The notes under the pieces were generated by a model that searched no databases, was not told where the DNA came from, and worked only from the letters and a program-made list of their open reading frames with translations. From the NCBI RefSeq assembly GCF_018977255.1, contig NW_024704742.1, positions 20,586,001-20,650,000 on the forward strand: DNA of 64,000 nucleotides. Reading direction: 5' to 3'. Shown here one piece after another: positions 1 to 64,000 of this stretch. Both the position numbers and the translations under genes were made by a program. How positions within the stretch are numbered: position 1 is the stretch's first letter; every line of letters starts with the position of its first letter. Source of the DNA: Callorhinchus milii. Taxonomy: Eukaryota.

Positions 1-363
1 TCGAAGCCCTCCATGGTCTTGCTTCCCCCTACCTCTGCGACCTTTTAAGCCCCTAGAAACCTACCCACTCTACCCGCTCAGCGGGCTTCATGACCCCTGC
101 CTTGCCCACCCCACCAATGGCAGGCAAGTCTTCTGCTACTCTGTCCCCACCCTTTGGAACTCCATCCCACAGTCTCTCTGCCTTGCCCCTCCCTTGCCTC
201 CTTCAAGACCTGTCTCAAGAGGTCACCCTCCTCCCCCCCCACCGCCCTTTACCCTCCCCCATCCCGATCCTCAGCTTGGGTCGGAAACCCTGACTGTCCA
301 GTGCCTTGGGATGTCCTCCTGACGTGAAAGGCGTTATACAAATGCAATTAGTATTATTATTTA
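1..363 (+). mobile_element. L2 LINE 3' fragment (ORF2 C-terminus, 3' UTR, tail)
   Basis: KALHGLASPYLCDLL-type coding remnant, then ccttgggatgtcctcctgacgtgaaaggcgttatacaaatg and a (TAT)n tail; same layout as 12698-13430. Confidence 0.9.
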
Positions 364-464
364 TAATGGCATATGTGGCAGAATAAAACAAACATTGTTG
401 ATATAATCATTGGTGAAACTGGGACTGTTAATAAGACAATTCAGAAATGTCTTGACTCATTCTT

Positions 465-640
465 TCCTTTGTCTTCCTTGTCCTGCCTCCCCCTCTCAAC
501 TTGTCCTTAAAAACCTCTCCCTCCCAACATGCCTCCGTTCTGACGAAGGGTCGTGCACCCAAAACTTTGACTCACTTTCCTTTCTCCATAGATGCTGCCT
601 GACCTGCTGAGTTTTCCCAGCGCTCTCTGTTTCTGTGTCT
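465..640 (+). mobile_element. Penelope-like element terminal fragment with degenerate hammerhead core
   Basis: ctgacgaagggtc...acccaaaactttgac...ctccatagatgctgcctgacctgctgag resembles the abundant shark Penelope-type terminal sequence (recalled); CTGANGA core at 540-546. Confidence 0.6.
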
Positions 641-1429
641 TGACAAAATACTTGGTGAACAAAATATCAACCTCCCGCAAAAAGTAACTATTTTAGGAAG
701 TTGAAAGATACTAAGAAAAGTAATATCCATTCATATGTAACATGGCAGTATTATTGGTCTGGCTGACTCATCACTGAAAACCACTTAGAAATGACCTCTA
801 CAGAGTGATTTAAACTGTAATAACATAATAATAACAACAATAATAATAACAAGCTAAGAAATGAATGCAAGTTCAGCTCATCCTCCCATTTTGCCCACTG
901 TCAGGATATACCTCATCTACACTTGGCAGTTTCCCAGCTGACACAGGAAATACCCTGTATAAGTAATTCAAAGGGTAAAGTTAGGAACTGAGATTGCAGT
1001 ACGACATGTTAGTTAGTACATGTCAATAAATGGAAGGATCAGTAATATCATAATGTTCGGTTTAACGTAGGAAGAAATTACTCATTACTGAAAAAAGCTT
1101 AACAGCTGAAGCTATTATTATTTCCAGCAGTCATGTGTCAAATGAACACATGCCGTTTGTATGGTTAGCAAGACTTTTCACATTGAAGCATCTCAAAGTG
1201 TGTTACAAGGAATTACAGTACAGTGCAGCGAACATTTTTGTTGGCAACCACAGCAGCTTTTTTTTGCCAGCAAGATTCCAAAATTAATTGACTGACCAAA
1301 TAAATTGGAGTGACTCCCTTCCCAAACAATGTCACTGTGTCATACCATTGGGCAATGCATTTGAAATGTCAGACTCGATACTCTGCTCAAATCCTGGCGT
1401 GGGCATGAACACTCAATAATAAATTAATA

Positions 1430-1672
1430 TTTGCATTTGATATAACGCCTTTCATGTCAGGTGCCTCAAAGCTGTACTCTAAAGGGTAGCACTGTACATC
1501 TTGCAGGTGAATGCGACAGCCAATTTGCATGCAGCAATGTCCCACCAACAGGCATGAATTGAATGAACGCTTTTGTCAGGGGGATTATTGACCAGGATAC
1601 AAGGAGAAATTCCCTCGCTTCTCAAACGGGATCTTTAACGTCCATTTGAGCAGGCAGACACTTCCTTGGGTG
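1430..1672 (-). mobile_element. Deu-domain SINE, degraded 3' half
   Basis: Reverse complement has the tail (tatcaaatgcaa), gctgcatgcaaattggctg, and Deu-type gggatctttaacgtccat on the plus strand. Confidence 0.7.
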
Positions 1673-3799
1673 TCCTGGTCAACAAGTGTACCCCACCCCT
1701 CTTTTGGCAGGCAAGCTTTCAGCCATTCTGTCTCCTTTCTCTGGAATTCTACCCATCTTAATTAGGAACAAGTACAAACTTCACTCCAACACGATCCCTT
1801 TTAGGAGCATTATTTCCGTGAGTACCCACTTGAATCCTTATTAAAGGATTCTCATTGGTAATTATTGCGTGTTAGTCTCCACTTTGTCAAAAATATTGTA
1901 ACCATAATTTAGAGTAACTGGTTTTCTATGACCTGCTCTGTGACCTGAACTTGAAATCCTGGCACTGAAGAGCACACAGAAATTTCTGGGAATGGCGTGT
2001 TCCAAATATTAAGATTGTTCTCTTTCTCTGAAGCGTAATGGAAATAATAGTGCGTAAAACATGACAGAAAAAAAATACTAATCAATTCCCTTTTCTCTCA
2101 GAAATACCTCTAAGCATTTCCAGCAAAACAAATAACTGACTCTGAAATGACTGAATGCAACATTATTTACTAGATGTTGCGGAACATGACAAATGTATTG
2201 CATACAATTCAAATCACAAGCATGTCTTTGTTCTAAGGGATGATGATTTCAAATTTGCAAAGTAAAGGAAAATGATGGGCATGAAAGCCTAGTTGAGCTG
2301 TTATTCAGTGAAATAAGGTGTCTTAGTAACTGGTGAATCCATGGAACATTTGAGTTACAATAGACTGAAAGATGTAATGTTGCAAGCTAGATAGGATGTC
2401 CTCCCCTTCCTGATAAACTCAGTGCTGTCAAATTGCTGACTTTGTACGAACTCAGCAGTTGCAACAATTGCAATGCAGAATGCATCCAGACTACATATTA
2501 ATGGATGGAATATCCCAGAGACTATGATTCTGATTTCAGAGCCTCCTGAGGACACCTAGTGTCAGAAAGGAGAAGTGAGATGTTTCAAACTGTGTAATAT
2601 CAATAATATATGATGTGTTGTAATAAATAATCTGATAAAATGTGCTCAATTAATTTCTGATCTATTGGATGCATCACGTATATTCAATTTGAATAGCGAT
2701 TTTACCTGATTGCCTTTTCTCCCTTACCTTTGCCCAAAGAACAAATCGATTAACAGCTGCCTTGAAGCGACAAGTAGAGATGCCCAATTGAATTATCAAA
2801 CGCTTCAGGACACTCTCCCAACGTGAAAGTCTCCATATAAGTGTGAATTGTAAATTGCATTGTAATTGAGGACGTTCAAAAGTGTAGCTCAGCTATACTT
2901 CTTGATATCATGGTTCTTTACTTCAAACTGAGCAGTGCATGTCAGAACTTTCTCACCCGCCTGATCATTGGCCTTGAGCCAACTCATATCCAGACACAAA
3001 AGAGCTAAACAGCAGCAATTAATTAGTGACACAACAAACTCCAGCTACAATAACAAATTCACTTCTTTCTTAGCCAATTTAACTCTTCATAATACAATAC
3101 ACAGCACACTGACACCTCCTCATACCATTTTATCTAGTGTTATACCAGCTACCCTGTGACACCCGTTATGCTTCGATAGAAGTTCTGCAATTCAGTTCAA
3201 TTTAATTAAAAACAATTTTGGCAACATTGTAGTTCTGAAAGTTATCTTGACACCTACTAATGAGGAACTTACACTTAATCAAAACAACATTCACAATCAA
3301 GATTGCGATTCTGCAAGTCAGCTCGACACTAACTAACAAGTATAAGCAAATCCAACCAAAACTATTTTTAATAATTCACTTCTGATCACAACACTAGAAA
3401 TTATAGCCTTACAATTTCACCTAGTCTTAGCCTGTGACAAGACTTTGTCTTAAAGTGTACGTCACTCTGAGATGCTACCCATGTGAAACATGCTATATCA
3501 ACAAGTTGTTACTGTTGTTGTTGAAACAAGTTAAAATTCGGGCTGCATTTATTTTTAAGAACAGTGGAAAACCATTTTTGCAAATTATAATTAGAAAATT
3601 AATCTGTACACAATTCAATGATCAAGGCTATTTTTACTTGGAAAGTAGATTTGAAAGAAATACCTGGCTCAGTCTGTAGCATTCTTGGCTGAATCAGAAG
3701 ATTGTGGGTTCAAGCTCCATGTGGGGACAGATTCACTCTTGTTTATTTGTCCCCTCCAACAGAGGTGAAATTGACTCTGGTTCTCAATTTGTATGTCTC

Positions 3800-4320
3800 C
3801 AGCTCCCTTCTATCCTCAACTAAATTCAATCCTTAATATACCAGGAGTAAGTCAGCTGGCGGTTTCCAGGGTGATACGAGATGTAACAAATACCCTTAAA
3901 ATTAAAGTGCACCACAAATGTTTTATCTACAGGCAAGATGTTCAGATGCACAACAAACAAATAATTTATGACATTGCTGGCTTCCCCTGAAGAGAAGGTG
4001 TAATGGAATTCCATACAGTTGGATTGCACAGTGCCAACAGACCCCTGGCCAGAAATCCTACCTTGGCAAAAACAATTCTTACTCAATGAATGTGCAGATG
4101 ACAGGTAATGATCAAAGAAGGAACATGCATGTTAGTTACCATCACTCTAAAAGTCTACTTGATGGATGCATTTTAGGTGCATGCTCTATTCTAAGTTTAA
4201 TGGAAGAAGATAGATGAATGGATGTTGGACTCAAGGGATCAGAGCTAATGTGGTGTGCCTATAGCTGATGGCCTGCAGTAGAACTCAGAGATATGAATAG
4301 AGAGATTACACTCATTCCCA
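3800..4320 (+). pseudogene. Decayed PIF/Harbinger transposase relic
   Basis: Reads GVSQLAVSRVIRDVTNTL...YDIAGFP*REGVMEFHTV, then after a frameshift YSMNVQ...SLLDGCIL (4080 onward). Collinear with Harbinger/HARBI1 motifs GxSQxxVSR, AGFPxVxGxIDCTH, SxNVQ, PGSxHDxxIL. Confidence 0.75.
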
Positions 4321-4334
4321 ACCATAGGGCGCCT

Positions 4335-4485
4335 AAATTAGTTTAAAAGAGAATTAGATAGAATCTTGAAAAAGATGAACGTTAAAGCCTGTAGACTAAT
4401 GGATCATTCAGAGTAAAAATCACTAGCACAGATTTTGTGAACTATTTTGCCTGTTTTTGTGTTGTAACATTCTATGATTCCATGA
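4335..4485 (+). mobile_element. CR1 LINE 3' end, degraded
   Basis: FKRELDRIL-type ORF2 end and an attctatgattccatga 8-mer tail. Confidence 0.6.
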
Positions 4486-6599
4486 ATGATATGTTTAGTT
4501 TTTTTCCCACTGCCTGGATCAGTTTTGTTGGACACATAGCACCATCCTTTCAAAATCAGTAAAACTGTGGTAGTTTGCTGTACATTGCATAACATAGCCA
4601 AAGGCAATGGTCTCACCATAGAACTGAAGAACACATGCACAAAACCTGGTATAAACGAGGGGGGAGCTGAGAATCTAGAGCAACAAAAGGATGAACAGTG
4701 TCAGTAATAAAACAGATGTCTCCAACACCAAGACCACATCAATCATTTCTTTGTGTGACTTGCAAAGTTTCAGAAAGTTTACTGCTTTTTTTTATTTCAT
4801 TGCCAGACATGGCCTTTTTGTTCTCTTGCATTCGTCACTGCAGATGCATGGTAATCTGTAAATAAATCACAAAACAAATTACTTTCTGCTGTACCATAAT
4901 TTATTGATATTACAAAGAATATCTAACGATAGCAAGTGCCATGCAATGTGTTTTCCTTGTCTTTGTAACACTTAGCCTTTTTTTGGTCCGAATCAGTTTC
5001 CCGGCATAGTTCAATAGCTCTGGTTGAAGCTTACACTCCCACCAGACATCTGAAAAGAGGAGAGTGGGACGAGTCTCTGTTGGGACGATTGTACCTAAGG
5101 CTTATAGATTCGCGCTACAGGAACATTGATCCTTCTCGTCAAGGCACTGGGATATGTCAATGCTGCCCAGCCACATGCTTATCTCTCACAACAGTTGTGA
5201 CCATCTAGTCAGCCTTTCAATCTAACACAGTATTGAGATACACTTAGACAATGTCTCTCTGCCAATTGAGTCCCTTCCACAATGCTCCACTCCCTCTCTG
5301 CTGCCTTTGACAACACCATTCTCCTCCACGGTCCACTTTTGTGACACCACATTTCATTGTTCCATTTGTGTTCACTTGTTTTCAGGTGGATATTAATGAA
5401 CCATAAAACTGTTTCGGAAGAGAAGGGCATTTCTCCTGGTGAACTGTCAACAATCCTGCAGATTAATTGTCCAGTTACACAAAAGTAGTTTCTGGGACTT
5501 TGATGGTGATAACGGTTGCAACATTTATCTACAACAGTCACTACATTTGACAACAATTATCAAGAAGTGCTATGAAAATGCAAGTTCTTCTTTTCCATGT
5601 TAGAAATCCAGTTATTTAAATATACCTCCTTATTGGCAGTGGTAGGAGTGATGCATTTAACACACTCACATTCATCATGTTAGTTCTACCTGTTTAATGT
5701 AGAATATTTAATTTCTTTGAACGCCTACCTCTTTGAATGTATTGATAGCCAGCTGCCCCTCTCCCTTGTTCTCATTCAACCCTGTCTGTACCTTATTAAC
5801 CCATGTAATGGGCTCCACGTAAATACAAGTTGCTCTTCTTAAGTAGTCGGAGTGCAATTTCTAGCACATATTCGCATTTGTCCTTATTTTGGATACAGAT
5901 AAACAACAACAAATTACATTTGCATAACATCTTTCACATCAGGAGGACATCCCAAGATAAATATTTTCTACCTAATGTTGATATTTTCATTGGTAAATAA
6001 AAACATTCAGATAATACTGAGGTAAAAGATACATTTATAAAAATGAACCATCCATACCTCTGTTCAAACCAGAAAAACAATTATTCTGTTGAGGTGTGAT
6101 GCAGAAACGATAAAGGAAGAGGAAAACTGGGGAATGGGTAGAGATTAAATCATGGTTAACAGAAAAACAAGGCTCAGGTTCTGAACACGGGGCAAAACTG
6201 CATGGGAATGATTTATTGAGAAGGTTTTACCACTCAGTCGGGAGTCACAAAGGCCGGTTTGCACTGTGTGTGGAGGCACTGGATTTCAAACTGTTAGCTT
6301 CTGGCTTTTAAACAAGCTTCTGTACAGTGGGAACAAAACCTAAACTGTGAATCATTTACAAAATTTGATTCTTGTGAGGTTCACAGTGTTTTCCGAGACA
6401 AGGAAAAGATAAAGGATTAAATAGTGCCGCACTTACAGCAGTCAATATGGAAAGTGTTCTACAAAACATCATCTCTCTCCTTCTCAACCTCTCTTTCAAA
6501 CCCACTGAACCTTTAGTGCATAACGTTTTCGTTTGGTTCCATCTTTAGCTCTCCTCCTTCCTCACATTCAGTCACTTTTCTTCATCGTCACCACATTGT

Positions 6600-6906
6600 C
6601 TATCCCGGGCAGGGTGAAATGTTGGTCAAGTTTCGTTACTCCACATGCCTTTGTTTACCTAGCACCAAGTAGGAACCCAGTTGTTAGATTGCTTTTCCGG
6701 GGGTAATAACCCTTCAAAAAAATAATAATAATTTGGTCACTCAATCCTTGACTGTTTGTGGTACACTGCTGTGAGGCAATTGGCTGTCTTGTTTTACACA
6801 CAAAATATACAGTCAATTCACTTTACAGTATATTCTGTGAAGTTTTTGAGACATTTAGCAGATGTGATAAAGCACAATATCAAATGCAAGGATTATTATT
6901 ATCATT
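6600..6906 (+). mobile_element. tRNA-derived SINE family A (long form), 5' truncated
   Basis: Matches 13919-14280 from the B-box region to the (ATT)n tail. Confidence 0.85.
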
Positions 6907-7432
6907 ACTTCCACCCCTGTCTCACGCAAAATGCCACAGAAGCCCTTTTTCACACCTTTGATACCTCCGAATCAATTTCTCAAATGCAATCCGTGCCAGT
7001 TTTTCTAGTTCTACCAACCACAAATACCAGCTCATACGAAACTCCACTGAACACATCCTCACCAGCATCAAACCATCACCTATAAATCCTTTCACACTCT
7101 AGCACCTCCATATCTCTGTGATCTTCTACACAACTCTTCTGCTGGCTGCCTCCACTCAGCTAACTTGGTCCTACAGTGCATCCACACACTCTTTTCCCCA
7201 ACATCATGTTTAAGCCTTTAGTTGCTATAGCCCCAATCCTTGGAATACCCTTCCTGTATCCCTCAACCTTACCCTTCTCTGTCTTTAAATCCTGTCTGTG
7301 AACCTATTTATTCAACTGTGCCTCAGGCCATCTCTACCCTTTTCCCTTGCTTTTGATGTCTGACACCATCTCTGTGAAGCTATCAAGGCCATTATCCTAC
7401 ATGAAGGGCACTATATAAATGGAATTTATTGT
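6907..7432 (+). mobile_element. Old L2 3' fragment
   Basis: LTQNATEALFHTFDTS resembles L2 LTxxAAETLxHAFITS; ends atgaagggcactatataaatggaatttattg. Confidence 0.65.
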
Positions 7433-8151
7433 CTTAAATGCCTGGTGTGACCACTCAATTTCATTTTGCTGACCAAAGAAATGCAAGGTTTACAGTAACC
7501 TTCTGTCAAAATGTGTTCAAAGTAAACAAGATGAGTTTCGCTTTGTCAGCACATCAAAGCCAACGTGACCCTTGTGAACATAGAAAAAGGTCAGTCAGGA
7601 GATTCCTAATGACGTTCAGCAGATGTGCAATTAAACTTGTCACCGATTGCAATAGACTCATCAGAATTCTATCTGCATCCTAAAAAGCCTTCACAACTAC
7701 CTCAGCTGGGTTAATTATCTCAGCAGTTTCATGCCAAAATGAGTAATGTGGCTGCTTTCTCAGACCTATACCAGCCACAGCAGTGCATGTACTTTCTCAA
7801 AGTGATCTTGATTCAAAGCAGGTAAAGAATGATATTTGAGATGGAGTCACGAGAAGTGGCTTTGGAGGAAAACTTTTTGTCTGGGTCTAAATTTATTTTA
7901 TTCATATAGTATTTCAGAGGGTCCAGAATTTGGCAAATTGTTGAATTCAGGCATCATTTTGCCAGCTTTATATTTACAATGGTATTTAAAAAAATAACCT
8001 AATGTTTTCTCTAGAATCCTACAGAAATAGAGTAAGATAAATCTAAATGCAGATGAAATTTCCCCCTATGTGCAATTACAATGGGGAAATCTTATTACAG
8101 TCTGACTTCTTCAACACTGGCACACAAAACACCAAGTAACAGGTTAACTAA

Positions 8152-8555
8152 CTGGCTTAGTTGGTAGCACTCTCTCCTCTGAATCAGAGGTTGCAGGTTC
8201 AAGCCCCACTTCAGGACTTCAGGTTATCACTCCAAATACAGTACTGAAGAGTGCTGCATTGTCAGATATGCTATACATTGGAATGGGATGTTAAACTAAG
8301 GTTCTGTTTGTCTGCACAACTGGGTGATAATGATCGCAATGCACTATTTGAAAAGAGAAGGAAATTTTTCCCAGTGTCCTGGCCAACAATCCTCCAGATA
8401 AAATTGGTCATTTATTTCATGGGTGTTTGTAGGACAACGACATATGCAAATTGACTTGGAATTGCCTAAAAATACACTACATTGTGTAGTAAAATCCTGT
8501 GAATTGCTTTGAATGTGTGAGAAGGCTTTGTCAAATGCAAGGTTTATTATTATTA
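8152..8555 (+). mobile_element. Deu-domain tRNA SINE (SacSINE1-like), family B
   Basis: A box tggcttagttgg, B box ggttcaagccc, cagtactgaagagtgctgcattgtc, gcactatttg, and tail caaatgcaagg(tta)n. Confidence 0.8.
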
Positions 8556-9142
8556 AAACTATAACATTCCAGCTTTCTGATCAGACTAAGCTGGTCATCA
8601 GCATGAACAAAGTTGATGGAGTAACTGGACCACAACAGAATGCTATCAAGTGAAATACTGCAGGGTCAATAAACAATGTAGGTACAATAATATGGATGAT
8701 AAAAGAAAATGCTCCATCTGTTAATCTATAAACGTTTGTGACCACTAAAACTCCATGAACAGTGTAATACATCCTACATGTATAGAGCAGTATATTTACA
8801 GTAAATAGATCAATAAACCTTTATGGACTGGATGAAACTGTTGTTCGCTGAAAAGTAGAAACATCCTATTGTTTGTTTGCTTGCTGCTTCCGATCAAAAT
8901 TTATGACAGTAATACATTTCTTAAAAAGATTTATTCACCCACAAACACATTGTTTATATCTAACATCAATTTGCAAACAAACATAAACATGAACTGCAGA
9001 ATCCTACAGAAATAGAATAAAATAAATCTAAACACAGATGAAATTTCTCCCTATTTTGACTGCGCAATTATAATGGAGAACTCTTATTACAGTCTGACAT
9101 CTTCAACACTGCCCACAGAACACCAATTAACAAGTCAACTAA

Positions 9143-9322
9143 CTGGCTCAGTTGGTAGCACTCGCGCCTCTGAATCAGAAGTTGTAGGTTCAAGTCCCAC
9201 ATCAGGACTTTGATTCACAGTTTAGGTTGTTACTGAGGAGTGTTGAATTGTCAGATATGCTATACTTTGGAAAGAAATGTTAAACTAAGGTTCTGTTTTC
9301 TGTACAAGTGGATGGTAAAGAT
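9143..9322 (+). mobile_element. Deu-domain SINE 5' half (copy within the duplication)
   Basis: tggctcagttggtagcactcgcgcctctgaatcagaagttgtaggttcaagtcccac; truncated at the deletion point. Confidence 0.8.
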
Positions 9323-9658
9323 TTTATGGACTGGATGAAACTGTCGCTCACTGAAAAGTAGAAACATTCTATTGTTGGTTTGCTTGCTACTCCGGATCAA
9401 AGTAAGACATTTCTTGAAGAGATTTATTTGCCCACAATACACATTGTTCATATCAATACATCAATTTGCAAACATGAAAATGAACTGCAGTAAAATTCAA
9501 GTTCTGATAAATATTGAACATGTTTCTTAATTAAAGACCAAAAACACTTGGCGGAGGGAGGGGAAGGTTAGAGGAGAAGTGGGGGAATTTACCCCCAGGA
9601 TATTTAATGACTTTGGTGTTGAATAGATGTTGTTCTTCACTTGAAGAACAACATCACA

Positions 9659-10115
9659 TGAAGGATGCACACCACCTTACTAAGTCAGTCCGGAACCTTG
9701 GTGCCTTGTTTGACGCTCAACTATCCTTTCTACCCCACATCGGTACCATGTCCCACTCTGCCTTCCCCCACTTCCGCAACATCGCCCAGCTCCGCTACTG
9801 GCTCAGAACGCAAGCTGCCGAGACCCTCATGCATGCATTCATAATATCCAGGCTCGATTACGCAAACTTTCTGCTTGTTGGCCTCTCCAACTCCTCCCTC
9901 CACAGGCTGCAGATCATCCAGAACTCTGCAGCCTGTGTCCTCTCCCGCACCAGTCTCTGTGACCCTATCACTCCCATCCTCACCCAACTCCACTAGCTTC
10001 CCATCACACAGAGGATACAGTTCAAGATCCTGGTCCTCACCTTCAAAGCCCACCATGGCCTTACTCCACCCTACCTCTGCGAACTTCTAACCCCCTACCA
10101 ACCTGCCCAGTCCCT
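9659..10115 (+). mobile_element. L2 ORF2 fragment lacking the 3' tail
   Basis: ORF 9607-9996: VRNLGALFD...HAFIISRLDYANFLLVGL...LQIIQNSAA. Confidence 0.9.
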
Positions 10116-10500
10116 GTAGATGAGAGGAGTCTAAGATTGATTGGCAGCAAACTCTAGCCATTCACAAGTGGCTGGAGTTGGGCTTTCAAACAGTGAGGGG
10201 ACGGAAGGACAGGGAAGAACAAAAGAGTGAATGGGAGGAGTCAAATCATGATTGATCGACAGCTGAGCCGCCTGTGAAAGGGTAGAGATCCCAAACATTC
10301 ACAAGTGGTTGCAGGCTGTCAATGACCAGGGCACAGCCACTAATAGGACCCCTTCCCAACCAAAGAGAAAGGCAATGGGAGGGAGGAGGCACTGCCGCTG
10401 CTAGGCAGGAAGAGGTTAGGGAACTCCGGCTAACCTCGGACGCCTTTTAAGGCGGACAAAACGTCCATCCCCGATGTGTCCGGCTTAAAGATTTCCACTG
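10116..10500. mobile_element. pogo/Tigger-like DNA element end
   Basis: Reverse complement of the right end is TA|CAGTGGAAATCTTTAAGCCGGACAC, a Tc1-mariner/pogo-style TIR with TA target. CpG-rich with internal repeats; no left TIR found. Confidence 0.45.
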
Positions 10501-11868
10501 TATTTTGATATGCTCTGTAACCTCAGTCTAATCACAATACTATGTTGAGAAAAATGTTCACCTACAAAAATACAGTCACTGCTCTTCACCGTAAAAATTC
10601 TGTTAAGCACTTTGAGATGTTTCAACGACATGATAAGTTTCTATATCAAATGCAAGAATTACAATGCTAAGAACTCCATAATAATATATTATATCTATAT
10701 TAGGTATGGACTACATCTGTGACTGTTTGAGCACTTTGTTTTGGCTCAGAAAAACAGACTCGGAATAACTTAATAAAAACTGTTTTTTTTGCATTATCTG
10801 CAATTTAACATGTGCAAAATTGCCAATCTTTATCTTTATCTGCACTCTAAAGCCATAATAGATGTCTGCACCATTACCTTCAGCTACATTTCCCAACAAT
10901 ATGTATCCCTCAGAGGTAAGTAAAGTTAAAGAATTTGAAATTAAGCGAATTAAATAATGAATCTGGAAACTCTTGAAAACATGCACATTTAGTGACCAAT
11001 TAAATTAACAAGGTGTCACAAAAGTGACCAATGAACAGAGCAACAGTTATTATAGCTTTTTAAATCCTTAGGTTAGTTTATAGGTACATGGTACTTAACA
11101 TATACCTAGAACAAGTATAGGTGGAGATTTTACTTGTGTACATCCCATATTATAAGCAAAAGCAAGGTTTGCTCTGGGAGTTACCCAATAACCTCTTTGA
11201 TGCATGCATAGGGAAAAGAAAATAGGAGGGGTGGGGGCTTTTGTGGAGTACAAACACTGGCAAGGACTGGTTGGGCCAAATGGCCTGTTTCCATGCATTA
11301 TCATTATCATTATCATTCTATCTAGTTTTATGCAGGTCTTTTGGAGAATGGGCAATTTCTACAGCCAGCATGTTCATCACAACAAATGTTTGCTGCGTGT
11401 TACAAGAGACTTAGCATAGGTTCCTGATGCACAAGTTTAGAAATGAAAATCTGTCGAAGACCAGCAAACAGTACCTGAGAAGCAGATGGTGACACAGAAG
11501 CAGGATAGAGAAAGAGTGCTGGCTTCACACTAGGGCGGTAGGCAAATTGACTTGCGAGGCCATCTGCTATGCCTGTTGTTCTCAAGTTAATATTATGAAC
11601 ATGTTTGTGTTGCTGTGCATCTGGATGTTTCTAAATTGAACACTGACATTGATATTGTCATAGCTTGCTTCAGAACACACATACAGTGCTTTGCAAAGCT
11701 CTGAGATGTTGGGTGCTGTAACTAGACTAGTTTATAGCCTGCAAGGCTTATACAGTTCATTGCCCGTTGGTATATTTGAGGTACTTCAAGACAGGTCCTG
11801 TCAAGCAGCAGCTGTACACCAAGGACTCCTCTTCTTGGATAGAAGCTTTTGGTGGTTGAATAGAATTT

Positions 11869-11949
11869 AAAAATCTTGCATTTGATATAGTACACGCCAG
11901 TAAGACATCTCAAAGCGCTTCACAGAACTTACTGTAAAGTGTATTTGTC
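11869..11949 (-). mobile_element. SINE/L2-type 3' tail fragment
   Basis: cttgcatttgatatag...gacatctcaaagcgcttcacagaa...ctgtaaagtg is the reverse complement of the shared SINE tail. Confidence 0.75.
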
Positions 11950-12033
11950 CAAATTTACTCATGACTCAAAATAAGTGAAGCAGTAGTGACAGAGGACACA
12001 GCAAAAGATTTTTTGGCAATTCAGCAGACGCAT

Positions 12034-12273
12034 GGAAAAAATGCATACTCTCTCACAATGATATAAACCCAGCTCATGTTCCCTATTAATGGGTGAACAA
12101 TCCGTTAATGGATTTGATTACACAATGTTGCAAGAGCTGATATTGAAGGTTGTCAATATTTACACTTGACGATGAGTGTTTTCTCTGTAATAACATTTCT
12201 GTTGTCGCCTGCTTAAACTTCAAAAGGTAGAAGAATCTTCAGGCCCTTTTATTTTGCCATTTGTTTATCAAGA
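12034..12273 (-). pseudogene. Decayed 28S rRNA fragment (domain V, peptidyl-transferase region)
   Basis: Plus strand taaacccagctcatgttccctattaatgggtgaacaatcc is the reverse complement of the conserved 28S GGATTGTTCACCCACTAATAGGGAACGTGAGCTGGGTTTA (2 mismatches to the recalled sequence). Collinear blocks continue: aagagctgatattgaagg, cctgcttaaa, caaaaggt, aggccc, atcaagat. Confidence 0.88.
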
Positions 12274-12697
12274 TGTACAAAGTATTAATTATACTATATA
12301 TATTGCCATTTGTTTCTCCTTCGAAGGCACTGACTTTAAGATCAGATCCCAGGAAGTGGTGTGAAATAACATTGGAAGATGCGGAATCCAGTTCTATCTT
12401 TATGCAACCTCACACTTTTCATCAGAGTTTGGATGTTGGTAGCGATCCAGAGTGAAAACTCTGAATGTCTTTTTTTCCCAGTCTAACAGCATAGAAGATT
12501 GAAACATGTGACCTTCTGGTCTCTTTGACCATCAGAGAAGCAAGCTACAAATCAAATTTGACACTGCTGGTAGGAAAGTAATAAAAATAGGATCTAATTT
12601 GTGGGCTGGGTTAGCAACCTATGTACAGAATTTGTCGTTTTGGTTAACCATGTGTATACTGGTGCATACAAAGGGAATTCAAGTCCCTTCAAATATG

Positions 12698-13430
12698 TGT
12701 TCAACTGTCTTTTCTTCCCCACATCCAAGCCGTGACCCACTCTGCCTTCCCTCACCTCTGTAACATCGCTCAACTCCGCCACTACCTCACCCCTCAGGCC
12801 GCTGAAAGTCTTGTTCATGCCTTCATCACCTCCAGGCTCGACTATGCAAATGCTCTGCTTGTCGGCCTTCCCAACTCCTCCCTCCACAGGCTGCAGATAA
12901 TCCAGAACTCTGCAGCCCATGTTCTCTCCCGCACCAAACTCCTCGACCCCATCTTCCCCATTCTTGCCCGATTCCATTGGCTCCCTATCCTTCAGAGGAT
13001 CCAGTTCAAGATCCTGGTCCTCACCTACAAAGCCCTCCATGGTCTCGCCCCACCTTACCTCTGCGACCTCCTCGTCCCCTACCAACCTGCCGGTTCCCTC
13101 CACTCAGCCGGCTCTGGCCTGCTCCACGTCCTCCAACCCACCCGCCCCACCATGGGCGAGAGAGCCTTCAGCCACTCTGCCTCCAACCTCTGGAATTCAT
13201 TCCCACAATCACTCCACCTCGCCCCCTCCTTAGCCTTCTTCAAGTCCGCCTCAAAACCCTCCTTTTCGACCATGCCATCGGCCACGCCCCTTCCCGTCCC
13301 CTCCTTTCTCCCTCCCTGACCCCAGCTCAGGTCTGAAATACTGTACACTGTCCAGCGCCTTGGGACATCCTCCCGACGTGAAAGGCGCTATACAAATGTA
13401 ATCTTGTTATTGTTGTTGTTGTTGTTGTTG
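12698..13430 (+). mobile_element. L2 LINE 3' fragment, relatively young
   Basis: ORF 12732-13319 HAFITSRLDYANALLVGLP...HWLPILQRIQFKILVLTYKALHGLAPPYL; 3' stem-loop and (TTG)n tail. Confidence 0.95.
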
Positions 13431-13918
13431 TGTTCAACAACTGATGAAAATGATTCCAGGTGATTCTACATCTTTTCATTGGTTGTTTCAGGGCATCTGT
13501 GCATCGCCACATGGTTAACACAATCCTCCTGAGTGGGTGCAGTAGAGATGGTAAATTACAACGATTCCACTGTGTAGCTGCAAAGAATGATATGTAACAT
13601 GGAGCTTGTCAAAAGACCCACGTGGTGAAATGGAGACAGACAATCGCAGATGCCACACTGGCAGAGGCTCAATTATTGGTGGATTATTGTATCAAGTATT
13701 TGATACATGTGAATTAGAGACTTTGCAGACTGCTATTTATTTAAAATACTTATCAGCGAAATACTTATTTCACTCTAATGGGATTATAATAGAGATGTGA
13801 AGGTGAGGAGAAGTGTTTTAAGTTTGATATACACCTGATACTCTCGAAGGTCAAGTGACTCCTGCCAGAACTAATTTTGAAGAGTGTTGTCAGCCTTTCT
13901 GCTGATCAAATGAGCATT

Positions 13919-14280
13919 GTGGAGTCCTGTAGCTCAGTGGTTAGAGCACTCGCCTTGCAAGCGAGAAACCTGGGTTTGATTCCTGGCAGGGCAACACGAT
14001 GGGCAAGATTCCTTATTCCATACACTTCTGTTACCTAGCAGTAGTAGGAACCTGGTTGTTAGTCGATTGGCGAATTACTTTTCTGGGAGTAATAATCCCT
14101 TCAAAAAATAATAATAATAATAATTTGGTCACAAACTGCTGTGCCAATGGGCTGCCACATTTCTCTCAAAAAATCTACTTTCAATTCACTGTACACGCTT
14201 TCTATGAAGCGCTTTGAGACGTCTCAAAGGTGTGATAAGGTGCTATATCAAATGCAAGGGTTATTATTATTATTGTTATT
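13919..14280 (+). mobile_element. tRNA(Ala-like)-derived SINE family A, long form, full length
   Basis: ggagtcctgtagctcagtggttagagc (A box), ttgcaa anticodon loop, ggtttgattcc (B box), central ttacctagcagtagtaggaacc block, L2-type tail with (ATT)n. Confidence 0.9.
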
Positions 14281-14783
14281 AATAGATAACAAAAGCCTGT
14301 ACAGGTAGAGGTTGAAGATACTATTGGAAAAGAGAAGAAAGTTTCTCTCAGTCTCCTGACTAACAATCCCACATGGTTATTTGTGGGATATTACTGTGGC
14401 GAAAATGGCTGCCATATTTACCTACAAGATACATACTCACTACAGTAAATCCTGTGAAGCTCTTTGAGACATCACCCCCTGGTATAAAAGGCACTACGTC
14501 ACATACAATTATTATTGTACAATGCAATTTACATTTATATAGCACTTTTCACATCAGGAGGATATCTCAAAGTGTATGACACTGCTAGTTGGTCACCTGA
14601 GGAGGGTAGGAGAGGGAGAATAATTAGTAATTATTATTGTTAATAAATGGAAGCATTTATGTGAACAGCATCTCATTTGTACGTGGAAGAGCAATATTGA
14701 ATAGGTCAAAGGAGATACCATTAAAGTTAATGATAGAGACACGACTAATGAAGAAGCTTTTTCATTGAAAGCTTAATTGAAAG

Positions 14784-14799
14784 CTAACCCTAACCCTAA
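14784..14799. repeat. Short telomere-like (CCCTAA)n tract
   Basis: ctaaccctaaccctaa. Confidence 0.4.
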
Positions 14800-15469
14800 A
14801 TTAGATACAAAGACAGCATGCCATGTTTTATTTACCAATTTGGGTAGTCCTATTTTATATTAACACTTAGAGCACCAACCAACAGATAATATGATGATCC
14901 ATTCACCAAGGGTCATAGACTGGAGATTCATCCTTCAGATGAGCCTCAGTGGAGTATCCAATGCTGAAACCAGGGATTCAAATACAAATGCAAGGATTAT
15001 TATTATTATTCCTAGCAACAGATTAGAAGACCCAAAAATAGAGCAAAAAATAGCACAATATGATGAGATGCTAACAGGAATCCTGACAATATCCAAAAGT
15101 ACAGCACAATCAACTCACGGACCCTCATTCCAAAGTGCCAGAAGCAATCCATGGGTTTCCTTTGTTTCGGCTGTGTCTTATCCTCAAGATATCTGGCAAA
15201 CCTAAAACACATCTCCTCCTATTTAGCAATCCCATTTTCTGAAAATAGTTGAGCATTTTAAATAAAAAGCAGTGCAATGTCTCTCATTTGTGTTTGTCTA
15301 CAAAATAAGCAATCATTACACTGTACAGTAAATACTGTGAAGGGCTTCGACCTGAAAGACACTACACCAAGTGCAACAATTATTATTATTAGTGAATTCC
15401 ACTGCAAACATTTGCAAATTGCATTGTTTTTTAAACCTAAATGTTTGACTAGATCTTAAAGTGTGTCAT

Positions 15470-15910
15470 CCTGGCTCAGTTGGTAACACTCTGGTGTTTG
15501 AGTCCAAAGGATGTGGGTTCAAGCCCTATGTCAAGATTTGGAACTTGAATAGATTTTGCTGACATTCCAATACAGTGCTGAAAATCTGCTGCATTGCTGA
15601 GGTGCCATCCTTCAAATGAGATATTAAACTGAAGTCTGTTTACTTATTCAAGTGGATGTTAAAGATTCCATGGCACTATTTGAGAAGAAATAGGAGTTTC
15701 CTCCGGGGTCGTGGGCAACAATTCCCCAAAGAACGTTGGTTATTCACTAAACGACCCTTTGTGGAACATTGCTGTGAGCAAATTGGCTGCCGGGTTCAAC
15801 TAAAAATACAGTTACTCCACTTTACAGCATATCCTATAAAGCACTGTGATAAGTCCTCCCAACAGGAAAGACATTATATCAAATGTAACGATCATTATTC
15901 TTAATAATAA
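15470..15910 (+). mobile_element. Deu-domain SINE family B, near full length
   Basis: tggctcagttggtaacact head, gtggatgttaaagattccatggcactatttg Deu block, aaattggctgcc, tail. Confidence 0.85.
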
Positions 15911-18082
15911 TAAAGACTTCAACAAATATAATTACTTCTAAATTCCCAGTAATCATATTTAAGTTGAAATCTAAAAGACTATTGATAGAATGCAGATGAC
16001 CTTTAGATCTGTGCATGTCAATGTTTATCCTAAATGGTTTGTGAAATAACCTGATGAACCCTCTTTGGAAATTACGCCACAACTGTTTCAGAAACTTTTG
16101 GGAACACATTTGTAAAGAAATGTGAACAGTGCATGTCCTGTTGTTAATTTTTGTGACTGTTAATTCTCCTGCAAAGATGGGTTCACACAACGAGTAAGTG
16201 TGTATCTTGTTAATATTCAGACAAGGTTGTAATGACAATGAATGGTTTTGAGTATGCCAGTCACGTCACTGTGTGTTCACCACTGATTCTGAAGAGGCTA
16301 CGTTCAACTTGCCAACTGCAGCAAAGCTAAATTTTAAAAACACTTCTATTGTTCAGTACAAGAAAGAAAACATTGGTTAGTAACTTTTCTACTTTTTCTT
16401 GTTAAAGCAAAATGACTGAGCTACAGTCAGTATTCTTTGTCATTTCCAAATGGGCACAAGGAAACCAGAATATGACAGATGGCAGAGGGAAAAAAATTAC
16501 TCAGCAGGTTGTTGAAATGCCAGAGAATCCTTCTTTTCTGCGATTCAACCAAATTCAAAACAAACTCGTAAAAAAAGGGCAAGGAGGAAGCACTTTCCAC
16601 ATGTGTAAACGACATATGTAGAGAGCAGGACAAAAATCCAGAACAAGAAAACACCATTTGACACACATAAGCGCACATAATAATCCTTGGCATTTGATAT
16701 AGTGTTAATAACATCAAAATGATTTATAGGTAATTACCATGAAACATAATGTGTTTGGAGGCGAAGGCATTAGATAATTTGTACGTGATTTGGAATCCTG
16801 TTAAAAAAATACTGAAAATTAGACCATCATAAAGTTATTATGTCCTTCTATTTAAGAGTGTGTCATATGTACCAGAGTAACTAACATAATGGACTTCCCA
16901 CACAACTTATGCAGTACATTTTATAAAATTTATCCTTCATTTATCTCCGATAGAACACTTCTGTTGCATTGGCAACTTGAACAGCAGCACTATCAGAGTA
17001 TTAACAACTACAAAGCTTTTAAACCATCTTAAATAGAGGAGTTAATTTTCTTCAAACTGAAAATTGATTTTATTTTTGTACTATAATCTATAAATCACTA
17101 AGCAAACATTCAGTAAAACTCATCTATATCCATATGTTTGAATGCAGTTTGAAAGTAAACATTTAATTTAAATGGAAATGGACATGATTTATATATGATC
17201 AATGAGGGGTCAGATGTTACGGGCTTTAAAAAGGAACTGCAAGTTTCAGCTGGAAGTTATTTACTGTCTGGACTCAAGCCAACAGCACTCTTGATAGCTG
17301 AAGCCAGGGATCTAAATGAAAAGTAAAGTATATACATTGAGGGTGTACCCAGTAAGGTCAGAAAATGTCAGTAATGTCTCCCTATGGCCTCATTGAAAAA
17401 AATACTGAAGAGCTCTGCTGATATTTGACTTTCTACCACTGATTGTCAAACTCTTTGAGAGGTAACCTTTGCCCAAAAGCTAAAATACTACCAGGCACCA
17501 AAAAATCCAGTTGAAATAGCTACACACTCCCTTCACTTTTGGAAGCTCCAGCGAATGCATCCCTCACAAAATGACTGTTAGAAAATGTACAGGATAAACC
17601 TCTTTATTTTCCTTTCTATGGCTTTGAACCAACAGTGACAGTGATCAGAAATAATTTTATTTATGAACTTGAGAGGAATATAAGACTGTAGAGATATATG
17701 ATTTTATCAAAAATGTGTGATCCAGTCTATTATGTTTGATTTACTCTGAAAAGAAGGGCAAATGTTTGGTATGTAATTTAATCTCAAGAAAAGTGACACC
17801 ATGGGTCACATCTGTGAAAAATATGGAAGGTTTAGATACCAGAAAGCACTTCTCTTACAAGGCAGCATTTTTGTGACTTGTTATACAACTATTGAAAACA
17901 CTATGGCAGCAGATTAAATAGAGAAGGTTCTGTAGGAAACAATGGAATACTGTGTTAGGTTTATTCAGTCAGAGAGGAAGGCTCCATCGTTTATTACAGG
18001 GGCAGTCACAGTGGGTTATGAAGTTCATGTGTTTTTTCAGTAGCCCCTTATTTTGGAATGGAATGTTCCAATATGGTAACAT

Positions 18083-18372
18083 TAATAATAATCCTTGCAT
18101 TTGATATAACGCCTTATCATATATTCGAGACATCTCAAAGCACTGTACAGAATATACTATAAAGTGAATTGACTATATTTTGTGGGCGAAACCAGGCAGC
18201 CAATTGCACATAGCAGTGTCCCACAAACAGTCGTGGATTGAGTGACCAAATTATTTTTTATTTATTTTGAAGGAATTATTACCCCCAGAAAAGTGATCTG
18301 CCAATTGACTAACAACCAGGTTCCTACTTATTGCTAGGTAAACAGAGCTTTGTAGAGTATGGAAACAAGGTT
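18083..18372 (-). mobile_element. SINE family A long form, 3' part (interrupted by an L2)
   Basis: Reverse complement of tail through the central block; the head resumes at 19469-19529. Confidence 0.88.
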
Positions 18373-18375
18373 CTG

Positions 18376-19468
18376 TCCTTGAATGGTTCAGATCCTACTT
18401 CTTACACCGTCTCCACTTCATCTCCACAAACGGTTCTCCTCTTTCCCCCGCAACTTCTTGTGCGACGTTCCTCAGGGCTCTGTTCTTGGTCCCATCCTCT
18501 TCGATATGTATATGCTCCCTCCCGCAGACAGGGGGTCAACACCCACATGTATGTGGATGACACCCAACTCTATATCTCTACTTTCAACCTCAACTCCAGC
18601 ACCATTGCTGTCCTGATTGAATGTCTGTTAGACATTGAGTCCTGGATGAGAGCTAACTTTCTACAGTTGAACGTCAACAAGACTGAGGCTCTCCTGATTG
18701 GCTCCTGTCAGCGCCTCCACACCTCAGGTGCTGGCAGCATCACCATCCAAGGATGCCAGTCCAGCATCTTGTTTGACCCTCAATTATCCTTTCTACCCTA
18801 CAACCATGCCATAATCCTGCTCTGCCTTCCCCCACCTCTGCAACATCACCCGGCTCTGCCATTGTCTCACTCCGCAAGTTTCCGAGACCTTCAAACATGC
18901 ATTCATAACATCCAGACTTGACTATGAAAACTCTGCTTGTTGGCTTCCCCAACTCCTCCCTCCATAGCTTGCAGATCATCCAGTACTCTGCAGCCCGTGT
19001 CTTCTCCTGCACCAGGCTCTGTGTCCCTATCACTCCCATTCTCGCCCGACTCCACTGGCTTCCCATCACACAGAGGATACAGTTCAAGATTCTGGACCTC
19101 ATCTTCAAAGCCCTCCATGGTCTTGCTCCCCTCTACCTCTGCAACCTCCTAAACCCCTACCAACTTGCCCACTCCCTCAGCTCAGCGGTCTCCTGCCTGC
19201 TTCACTTCCCTGCCATTAGGCCTTCAGCCACTCTGCCCCCACCCTTTGGAACTCCATCCCACAGTCCCTCTCCCTTGCCTCCTTCAAGACCTGTCTCAAG
19301 ACCATCCTCTTTGACCGTGCCTTCAGTCACCCTCCTTTCAACTCTACCCCAAACCTCTCTGATCCCAACCCCCAGCTTGGGTTCGAAACACTAATTGTCC
19401 AGCACCTTGGGATGTCCTCCCGACCTGAAAAGCACTGTACAAATGTAATTTTGTTGCTGTTGTTGCTG
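18376..19468 (+). mobile_element. L2 fragment (RT to 3' tail), frameshifted
   Basis: VPQGSVLGPILF, HMYVDDTQLY, NFLQLNVNKTEALLIG, HWLPITQRIQFKIL; (TTG)n tail. Confidence 0.95.
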
Positions 19469-19529
19469 GGAATTGAACGCAGGTCCTCTCGCTTGCGAGT
19501 GCTATAACCACTAAGCTACAGGTCTCCAC
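19469..19529 (-). mobile_element. SINE family A tRNA head (other half of 18083-18372)
   Basis: ggaattgaacgcaggtcctctcgcttgcgag...aaccactaagctacaggtctccac. Confidence 0.85.
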
Positions 19530-19723
19530 TGATAAGAAATATATGAGATGGATGAACCTCAGGGTTTACGTACCTAATGCAATTTCATTGCAGATGACCT
19601 GGTAGTGCTCAGACAGTACAACTGCATAAAAAGTGCCTCTAAATTCTCCCAGATCTTGCTCATTGCCTACTATTAAGTCCTTTGAAATATTCTTTTGCAT
19701 TATATATACTACATACTGTAGGC

Positions 19724-20200
19724 AACAAAAACGACTTGCATTTGTATAGCATCCTCCATGTGATTCAACGTCCCAGAGCACTTGACAGTGGCGAAGTCTG
19801 ACTCTGAGCCAGGAAGAGAGGGATGTGGGAGGTGATCGTAAACACGATCAAAAAGGAAGGTCTTTAGGTGGGATTTAAAAGTGAGAAAGGAGTAGGCAAG
19901 GCGGAGGGATTGAGGGAGAGAATTCCAGAGCTTCAGGGTGTAGTCGGGCCAGGGATTAACAGAAAGACAGGGATTAACAGGAGGCCAGGGATTAACAGGA
20001 GGCCAGAGCCAGTTGAGCCGAGGCAGTGGGTGATGGAGTGGGGGTAAGCAAAGCGGATAGCTAGACAGATGCAAGGGCATGAAGGGATTTGAAAATGTGC
20101 AAGAGGATCTTGAAGTCGAACCGTTCGGTAATTGTGAGCCAGTGCAGCTTGGCAAAGACTGGTGTGATGGGGGTCCAGAGTTTTGTGCGGGTTGGTATGA
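19724..20200 (-). mobile_element. L2 3' fragment, second L2 subfamily, with internal 18-bp tandem repeat
   Basis: KLWNSLPQSLRLAYSFLTFKSHLKTFLF; tail gatgctatacaaatgcaagtcgtt; ggccagggattaacagga x3 at 19947-20006. Confidence 0.85.
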
Positions 20201-20364
20201 ATTACTCAATGGTCTCAGTTGCTAAGCAGCTGATATATCATTGATAGCACATTCAAATTGTGCATCTAGTCAAATGGCTATTGAATTTAAGAGGCTATGG
20301 AAGTGTCTGTTGCCAATTTTTCTCAAATCTCAACGCCAAAGGTGAGAAATACGAATGAGATCTA

Positions 20365-20679
20365 AATAATAATAATAATCCTTGCATTTGATGTAGCGCT
20401 TTTCACGTCGGGAGGACGTCCCAAAGCCCTTCACAGAACACACTGTAAAGTATATTTGTCGGCGAACGCGGCAGCTAATTGCACACAGCAATGTCCCACA
20501 AACAGTCATAGATTGAAAATGACCAATTTATTATTGTTTTTGGTTTTTTTGGAGGGATTATTATTAGGCTCTGTGTGGAGTAAGGAAACTTGCCCAAGGT
20601 TTCGCCCTCTGCCTGGAATTGAACTCAGGTCTCTGGCTTGCAAAGCGAGTGCTCTAACCAGTGAGCTACAGGACTCCAC
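20365..20679 (-). mobile_element. SINE family A, short form, full length, young
   Basis: Near-identical reverse complement of 52994-53323; CpGs retained. Confidence 0.93.
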
Positions 20680-21786
20680 AGTAAAATGGATCTTACTGAA
20701 AACAACAACAACAATTGCATTTATATAGCGCACTTAAGCAGGGTAGAGTCCCAGAGCACTTTTCTAAGATTGCTTACTAAGAACCTGGTGCAGTTGCCTC
20801 TTAGTTTCAGTCACTGTTCAGCTACTTGCCTCAGAGACAACTTGATAGTGTTAAGAAAGATATTCAAATCCAATTTACAACAACAAAGTGAAAGAAAATG
20901 CTCTGAGCTACATATCATAATCCAACAACCAAAGTCTTTAAATGTCTTATTTCATTCACAAAAGATGATCGTCTCTCCAAGACCCAAGTCCCAGTACAGT
21001 AATTTGGACACAATTAAAACCGTGTCTCCATGAAAAATACATGATTACAAGCTATTTTGTGTCAGAATATGTAAAGGATATTTTTAACATGGTTCTTATT
21101 TTTTGACAGATGGCTAGGTTGGAGTTGTGTATATAATTTAATAAGCTACAGTTTATATAGAACTAATATGTGTTTTGTAACATGTTCCAATGTATCAGTC
21201 ACTAAGATAAGATCATTAATATCCTTGACTCCAAATTTTATATAACATTTAATTTGCATATTGATATATCACCACTAATGGCATAACAATTGTATCAGCT
21301 AAATCTCATAAAGATAAAGATATGAATTTGAATTATAAGACAAAGTTATATTTTAAATTAGTCTACGTTGTATTTGCAAATAAAATCTAATCGGCATTGT
21401 TCACAAATTATCTGTATATAATATTACAATTGATATATTTCTATGATTTTGTGTTGAAAAAAATCAATTCTTGAATTAACATGCCAAGCAAATTAAGCCT
21501 GATTTTCATAATTTGCAAATACATTACCACTAATAGCCCAATGAGTATATGCTACATGTTTTATAAAATTGCAGTCTGGCAGCGATTAATAAAAAATGCA
21601 AATGGTTTGCACTATTCCTCATATTGATCCCTGTTTAATTTTCTTACACAAAGGCACATTATTAAAAAAAAAGTCACTTTTTAATTTCAGCACTCAGAAC
21701 TGTATTAAATATATAATTAATTAAATATAAAGATTAATACAATAAATCTGGAATGATGAAGTTAATAATAATTCCATGCTGCATTA

Positions 21787-22863
21787 ATCATGTCTGGCAT
21801 CCCTCAGGGCTCTGTCCTTGGCCCTCTCCTTTTCAATATCTATATGCTCCCCTTGGTGACATCATCCGCAGACATGGGATCAACTTCCACGTATACGCAG
21901 ATGACACCCAACTTTATTTCTTTGCTTCCACCCTCGATTTCAGGACCAATGCTGTCCTCACAGACTGCCTGTCGGACATCAAGTCCTGGATGAGAACTAA
22001 CTTCCTGCAGTTGAATGTCAACAAGACCAAGGCCCTCCTTCATGGCTCCCGTCAGTGCTTCTGTAACTTGGGTGCTGACAGCATCTCCCTCCATGAATGC
22101 ACTCTAGATTTCATGGAGCCAATACAGAACCTTGGCGTTCTGTTCAACCCTCAACTGTCCTTCATATCCCACATCCAAACTATGACCCGCTCCGACTTTC
22201 CCCACCTTCGCAACATTGCTCGGCTCCTCCAATGTCTCACATTGCAGATTGCCGAGACCCTCATACACGCATTCATAATATCCAGGCTCGACTATGCAAA
22301 TTTCCTGCTTGTCGGCCTCCCCAGCTCTGGCCTCCATGGGCTGCAGATCAACCAGAACTCTATAGCCCATGACCTCTCCTGCATCAAGTTCCATGACCCT
22401 ATCAGCCCCATCCTCACCCGTCTCCACTGGCCTTCCACCACACAGAGGATACAATTCAAGATTTTGGTCTTCACTTTCAAAGCACTCCATGTCTTGCTCC
22501 CCCTACCTCTGTGAACTCCTAACCCCCTAACAACCTGCTGCTCCCTCTGCCCAGCGGACTCCGGCTTATTCACATCCTCCGCCTTGCCCGCTCCACCATT
22601 GACAGGTGGGCCTTCAGCCACTCTGCTCCCACCCTCTGCCTCCATCCCGCAGTCACTCCACCTCACCCGCTCCCTTGCCTCCTTGAAGACCCATCTCAAA
22701 ACCCTCCTCTTTGACCGTGCCTTCAGTCTCCCTCCTTCCTTCCCTGCCCTCCACTCTCCCCGATCCCGACCCCCAGATCGGGTCCGAAACACTGATTGTC
22801 CAGTGCCTTGGGGTGTCCTCCCGACGTGAAAGATGCTATACACATGTAATTTTGCTGTTGTTG
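21787..22863 (+). mobile_element. L2 fragment (RT to 3' tail)
   Basis: GIPQGSVLGPLLFNIYM, then in a shifted frame HVYADDTQLY...SRLDYANFLL; L2 tail. Confidence 0.95.
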
Positions 22864-23283
22864 TAAAATCATAGCTACGTAAAAGCATCACAGCTTAAAA
22901 CAATTAAGTATTAAAATGAGGTCCCACCTGACATCCCATTGAACTATTTTGAAGCAAAGAGCTCTCCGGAGGCCAAAGCACCACATTGTCTTAAAAAGAC
23001 AAAGCCACTTTGTCTTAAAAATTTTAATTTTGCAGAATTGTGGAAAATTCTTAAATTGAGCAAATCTTCATAATCTGTATTTTGCAGCAATTCTCCAATC
23101 GAGCAAGCTTCAAAATCCAGATTTTATGAAATTTCCACAAGTCTGCTTGACTTTAAATTTTAAAAATAAGACTAGGTGGAATTTCAGGAGCCTGAGCCAA
23201 CCTATATTCCTTTACTTAAATCCTCCCCAAGAAACTTCATTCATCTGACTGCTATTTCACATTCACTGCTGTATTTTGTTACT

Positions 23284-23812
23284 TAAGAACATAAGAAATG
23301 CTAGATGAAATAAAGACCAAGATCCATCTAGTTCGCCTTCCACCTTCCTGGCGGTTGCATGCACATATGTCCCAAACCACCTAAGTATTATTTCCCATAA
23401 TGTCATTTCCCAAAAGAAAACTATCTAATCTGTGTTTGAATGAATCAACATTTCCAGTTTCAACCGTTTCCAGCTTCCCTAGGGAGCCTGTTCCACAGGT
23501 TCACTATTCGCTCACTGAAGTAGTGTTTGCGTAGATTTGTTCTTAATTTACTCCATTTCAATTGCAGGCCATGTCCTCCTGTTCTACTATTCCGGACGAG
23601 TTGAAACAGCCTGTGTTCATCTACATTGTCTAGCCTTTTTAGAATCTTAAAGACAGCAATCATATCTCCTCTCAATCTTCTCTTTTCCAACGTGGAAATT
23701 TACTTAGTCTCTCCTCATAGTCCAATCCCTCCATTCCCTCAATCATTCTGGTTGCCTCCTCTGCATCCTCTCGATTTCTGCCATATCCTTTTTTGTACTG
23801 AGTGGCAGAATT
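23284..23812 (-). mobile_element. CR1 LINE 3' fragment (family with a ttcttatg tail)
   Basis: EKRRLRGDMIAVFKILK...RTGGHGLQL...HYFSERIVNLWNRLP; tail taagaacataagaa. Confidence 0.92.
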
Positions 23813-23889
23813 GCGCGAAATTCTTAAATCAGATTTAACGTGGAAGCCAGGTTTCTGCAATTTGTAAAAATAACTTTTAAATTTATATT

Positions 23890-24260
23890 TACACAGTGCC
23901 TTTCAGGAGAAAGTTGCAAAGGGCTACATAGTGCTGAATGTTTACCCAAACAGCGGGTCGGAGCCGAAAGATGACCGAAAACAAGGTCAAAGAGTTGTGT
24001 TTTGGGATATGCCTTCGAAGAGTTGGAGCCACTATGGGATGGAATTCCAGAGAGCAGGGGCAGCATGATTGAAAGCTTGGCCTCTGATGGGGGTGGGGTG
24101 GATGGGATGGGGACATGGAGCAGGCCAATGCTCACTGGGCTAAAGGCTTGTGATTTGAAGGAGATTGCAAGTATTAAGGTGTGGCTTCTTCTGGATAATC
24201 AACTTGCTAATGAGTACTGGAGGCATTGAAATTTGAAGCTGCACATGGCTTTCTATCACT
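23890..24260 (-). mobile_element. Old L2 3' fragment
   Basis: ctctggaattccatccca and SKAYPKTQLFD resemble L2 LWNS...KTHLF. Confidence 0.6.
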
Positions 24261-24744
24261 TTTGTACTTTGTACTGGCTGAAAGGTTTGATTTGATTCCT
24301 GTACCATCTAAATGGCAGAACAAAAGCGATAATGATTGATGAGTCAGGGAAAACATCCAGGACTCTTTCACTCTTGTTTATTTGAGGATTGACTTAATCA
24401 CTTGGGTTTTGATTCCTCCTAACCCATGTGACTAACAAAATAATGTGTAATTCATTAATTATTCAATGCTCTCCACACCAGCCACCACTAGCTCCACTCT
24501 TTACAAGCTAAAACTCTTCCAAAATTCTGCAGCCAATATCCTCTCCCACAGTAGGCTGTGTACAAATCTTTGAATATGCTTTTGGTCAACACTTTCAATT
24601 CTCCTTCCTCTCCTGCCTGCTTGGTGTTCTCTGATGTCTTTTCAATATGCTTTGAGATATACATCTTATGTGAAGGGTGCTACATAAAGCACAGATTGGT
24701 GTCATTACCAGTCTTTCCAGTTCAACCCTCAACAAGCTATAGAT

Positions 24745-24830
24745 AAGATTATAAGAACATAGTCGAAAGAAGACCAAGGTGTATCCAGTTTGCCCTCCAC
24801 CATTGCATGCACATGTCATGTCCCAAACTA
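24745..24830 (-). mobile_element. CR1 3' UTR tip (same family as 23284)
   Basis: aagaccaagg..tccagtttgccctccacc..tgcatgcacatg..tgtcccaaac matches 23310-23378. Confidence 0.7.
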
Positions 24831-24869
24831 TATACTGTATATATAGATCAACAAAAAATCTGATTTAAT

Positions 24870-25275
24870 TTCCAGTTACAGGCTCCACAAGCCCATTACA
24901 CCCCTCTTCGCCAGACTCCATTAGCTTCCTGTTCCCCAGCGGAATGATTTAAAAATCATTGCTCTTTCTTTCAAATGCCTCCATACTCTTGCCCCACCTA
25001 ATTCTGTGTTCTCCTGCAGCTAATCTCTCTGCTTTGCTAACTCAGGTCTGCTTTACATCCTTTGCTCCCTCTATGTCATGACCACTGGCCAGTTATTCAG
25101 CCATCTTGCCCCAGTCTCTGGAATTCGCTCCCTGAATCCCTGCACCTTGTTCACTTCCTCTTCACTTTAAAAATCCTTTTAAAAAAACTACCTTAATGAC
25201 TGTACAGGCTCTTACTCTCTATAAAGTACTTTGAGACTTTTAGTTATGTGAAAGGTGCAAGATCCTATTATTGTA
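24870..25275 (+). mobile_element. Old L2 3' fragment
   Basis: ITPLFARLH*LPVPQRNDLK...LWNSLPESLHL remnants. Confidence 0.75.
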
Positions 25276-25799
25276 CTGTTATATTGCTAAAAATAATCAT
25301 AAAACAAATAGCAGCAAAGATTTGTTTAGGTAAACACAGCAGTAAGAGATTTGTGAATCCTTCATGAACAGTTTATTTTTCTCCCTTGCATGCATGTGTT
25401 TACACAGCATTCATTATTTGCTAACACAATTGTTTGCATATAGCATACAGCAAGTAAGCAGGGCTGGAATTCAACGGAAAGGGAAATGAATGTTCGTGAA
25501 ACCAGCTGAGTTCTGAAATATCGATTGGAGCATGTAACAATCTTAAATTCAGCATGCTGTGAACATATGTGTCAAATGCCATCACCTGCTATATAGGAGT
25601 AGCTGATGAGCTCAGACACTTGTGCCTTTGATCGAAAAGTTGCTATTAGTTCCCTTCTGCCAAAATTGCTAGGGATCATGACTAGCAGCACAGAAAATAA
25701 ATCCCAAATTGTTTTGGAGATTCCTCAGGGATAGGTGAAATTGCTCTAGACACCTTTCACGTAAGTTAGGAGACTAAGACCTGATGCATATTTGGATGG

Positions 25800-26020
25800 A
25801 GAAAAATGTTGAAAAGGAAACCATGGAGGGAACTAAAGAAATATTTATACAGAGGAAGGGTGGATTCAAGGACACTGGACTAAATTGGATTTTTTTAAAA
25901 AATGGATTAAAAAATATCTTGATGCTGTGATTGGAAGATGGTAGGGTGGGCATTCTAGAAGGATGAGATTAAATACACTGAAGGGCCTTCTTCATCCCAA
26001 ACTATCTTGTGATTGTGTGA
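25800..26020 (+). mobile_element. Old CR1 3' end (family with a cttgtgat tail)
   Basis: aagggccttcttcatcccaaactatcttgtgattgtgtga; same tail at about 29650, 34490, 44320 and (minus) 58050. Confidence 0.6.
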
Positions 26021-26374
26021 GATAAAAATGAAAAAATCTGAAATTGAAAGTTTAACCAGAAAATGCTTGAAACGCACAACAAAAGAGTAATTTATGAAAG
26101 AGAAACCTAGATTCAGGTTTTGGTTTGGTCTTTCAGCAAAAATGAAGTAATGAGGCTGTAAAGCCTGTTTGAAGGACAGAAGAAGGTCCAGATTATTGGG
26201 GGCAAGAAAGTTTACTTGCAGGATCTGCTGGGAGGATGTTGAGGAGAAGTATATCAACCTGTATTCATATAAGACCTTTCAAGGGACAGAATGTTGCAAG
26301 ACATTGCAATGGTGAACATCAAGCAGGAAAATGACAGATTTAAGAAGTACATTTTTTATTAATTTACAAAAAAA

Positions 26375-27055
26375 TAATAATCTTTGTGCTTAATATAGCA
26401 CTTATACCAACAAGAACATTTCAAAGAGCTTCACAAAGTTTTTGTGCATAGCAATAATATAGTATCATTTTTTGTATAGTGTAAACACCACAACAAATGG
26501 GTTGGACTGAATGGTCTGTTTCTTTGCTGTACAGTCCATGTAAATCTATTAAAAATCTTACAAAAAGCCATGAAATAGTGATTAATTTATCTGGAAGATT
26601 GTCAGCCAAGACATCAAGGGAAATCTCCTCTTTCTGACTAGTGCCATGGGATATTTAACCTCAGCTCGAACAGGTAAGCAGAATCTTTGTTTTATATGCA
26701 AAGGACATATAATGAAGTGCACCTCTAGTATTGGAATTGATTATCAGTCTAGGCCAATGGAAGCCAACCAGTTTTGAAATATTTATGCCTTAAATCAAGA
26801 AAACAAATGGAAACAAAACATTGATGTCAAACAGACTCGCCTGGACTAGTGCAATTGTTCGGCGGGACTCTTATTGATGTCCCAGTGGGCCACTTCTGGC
26901 CCAGGGGCCGTAGGTTGGCCACAACTGGTCTAGATATGGGCTCAAAGTCCTGACTTTTGACTTGCACCATGTCGGGACTTTAAACTCAGTGTCTAGACTG
27001 ATAATCAACCTTCTGACTCAGGGGTAGAAGTGCTGTCATTTGAACCAGGCTGTCA
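26375..27055 (-). mobile_element. Deu-domain SINE family B, degraded and interrupted
   Basis: Tail at about 26380, tagtgccatgggatatttaac at about 26640, head aaccttctgactcag at about 27010. Confidence 0.7.
26755..26927. mobile_element. hAT (Charlie-like) MITE with 8-bp TSD
   Basis: Ends caatggaagccaacc / ggttggccacaactg; subterminal ggccc/gggcc motifs; flanks gtctaggc (26747-26754) and gtctagat (26928-26935) fit the Charlie NTCTAGAN target. Confidence 0.75.
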
Positions 27056-27919
27056 CCTCAGTAACACCTTTAAGATGCATTGCATTTTGAACCCCATTAT
27101 TGGTATGATCACTCAATCTAGTAACCTATCCAGCAACAAGTTATTTTTCTGGGGAACTCTCAGTTCCTATAGTGCTGTGTGTCATTTTTTGCTGCAGAGA
27201 GCCTCATTTCAATTTCTCTCACACAAATATACATACCAAACGTGAAGCATTGATGATTAAGAAGTAGAGTCTTTTGAGTTAGATGAATGCATTTTAAATA
27301 ACTAGGCAGCAAATTAATTCAAAACGAAAGCTTTGAAGCAATGACAGAGGAAGGCACAGAACAAGAGAAGTGAAAAAATGCAGAACTTTCTGGACAATCA
27401 ATGAGAAATAGCCTAACAGTACTGAAAAATGTCACACCATCAGCAGTATATAATTGTCTAATTGTAACAGTCGTACAATTTTCCCTTCATTTTAGTGGTA
27501 AATGACATGAAAGATGAAAACAAAATTAAGTGTTCCCCGTAGTGTTGAAAATTAAGTGTTCCAGCTGCACAGTCTAACTGGCCATGGATGGCTGACAGCC
27601 TAATTAGATATTATTAAAAGGATCCAAGCTGCCCAAATTGGACAGCCTGCTTAAGCATAATAGTTAAATAAATGCTGGTACAGTATTGACCTTTTCTGTT
27701 TGCTCATCGGCTTCTTTCCTTTTCCTCTTCTTTGTCACCTTGGATTTGAAGTTTGGTGTTTTGTAATTTAAATAAAAGAAATCTAACAGTAATTTGCAAA
27801 TAAAACAATAAATCAAAACATTATTTATCAGTCCCCCATGGTAGCTATCGAGCTATCACCTGATTGATTACTGAACTTCATTGAATGAAAGAGTGAAATG
27901 TGGCTTCTTGTCTTACGAT

Positions 27920-28310
27920 GATAATAATTCTTGCATTTTGCTACAGCACCTATAATGGCAAAATGTCTCAAAGCACGTCGCAGAAAACTACTGTCAAATG
28001 TTATAACTGTGTGTACGTGTACACAGGCAGATCAGCCAATTTGTGCACAGCAATGTCCCAAGAATAAAGTGAATAATCAATTTAATTGGGGAGCTGTTGA
28101 GAAAGACAATCTCCCTTCCCCTTTTGAATGATATCCACCTGTCAGATGAGTGCATCACTTGTAGACATGTCCAGCACTGTAGTACTACAGCACTCCTCCA
28201 GTATTGCACTGGAGTGTCAGCCTTGACTGTGAATTCGCAATGCCAATGTGTGATTTGAACTCACAACCTTCTGACCAAGGGGAAAGAGTGGAATCAATTG
28301 AACCAAGCTA
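27920..28310 (-). mobile_element. Deu-domain SINE family B, degraded
   Basis: cagccaatttgtgcacagcaatgtccc and gcactcctccagtattgcactggagtgtcagcct...caaccttctgac. Confidence 0.75.
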
Positions 28311-29164
28311 TTCTTGGAGTTTCCAGCCAGCAAGTCAAGTGATTCCTCTGCAGATCCAGTGGAGCTGAGCCACAATGGAATCTAGACTGAGGTGATATTT
28401 TACACAGGCAGGCACTCAGTTTAACAGGTTCATCTCGCCAATATTCACACAGCCAGAAGTATATATTTNAAAAAAACACACATGACAGATTTGAGTGAAT
28501 CAGAGCATATGTCGACACTCTTTGTCCTATGATGGCAAACCCCAGCCACTGCGAATAATGCACTTGATAATCTGACGCCTGCGAAAGGTGCATTGAACTG
28601 GCAGATGGATTCAAAACAACAAATCATTCTCCTATTATGACCTGCATGTATTCTGTTTTATTTTAGCACAATGTATCGCACAAACAGCCTTGTAATTGCA
28701 ATTGGAATAACTTGTAAACTACTTGTCATCTCTCATCTCTCCCCCCACTCCCACACTGTCAACTATTTTTTACAATCTTTCATTTTTTTTTAAAATAGCA
28801 ATTGGATTGTGAGCTATTGTAAATCTTGAAATACATCCTTCCACAGCACAAAATAAGCACAGTGCCAATCATTTCTCCTCAGGACATGAACATATATTGT
28901 TCCAACAGAGAAGTGGTGAAATCCAGTTATCTGCCAGGATTCCAAGCTGTCAATGCTTAATGTCTCAGACACCTTTCTTAACCATGGTGCATAATACAAT
29001 ATATCAAGCTCCAACATTATAGGTTTCTATTATACAATATTTTCCTGAATATAGTTTCACTTACTCTAAAGCAGGTATATTGCTTCCTGCTTTGCAACCT
29101 GCTTTGTAACATCCAGTACACTACTGTACTGTATTTAAATTTGTTACAACTGATTAAAATAGTT

Positions 29165-29435
29165 GTTAAAAGAAACAGAGGAGAGGTGAGGAGAAATGTT
29201 TTCACACAGCGAGTTGATCGGATCTAGAATGCATTGCATGAAAGGGTGGTGGAAGCCGATTCAATAACAACTTTTAAGAGAAGTAGATAATTATTTGGAG
29301 AGGACAAGTTTGCAGGGCTATGGGGAGAGTGTGGGGGAGTGGGATTGAATTGGATAGCTCTTTTCAAAGAGCCAACACCGACATGATGGGCCGAATGACC
29401 TCCTTCTGTGCTGTATAATTCTATGATTCTATGAT
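29165..29435 (+). mobile_element. CR1 3' end (same family as 59147-60870)
   Basis: RNRGEVRRNVFTQRV...; tail aattctatgattctatgat. Confidence 0.9.
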
Positions 29436-29489
29436 GTTTCCTGCTGTCACAAACAATAAAGATATACTAAGGCGGCAGCAGCAGAAAAG

Positions 29490-29697
29490 GGATTTGGGGT
29501 TGCAAAAGGCAATTTCAAGAAAGGCAGGGGCAAGTATTTCTAAACCCAGAGGGTAATTAACAACTGGAATGAGTTGCCATGAGCCAGAAACAACTTAATG
29601 CTGTGATGTGAGGTCTGTAGATTGAGTATTCTGGAGGGATGAATTCATATGGGCCAAAGGGTCTTCTTCATCTGAACCTCTCTTGTGATCTTGTGAA
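29490..29697 (+). mobile_element. Old CR1 3' end (cttgtgat tail family)
   Basis: cccagagggtaattaacaactggaa (QRVINNWN); tail cttgtgatcttgtga. Confidence 0.7.
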
Positions 29698-30119
29698 TAA
29701 AATTATAAAGACAGATCCAAGCTGCCCAAATTGGACCTTCTGAGTGTCACAGGAGGACACAAATACAGAAGGGAAACAGTTCAAAATCTCTGCTTTAGTT
29801 TATAAAATACATTTCGATCCTGTACCTTTTTTATTGTTTCTGTTTCTCTTGGTTTGGATAGTCTTAAGGATGTGTCAGATACCCAGCTGAACAAAAAAAT
29901 TTACTGAGCAACAAATTTGTCGGCCAAAGTCTTCAAGGTTTTTTTTATTATTCAGTGAAGCTCTGCATTGTGTGCTTTGTTGCAGATGTGGTAATTACAT
30001 TATAAAATACAATTATATTCTTAAAAGGAAACGCAAGAAGAATTTGAAACCACATGTCTCCTTCCTAAAAAGTATCATTAACAAACTATTGAACAGTGAG
30101 TCAGTAATAAAGTCAGTAA

Positions 30120-30372
30120 TTCAGGGTTACCACTATTAGAACAAATGTGACATTAGAATGATTTTATATAGAGTGTTGTTAGAATGTGGAATGAAAACTG
30201 AGACCCTTTTTAAAAAAAATTGGAGATATACTTGAAGAAATAATAATAAAGGGCCTGAGGAAAGGAAAGGATAGGAATAAGGTGTTTGAGTAGATAGCTT
30301 CAGTACCAGAGTCAGCACCAGCGTAGGCCAAATAGGCCTTACTACTGTGAACTTCCATTTTGCCATGATCTA
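30120..30372 (+). mobile_element. Very old CR1 3' end
   Basis: agagtgttgttagaatgtggaatg (xxVRMWN) and ggccaaataggcct. Confidence 0.5.
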
Positions 30373-30529
30373 ATGTATCTTTGACCAGTGAGATTAGGAG
30401 CAGGAAGTATAAATTACTCTTCTTTGCCAACCTCCGACAATACAACGCACTCCCAGAACTGCATTCCCACCTACAAATCAAAGTCACGACGTAATAAGGT
30501 GCTTCATCAAATGGATGGATTATTTATTA

Positions 30530-30820
30530 TAATAACAATAATAATCTTTGCATTTGATATTGTGCCTCATCACGTCATTGAGACGTTTCAAAACGTTCAT
30601 AGGATATACTTTAGAGTGGATTGACTTTGCATTTTGTGGGCAAAACACGGCAGTCAGATGCACAAACAGCCATGGAGTGAGTGACCAATTTTATTTGGGG
30701 GATTCTTAACCAGGACACTAGAAGAAACTCCCCTTTCTTTTCGAATTGTGCCATGGGATCTTTGACATCCACCTGAACAGGCAAATGGGACCTCGGTTTA
30801 ATATCTCATCCAAAGGACGA
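30530..30820 (-). mobile_element. Deu-domain SINE 3' two-thirds
   Basis: Shared SINE tail, then gtgccatgggatctttgacatccacctg...cctcggtttaatatctcatcc. Confidence 0.85.
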
Positions 30821-31239
30821 GTAACATCTCCGTAAATTAAAATTTTACAGAGTGAAAATTCCAACCTGTGATATGCAAATTAGCACACTGCAACCACTGA
30901 ATGTAATTTGAGTTCCAGCTGGTGGCATACAAGCTTAAGACTGTATTCTTTTTTGTGTTAAGACAGCATTAGGAGAAGCAACATTTCAATGTGTGAGTTA
31001 ACAGTTCATTGCCCACTATGGTTGGTTTGGGGCCGAATCTTTATGACAGTGGATGAAAGGAGTTCACACCCACAGACCTGATAATAAGTACCAACATTGC
31101 ACTTTTCAACACTGTTTGGGTTAACGATGGATTATTGAATACAGGTCACAATGTTCCCCTCACAACCAAAAAGTAAGGGATGCAAGATGAAGGCGAGTGC
31201 TAACTTAATGTTATTGTCTTGATAAATGTTTCAATTTCC

Positions 31240-31470
31240 CTCATATTTATTTCTCTGTTTCATGGTGTTCCAGAGAATATCCCATCCAAACATTGTCCCC
31301 AGTGCACTATCATACAAATGTGATCTGAAGTATAAGTGCACCCAAAACACATTTCAAGATGAAGTAAGTATCATCAGTGCCTCGTACACTATTTGCTCAT
31401 ACATCTCCACTGGCCTGCAAGATATTTGTTCCATTTCAGTTATACATTTATCATCAGTTACAAGGCTCCT
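31240..31470 (-). pseudogene. Possible third Harbinger transposase relic
   Basis: Minus strand gives INV*L, ILQASG, RGTDDTYFILK and an LGD..GYSL-like segment in order, but needs several frameshifts. Confidence 0.35.
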
Positions 31471-32031
31471 CTGTGAAATGCTGTCACAATGCATATCACA
31501 GAGTTTGCTTGGAGTGAAAATGATTGGGATAACATTAGCCACAAAGATTATTAACTTAATGGGGAAATCCTATCATAGAGTGTTAGCATAGAAGGAGCTA
31601 TCCCACTGTATCTTTGCATACCATTGAGCTAGCTACTCTAATCTTATTTCCCTGCTCTTTCCCCATATCCTGTAATAATATTTTACCTGGAGTATTTGTT
31701 CCTATTCCCTTTTAAATCTATCTCCTTTGATCGCCTATTTATGTTAAAGAATTCCGTACTTTAACTAACTTCTGTGTNAAAAAAGGCTTCTTATCCTCCC
31801 CTTTTATTTTCTGGCAACCGTTCAGAATACTAACCTTTGTCTACAAATACGCAGACTTTATAGTAAATGCTGTAAAGTTTAGTACTTTCGTCAATATGCT
31901 AAGGCTTTGTACCAAATGCAATCATATTTCCTCTCCTCACCACCCTTGACTCCTAGCTTCACCTCTGGTGTTCAGCCAGAATTGCCTCACGTGAAAGGCA
32001 CTATAAAAGTGTAAATTGTACCTTATTGTAT

Positions 32032-32155
32032 TTTGGAGCATTGAGAACTTGGTAAATTCTTAAGTACAACCTTAATTTTGAAGCCTATTTTCATGGAAAA
32101 CAATTTCAAAGTTAAGGCTGAATTTGTCAATTTGCCAAATTCTGGATGCTCCAAA
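32032..32155. mobile_element. Palindromic MITE-like element
   Basis: About 52-bp imperfect arms tttggagca...aattttgaa / ttcaaagtt...tgctccaaa around a short spacer; related sequence at about 7915-7955 and 55127-55210. Confidence 0.65.
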
Positions 32156-34189
32156 CTGGTAGAGTAAATCGAGACCAGATGGAATTTCTCTCTGGAGATG
32201 TTTTAAGTAAATAAGATATGTTTCTAACTAAGGACTAATAGAAATGAAAGGAAGATCAGTCCCACATTGCAATCTCTGTATGACATTACACTTCTGCATT
32301 TTTAATTCATGACTATGCCAAGCCACCGAGGAGGGTACTGAAACATGAAAACACTTTGGGTCTCAGATGATTTTGTGGCTTCATTTTCCCTCTCATATAA
32401 TGTTGCAATCTTGTAACTTGTCTGTCAGATTAATGGGAAGTTTATTGTTTGCCAGTTAGACCAGAACTCATACTTTGACAAAATGTGTTAGGTGGCAATT
32501 AATCAGAATGTTCAGGTTTTACACGATTCACGACATTATATAAATATACTCAAATTAATAAAGGTTTTAAACTTCTACAACAAAGCAAGTTATGCAATAA
32601 TGTGCACACTGCAGTAATAATGCTTTGTTCAATGTTAACTTACTTCTAGAATCGTCAATAAAATTGGTTAACACTCCCTGTCCAGTATCTGTGAATTGCT
32701 AAGGCGATGTCTGTACTTGAGATTTATCGCACGTTATTTTCACCTTCCACTTACAAGCAGGTGGTTGAGTATTGGGAACGCTGCGGCTATCACAGTCTCC
32801 CTGAGTCTCAGCTCCCACTGTTTCAGTGTTGAATTGTTCTTGAGGCCTAAAGGAACATTTCACTGCAGCAACTGCCCTCCTAGTGGACCTTCCATTCATA
32901 ATCATTGTAAAAAGTTCTGGAAATTCTCCACTAAAATGAGATGATTTTTATTCCATGCTTGTCCTGGTCACAGCGGCCAAGACTTGAATACCACAGATGC
33001 AGTCTTAGGTGAGTGTTGTTGATCTGCCACAAAGCCATGAGCTGAACAAAGGGAATGTGATGGCAGTGTGCGTGTGTTTGCAGACGAGTAGAGTTGGGGG
33101 GTGCACATTCTTTCTTGCCTTACAATAAATATGTATCCAGTTGGGCAATAATTGAGCAGGCCTGCCAATGCTATTTGAGGAAAATGGGTAAACCCAAATA
33201 GCTTTGAAGGTGAAAGGCTAAGAATGTTCAGAGGGAAGTTTAAGTGACAATTAAAAAGAAAAAGGTCCATTATATCTCCCTTGCATAGCACAGCAAAAGT
33301 GATGCCATTTGTATTCAAATAGACTGAAGGCTAGAAAACCTTCTTGCACTCAGCTAACTTACACTATGTTAATTGAATTGTAGCTGGTGGTGCTTTCGTC
33401 TCTGCACTCACCTTTAGAAGCCTGTCTCAAGTTCCATTAAGCCTTTCCCACAAATGTACTGTTGTAATCAATAAAAATGTGAATAGTTTAAGGCTTTTAC
33501 ATTGCAGGAGCTCACTGATGCACATTAGTATCATCTGTGGATCCATGTGGAAGCACCACCTGGTGAGCGAGCTATTGTGGTTTTCCATTTTCTGTTTTTT
33601 TAAACCAAGGCTGTCTACAGACTTTCCATCATTAAATTTTAACCGTTGTTGCCCTCATTTCGGTTCCGATGTGGGCTCCCGAACTTCTCCCCACTGACTG
33701 TCCTGCAGCTGGCATTGCTAGCATGGTACATAGAAACTGCATCATCACCAGGGAATTAAACTTTATCAGTGTACAACAGACATCAATTTATATTATGCAC
33801 AGCCTATCAGTAGAGAATTAAAACATAACTGACATTTAAAAATAATAGTTTTTCAGGGCCTCCCCAGAGCTCTGCCAATTTAGATCTATCAGCACAAAGA
33901 ACCACAGTTAACCCTCATTGCACCTCAGCAAATCCAGGATTTAGAAGCCAGTCTCAATCATAATGTTAATGTGTTGGTAATGATCCTACCTTCGGAGCTA
34001 CATTACTATTAAACCAGCTCCTCCCTTTGCATAATGTCTCAAACATCTTCTAAAAGTTCTAAGAAGAGAATTCAAGGGCTCATTCAAGGTTTGAGCAGGT
34101 TTGGGGATTAGTACCACAATAAATCACCGTAACACTGACCAGCAATAACATTTAATATCCACTCCAGGTGCCCAGTGTTAGAGGAATGA

Positions 34190-34520
34190 GCTATTAGCAA
34201 CGAATAGGCAAGCTAAAACTCTTCTGCCTTAGAGACGACAACAGAGAGAGGACCTCATATATATGTACAACATTTTATGTGGGATTGGAAAAGTAAACCC
34301 AGATCAATACTTCAGGATGTGTCATTACAGTAGAACAACTGGGCATAGATTTAGAGTTGTAAAGGGTAATTTCAGGACAGATACAGGTAGCTTTTGTTTA
34401 TACATAACTGGAACAGGCTGCCAGGATGAGGTGATGAGGGGAGAGAAGGGTGGATGTTCTGGAGGGATGAGACGTGACAAAAAGCTTCTGCATCCAGACC
34501 AATCTTGTGATCTTGTGATG
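34190..34520 (+). mobile_element. Old CR1 3' fragment
   Basis: YNILCGIGKVNPDQYF...RTTGHRFRVVKGNFRTD; tail tcttgtgatcttgtgat. Confidence 0.75.
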
Positions 34521-34959
34521 ACTGACCTTAACTGTCTAAACTCCCTCTTACTTAAAATTCAGCTTCCAATTCTCCTCTCCATTACTCCCCCCCGCCCCCA
34601 TATCTTGCTGTGTTGCTCTATCCAACTTACTCAAAAGCAGAAACCAATGATTCAAGCTCCCTCACGAATATGCTGAATTGCTTTTATTTCATTTGTTTAA
34701 AACTGCAGGCTAGAAGAAGCAGTGAAAAGAAATCCCAGACAAAGACATGTAATAACATTTTGGCCCAGTATGATGTAAATATATTTCAGGGACAGAGAAT
34801 TTTTTCTTCCTTTCTGAAATGTTCTTCCTTCTCTCATACTTTGTTTTTTCTTCCCAATGTTCCCTTCAGAACCTCACAATTTTATTAACACAAGATGCAG
34901 AGCAATATGAGAACAGGGTGAACCCAGCAACCATATCCGAAGGTTGAAGGCTTGAGCCC

Positions 34960-35290
34960 CATATCAGGATTTCAATTCACAGTCTAGGCTGACACACTCC
35001 AAATGGGAGAGTGCTGCATTGTTGGGGGTGTTGTCGTGTGGATGAGACGTTAAATCCAAGGTCAGGTCCCCCTGTTCAGATGGTCGTTTTAGATCCCATT
35101 TCACTTTCAAAAAGAGAAGGGAGTTTCTCCCTATATCATGGTCATTCCCTTTGTGGCCATTTGTGGGACCTGGTTGTGCACAAAATGCCTTTTGCATTAG
35201 CCTACAAAAAAGTTTAAAAAAAAGTAATTACTGTAAACTGCTTTGAGTGATATGACAAGGCACTACAACAAATGTATGTTCTGCTTCTTC
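34960..35290 (+). mobile_element. Deu-domain SINE family B, degraded
   Basis: ctaggctgacac..gggagagtgctgcattg..ggatgagacgttaaa..gggagtttctcc. Confidence 0.75.
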
Positions 35291-36437
35291 GCCTAAAAGT
35301 ATTCAGTCACTCAACAATAAAACCCTGGGGTGCGCATCCTTTGAGATGTCTTCAGAATCTAAGAAGCTATATCAAACACAAGGATTATTATTTTTCTTTC
35401 ACATCATCATTGATTGAATGGCCACCTCCCTTCACTAACACTGAAAGTGCTGAGACAGCTCATTACTTGTATCCTTTTTGCTGAGCTTATGAGGCACAGA
35501 CGGCTGACAGCAGAGCCATTGAGGAAAAGGTGGAGTGAGTGGGATTTTCAAGTGCGCAACAGCTGGTCAGGGAGTAGTTAGACTGGCAAGAGGGAATTGG
35601 CGGTGAGTGAATGTTAGGAGAGGTAGGGGTGGGTTGAAGTTGAGAATGGGTAGTGGGAACTTGAACTTGAATTGGTTCCTCAGTGGATTTATTTAAAAAT
35701 TATTACAATTGTCTGCCCCATTGTGGAGCTAGTACATTTATTAATTCATTAAAAAGTGGCAAGGATGAGATTTCAAGATTTGTAACTTGGGCTATAACGC
35801 ACACACACACATCTAAGTGAAGTGAACCTCATAGTTGAGCTTTCAGTGGCCACCAATGTTGCCTTTCATGGGGGTATGTGTTACAGTGCCACTTCACAGG
35901 TTACTGCTTTAAGTCAGCGCTCTGAGACACTAACAGCAGGGAGGGCTCTACATAAATGCACGCTGTCGTTATTGTGATCGATAACTCAACCTGGTTAAGA
36001 ATAAGGTCTAAATTCTGGTAGATTTACTCTGAAAAGTTAAAGGTTTTTTTAAGGTTTAAAAAAAAGTAGAAAGGTATTAAGGGGAAATGTTAACTTCGAT
36101 CAAATTGGTCTCTGGAAGGGTTTGAATTGAATTGACACTCCAGAACTGTCCGCAAGCATGTGCGAGTAAATTTAAAACTGGTTTCGAACAGAAAAACAAT
36201 GGCAAAAACAAGAAAACACACAAAGATGAAGAGAAAGGAGAGTGCAGCAACAGCAGCAGAAGAGGAGCTAGAGACCAGAAATAAAGAAATAGATATTCCT
36301 TTTGTTATTGTGGCTTTCACATGCAGAAGACATCTCAAAGTGCTTCATAGAATTTAATGTAAAGTGTAATGATTAGTTTTGTAGATTCACTGCCCTGTAC
36401 ATTAAATCTTGAGCAACGCCTTGAGATGAAGACGCGA

Positions 36438-36602
36438 TAACAACAACAACAAGATTGCATTTATAGAGCGCCTTTCTCGTTGGGAGGACGTCCCAAGGCG
36501 CTGGACAGTTGGGTCAGGACCCGAGCAGGGGGAAATGGTCAGGGTGAGGGGAGGGAAGGGAGGGAGCGAGGAGAGGGTAGAGAGTCAAGAGGTGGGGGGG
36601 GA
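36438..36602 (-). mobile_element. L2 3' tip
   Basis: (AAC)n then gcgcctttctcgttgggaggacgtcccaaggcgctggacag. Confidence 0.85.
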
Positions 36603-36772
36603 TGCAAGTGCAAGGATTAATTACTTTTATTGTGAATGAGGAGAAGGACATAGGACTCATAAGGAAGAAATGGATGTGACTGTGCCTGGTATAGGTAACG
36701 ATAGTAAATTCCCCAGCAGGCATGTACATACATTGTGCAGGAAGGCGGTGTCTCGCGCTGCGATATAGTCAT

Positions 36773-36892
36773 AAAAATAATAATCCTTGCATTTGATATA
36801 GCGCCTGATCATGTCTTCGAGACATCTCAAAGCGTTTCACAGAATATAATGTAAAGTGTAGTGACTGTGTGTTTTGTGGGCGAAACGCGGCA
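36773..36892 (-). mobile_element. SINE family A 3' tail fragment
   Basis: aataatccttgcatttgatatagcgcc...gggcgaaacgcggcag. Confidence 0.85.
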
Positions 36893-37429
36893 GGCTTCAT
36901 CTGTGAGGTGGCTACCTCCATTTTATCTTCTCTTTGATGTATGAATGTTTGAAGCTGTGCCTCATTCATAACAAGGGCAATGTCTCTGTCTATAGTTATA
37001 TTATGCAATAAACAGCTCACAAATTCATATCCAGACTCATGTTCACAAAACACCATGTTGCTCCACAAAAATATATATATCCTGTGAAGGGCTTTGCGAC
37101 ATCCTCCTGATATGAAAAGCACTTTACCTAATGCAAGTAGTACTATTATGACTATGGTGTTGTGGTGCTGTACTCCCGACCCACCTAAAAGAAAAATAGA
37201 AACGTTTCATGAGTATGACCATGGTTTCCTCAATAAAGATTAGGGAACGAGCCTGATGTTGTTTAACCTAGGCTGATGGTGTGGAATTGTATAACTGTGT
37301 CATTAGCCACAGAGTGTTTGTATTGTTCTGTGAAGTGCTTTGAGACGTCTCGAAGACATGATAAAGTGCTATATCAAATGCAAGGATTATTATTATTATC
37401 TTTCATTCTCTTACAATAGCTGTTAGACT

Positions 37430-37990
37430 CCTGAAGTCCTCCAAGTAAAAGGTAGATGCTAAGGATCCCATTGCATGATAGGGTGCTGTGGGAATTTTCC
37501 ATCACCATTGATAACATGTGCTTGGCGATCCTTTTCCATTTGCATATTGATAGAGTAACAGGTTAAAAAAAGCTGCAGAATTCTCAAGGTGCTGCAATGG
37601 TGACGTGTAAAGTCTGTAGCACCCTACTAGCAATGCCATACACACATGCTTCCTCTGCACCTTCTGTCAGCAGCTTGTACTCATGTGTATTTCGTCAACG
37701 ATTACATTTGCGACATTTGTAAGGCAGCATGACACAGAAGCTTCAAACATTCTTCATAAGTACCAATGGGTGACTGAGAGCAACTGTATCACAGTCGTTC
37801 AAAAGAATGGTCACGTTCCTTGCCAGTGGCAGAGCAGTCTTCATCACTGACTTAACTTACAAATCTTCAGAGACAAGTGGTGGCAAAGCTCTGCTTCTGC
37901 CCTAACCTCCTCGGGCGTTTCTTCCCTGTTATAGTGAGGTAACTCATGTTTATTGCAGTGCACCCAATTTCTGGAATTGGTATCCTCTGG
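37430..37990 (-). pseudogene. Decayed PIF/Harbinger transposase relic
   Basis: Minus strand in order: AELCHHL, KTALPLARNVTILLND (37795-37840; cf. TALPVAVKVTxALNF), a decayed catalytic region, YSINMQ (37536-37557), KFP...IL. Confidence 0.6.
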
Positions 37991-38604
37991 GCATTGTTCA
38001 ATTTCAAGAACATCCTTAGTCCTAGATATTGCATCTTCTGTCTCCTCCAATATCAAATACCTGATAATCTGTGCAATGCCTTTACTGTCACACATAGGTA
38101 CATTGTGTTTCCTGCATTTGCTTTTCATAGGTCGCTGATACCTGACCCAATCTCAATCAAAGAGGAAAAGAACAATGTGGAGATATCTTCAGCTGCATAT
38201 AGATTTCTCAGTGTAGTTCCCAACTATCATTTGCAGCTAGAAGCAAAAGGCCATTTCTGCATATCCCACCTTTATGATTTTCTATCAAAATTCATTATGC
38301 TATTACTGTACACCCACTTGAAAATGTTTTTCCCTGATAGAATTTGCGAAATTGGGATTACAATTGGAATTTCAAAAGAATTGAACTTGGCAGAAAAAAA
38401 TACTTTCACGTCATTTGAAAACCCTCCAGAAGTATACTGCATTCATCCCAGTTTGAGCATCTGAGATTCGACTATTTCTCATGGTCTTAGCCTCAGATTG
38501 TCTTGATAACCTTGTGCTTATACTTCATATTTGGCTGCAAATCTTTCTGACTGCGATGGTGATTACCAGCAAATATTATTGTATAATACAAGTTATATGT
38601 CACC

Positions 38605-39000
38605 TTGAATTGATTGGTAGCACTCTCAACTCTGCAGTTGAAGACTGTCGGTTCAAGCTCCATGCCAGGACTTGACCTCACAGTCTAAGCTGACATTCCT
38701 GCATTGTTGCCAGTGTCACCCTTCAGATGAGACATTAAAACATAGGTCTTATCTGCCTGTCTAGGTAGATGCTAAGAATTCCATTGCACGATTTGAAAAG
38801 AGAAGAGAGTTTCTTCTGGGGTCGTGGCCAAAATTCCTCAAAAACAAGTTCACGCCACTTCAAGGCTGTTAGTGGGACATTGTTCCATAGAAAATTGCTA
38901 ATGTATTTGCCTAAAAATACACAGTTACTACACAGGACATGCAATAGTGTATAAACGTATTCCTACGTGAAAGGTGTTATACAAATGTAAATTGCATTGT
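38605..39000 (+). mobile_element. Deu-domain SINE family B, near full length
   Basis: ttggtagcactctc head, cagatgagacattaaa, tail cgtgaaaggtgttatacaaatg. Confidence 0.8.
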
Positions 39001-39669
39001 AGCAACTTAAGCAAAATTAAGATGTGTCTATACATGCTACTAATGAAGGCATTATTATAGACGGAGCACCCACCCAGTTTGGGATGCGGAAATTATGGGT
39101 TAATTTATTGCCACAGGAGGTGCCCTCTCCATTCTCTTATTCCCACTCCAGTGGGAACTACCATTTTTGCAGTAAACAAACAGCAGCTGGCAATGCTACA
39201 CTAATTCTGAGTTTGAAACAAAGGTCACCCTCAGCACTCTCCCTAAAGTTTCAGCAGTATTTCTAGCGTAGAAATGTAGTGTGGTGGGGGTTGGTGACTG
39301 CTGTTCAGTCTATGTTATCCAAAACTTGAGAAGTGGGATGGATGGATGGAGACAAATGCTTAGCGAGACCAAGAAACAAATAAATTGCATATGGGGTGAC
39401 TAAGTCACTGAATCACAATTCACAATATCAATATGAGTGAATTCACAAGATCACAAGATTGGTCTGCATGAAGAAGGCCCTTTTGAGTAATCAAAAAGTC
39501 ATGTTATTGTTTCAGCAAAATTAAACTGTTTCAAAGGAAAACCAAATAAATAATTTACAGAAATGTATACTAATACCAATCATTCTTTTGCATCTGAAAA
39601 CATTGACACCAATGTGTAGTATCTGTGTAATTTATAAGTAAATAAAGTAGCAATCTATATGAACCATTG

Positions 39670-39890
39670 TCCCAAATCTGCGCAAACCAGTGTCCCACCA
39701 TCAGCCATGAAATGAATGACCAATTTTATTTGTGGATCACTGCTGTGCGCAATTGGCTGCCGCGTTTCGCCAATAAAATATACGGTCAATTCACTTGACA
39801 GTATAGTCTGTGAAGCACCTTGAGACGTCTAGAAGATGTGATAAGGCACTATATCAAATGCAAGGATTACCAAATGTAAGGATTATTAAC
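39670..39890. mobile_element. Fold-back SINE fragments (minus then plus)
   Basis: 39670-39731 is minus-strand SINE body; 39728-39890 is plus-strand body and tail covering the same segment. Confidence 0.7.
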
Positions 39891-40689
39891 TGAGCCAGAC
39901 TGTCACCTACGGAGTGTTATTCTAAATTAATAGAAGGATTATATGGAGGTGGGGGGTGGGGGAGGGGGTGAGGGTGGGGGGTCAAAGAAGCAGAGGATTG
40001 TGTAATGTCTTCTGCACTACTCAGTAATCCATGAAATGCTATGAAAAACCTAACAGTGAAGCATAATTTAAGAATAAATGAAAAATCAATGTATAATCCT
40101 TCAACCCCCAATTTCAATCATTCCATCTTACTTTTGCGCTTTCTTGTTGTATTATCTAAATTATCCATCTTAGTCTGGAGATAATGTATTGCTATTCTAA
40201 ATAGCCCAACTTGTCAGTGACATGTGGCTTTGTTCTGAAGGGCTTTAATTATATCTGACCCAGCTGTACTGAAAACTTTTGCTGAGCGATACAGCCTTTC
40301 ATAGTGTTGTTCCGTATTCAGCTACGAGATTTCATTATACAAATTTAAATTCAGGTATTTTCTCCTTATAAACTAGAAAAAGAAAATCCTTCAGTTGGTG
40401 CTCGAATTTTTTTTGCGTTGTGACTAAGATTAAAATCTTTTCTTTACTATGATAATACATTTCTATTTGAAAAGGATATCACATTTACATTTAAATAGTT
40501 TAGATGTCTTTACACAGCGGCAAGTTTAAAAGGCTCCAGGTAAATAAATGGGCATTTCTCATGAGAAGGCATGCTGTGTGGATGTCTTTTAAAATAGAAG
40601 TTGAAAGGAATCACAAGAACCAATTGCTAACAGAATTTCACACTCAAAAAAGTTAAATTCAACCAGCTGAAAAATAGAAAATGTGGAAG

Positions 40690-40822
40690 AACAAGGAGAG
40701 GGAATAGAGGGGCATGGGAAGAGTGGATTAGGAGAGTGGAGGCTCAAGTGGACTATAAACACTGGGACAGACTAGTTGGCCTAAAGGCCTGTTTCCATGA
40801 TGTACGATCTATGTAATTCCAT
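40690..40822 (+). mobile_element. Old CR1 3' UTR
   Basis: taaacactgggacagactagttggcctaaaggcctgtttcc; similar at 11245-11295. Confidence 0.55.
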
Positions 40823-41857
40823 ATAACAACTAATGACAGCCATTTGTTTTCTTGTTATGTTATGTATCTCATGGTTTTTAAGTAGCCAAATGAGTAGCCT
40901 GCCTCTGTGTGCATAACCTGAGAGTTGTGACATCATGGGTGGTTGCTGAGGGTTTCATTTGAGGACTGTTTGATACATTACTAGATGAATATTCTGATAA
41001 TAAAATAATCATCCTTACATTTGGTATTGTGTCTTTCACTTCAGCAGGACATTTCAAAATGTTTCACAGAATATAATATAAATTGTAATGACTGAGTATT
41101 TTGCAGATGAATGTGAAATGCCAATTTGCACACAGCAATGTCTCACAAACAGTTACAGTTCTAGAAGTTGAACTTTTAATATTGTGTAATTTTCCTTTAG
41201 AAATGCAATATAATTCCTTAATGGCACCCTTTCATGAGTCGGCCATTTTTCTGAAGTGATGGCTTTTAACAGCCTGTTACAGTCTTCCATCAACACCTTA
41301 ATTGTCTCTCAAATTGTTTCATCTTATTAAGACCGGAATGAATCTTGTAAAACAGTCCAAAGTGGCAGAGACTAAGTAGAGACTGTAATTTAATCGACAG
41401 TGTCAAAATAAAATGTTAGTAAACCACTCAGCTTTGTTCTTGTGATTTATGGCCTAACCTGAACCCTCTTCAATAAAATTGCCAATTATTCCAACCATGC
41501 ACATTACACAAGTCTTTCAGACTGTGCCTCTTATTGTATTCTTCAGCCAATGTATGTTCGCACTTAAGTTTCTTAATTTTATTGTTTTTTTCATGCTCCT
41601 TATTTAAACTTTAGACATTGAGCATTAATAAAATATTGATGCCCTGGTTGAGAGTTTTGTTGGCTATCAGTTAAAATGAACAAACTGGTAACTGGTAACA
41701 AACTGCCGCCTTTTAAAGTCCTTAACATGCAGCGGAAAATAAAGACCATGACTGTATAAGTTATTATTTTCTGTTTTTCTTTACTTTAACTATTAACATT
41801 AAGTAACTCTTATGTTAGATTCAATTCAGAGATCCCTTTCTATTGTTTTAACAACAT

Positions 41858-42233
41858 AATAATAATAATAATAATAATCATAATCCTTGCATTCGATATA
41901 GCGCCTTATCACATCATTGAGACATCTCAAATCATTTAACAGAATATACCATAATGTGATTGACTGGATATTGTATGGCCGTAATGCAGCAGCCAATTGC
42001 ACACAGCAGTGTCTCATAAACAATTATGGATTGAGGGATCAAATTTTTTTTAAAAAGGATTATTACCCCGGAAATGATCCGCCAATCGACTAACTAGGTT
42101 CCTACTTACTGCTATGTAACCAGAGACATATGGTGTAAGGAATCTTGCCTAAGGTTTCACCCTTACAGGGAATCGAACATGGGTCCTCTTGCTTGCGAGG
42201 TGAGTGCTCTAACCAATTTGCTACAGGAATCCA
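41858..42233 (-). mobile_element. SINE family A long form, full length
   Basis: Reverse complement of 13919-14280 from the (AAT)n tail to the tRNA head. Confidence 0.9.
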
Positions 42234-43349
42234 TTCTGCAATCTTATTAGGAATTTGTTTTGTTAATATACTACAATTTCATAGCTTTCCAGATGGGACT
42301 GAATGTAGACAAGGTCATTTAATATAGTATTCTTAACAACTTGAAGATGCTATGTTGACTGGCTTTGAACTCAGGTCCCAGTGTGAAACCTATTCCATCA
42401 CTTTAATCCCTGCTGTGGGCATTCTTCAAAAATGCTGAAAGGGTGAAAATAACAGTATTTCACACCACATTGAACGAGTTATAAAACATTACTAACATAC
42501 CTCGATAGAGTATTGTGAATTCAGCTGCCAACATTGATGCAACAATTCTAGAATTTAATTTTCTGGTTTGCTTTTGCAGCCACTACTTTTTTTTATCGTC
42601 ATTAATGTTCTCTTCAATAATGTGAGTATACTTTATTCACTATTCGCTTACAAATATATAGTCACTACTATCCGAAAGATCCTGTAAAATCCTTTGAGGG
42701 GTTTTGCCGATGTGATGAAGCTCTCCAGTAAAACTCACTTAAATCTGAACTGTGTAATCTGTATAATTGCCTAAATTGTACATCTGCACAAACGCACTTA
42801 CCTGCCTTGAAGCAGCATTCCCAATGCTCCACGTGAAACAGTTATAGGAAACTAATTCACGATCCGTCATGCACGCTTACCAGCTGCACACGCAGAACAG
42901 TGAACAAATACGGAAGACAAGGTTTTTACCAGCCATCAAGGCACCAGGCAACAGAGATACACCAAGGACCTGTATCGGGAGAAATACCAGATTCTCCAAT
43001 TTTGGAGGCAAATCCTGAAATGAAAAGAAGGACATTGCCTCCAAATTTGATTTCAAGCCACAGACTTTGAATGGGGGCGATCAGGCAGAGTGAATTGAGA
43101 GTTTATGTCTGGCTAAATATTTTCTTAAAAAGTGATTGATAATTCATAGTTACAGTGTTAATCCTGTAATTCTACTAAAACCTTTCTGCTTCGAAACTTG
43201 TTTGTTTTTGCCATTAATTGCACAGTACATGTTTTCTGCAATGAGGTCCAGTACTGTGCAATAATGTTTATGTGTAACATATAGGGTTTCTGCCCAATAT
43301 TTAAGTCATTCACTTTCTAATTGATGGTCTATGTGGTTCCTTTATTGTT

Positions 43350-43740
43350 CAGAATGAAGTCTGTAGACTGACTGAGGCTTCTGTATAACAGTGTTCTTTC
43401 ATGTCACAGCACGTAGGCCACTTTTGTTCTTCTATAACCTGTGTATGTTGTCGGCATAGTGCATGAGGCTTCTTTGAAGATTCAGACTTCTCTGAAGTAA
43501 TGTCTGTTGCAGCTTCGGTTGAGATTTGCTGAGTGTCATTTTGTTGTCATTAGTTTCCCCATCCTAAGAAATATGTTCACTTGTTCAAGGCCATCAACTG
43601 TTAGCACAGACTTGTGAACCAGGTATTGTGCTGTAAAGTTCACTTGAAATCTAGGTTTTGCTTTCGAGTATTTTGCTGCAGTGCAGTCTACTGGGTCTGT
43701 GTTTATCAGTTGCTTTCTTGTTATTGTGTTACTTGCCAAC
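43350..43740 (-). mobile_element. Possible RTE-like non-LTR relic
   Basis: AAKY..QVN...LTVDGLEQVNIF followed by an LLY-like segment loosely resembles the post-RT region of RTE-clade LINEs; heavily decayed. Confidence 0.3.
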
Positions 43741-44144
43741 TACATTGTCATTGCTTTCTGTATCAGGGGAGCTACTCGATTCCAGACAGCTCTACCCTTC
43801 TGCCGAACAAGACTCCAGCTAATCCATTTATAAATATATATCTTTCAAAAGAATTCTATCTGGAATTTTTTGCCCCTTTCCTCTCACGAAGGTTTGGCCC
43901 CTTTTATCCTCTACTGTGCTACTGTTTCACAGACATCAGTCATTTTCTTATACTTACCTACATGGCCATCATTTTTTTTATTATGTAAGCTTTAACAGTG
44001 AGAGTTGGCAGCCTATTCAACCACAGGGGTACCACAGCTGAGTTGAAAGCTGCCCTCACCTGATGCTCAAGCATATGTACCTTTCAGTGGGAGTCCCTAG
44101 ATAGCAGTTAGGAACAAGACTGAGTTTCAACTCAGTGAGTTTCA

Positions 44145-44358
44145 ACACAGGTTTAGAGTTGCAACAGGTAATTTAAGGACAGACACCAGGAAGTAATTCT
44201 TTACCCTAAAGGTAATTACCAGTTGCAACAGGTTGCCAGGAAGGGTGATTGAGACCAGGAAGCTTGATGCTGTGATAGGAAGGGTGGTACTGTTGAAGAA
44301 TGTGATCAAATGGGCCAAAGGGCCTTCTTCATCTGAACCAACCTTTTGTTCTTGTGAA
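44145..44358 (+). mobile_element. Old CR1 3' end (cttgtgat tail family)
   Basis: HRFRVATGNLRTDTRK...NRLPGRVIE; gggccaaagggccttcttcatc. Confidence 0.7.
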
Positions 44359-45839
44359 ATGTTACACACAAGATATCAATATTTTAGGAAACAGAAAAAT
44401 ATAATTCCAGAAGGTAATTCAGTGTGCTTTTTCACAATAACCTGAACCTGTTTAGCCAGCTCGGCCCTGGCCCAGTGAACAATGTTGTCAATGATGAATT
44501 CAGCTCCCTAGATAATCTCTTCTTTCAGTTCTAATGTAATGATGCAAATATAACTCTTATATTATTTATAACTGTATTCAAATATAATTATCTCTATATT
44601 CACAGATCTTGTAAAATAAAGAAGAAAGGCATGACTAACAGATAGAGACTGAGAACTGTGGATAACAGGGCTAAATGGGCAGCAGTGACTACAAAAGCCC
44701 ACATTTCCCACTATCATTCATCCACATGAGACTGCACTTGTTTAGATATAAGGGAATACTCAAAAATACAGCTTCAAGGTTTAACAATTAAATTAGAGTT
44801 TATAGTATGCTACATAAAATATACTGTAACCCATAAATGAAAATGACCCGAATGACTAAAAAAAAATGGGATTTGAGTTTCTGGAGATCATTTCGTTTAC
44901 GTCATATTTTGTAGAGCTCATAATTGATATGATCTCTAAAGTAATTCTGTTACAATATGGTTTCTTAGGATATAATTTATCTGTTTGAACACTTTCAGTG
45001 CTTTGCAACGTGCTCCTGATATGAAAGATCCTATATAAATGTTGCTGTTGCTGCTTGTAGCTTCAGAATACCCAAATACCAGGCTAGAATTCCCTCACCG
45101 CCCCCCCAAAAAAACACAAACGGGAAATCAGAAGTATAAAAATCATTATTCTACTCTAATTTCAAAATAGGATGTCTTTCATTGAATTTTATTTTCAGTT
45201 TGATGTAAAATTACTATTATTGAAGGTCATTCTCTGTGCCCTCCCCCATCAATCACAAACAGTAAAAATTCCACAGATGTAATCTTTCATGGAGGCATCA
45301 TTTTTGCCACATTCAGTAAGAAAGCTACGACATTGTATGGACTGTAATGGATACACCATGTTGAATAAAATCATTGATTTTTATTGTATCGCACAGATCC
45401 AAATGGAGTAAAATAACTCACTATGTATGAAGAATATACATTTTAAACTATGCCTCAGTGACTGGAGATCTACTTGCCCCTGTCATACCCATGTTGTTTC
45501 AGTAATTTATGGAGATTTATTTAACCTTATGTTTTAAAATGTTTAAAAATAATCCCCCCAAAGGCCTTTTGATATAACACTGCCATGTTTGTAGCACAGC
45601 TGTACTGAGGATACACACTAACCAGATGCATGGTAACACCCAGCTTCTAGTGCAGGGTACCAGGTTACCTGTGTTAAAAATGTCTGACCTCGAGATTGTT
45701 ACGACACTGCTGATATCATTCCATGTGATATCACTTCTAATGATATCAGTGGTGACATGACAACCCAGCAGTCAGCCATTTTTTCCACAACTCATTAATA
45801 ACACAACTACTGAGGCATTGGATCCAGTCAACCTGACTA

Positions 45840-45957
45840 TAATAATCCTTGCATTTGATACAACGCCTTATCATGTCTTCGCGATGTCTCAAAGTGCTTT
45901 ACAGAATATACTGTAAATATATCTTATGGGCGAAACGCGGCAGCCAATTGTGCACAC
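45840..45957 (-). mobile_element. SINE 3' part abutting an L2 tail
   Basis: Tail through cagccaattgtgcaca, then the L2 (AAC)n tail begins. Confidence 0.85.
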
Positions 45958-48358
45958 CAACAACAAACATCAACAAAATTACATTTGTATAGCACCTTTC
46001 ACGTCATGAGGACGTCCCAAGGTGCTGGACAGACAGAGTTATGGACCTGAGTTGAGGGTCAGGGTGGGGGAGGGCAGGGGGGGAAGCAAGGAGATCGAAA
46101 GCACGGTCGAACAGGAGGGTCTTGAGGTGGGTCTTGAAGGTGGTGAGGGAGGGGACGAGACGGAGGGACTGTGGTTAGGAGTTCCACAGTGTAGGTGCAG
46201 AGTGGCGGAAGACCCACCCGCCGATAGTGGGGCGAGCAAGGCAGGGGACGTGAAGCAGGCCGGAGCCCACTGAACAGAGGGAGCGAACAGGGTGGTAGGG
46301 GGTTAGGAGGTTGAAGAGGTAGGAGGGAGCAAGACCGTGGAGGGCTTTGAAAGTGAGGACTAGGATCTTGAACTGTATCCTCTGTGTGATGGGAAACCAG
46401 TGGAGTTGGGCAAGGATGGGGGTGATAGGGTCGCGGAGCCTAGTGCGGGAGAGGACACGGGCTGCAGAGTTCTGGATGATCTGCAGCCTGTTGAAGGAGG
46501 AGTTGGAGAGGCCGACAAGCAGTGAGTTTGCATAGTCGAGCCTCGATGTAATGAATGCGTGTATGAGGGTTTTGGCGTCCTGCGGTGTGAAACAGTGTCG
46601 GAGTCGGGTGACGTTGCGGAGGTGGGAAAGGCAGAGCAGGTCATGGTGCAGATGTGGGGTAGAAAGGATAGTTGAGGGTCAAACAAGTCCCCAAGGTTCT
46701 GGACTGACTTAGCAATGGTGGAGTGTGCATCCATGGATGGTGATGCTCTCAGTGCCTGAGGTGTGGAGGCCCTGACGGGAGCCAATCAGGAGAGCCTCGG
46801 TCTTGTTGACGTTCAACTGTAGAAAGTTAGCTCGCATCCAGGACTTGATGTCTGACAGACATTCTGTCAGCACAGCAGTGGTCCTGGAGTCAAGGGTGGA
46901 GGCAGAGAGGTAGAGTTGAGTGTTATCCGCATACATGTGGAAGTTGACCTCATGTCTGTAGATGATGTCCCCAAGAGGGAGCGTGTAGATGTTGAAGAGG
47001 AGGCGACCAGGACAGAGCCCTGAGGAACGTTGCATGAGACGGTCCGGGGGCTAGAGGAGAAGCCATATGAGGAGATGAAGTGCAGGCAGTATGGGAGGTA
47101 CGATCTGAACCAATCACTGTGGAGATTGAGGTGTGAGGAGAGGCGGTGGATGAGGATAGAGTGGCTGACGGTGTCGAAAGCAGCAGAGATGTCAAGGAGG
47201 ATGAGAAGGCAGAGGGAGTCCTGGTAGCAGATGGACAGAATGTCATTTGTCACTTTGATCAGGGCGGTTTCTGTGCTGTGGGTGGCACGGAAGACCGATT
47301 GGAGGCATTTGAGAAGGGAGTGGCGGGAGAGGAAGGAGCGAAGCTGAGAAGCAACAATTCATTCTAGGACCTTGGAAAGGAAGGGGAGGTTGGAGATGGG
47401 GCAGTAGTTAGGGAGTAGAGAAGGGACCAGGGAGGGTTTTTTAGGGATAGGAGTGACAACAGCATTATTTAAAGGGGTGGGAACAGTACCAGAGGACAAG
47501 GAGAGGTTAACAATGTTAGTGAGTAGAGGGGCAAGGAGCTGGAAGGTAAGGAGAGGGGTAGGGATGGGTTTGAGGAGCAGGTGGTGGGTTTCATACAGAT
47601 TATGGTGGTGATGAGAGAGGAGGGGAGACGGGTTCAAAGGTGCAGAGTGGGGGTGGGTAGGGGCTGGCGTGGGAGGAGGAGATGGGGAGGGGGTAGGCAG
47701 TTGCAGTGGCAGAGGCAGCTGAGCGGATTCCCTCGACTTTGGATTCAAGGTGTCCAGCATCGCCTCGCAGTTGGCATTTGAGGTGAGGATGGGTGAGGCA
47801 TGACAGGGTGGGTGGAGGAATCAGTTCATGATGGAGAAGAGGAGCCTGGGGTTGTCCTTAACCTCCAAGATTGTCTTGGAGTAGAACGACGATTTAGCGG
47901 AGGCGAGAGCAGAGTGGTAGGATTTGAGGTGTTCCAGTCAAATCTGCCAGTGGACAGTTAGGTTTGGTTTAAGCCAGGTGTGCTCAGCAGAACGCACCTG
48001 GGCTTTAAGGGAGCAGAGATGGCTGGTGTACCAAGGTGATTTACATGAGTAGGAGACAGTTTGGGAAGAGAGGGGAGCGAGCGAATCGAGAGTGGAGGAA
48101 AGGGAGCTGTGGAGAAAGGTGACCGAGGAGGATAGGTCATTGCGCGAGGATGCCCAGAGGAGAAGGAGTTCAGATGACTCCAAGACAGTTGAGAGGGAGG
48201 TGAGGGGAGGGAGAATTTTTTCCAGGGGCGGTACGAGATTGAGGTGAGTTGAGTGGTGGTGGGGAGAGGGATTGAGGAGTCAAGGGAGATGAAGTGATGG
48301 TCCGAGATTGCTTTGTCGATGATGGTGAGGTCCGAGATAGTGAGGCCCTGAGTGATCA
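45958..48358 (-). mobile_element. L2 LINE, 2.4 kb 5'-truncated copy (endonuclease C-terminus, RT, 3' tail), disrupted
   Basis: ISDHHFISL at about 48290; NYCPISNLPFLSKVLE; LILLDISAAFDTVSH; VPQGSVL; HMYADNTQLY (YADD changed to YADN); many frameshifts. Confidence 0.95.
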
Positions 48359-48593
48359 GCCATGCTATAATGAGATTTCCCTAGATAAGGAATTCGGACT
48401 ATCAGAATTTGTTTGTTATACAATAAAGTTGTTTGTCAAATATGTTGCTTAACCAGATCTTAAAGATTCACATCTAAATTCCACTCGCAAACAAGAATGT
48501 TTTGGGGTTATCATCCTTGCATTTCGGCAAGTTATTTATTATGTTTTGCTTTTAGATTCAGTTGGTGGCGCAAACCCACTTTGCATGTAATTC

Positions 48594-48799
48594 CTGGTCA
48601 AATAGATAGACAGATGGACAGATGACCAGATCCAAGGTTTACACGATCAAAGATAAATAAATTGAAGTTCTCCCAACAATGCTCTGTGGCAGTGAATAAT
48701 CCTTGATCAAATCGACAGACAGATGACCTGATCCAAGGTCACAAGTTCACAAGATTAATAAATTGAAGCTCTCCTAACAATGCTCGTGGCAGTGAATAA
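48594..48799 (+). repeat. About 100-bp tandem duplication at a CR1 5' junction
   Basis: gacagatgaccagatccaagg...caatgctctgtggcagtgaataa (48594-48698) repeated at 48703-48799. Confidence 0.85.
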
Positions 48800-49444
48800 A
48801 GCAAACCAGATGTTGGGATGTCTCAAAAGATCAGTAGCAAGCCGAAATGATGAGGTAATCCTGCCACTGTATAAATCATTGGTGAGACCATACTTAAGAG
48901 TAATGTGTACAGTTCTGGTCGCCGCAGTACCAAAAGGATATTGAAGAAATCAAGAAGGTTCAGAGGAGGGCAACCAGAATGATTGAGGGAATGGAAAGTC
49001 TGGACTATGAGGAGTGACTAAGTAAATTGGGCATTTTCACACTGGAAAAGAGAAGATTGAGAGGTGACATAATTACCGTCTTTAAGATTCTAAAGGGGCA
49101 AAACAATATAGATCATGACAGGCTGTTTCAACTTATCCAGAATAGTAAAACCAGAGGACATGGCCTGTGATTGAAGGGGGATAAATTTAGAACAAATCTA
49201 CGCAAACACTAATTCAGTGAGCGAATAGTGAACCTATGGAACAGGCTCCCTAGAGAGATGGTTGAAGCAGGAAGTGTTGATTCTTTGAAACACAGATAAG
49301 TTAATTTTATTTTAGGAAATAACATCATGAGATATAATACTTAGGTAATTTGGGACATATGTGCATGTGACAGGAAGGTGGAAGGCGAACTAGATGGACC
49401 TTGGTCTTTTTTTGTCTAGCATTTCTTACGTTCTTATTTTCTTA
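48740..49444 (+). mobile_element. CR1 3' fragment (same family as 23284-23812)
   Basis: KANQMLGCLKRS..LYKSLVRP..VQFWSP..KVQRRATRMI..EKRRLRGD; tail ttcttacgttctta. Confidence 0.93.
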
Positions 49445-50484
49445 CAAGAGCAGCTCAGGCAAAGAACCTCGCAGATTTCTTCCTGTTCCTTAATATTAAT
49501 CCTTAGATTTGACAAAGTGCCTTATCAGGGTGTCAAAATGTTGCAAAGCACCTTCAAAAGATTTTTGCTGTGAAGGATAATGACTGTTTATTTGTAGGCA
49601 AAGTTAATGCCACCCCTTGTTACGGAAGAACTAACCTGCACTCATCTTGTTGATTGCAGTCTCCCACCTCTCATAGCTGCTTTCTGCAGATCAGCTGGCT
49701 TCTTGCTCGTGTCGAAAAAAACAGGAACTCTCTTTCAGTGGGATTCTCATCGCTATAATTTGCACCTAACAACAAATATAGATTTGTTTTCTGACAAATC
49801 CCGATAATGATTTGGTAACTCAATCCATGTTGGTTTGACATTGCTGTGTGCAATTTTTAGCGCTATTCAGCCTTCCCAACTAAGAGGATTCAAAGTCAAT
49901 GTTCGCCCAAGTCTCTGCCTATACAGCTGTTGATCAGAGTACTAGGAGATGCATGAAGACAGCCAGTGGGATAGGCTTATGATTGTGTATATTATTCACC
50001 ACCCCTCCACCTCTTCCGTGGAACAAGTTAAAATCCTTTTAGTACAGGGATTTCTTGCAGGATTTAAAATCAACCCTCACTGCATTCTACATAACTACAT
50101 GTGGGGCCAAATATTTTGCATCTGGAAGACTACATATTCCTTGTTGATTCCCTGTGGCATCTTAGTAGTTCAGTGCATAATCAGGTCTGAAGTCCTTCAA
50201 GTCATTATCGATGACACACCAGCCAGTGCAATTCATCTGCAGTTCTTGGAGTTGCAAATCCGTCACTAACTTCTCACTTGTCTCCAGTCCACCCTCCAAA
50301 CTAAAGCCTTAAACTGGTCCTAGCTGGACAAGCAGTGATCAGCTTGCAATAATACAGTTGCTAAAAATCTAGCAGTACTTCAATGTAACAATTTTGGAAA
50401 CCCAAACCTTGGTTCTTGTTGACCTAAACTTTTCAGGTTTAGGTAAACAGGGTGTGTCAACACTAGATAAGTGAAAACCTTATG

Positions 50485-50504
50485 TATATATATATATATA
50501 TATA
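50485..50504. repeat. (TA)n microsatellite
   Basis: About 10 TA units. Confidence 0.9.
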
Positions 50505-51904
50505 CGGGGAACTTTCAGTAGTTTGGTTTGAAGGTTCTTTAGCATTCTGGGTTTCTGTGTATGTCAGACACTCAGCCGAGCAAAACAAATTGTATCATTT
50601 TGATTCTGAAATTATCAGTTCTAATTTGTAGTATTTGTACAGGAGAAATCGCTTACTAAAAAAAAATCACTTTAGAATCCTGGTTGCTTTGGGAAATCTG
50701 CCCTGAATTGGCTAGCACGATGACCGACAGTCACTACACTTCACAAGAAATCCTGTGAAGCGCTTGGTCGACCTGATGAAGCTCTGTATTAAAAGCAAGG
50801 GTTTTTGCTATTATTAACAAACATATCATTTAATACTCCGCTAGATGTATCATTGCATCACTGATCGTGTGTGCCTTGCTCAATTGCAAATCTGTTCACA
50901 AAAGTAATGAACATTATTAAAGCAAAACACTTTGCAAATATTTGAACAATTATCAAACAGACTTAGCAAATTCTGCTGTTGAACAGTCCCCTGGTACTGT
51001 AGTTACCATGACAGAGCTTTCAGTGCAGAACTGAGTCTTTAAACCTATGATTCAAATTCACAGCCATCAAAGGAATAAAAACACTGGCTTGTTCCAACAC
51101 CTAAATGTAGTCAGAAATGTCATCATTCCTGAAATCCTGGAGACTTGCTGAATTTCACACTGCTTCAGCATTAGAATATTGAGTAATACTATTTCGAAAT
51201 GTCAGAGTAGAAACAAGTGAGACTGCCACATTAGATGAGTTGCAGGCATTGTGCCTGTGGTTTAATAGCTAGGATGCATGCAATAGAGAAGCTGTTGGGA
51301 ATGTGTGATAAGATGTCCAGGATATTTATTTTAATGTAAACCGGAGCAAGTTGAGAAGTATGAATAGCCGCAAGATGGAGAAGCTCAAAATACCGTGACA
51401 GCGTAAAAGATTATTACTTTGACTTTAATAAAACTTCTGCGAAAATAATGGCATGTTAATTGAATCTGAGAATGTATTTTTTTAAATGAAGAAATTCAAC
51501 ATTAAATTTTTAAAAAAATATATAGCACGCACGTATTTGTGTTCCTCTATCATAGAAATGCTGAAATATTTCTTTAAATCTGCAAAGCTGTCGGCCTCTG
51601 GCATTAACCTGTTCACTGCGAAAAGTGAAATATACTGTTATCTATGCACATTATTTTCACAGTTCCTGTAACTGTTGTTTTCACACCACTGGGAATAAAA
51701 TGATATTGTGCCTCTGTGAAAATATCACGCAGTCCTGTAAGGTGTTGCGCTCTGCTTACTTCATTATTGTGAGACTGTTAATGTTATAAAATCAAAATAT
51801 TACAATTATTGGTTTACCAAACAAAAAGCTTCTAACCTTTATAATCAGAATAAAATGTTTATTGAGGACAATTCGAAATTCGAAATATATTAACGGGTTT
51901 CCTT

Positions 51905-52280
51905 AATAATAGCAGTAATAATCCTAGCATTTGATACAGTGCTTTCATAACAAGAATACGTCTCAAAGCACTTCACAGTATATACTTTGAAGTGCACTGA
52001 CTGTACTTGACAGCAATGTCCTACAAACAATCAATTTTATTTGGGGGATTATTGGCCAGGACACCGAGAAAAAATACCTTCTCTTTTTGAATAGTGCCAT
52101 GGGAACTTTAACATTCACCTTGAAAGGCAAATGGGATCTTGATTTAAAGTCTTATCCAAAAAACGGCACCTCCAAAAATACAGAACATTCCCATACTGCA
52201 CTGGAATGTCAGTCTCGACAGTGACCACATGGTTCAATGTGGGACTTGAACCAACAACCCTCTGACTCAGGCTGAGTCTA
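51905..52280 (-). mobile_element. Deu-domain SINE family B, near full length
   Basis: Tail, aatagtgccatgggaactttaacattcacc, ggcacctcc, gtgggacttgaacc head. Confidence 0.85.
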
Positions 52281-52286
52281 GCAGTT

Positions 52287-52589
52287 GGAGTCCTGTAGCT
52301 CAGTGGTTAGAGCACTCGCTTTGCAAGCGAGAGATCTGAGTTCAATTCCAGGCAGGGAGAAACCTTGGGCAAGTTTCCTTACTCCACACGCCTAATAATA
52401 ATCCCTCCAAAACAAAAAAACAATAATAAATTGGTCATTTTCAATCCATGACTGTTTGTGGACATTGCTGTGCTGCCCACAAATATACAGTCAATTCACT
52501 TCACAGTATATTCTGTGAAGCGCTTTGAGACTTCTAGAAGACGTGAAAAGCGCTATATCAAATGCAAGGATTATAATTATTATTATTAT
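52287..52589 (+). mobile_element. SINE family A short form
   Basis: Intact tRNA-like head (gctttgcaagc), no central block, tail of intermediate type, small internal deletion. Confidence 0.92.
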
Positions 52590-52993
52590 TTCATGTCTGC
52601 AAATATGCAAGGCTTGTGAGTTATGGATCTTTCTTTAAAACCTGTACCATGCCTTTCATTTTTGTGAAATATGACACAAATGAGATAATGGAATCTAAAT
52701 TTGTTGTGTCTCTTACTGTAACTTCTTAATAACAGCTCTGAGACACAAATAATAAGTCCTGGAAATCACATATCCATCAGGCCAAACCACAGGACATGAC
52801 CTAGTTTCAGTTATCTGAGAGTCCACATCTGCAAATCTGAGTCATTATTAAAGAATTATATTAAGAAACATTGAAATTTAGATCCAAAATATGGTTATTA
52901 CCTCTACTATCTTTCCTACCTTTTTCATCTGGAGCAACAAAGACACCATCCCACATGCACTCCTCTTACCTTCACTCAATGTGTCCAAATCCA

Positions 52994-53323
52994 GGAGTCC
53001 TGTAGCTCAGTGGTTAGAGCACTCGCTTTGCAAGTGAGAGACCTGAGTTCAATCCCAGGCAGGTCAGGGCGAAACCTTGGGCAAGTTTTCTTACTCCACA
53101 CACCTAATAATAATCCCTCCAAAACCAAAAACAATAATAAATTGGTCATTTTCAATCTACAACTGTTTGTGGGACATTGCTGTGCGCAATTGGCTGCCGC
53201 GTTCGCCCACAAATATACATTCAATTCACTTTACAGTGTGTTCTGTGAAGCGCTTTGGGACGTCCTCCCGACGTGAAAAGTGCTATATCAAATGCAAGGA
53301 TTATTATTATTATTATTATTATT
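52994..53323 (+). mobile_element. SINE family A short form, young
   Basis: A box tagctcagtgg, B box agttcaatccc, tail gggacgtcctcccgacgtgaaa, about 8 (ATT) units. Confidence 0.95.
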
Positions 53324-53797
53324 AAATCAAAACTCGTCTTACTCAAATCCATTCTTTCTTATGACTCCAAAAGCTGCAAACTGACTGTCCATCAATCTTT
53401 TCTCCCCTACTATCTTTTAACAGCGAAACATTGACAACACCGAACCACTTCTTGGTGTAATATGATTATTTTATATCTGGGGAAGCACGAGCACTCATGA
53501 ATTATAGATGTTCCTCTGTTTCTCTGCTTGTCTTTCCATCCTCAGTGATGTGCTGGTCTGCACTATTGAGTTTTGGCGTTTCACCAAGATTCTCAGTACA
53601 GTGAAAAGCTCAGCAGAACACTACTGGTACATTAGCTTTGATTAATATTCCTTACCTGTGTTTTTTTTAATTGAACATTCCTGTATGCAGCACAAATGTG
53701 ACCCTGCTCCCTGAATGATTCATTCCATGCTGACTGATATAAAGAAGGGTGGTAGTCAATACTTTTCAATCATTCTTATTAATGTTAGGAGATAGTA

Positions 53798-53924
53798 CTA
53801 ATAACCCTTATATTTGAAATAGCACCTTATTTGTTGTGAGACGTCTCAAAGCATTTCACAGATTTGACTCTAAAGTGAATTGACTATATATTTTGTGGGT
53901 GAAACGCAGCAGCCAATTGCGTAC
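53798..53924 (-). mobile_element. SINE family A 3' part (resumes at 54441-54503)
   Basis: Ends gcagccaattgcgtac; the continuation gtcccataaacagtcgtggatt follows the L2 pieces. Confidence 0.8.
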
Positions 53925-54440
53925 AACAACAGCAACTTGTATTGATATAGCGCCCCTCATGCAGGATAGTGTCCCAGAGAGCTTGACTGTGGTGGAGCAC
54001 AATGCCATCCTGGGGAGAGGGCTGTGACTGTAGGCACGGTCGAATAGGAAGGTCTTCAGGCATAACCTGAAGATGGGGAAGGAAGGGGCAACAACAACAA
54101 CAAGATTACATTTGTATAGCGCCTTTCACGTCGGGAGGACATCCCAAGGCACTGGACAGAGTACAGTATTTCAGACCTGAGCTGGGGTTGGGGGAAAAGG
54201 AATGGGAGGGGAAGGGAGGTGGCCGATGACATGGTCGAAGAGGAGGGTCTTGAATCGGGACTTGAAGGAGGCAAGGCAGAGGGGTAGAGGAAGAGTGTTC
54301 CAGAGTTTTGGGGAGCACGGCCACCTATCGTAGAATGGAGGGGATGAGGGACATGCAGAAGGCCGGAGCCAGTCGAGAGGAGGCAGCGGGCTGTGGGTTG
54401 GCGGGTAAGCAGGTTGGAGTGGTAGGAAGCTACCGGGGCA
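53925..54440 (-). mobile_element. Two stacked L2 3' ends (53925-54088 second subfamily; 54089-54440 main subfamily)
   Basis: Two separate (AAC)n tails; KLWNTLPLPL...FKSRFKTLLFDH in the second. Confidence 0.85.
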
Positions 54441-54535
54441 CGTCCCATAAACAGTCGTGGATTCAGTGACCAATTTTATTTTTAAGGGATTATTATCCCC
54501 GGTAATATTAGACCCTAATTCAATCTAAGCAAGAC

Positions 54536-54573
<38 letters not shown>
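54536..54573. repeat. (TG)n microsatellite
   Basis: About 15 perfect TG units preceded by an imperfect part. Confidence 0.95.
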
Positions 54574-54575
<2 letters not shown>

Positions 54576-54764
54576 TAGGGGGGTGGTGGTGAGGCTGAAA
54601 CTATCTTGCTGTTTGAAACAGATCTCACTAAATGGGATCTATTTCTTCAGATATTCCAAAGAAATAGAGTGCTGATTTTAAAGCACTCTGTTATAAAATT
54701 ACATTGGGAAAAAATCTTCCAAACAATCAATGGGAAAAAGCTCAGTCACAGAAACGTTGATAGT

Positions 54765-55293
54765 AACTCACTTGCCAATCCCTAAAACTAGTGATCTTTC
54801 CATTGTGTAATCATAATTGGATTTCCTATTAGAAACCAGTACCAACCCCTTTACATATATATATTTTTTAGCAATATCCACATGATAGACCTTATTGACT
54901 GGCAAGGTTTGGAGTAGATCAAATGGGTGACTTGTGTAATTGAACCAGAAATTATCTGGTTCAGAAATTATCTCAGATGTCAAGGGATTAGCGAATTAGA
55001 TGCTGCAGACACCCACCCCACCCCCATTTAGTATCAATCCATTCCTGATTGCAGTGCAGAAATATCAGTGTTGTAATACGAATGTAATGCTTCTTGAGGA
55101 AGAAATTACTTTTTTATTAGCTTTTTAGAGTGTGCAGAATTCGACAAATTCAGTCTTACTTTTGAAGCTGTTTTCCTGTTGTCCTTAAAAGCAAAACCGA
55201 ATTTAAGAACTCACTTGCCGATCCCTAAAACTAGTGATCTTTCCATTGCGTGATCATAATTAGATTTCCTATTAGAAACCAATACCAACTCCT
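54765..55293 (+). repeat. About 86-bp direct repeat pair
   Basis: aactcacttgccaatccctaaaactagtgatctttccattg...accaacccct at 54765-54850 and 55208-55293. Confidence 0.9.
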
Positions 55294-55562
55294 GCACTTT
55301 CTGAAATGCCAAGAACATTGTGTAAATTTAGAACCAGTTGGAAATTATGTGAGTTTCTCCCGATGTCCTGGCCAGCATAACTGCAAAATAAATGAGTAAT
55401 TTGTTTCAGGGATATTTGTGGGATATCGCTGGGTGCAAATGGGCTATCACTTTCACTTACAAATCCATAGGTAGTACACTTTACTTGCGTCGTACTCCAA
55501 ATGTGAAAGGTGCTATTTCAAATGCAAGCATTATTGTTATTAATAATAGTAATAACATGAAA

Positions 55563-55724
55563 AACGATCCGCCAATCGACTAGCAACTGAGTTCCTACTT
55601 ACTGCTAGGTAAACAAAGTCGTGTGGAGTAAGGAAAATTGCCCAACGTTTTGCCCTGCCGGGAACAGAACCCAGGTCTCGCGCTTGCGAGATGAGCGCTC
55701 TAACCACTGAGTTACAAGACTCCA
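55563..55724 (-). mobile_element. SINE family A long form, 5' half
   Basis: gatccgccaatcgac..ttcctacttactgctaggtaaaca..taaccactgagttacaagactccac. Confidence 0.88.
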
Positions 55725-57329
55725 CAATTATCAATTATGTTACCACAGTTTAAATGACTCCAGAGAAGTAGATTCTAAATGGTTTTCAGTGATGAAAAAT
55801 AAATTAGTTATTAAAACAATTACTCATAAAAATAATTATCAATTAATTATTTTTAATTATTTACTAATATAATAATTTTCTTATCATTGTTTATTATTAT
55901 TTTGATTATTAAAATTTCTTCCCACATATTGTAGGTGGGTATGAGTATAGCAAAGCGGTTAGCCATTTGCCATGCACTGAACACCCATTAATGTATATTT
56001 CAGACACTTTTTGATCTACACCATGATCTGAAATCTAACACTTGGCTAATGGAAATGCTTCCTGGGTTGCCATATGGCCAGTTAAATCGTCTCCTGCCTG
56101 TTTAAGGCACTGAAACTGCCTATCAATCCATGTGGTGCCTGGTCAGTGAAAACTCCCAATGCTTGTCCCATCTGTTCTAACTTCATATTGGCTGGGCTGC
56201 TTCCGGAAAACATTCAAGGCTGTCTTTAGGATTGTGTCCACTTCCTAGGTGCTGCTATCACATAACGGATTGTTGTGTTTTGCTAAACAAAATACCTGGT
56301 ACTGTTCTGTCGTTTATAGAAAAGGCACACTTTAAAATGATCTAAGCCATTTGTGTAAGCGTAATGCATCAATAGAGAATTCTGTGCTGATTACCACATT
56401 CTGCAGATGTCGTGACTAATGTAACAGTGGCAGAATGATTAACCGGTTCCAATCTGCGAGTAAGTAGTCGCTCTCCTGCTCGATATGATTTGGCAGCATC
56501 ACTATGACACCTTGAATTGAGGAACTGTCTTACAACCAGCAAAGAAATTATTTAGTGCCATTTTACTGGGTTTGAATTTAGACAGATTGGATTTTAAGGG
56601 TTCTTTAAACATTTACACAACTGATGAATAATGTGGCGGTCTATTACAATTAATGTTTTCTTAGCTATGCATTTCAGGCTAAATGAAATGCAGTGATTTT
56701 CATATTTGTTCACGTATTTATCTAACTGCAACATAGGCAATGCATATTAAATTACAAAGTGAAGTTTTATAGAATTAAAGAACATCTTTATAATGCGAGA
56801 TGTTACAGCTGACTAGAAATATGAAACCACTGCTGCTAAAGAGATGAAGAGAAATGAAAGAATGGAGATAAGAAACATTGAGCAACAGGGACATTCAAAT
56901 AAATAATCAATATGCCCTTTGACACATGAACATAACTAACGATAAATGCAAAGCACAACAATAATCTAGAAAGGTAATCGGTCAGTATTACTTTGGACGT
57001 GAAGCCCATTCTCAATTTGAGGAACCATGTCAGTATCATTGCGAAATAGTTCCAGCCAAAAGAGGGTAAACCAAACATTACATTATACAGCAAAAAAGAC
57101 AGGAAATACTTTTTCTGAGCATCTGGATTATTCAATGACAGCCAATAACTAGTTCTTAAGGACAGTGTTAAATATTCCAGTTCATGTTATTTAATGTTTA
57201 CTTGTTTTAGTTTACTTATTGTTTTAGTTTACTTATTGAGAATATTGGTGATGGGATAAAGTCCGTAGTAGTACAGAATCTCACTGAGGCTGAAAACAAT
57301 TGAGGAGTGGACAAGATAAATAATGATAA

Positions 57330-57795
57330 AATAATAATCTTTGAATTTCATATAGGACATTTCATATCAGGAAGATGTCCCAAAGTGCTTCATAGTACTG
57401 ACTGGAGAGTGACTTTGTGAGCAGTGTCATGTTCACCTGAAGAGACAAGCAGGACCTTGGTTTAACATCTTATCCAAAGAATGGCACCCCCAGGAATGTA
57501 GTTCCCAGCTCGAGGACTCCACTTGAGTGTCAGCCTAGACTATGTGAGTTCAAAGTCTTGATGTGGGGCCTGAACCCACAACATTCTGACTCAGAGTGTT
57601 ACCAATAATAATAATAATCCTTGCATTTGATATAGCGCCTTAGCATGTCTTTGAGACGTCTTAAAGTGCTTTATACAATATACTGTGAAGTGGATTCACT
57701 GTGTATTTTGTGGGTGAAACGCGGCAGCCAATTGTGCACAGCAGTGTCCCACAAACAGTCACGCATCAAGTGAGCAAATCGAGCCAAGCTGACAC
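57330..57795 (-). mobile_element. Deu-domain SINE with a younger SINE tail (57604-57780) inserted in its tRNA head
   Basis: Head tctgactcagagtgttacca is interrupted by an (AAT)n tail and resumes as cgagccaagctgac at about 57781. Confidence 0.75.
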
Positions 57796-58046
57796 CAAAA
57801 TCACACAGTGGTGGTTAGGTAAACCAAGCTCGTTTTTTTTTAACCTTGCAGAATAGTAGCTGGATAGGAAGATTGGTGGGGTTGGGGGTGACTTCCAAAA
57901 CTTGAATTCCTGAGAAAATGTTGAGTGAGTGAAGTGTAGGCAGTGTGATGAGTTTCAATATCAACCCCAGGCCCTAGCTGAAGGAAATCTTGCAGAGCCC
58001 ATTCTCAGGAATTGGCTAGAGTCCATATTAGAGTAGATTGTAATGG

Positions 58047-58600
58047 TCACAAAATCACAAGATTATTCTGGATGAAGAAGGCCCTTTGGCCCATCTGATC
58101 TCATCCCTCCAGAACACTCCATTCCGACCTTCCCTCATCACAGCATCAAGTTGCTTTTTAAATGAGTCCAGTGTCCTGGCCTCTACCACCTTTCCTGGCA
58201 ACCGATTCCTGTCGTTGATTACCCTCTGTGCACTGGCAGATTGGCTCCCCAAAAAGGCTTGGGATTAGCAGGTAAAATGGGGGCACCCAAAGTCAATTTG
58301 TGGGGAGGTGCTGATCCAGCATAAAACCTCCACCGATTTAAAAACTCTGTTGGAGCTTAAATAGAAATTTTGAACCAGGCTACATGGAGTGGTAAGTATC
58401 GAGAGCCAATCACAGGGGCCCTCGGGTACCATTCATCAGAGTACTCAGAAAATTTCCCGTATTCCTGTATTGCCAGTCTGCCCCTAATTCTGATAAAGAA
58501 AACATTCTTGGTGCCTTCCTGAAATTGCCCCTTGCAACTCTGAGCCTATGTCCCCTTGTTTTCAGTCTTAATGCATCCTAAAGTATTGATCTTGGTTGGT
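58047..58600 (-). mobile_element. Old CR1 3' fragment split by an insertion of about 260 bp (58231-58493)
   Basis: QRVINDRNRLPGKVVEARTLDSFKKQLD; CR1 resumes at 58494 (taaagaaaacattcttgg...cctatgtccccttgt). Confidence 0.75.
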
Positions 58601-59146
58601 CTTTGGAGAAAAGTGTTTGAATGGATGAATGATCCATTCTTTACTCTTTCCTTGCCTTCCTGTGAAAAATGGGAAGGGATAAGTTGGTGCAATTAATGTT
58701 ACATTAGCATGTGTTTTACGATTGGACAAGAATTAAAAGGGAAGCATTAGAGTCAAAGGGGAGTTGCTAAGTTACTTCCAAGTACCAAAGCACTCCACAA
58801 ATGAAAGGATAACACTTGGCGAGTCAGTCAGTCCTTGTTTATTTTCAGGATCCTATGAAAATCTTCAAATCCATTGTGCATTGACACTATCTTTGTATGC
58901 CACCCAGGTATACAAGAATTAAAAAAAAATGATGCATCTGCCTGGATGGCAGCTTGCTGAAATATACATCTAAGAGCAACACATTGAATTATAAGTAATG
59001 GCATATCCTAGATCATTAAAGCACAGAGCTGGGAAATGAGAAAACGAAATAGCTAGAAGCAATCCAGAAACATTAAAATTTGAAGATTTTTTTGATTGTT
59101 CACTTCATGAAAAGTGTAAAAAGGACCCTCCACTGGGAAGATGCTA

Positions 59147-60870
59147 TCATAGAATCATAGAATCGTACAGCACAAAAAGAGGGCATTCGGCCCATCGAGT
59201 CTGTGCCGGCTCTTTGCAAAGAGCAATGTAACGTCAATCCCACTCCCCAGCCCTTTCCCCATAACTCTGCAGACCCATCCTCCTCAAATATTCATCCACT
59301 GCATTTTTAAAAGTTGTTATCGAATCGGCCTCGACCACCCTTTCAGGTAATGCATTCCAGATTCGAACAACTCGCTGCATGAAAACATTTCTTCTCACCT
59401 CCCCTCTGCTTCTTTTAGAGACTATTTTAAATCTGTGACCTCGAGTCACCGACACACCCACCAGTGGAAACAGTTTTTCCCTTTCTAACCTATCAAATCC
59501 CCTCATGATTTTGAAGACCTCTATTAGGTCTCCTCGTAACCTTCTCTGCTCCAATGAGAATAATCCTCACCTCTCTAGCCTTTCCTCATAATCAAGGTCC
59601 CTCATTCCTGGTACCATCCTCGTAAATCTCCTCTGCACCCTTTCCAATGCCTTAACATCCTTCCTATAGTGTGGTGCCCAGAACTGGGCGCAGTATTCTA
59701 ACTGAGGCCTAACCAGTGTTTTATATAGGTTAATCATAACCTCCTGACTCTTGTACTCTATGCCCCTATTTATAAAGCCTAGTATCCCACATGCTCCTTT
59801 TACAGCTTTATCTACCTGTCCTGCCACCTTCAAGGATTCATTTACCTGAACCCCCAGGTCTCTCTGTTCTTTCACCCCCATTAAGATTGTGTTACCGAGC
59901 CTATATTGCCTCCCCTCATTCTTTCTACCCAAATCCATTACCTCGCATTTATCCGCATTGAAATTCATCTGCCATGTGTCTGCCCATTTTACCATTCTGT
60001 CTATGTCTTCCTGCAGTTGGCTGCTATCCTTCTCACTGTTTATCACCCTACCTAACTTTGTGTCGTCCCCAAACTTGGAAATGGTACTTGCTATACCCAA
60101 GTCCAGGTCATTTATGTATATTAAGAAGAGCACTGGTCCTGGGGGATGTCACTGTACACTTCCCTCCAGTCAGAAAAGCAGCCATTCACCACAACTCTCT
60201 GCTTTCTGTCTCCCAGCCAGTTCTGGATCCATGCTGCCACTGTTCCTTTTATACCATGGACTTCTATCTTTCTTACAAGTCTTTCATGTGGCACTTTGTC
60301 AAATGCCTTTTGAAATACCATATAAATTACATCAACTGCACTACCTTTATCCACCCTCTCCATTACCTCATCGAAAAATTCTATTAGATTTGTTAGACAA
60401 GATTTGCTTTTAACAAATCCGTGCTGGCTGTCCCTAATTAACCCATATTCTTCTAAGTGAAGATTTATTCTGTCCCGGACTATAGTCTCCAGGAGTTTCC
60501 CCACTACTGATGTTAGGCTGACTGGCCTGTAGTTCCCAGGTTTGTCCTTCTGTCCCTTTTTGTACAAGGGAGTAACATTGGCCACTCTCCAGTACTCTGG
60601 CACCACCCCTGTGTCCAATGAAGATTGAAAAATTGTAGCTAAAGCCTCTGCTATTTGTACCCTTGCCTCCCATAGTACCCTTGGCTGCATCCCATCGGGA
60701 CCGGGTGACTTATCTACCTTCAGCCCAGTCAACCTTTTCAGTACTTCCTCTCTGTTTATACGTACCCTATCCATTTCCTTTACCTTCTCCTCCAATACTG
60801 CGGCATTTGGTGCATCCACTTCTTTTGTGAAGACAAATGCAAAGTACTCATTCAGTACATCAACCATATT
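59147..60870 (-). mobile_element. CR1 LINE, 1.7 kb 5'-truncated copy with the RT domain, frameshifted
   Basis: KSPGPDG, NYRPVSLTSVVGKLLE, QHGF, KAFDKVPH, LFLIYINDL, KFGDDTKL, LVRPQLEYC, RRLRGDLIEVFK; tail atcatagaatcatagaatc. Confidence 0.97.
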
Positions 60871-61614
60871 TGTGTATGTTTGTGTATCGTTGTATCTCTG
60901 GAAATCTAACTTGGATTTTCTTTGATTCTCTCGCTTCCATCCCTCATTCAAGCCAAGTCTCAAAATGTACTTCTTTGACTGTGCTTTCAGTTATTTTACC
61001 CCTTCCACCTTCTCAGGTCCCACTCCTCACTTGGGTGCCCATTCAGCATGACATGAATGGTGTTGTATATGTATAAATTGTATTGTCTTATATTTTGAGC
61101 TGGAGTGTTTTTGCTCTCTCCACACAACCTTTTAGTTCTCTCTTTCAAACATCTAATTGCCTATCCAAGTGTGGACTCTGCTTCAACAATGGCTTGCAAA
61201 AGACAATTTGATGATCCAAACATCCTCCATTTGTTGATTCATATCAGTACTGGTGGTCGTGGTGAGAACTAACCTTTTCTTGGATATTGTCCTTGGAATA
61301 GCACTGAGAAGAGTTGAAGAAGACTCTGGTTCTTCTTGTCTCTCCTCAAGAGCATGTAAGTTAAGCCTGTATCATATAAGACATTTGTCCAAAAGGAGAA
61401 GCAGGTGTTCTTCCTACTCAGTTTCTGTTAACCCTGCAAGCCAAAGCCTGTATAGGTAGGGTGGCCCTAGTTGAATCTAGTTTGGCAGGAGTGCCCTCAA
61501 TGGTAAGCTATGTGGTTTTAGCTAGTTAAACTCCAACAGTACCTAAATGCACACTCTGAGGTCCCCAAATCTTGGCTCTTGCACAAAGTCAATCTCGGCT
61601 TGGCTTTTTTGGGC

Positions 61615-61731
61615 GATTCGCCCACAAAATATACAGTCAATTCACTTTACAGTATATTCTGTGAAACCCTTTAAGACATCTCGTAGACGGGATAAGGCGG
61701 TATATCATGCAAGGGTTATTGTGATTATAAT
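61615..61731 (+). mobile_element. SINE family A 3' tail fragment
   Basis: ttcgcccacaaaatatacagtcaattcactttacagtatattctgtgaa. Confidence 0.8.
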
Positions 61732-62242
61732 ATTCTCTGGAAGGGTGTGTGGCTCCAGGCAGAGAGTATACATTCAATTCCAGACGCAGGGAAATTTACA
61801 AGTGTAGGTAGCACCCACAAGTGGAAATCTTAATCTGGTTTGGATAGTCTTTATCATAGTGATGGATTCCTGTTTTCTGCAGAGAAAAGTAAAATAAATA
61901 TTTGTTGATATACAAATTACTAGGCAAATTACAAAAGAGTTAAATGAGTTTACCGTGGTGGCTATGAGGGTAGGACTGCATAAAACAGAGAGCTTGATCT
62001 AAACTAAATACGAATTCTAAGGACAAAATGGAAATTAAATTGCTCAGGCATCAATTTGGCCTCAAACAGAGTAAGCTGGAGTTTTAATTGGACAGAGCAC
62101 AAAATAACTGTACATAAAGAGAGTGTTTAAAGGTTATCTCAAAACATATTTCTAACTTAATTTTGAAAATAAATAAAACCACTGAATTTAAATGGCATTG
62201 TTAATTAGGATCCTGAAATCAAAATTAATGAAATCATCTGAA

Positions 62243-62620
62243 GTAATAATAAACCTTGTATTTGATGTAGTGCTTTATCACATCTTCGAGGCATCTCAAA
62301 GAGCTTCACAGGACATACTGTAAAGTGAATTGACTGTGTATTTTGTTGGTGAAACGCGGCAGCCAATTGAGCAAAGCAGTGTCCCACAAACAGTCATGGA
62401 TTGAGTTACCAAATTATTATAATTACTTTCTTTGAAGGGCTTATTATCCCTGGAAAAAATGATCTGCCAATTGACTAACAACCGGGTTCCTACTTACTGC
62501 TAGCTAAACAGAGGCGTATGAAGTAAGGAAACTTGCTCAAGATTTCACCCTGCCTGGGAATCAACCCAGATCCCCTTGTTTGCAAGTCGAGTGCTCTAAC
62601 TACTAAGATACAGAGTTCCA
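62243..62620 (-). mobile_element. SINE family A long form, full length
   Basis: Reverse complement of 13919-14280 including the central block and head. Confidence 0.9.
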
Positions 62621-63249
62621 TAAGTAAAATGATTAATGTAACCAATAATCTGGAAGTATACTATAAATATCATATCTTTAGAAATCCTCTAACCAAACCA
62701 ATCCCTGAAGCCACCATTTTTCAAATCAGGTTTTCTTCAATCTTAATTCATAAAATCTTATTTTATTGGATTAATGCATTAGCAAATCTATCCCTTCAAA
62801 GCCATAGACCACAGAACATTAAACTACCATTACATAAATCATTATTTAATGTAATGATTCAAATGTAAGGAATATTTATTATTATTGAAATCAAATCTCT
62901 GTCTCTGAATTATAGCTCTTTTCAAAATGTTATAACTGTATTTCTTAAATTATTTATTTCACCTTTTTAATATTGCATTCTGTCCTCCCACCCCGTCCCC
63001 CACGGGTGCACTATTCATGGGGTGAAAGGTGAGACATTTCATAACAGATTTGCTCTGATTGAAGCTGATATGAAATGTTACACTAGCCCATTCATTCCAA
63101 AAGATTGACAGTGGCACTGTACACTTTCTGCAGGAGGGGTTGGGATACACACCTGGCTCAATGCATCAAGCTTCCTCTTCAATGCATTTGATGTTTATAC
63201 AATCACAGACGTATTTACTCTGAATAATAATGTTAGAATATTAGAAATA

Positions 63250-63465
63250 GGATCTTGTTTGGATCTGTTATGCAGCACCTTTCATGTCTGGAGTTTATCT
63301 CAAAATGCTTCACAGGATTACCTGTAAAGTGTAGTGACTGCATTTTGTAGGCAAATGAAGAATATGGCAGCCAATTTGCAAGCAGCAATATCCCGCAAAT
63401 GACCAATTTTATTTGGGAGATTGTTGGTCAAGGCACTAGAAGAAACTCCCTTCTCTTTTGACCTG
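63250..63465 (-). mobile_element. Deu-domain SINE 3' fragment
   Basis: ggcagccaatttgcaagcagcaat..tgaccaattttatttggg..agaagaaactcccttc. Confidence 0.7.
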
Positions 63466-64000
63466 TTAAATAAGTATGTCCTTTATGCATACATTTGGGT
63501 CATATTTGATATATATTTGGGTCATTGTGCCATAGAGTGAAATGTGCCCAGTTTCTTCACACAAGGTTTTGATCTATGCAGTACTTTGAGGGAAGGGAAG
63601 AAGAATTTACAACAGACTTGTCCTCAGAGAGGGAAAGCCTACTCCAGGACATTCGGAAGACCATCTGGAAACAGGTCATCCATTTTCCCTCTTGGGAAGG
63701 AAAAATGGAGGAAAATATGTAAAGTAACACAAGAGTAAGCACAAAAATTGTACATTATTATGTGTTAGAGTGAGGAATAAATTAATTACATAATTTGCAT
63801 AAAAGATTTTGTAATTGGAGACTTATATGATAAAGGTTTTTATAGACTTTGTTTCCGCAATGCAGAAATTTGATTTGATATATCAAGGCTATGCAGCGTG
63901 CTGGATTCAAAACTTTAATAACGAGTGTTGTGGTGCTTTAGTGGATTCAGTAATAGAGAGATAAGATAGAGATTTTGACTCCGTAGAGGATGCTACTAGT

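Follow-up and report, generated by a model that had tools for sequence, protein, structure and literature searches.

A stretch of 28S rRNA-like sequence lies on the minus strand of a chromosome-scale contig of Callorhinchus milii, a short distance upstream of a tail shared with abundant SINEs, and the question raised by this locus is whether the two once formed a single retroelement or came to be neighbours independently. The first-pass annotation had put forward both possibilities, namely, an isolated rRNA retro-pseudogene with an unrelated neighbour and a relic of a chimeric family with a 28S head, a linker and an L2-type tail. The window analysed here is the whole stretch of 64,000 nucleotides at C1:20,586,001-20,650,000, taken from an assembly of 991.5 Mb in 1,762 contigs. 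Positions in rDNA are numbered after L041, in which positions 1 to 2046 are the 3' part of the eukaryotic LSU rRNA (Rfam RF02543, 1586 bits). The locus was divided as follows.

12247 to 12274, minus strand: candidate continuation of the 28S copy on its 5' side, as far as rDNA ~1349; weak, outside the best local alignment
12017 to 12246, minus strand: decayed 28S rRNA copy, by local alignment to rDNA 1387-1636; best-preserved core at 12149-12048
11993 to 12016, minus strand: candidate last 24 nt of the 28S copy, very decayed, to rDNA ~1660; weak, from a multiple alignment with 21 other copies only
11949 to 11992, no strand assigned: spacer (the earlier "linker"), unique sequence by genome-wide search
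11868 to 11948, minus strand: ~81-bp 5'-truncated 3' tail of abundant tRNA-headed SINEs, by repeat matches and consensus identity

When 28S rDNA of the same genome was aligned with window positions 12300 to 11960 (minus strand), 12246-12017 matched rDNA 1387-1636 with a local score of 78, compared to a mean of 11.1, a standard deviation of 1.5 and a maximum of 16.5 in 200 shuffles; the reference for this comparison was the type B rDNA described below. We take rDNA 1387-1636 to be the peptidyl-transferase/A-loop region immediately 5' of the sarcin-ricin loop. Under default BLAST settings, positions 12149-12048 (102 nt) were 78% identical to 17 rDNA places, and under relaxed settings the window copy was 66.5% identical to rDNA over 248 columns. 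Identity over the 28S part as a whole was 65.9% (166/252), or 67.4% with CpG sites left out, and 10 of its 19 CpG positions were altered. The 35-mer at 12103-12069 nonetheless fit a CpG-tolerant 28S pattern with 0 mismatches. With 34% divergence, the window copy was the most decayed of 22, the remaining 21 standing at 73.7 to 88.0% identity.

Rfam gave no LSU match anywhere in the window at gathering score and none between 11000 and 13200 at E <= 10, and the identity of the 28S part is therefore based on the alignment to rDNA of its own genome. Weak snoRNA and lncRNA rows reported by Rfam between 11000 and 13200 were at chance level and were discarded, as was an snR69 row that mirrored the 28S target stretch. 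The locus is situated at 20.6 Mb on the 139-Mb contig C1, apart from the rDNA contigs. These results confirmed the decayed minus-strand 28S sequence described in the first-pass annotation, with slightly shifted limits, and showed that the CpG-type changes and the distance from any rDNA context noted there were real. The 5' limit of 12273 proposed at that time is possible, given that ATCTTGAT at 12274-12267, read directly, exactly matches rDNA 1349-1356, yet it lies beyond the end of the best local alignment at 12246. At the other end, 11993-12016 falls outside that alignment, and the 3' end of the window copy is secure only to rDNA 1636. We consider it likely, jointly with the whole of the reading developed below, that positions ~12246-12017 (perhaps 12274-11993) represent an old tailless retro-copy of part of 28S rRNA.

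The tail proved to be a common repeat. A genome search with window positions 11869-12273 returned 706 first-look candidates, and among the 40 that were scored, one was the locus itself and 28 covered only query positions 326-405 (window 11948-11869) at 80 to 86% identity; the remaining 11 came from small contigs with ~11-kb periodicity, of which L041 is one, and matched query positions 125-226 at 78%. There were 25 tail matches inside the 64-kb window (self included) and 37 across 70 kb of other loci, a density of about one per 2 kb on both strands. The window tail was 81.0% identical to the consensus of those 37 copies (64/79 positions, plus 6 gap columns), and no SINE body preceded it. Four of the tail matches in the window sit 130 to 280 bp 3' of tRNA-like heads recognized by Rfam on the same strand, so that the tail is assigned to tRNA-headed SINEs, in keeping with the earlier claim that it is common to the SINEs of this window. 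It is probably also common to the LINE partner of these SINEs ("L2-type" being the label used in the first-pass annotation). Two frames matching RVT_1 are followed on their own strand by a tail match, an arrangement consistent with the SINE tail having a LINE partner.

Several other features of the window were recorded in passing. TRNA-like Rfam matches of 29.6 to 59.3 bits were found at 13923-13994, 52292-52356 and 52996-53067 on the plus strand and at 20609-20671 and 19464-19520 on the minus strand; at least four of these five are heads of ~300-bp SINEs, with tails that resemble 11948-11868, and are not ordinary tRNA genes. Decayed LINE reverse-transcriptase frames (RVT_1, E values from 4.7e-05 to 1.8e-15) were found at 46178-48380 and 59570-60990 on the minus strand and at 18313-18918 and 21738-22511 on the plus strand. 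Stop-free frames of 169 to 223 codons occupy both strands at 12594-13336, ~350 bp from the 28S fragment, and Pfam gave no match for them.

Between the 28S part and the tail is a gap of 68 bp, which shrinks to ~44 bp should the weak 3' alignment as far as rDNA 1660 be trusted. A spacer is thus present, as had been claimed, but at 68 or ~44 bp instead of ~85 bp. Window positions 11946-12047 had no copy besides themselves in the whole 991-Mb genome, the spacer had no match in ~144 kb of other loci, and it resembled neither 28S nor the part of the SINE consensus that precedes the tail.

The 28S part is not alone in the genome. A genome search with window positions 11955-12300 recovered 17 rDNA places and 22 to 23 places on chromosome-scale contigs. 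Five segments that together span the 3'-most 2,046 nt of 28S were then used as queries, and first-look candidates numbered 21 for rDNA 1-400, 39 for 380-800, 52 for 780-1250, 343 for 1250-1720 and 45 for 1662-2046, these counts being candidates and not copy numbers. In the four control segments nearly every row was rDNA or an rDNA-like contig, and the only segment over-represented among the five was the one ending at the sarcin-ricin loop; the controls are all drawn from the last 2,046 nt. Matches to single 35-mers were also counted with a CpG-tolerant pattern and up to 3 mismatches. The 35-mer at rDNA 1552-1586 had 79 matches, comprising 17 in rDNA contigs and 62 dispersed places on chromosome-scale contigs (window included), compared to 0 matches for a reversed-pattern control. 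The 35-mer at rDNA 1661-1695, just 3' of the loop, had 18 matches, namely, the same 17 in rDNA and a single dispersed place. By these counts, the dispersed 28S copies number at least about 60, and up to ~300 if judged by first-look candidates.

Some of the 62 dispersed matches lie close together. Five 28S fragments at C15:4375880-4395218 have a regular 4.8-kb spacing and identical private changes, and a related copy is found at C15:4303248; the array appears to be one old insertion that was later amplified by tandem or segmental duplication. Two dispersed 35-mer matches on C1 lie 3 kb apart.

With these copies in hand, the arrangement at the window can be compared with that at other places. 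Not one of 41 other 28S copies (20 of them inspected at their junctions only) shared sequence with the window outside 28S. In an all-against-all comparison of the window with 21 other copies, colinear similarity was confined to the 28S part, with the exception of one pair, L052 and L075, which have a common SINE on their downstream side. Within the 300 bp that follow the 28S part, a same-strand tail was found at 1 of the 21 other copies (L049, at the different distance of +190), and opposite-strand tails within 300 bp were found at 3 of 21 (L053, L074 and L055). Repeats of any kind lay within 300 bp downstream of 11 of 22 copies and upstream of 11 of 22, with no orientation bias. Moreover, the 28S part was 65.9% identical to rDNA whereas the tail was 81.0% identical to its family consensus (Fisher P value = 0.012). 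A composite SINE family with a 28S head, a linker and a LINE-type tail was consequently rejected, as head, spacer and tail occur together in no other copy. The chimeric family suggested in the first-pass annotation was therefore unsupported by the tests proposed there: the linker is unique and found only itself when used as a query, no dispersed copy carries linker and tail, and head and tail are not equally diverged. As for the alternative offered there, a retro-pseudogene with an unrelated neighbour fits, but the notion that it is isolated fails, since there are at least 62 dispersed copies of the 28S segment with a common 3' boundary. The head-spacer-tail layout seems to be an accident of neighbouring insertions, and the SINE tail is apparently an unrelated, younger repeat end. 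All of this suggests that an old retro-fragment of rRNA and the end of a SINE happen to adjoin at this locus, and that they do not make up a new composite retroelement.

The ends of the copies were read by relaxed BLAST in a sample of 42 of the 62 dispersed places (22 from the earlier searches and 20 further ones). The 3' ends fell at rDNA 1646-1663 in 32 of 42 copies, earlier in 10 and beyond in none, so that most copies are truncated at a defined position, in what we take to be a single-stranded region, 386 nt short of the 28S 3' end (L041 2046). With rDNA 1250-1720 as the query, 15 of 20 dispersed rows stopped at query positions 400-412 (rDNA 1649-1661), and the other 5 stopped earlier. The 3' ends are ragged over ~15 nt and form two groups, ending in ...AATCC(T) and ...CTCAGTA(C). 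The rDNA at this boundary reads CCTGCTCAGTACGAGAGGAACCGCAGG, and we take the boundary to be the sarcin-ricin hairpin by the AGUACGAGAGGA motif at L041 1657-1668. On this assignment, the copies stop in the 5' stem and the first loop bases of the hairpin. The 5' starts, on the other hand, were scattered from rDNA 1227 to 1567. In this rDNA the word ATCCT is confined to positions 1397, 1499 and 1648. Counted post hoc, 9 of 30 starts fell no more than 3 nt from one of its two internal sites; a clustering of 5' ends at ATCCT was rejected when the next 20 copies clustered elsewhere (1430-1436, 1470-1478 and 1546-1551), and it was also weakened by several BLAST starts that were imprecise once the flanks were read.

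The flanks gave little in common. No A-rich run or common sequence was present 3' of the copies at any of the 42 junctions, the (ATT)n runs near some copies belonging to adjoining SINE ends, and none of the 42 copies contained sequence 3' of rDNA 1663 or any rDNA spacer. There was no signal of target-site duplications when true flank pairs were compared with mismatched ones (5.38 versus 5.22; P value = 0.19) among copies that are 8 to 33% diverged. This weighs against the reading of the copies as retro-copies, if little at such an age, and LINE-type integration is accordingly putative; possible duplications at L083 and L045 were suggestive by eye only. Three copies have unusual layouts. In L080 and L096, a short inverted 28S piece is joined tail-to-tail at the sarcin-ricin boundary, and in L054 a 28S piece is repeated in a head-to-tail tandem. 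Such layouts are unpredicted by simple target-primed reverse transcription and also count against that reading; they are a hint that cDNA ends were free or that synthesis jumped between templates. By eye, L081 also seemed to carry an inverted piece joined tail-to-tail, and L083 a 28S end of 16 nt on its upstream side, but BLAST recovered neither and both were dropped.

Where the two rDNA types of this genome differ, the copies mostly side with type B, the more canonical-looking one. Nine columns had a base that was common to 40% or more of the copies but occurred in neither type of rDNA, and at every one of them the rDNA sequence is a CpG. Derived changes are thus shared at CpG positions only, and nothing points to a master copy that had gathered mutations of its own; the pattern fits independent origins of the copies from rRNA, presumably followed by parallel CpG decay. 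A common 3' end together with variable 5' ends points to reverse transcription from one site on the RNA, here an exposed loop of the mature ribosome, with random stops. The overall pattern matches that of tailless retropseudogenes, a group reportedly also treated by Schmitz and colleagues in 2004, and the class is for that reason read as tailless 28S retro-copies. We thus regard it as probable that the dispersed fragments arose independently from 28S rRNA as tailless retro-copies, by priming at the sarcin-ricin loop or from a cut there, and that the tail in the window is a separate and later arrival.

Known systems resemble these copies to different degrees. In tailless retropseudogenes the truncation falls in a single-stranded stretch inside the RNA, and internal priming has been proposed for them (Noll et al. 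2015, PMC5322556). Likeness to the present copies extends to an abundant, non-polyadenylated source RNA, 3' ends at defined single-stranded positions and the lack of an oligo(A) tail, which was likewise absent from the 3' junctions of the copies; moreover, 5'-truncated 28S and 18S forms are known (PMC5322556). Among mammals, 28S-derived tailless forms are described as rare (10 in human) and tied to L1, perfect cases carry target-site duplications, and outside mammals the class is reported only from a lizard (PMC5322556). Unlike that group, the copies described here comprise at least 62 dispersed copies of one 28S segment, in a cartilaginous fish, with no duplication signal. SINE28 elements are dispersed 28S fragments (65 to 437 bp) that were, like the present copies, repeatedly re-derived from rRNA with no single master. 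They derive from the terminal ~500 nt of 28S and end at 5033-5035 of 5035 (Longo et al. 2015, PMC4994717, supplementary table 1); target-site duplications flank them, their tail is A-rich or a simple repeat, and they are reported in mammals only (PMC4994717). The present copies, unlike SINE28, are tailless and end at rDNA 1646-1663, with 386 nt of 28S still to follow. Membership in SINE28 was rejected, the 3' ends not being terminal and no A-rich or simple-repeat tail appearing at the 42 junctions. In a review of 2024, SINE28 is the sole 28S-containing transposable element listed (PMC10946416).

Primate 28S/L1 chimeras also contain sense 28S fragments (50 to 482 nt) with a recurrent boundary, for which template switching or RNA ligation was proposed; they involve mostly human 28S 3636-4115, fused to the L1 5' end with a recurrent 5' start (PMC13174262). 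The present copies differ from these in having no fused LINE or SINE, in deriving from another 28S segment and in having a recurrent 3' rather than 5' end. Composite SINEs combine RNA-gene heads (tRNA, 5S, 7SL or snRNA) with LINE-derived tails (PMC10946416). A structural-RNA head, a body and an L2-type tail are the layout that the first-pass annotation proposed for this locus, whereas the head, spacer and tail of the window recur together in no other copy. Taken as a kind, tailless rRNA retro-copies are thus already known; dispersed 28S fragments ending at the sarcin-ricin loop were not found described in the full-text literature searched (Repbase/Dfam and subscription journals aside). Repeat curators may know such matches as "LSU-rRNA" fragments.

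Three other explanations were weighed against independent retro-copying. According to one of them, the 28S piece, spacer and tail entered together as a single-event chimera like those of 28S and LINE-1 in primates, a LINE reverse transcriptase having copied the last ~81 to 125 nt of a SINE or LINE RNA and then switched to 28S at the sarcin-ricin loop. The two parts are indeed on the same strand in the fitting order (28S 5' of the tail), sense-oriented 28S/L1 chimeras are reported at 18 primate loci (PMC13174262), and at the measured density a same-strand tail start within 100 bp would occur by chance at only ~2 to 3% of loci. With ~60 to 300 copies, however, a few such chance neighbours are expected. 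Nor is the 28S part of the window fused directly to the 5' end of a sense LINE or SINE; a unique spacer of 44 to 68 bp intervenes that is unlike 28S, the SINE consensus upstream of the tail or anything else in the genome. When the lesser divergence of the tail (81% versus 66% identity; P value = 0.012), the tails within 300 bp of the 21 other copies (1 same-strand and 3 opposite) and the equal frequency of repeats upstream and downstream (11/22 each) are added, a single-event chimera is improbable. A family of true 28S-derived SINEs, SINE28-like or new, with transcribed masters and the window as a decayed member, is more improbable still. Such a family would be multicopy, SINE-sized (100 to 430 bp here) and bounded by a common 3' end, as the copies are, and SINE28 proves that SINEs of this sort can exist (PMC4994717). 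But the copies have no shared diagnostic changes outside CpG, no LINE-derived or A-rich tail and no fixed 5' end (starts at 1227 to 1567), and SINE28 derives from the true 28S 3' end, while the present copies end 386 nt earlier.

A DNA-mediated origin, in which rDNA orphons or free cDNA or rDNA fragments were captured at breaks by end joining, would account for the missing duplication signal, for 3' ends that are ragged over ~15 nt and for the lack of a tail, and the tail-to-tail pieces in L080 and L096 and the tandem in L054 suggest free ends and snap-back synthesis. Yet there is no reason for a DNA process to halt at one RNA loop with variability on one side only, and neither spacer nor anything 3' of rDNA 1663 is included in a copy. 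In copies this old, short duplications would be erased regardless, and a captured free cDNA would itself stem from RNA, which is compatible with retro-copying. A DNA-mediated origin is accordingly unlikely, though less so than either the chimera or the SINE family.

If independent retro-copying is correct, a reverse transcriptase, presumably that of a LINE of this genome, would take 28S rRNA as its template and start the cDNA at the sarcin-ricin loop or immediately 5' of it, either by internal priming in the exposed single-stranded loop or from an rRNA 3' end made by a cut at the loop. The cDNA would extend 100 to 430 nt towards the 28S 5' end and stop, and it would then be fixed in a chromosome without a poly(A) tail. 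Every copy would be made afresh from rRNA, with no master element. At the window, the 81-bp SINE/LINE tail, 44 to 68 bp downstream, would be a separate later insertion, 5' truncated, of a repeat with roughly one copy per 2 kb. Homology, copy number, a common 3' boundary with variable 5' ends, the absence of a tail, linker or shared flanks and the restriction of shared changes to CpG positions are observed; from these we infer an RNA intermediate, priming at the loop and the type of reverse transcriptase responsible.

For annotation, the locus is best treated as neutral debris. Its by-product is an apparently lineage-specific accumulation of probable 28S retro-copies with the sarcin-ricin loop as its limit, in which one 430-nt segment of 28S would have been copied at least ~60 times from the loop and neighbouring segments almost never. 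Relative to the earlier description, tailless rRNA retro-copies would be extended past mammals and one lizard. The pile-up offers a testable handle on how LINE reverse transcriptases of non-mammalian vertebrates pick up non-polyadenylated RNAs and on whether germ-cell rRNA is nicked or accessible at the sarcin-ricin loop. A bolder and rather doubtful idea is that the boundary is a genomic fossil record of an event on germ-line ribosomes, either cleavage of the loop or priming there by a ribosome-bound LINE reverse transcriptase. With cleavage, a ribotoxin-like or damage-induced cut would leave a large 5' fragment that is reverse-transcribed from its new 3' end; with priming, a LINE reverse transcriptase made at the factor-binding site would prime on the exposed loop. 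In either version, the sarcin-ricin loop would be the specific place at which reverse transcription gains access to rRNA in this lineage, and the tandem and tail-to-tail copies would be products of end-to-end template jumping or of snap-back on free fragments.

The rDNA of the genome was itself heterogeneous. Two distinct 28S types are present in the assembly, type A (e.g., L041 on C328) and type B (e.g., L068 on C1375), with further rDNA on contigs C877, C835, C708 and C1330. The two types were 96% alike over rDNA 1250-1720, compared to 76 to 87% in the neighbouring segments. Around the sarcin-ricin loop, type B looks like canonical vertebrate 28S, and it is type B that the dispersed copies resemble. 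Zebrafish has a maternal/somatic pair of rDNAs, which types A and B recall; they could be a pair of that sort, a second locus or foreign sequence.

Type B 28S is also interrupted at two positions. In L076 (C982:518-3739), C582, C877:25150, C708:3175 and C29, it starts exactly at the break in TTAAGG/TAGCC (L041 857/858), which we take to be the classic R2 insertion site. Open frames adjoining this truncated type B 28S bear R2-like C-terminal motifs, and Pfam gave no match for the two frames. From the break at TTAAGG/TAGCC and these motifs, the frames are likely to be R2. In L076 (1440-1510, minus strand), C582 and C29, type B 28S breaks again after ...CTTGTGGCGGCC (rDNA ~1471), and past this point it is followed by unrelated C-rich and then (GA)n-rich sequence, a second interruption of those rDNA units.
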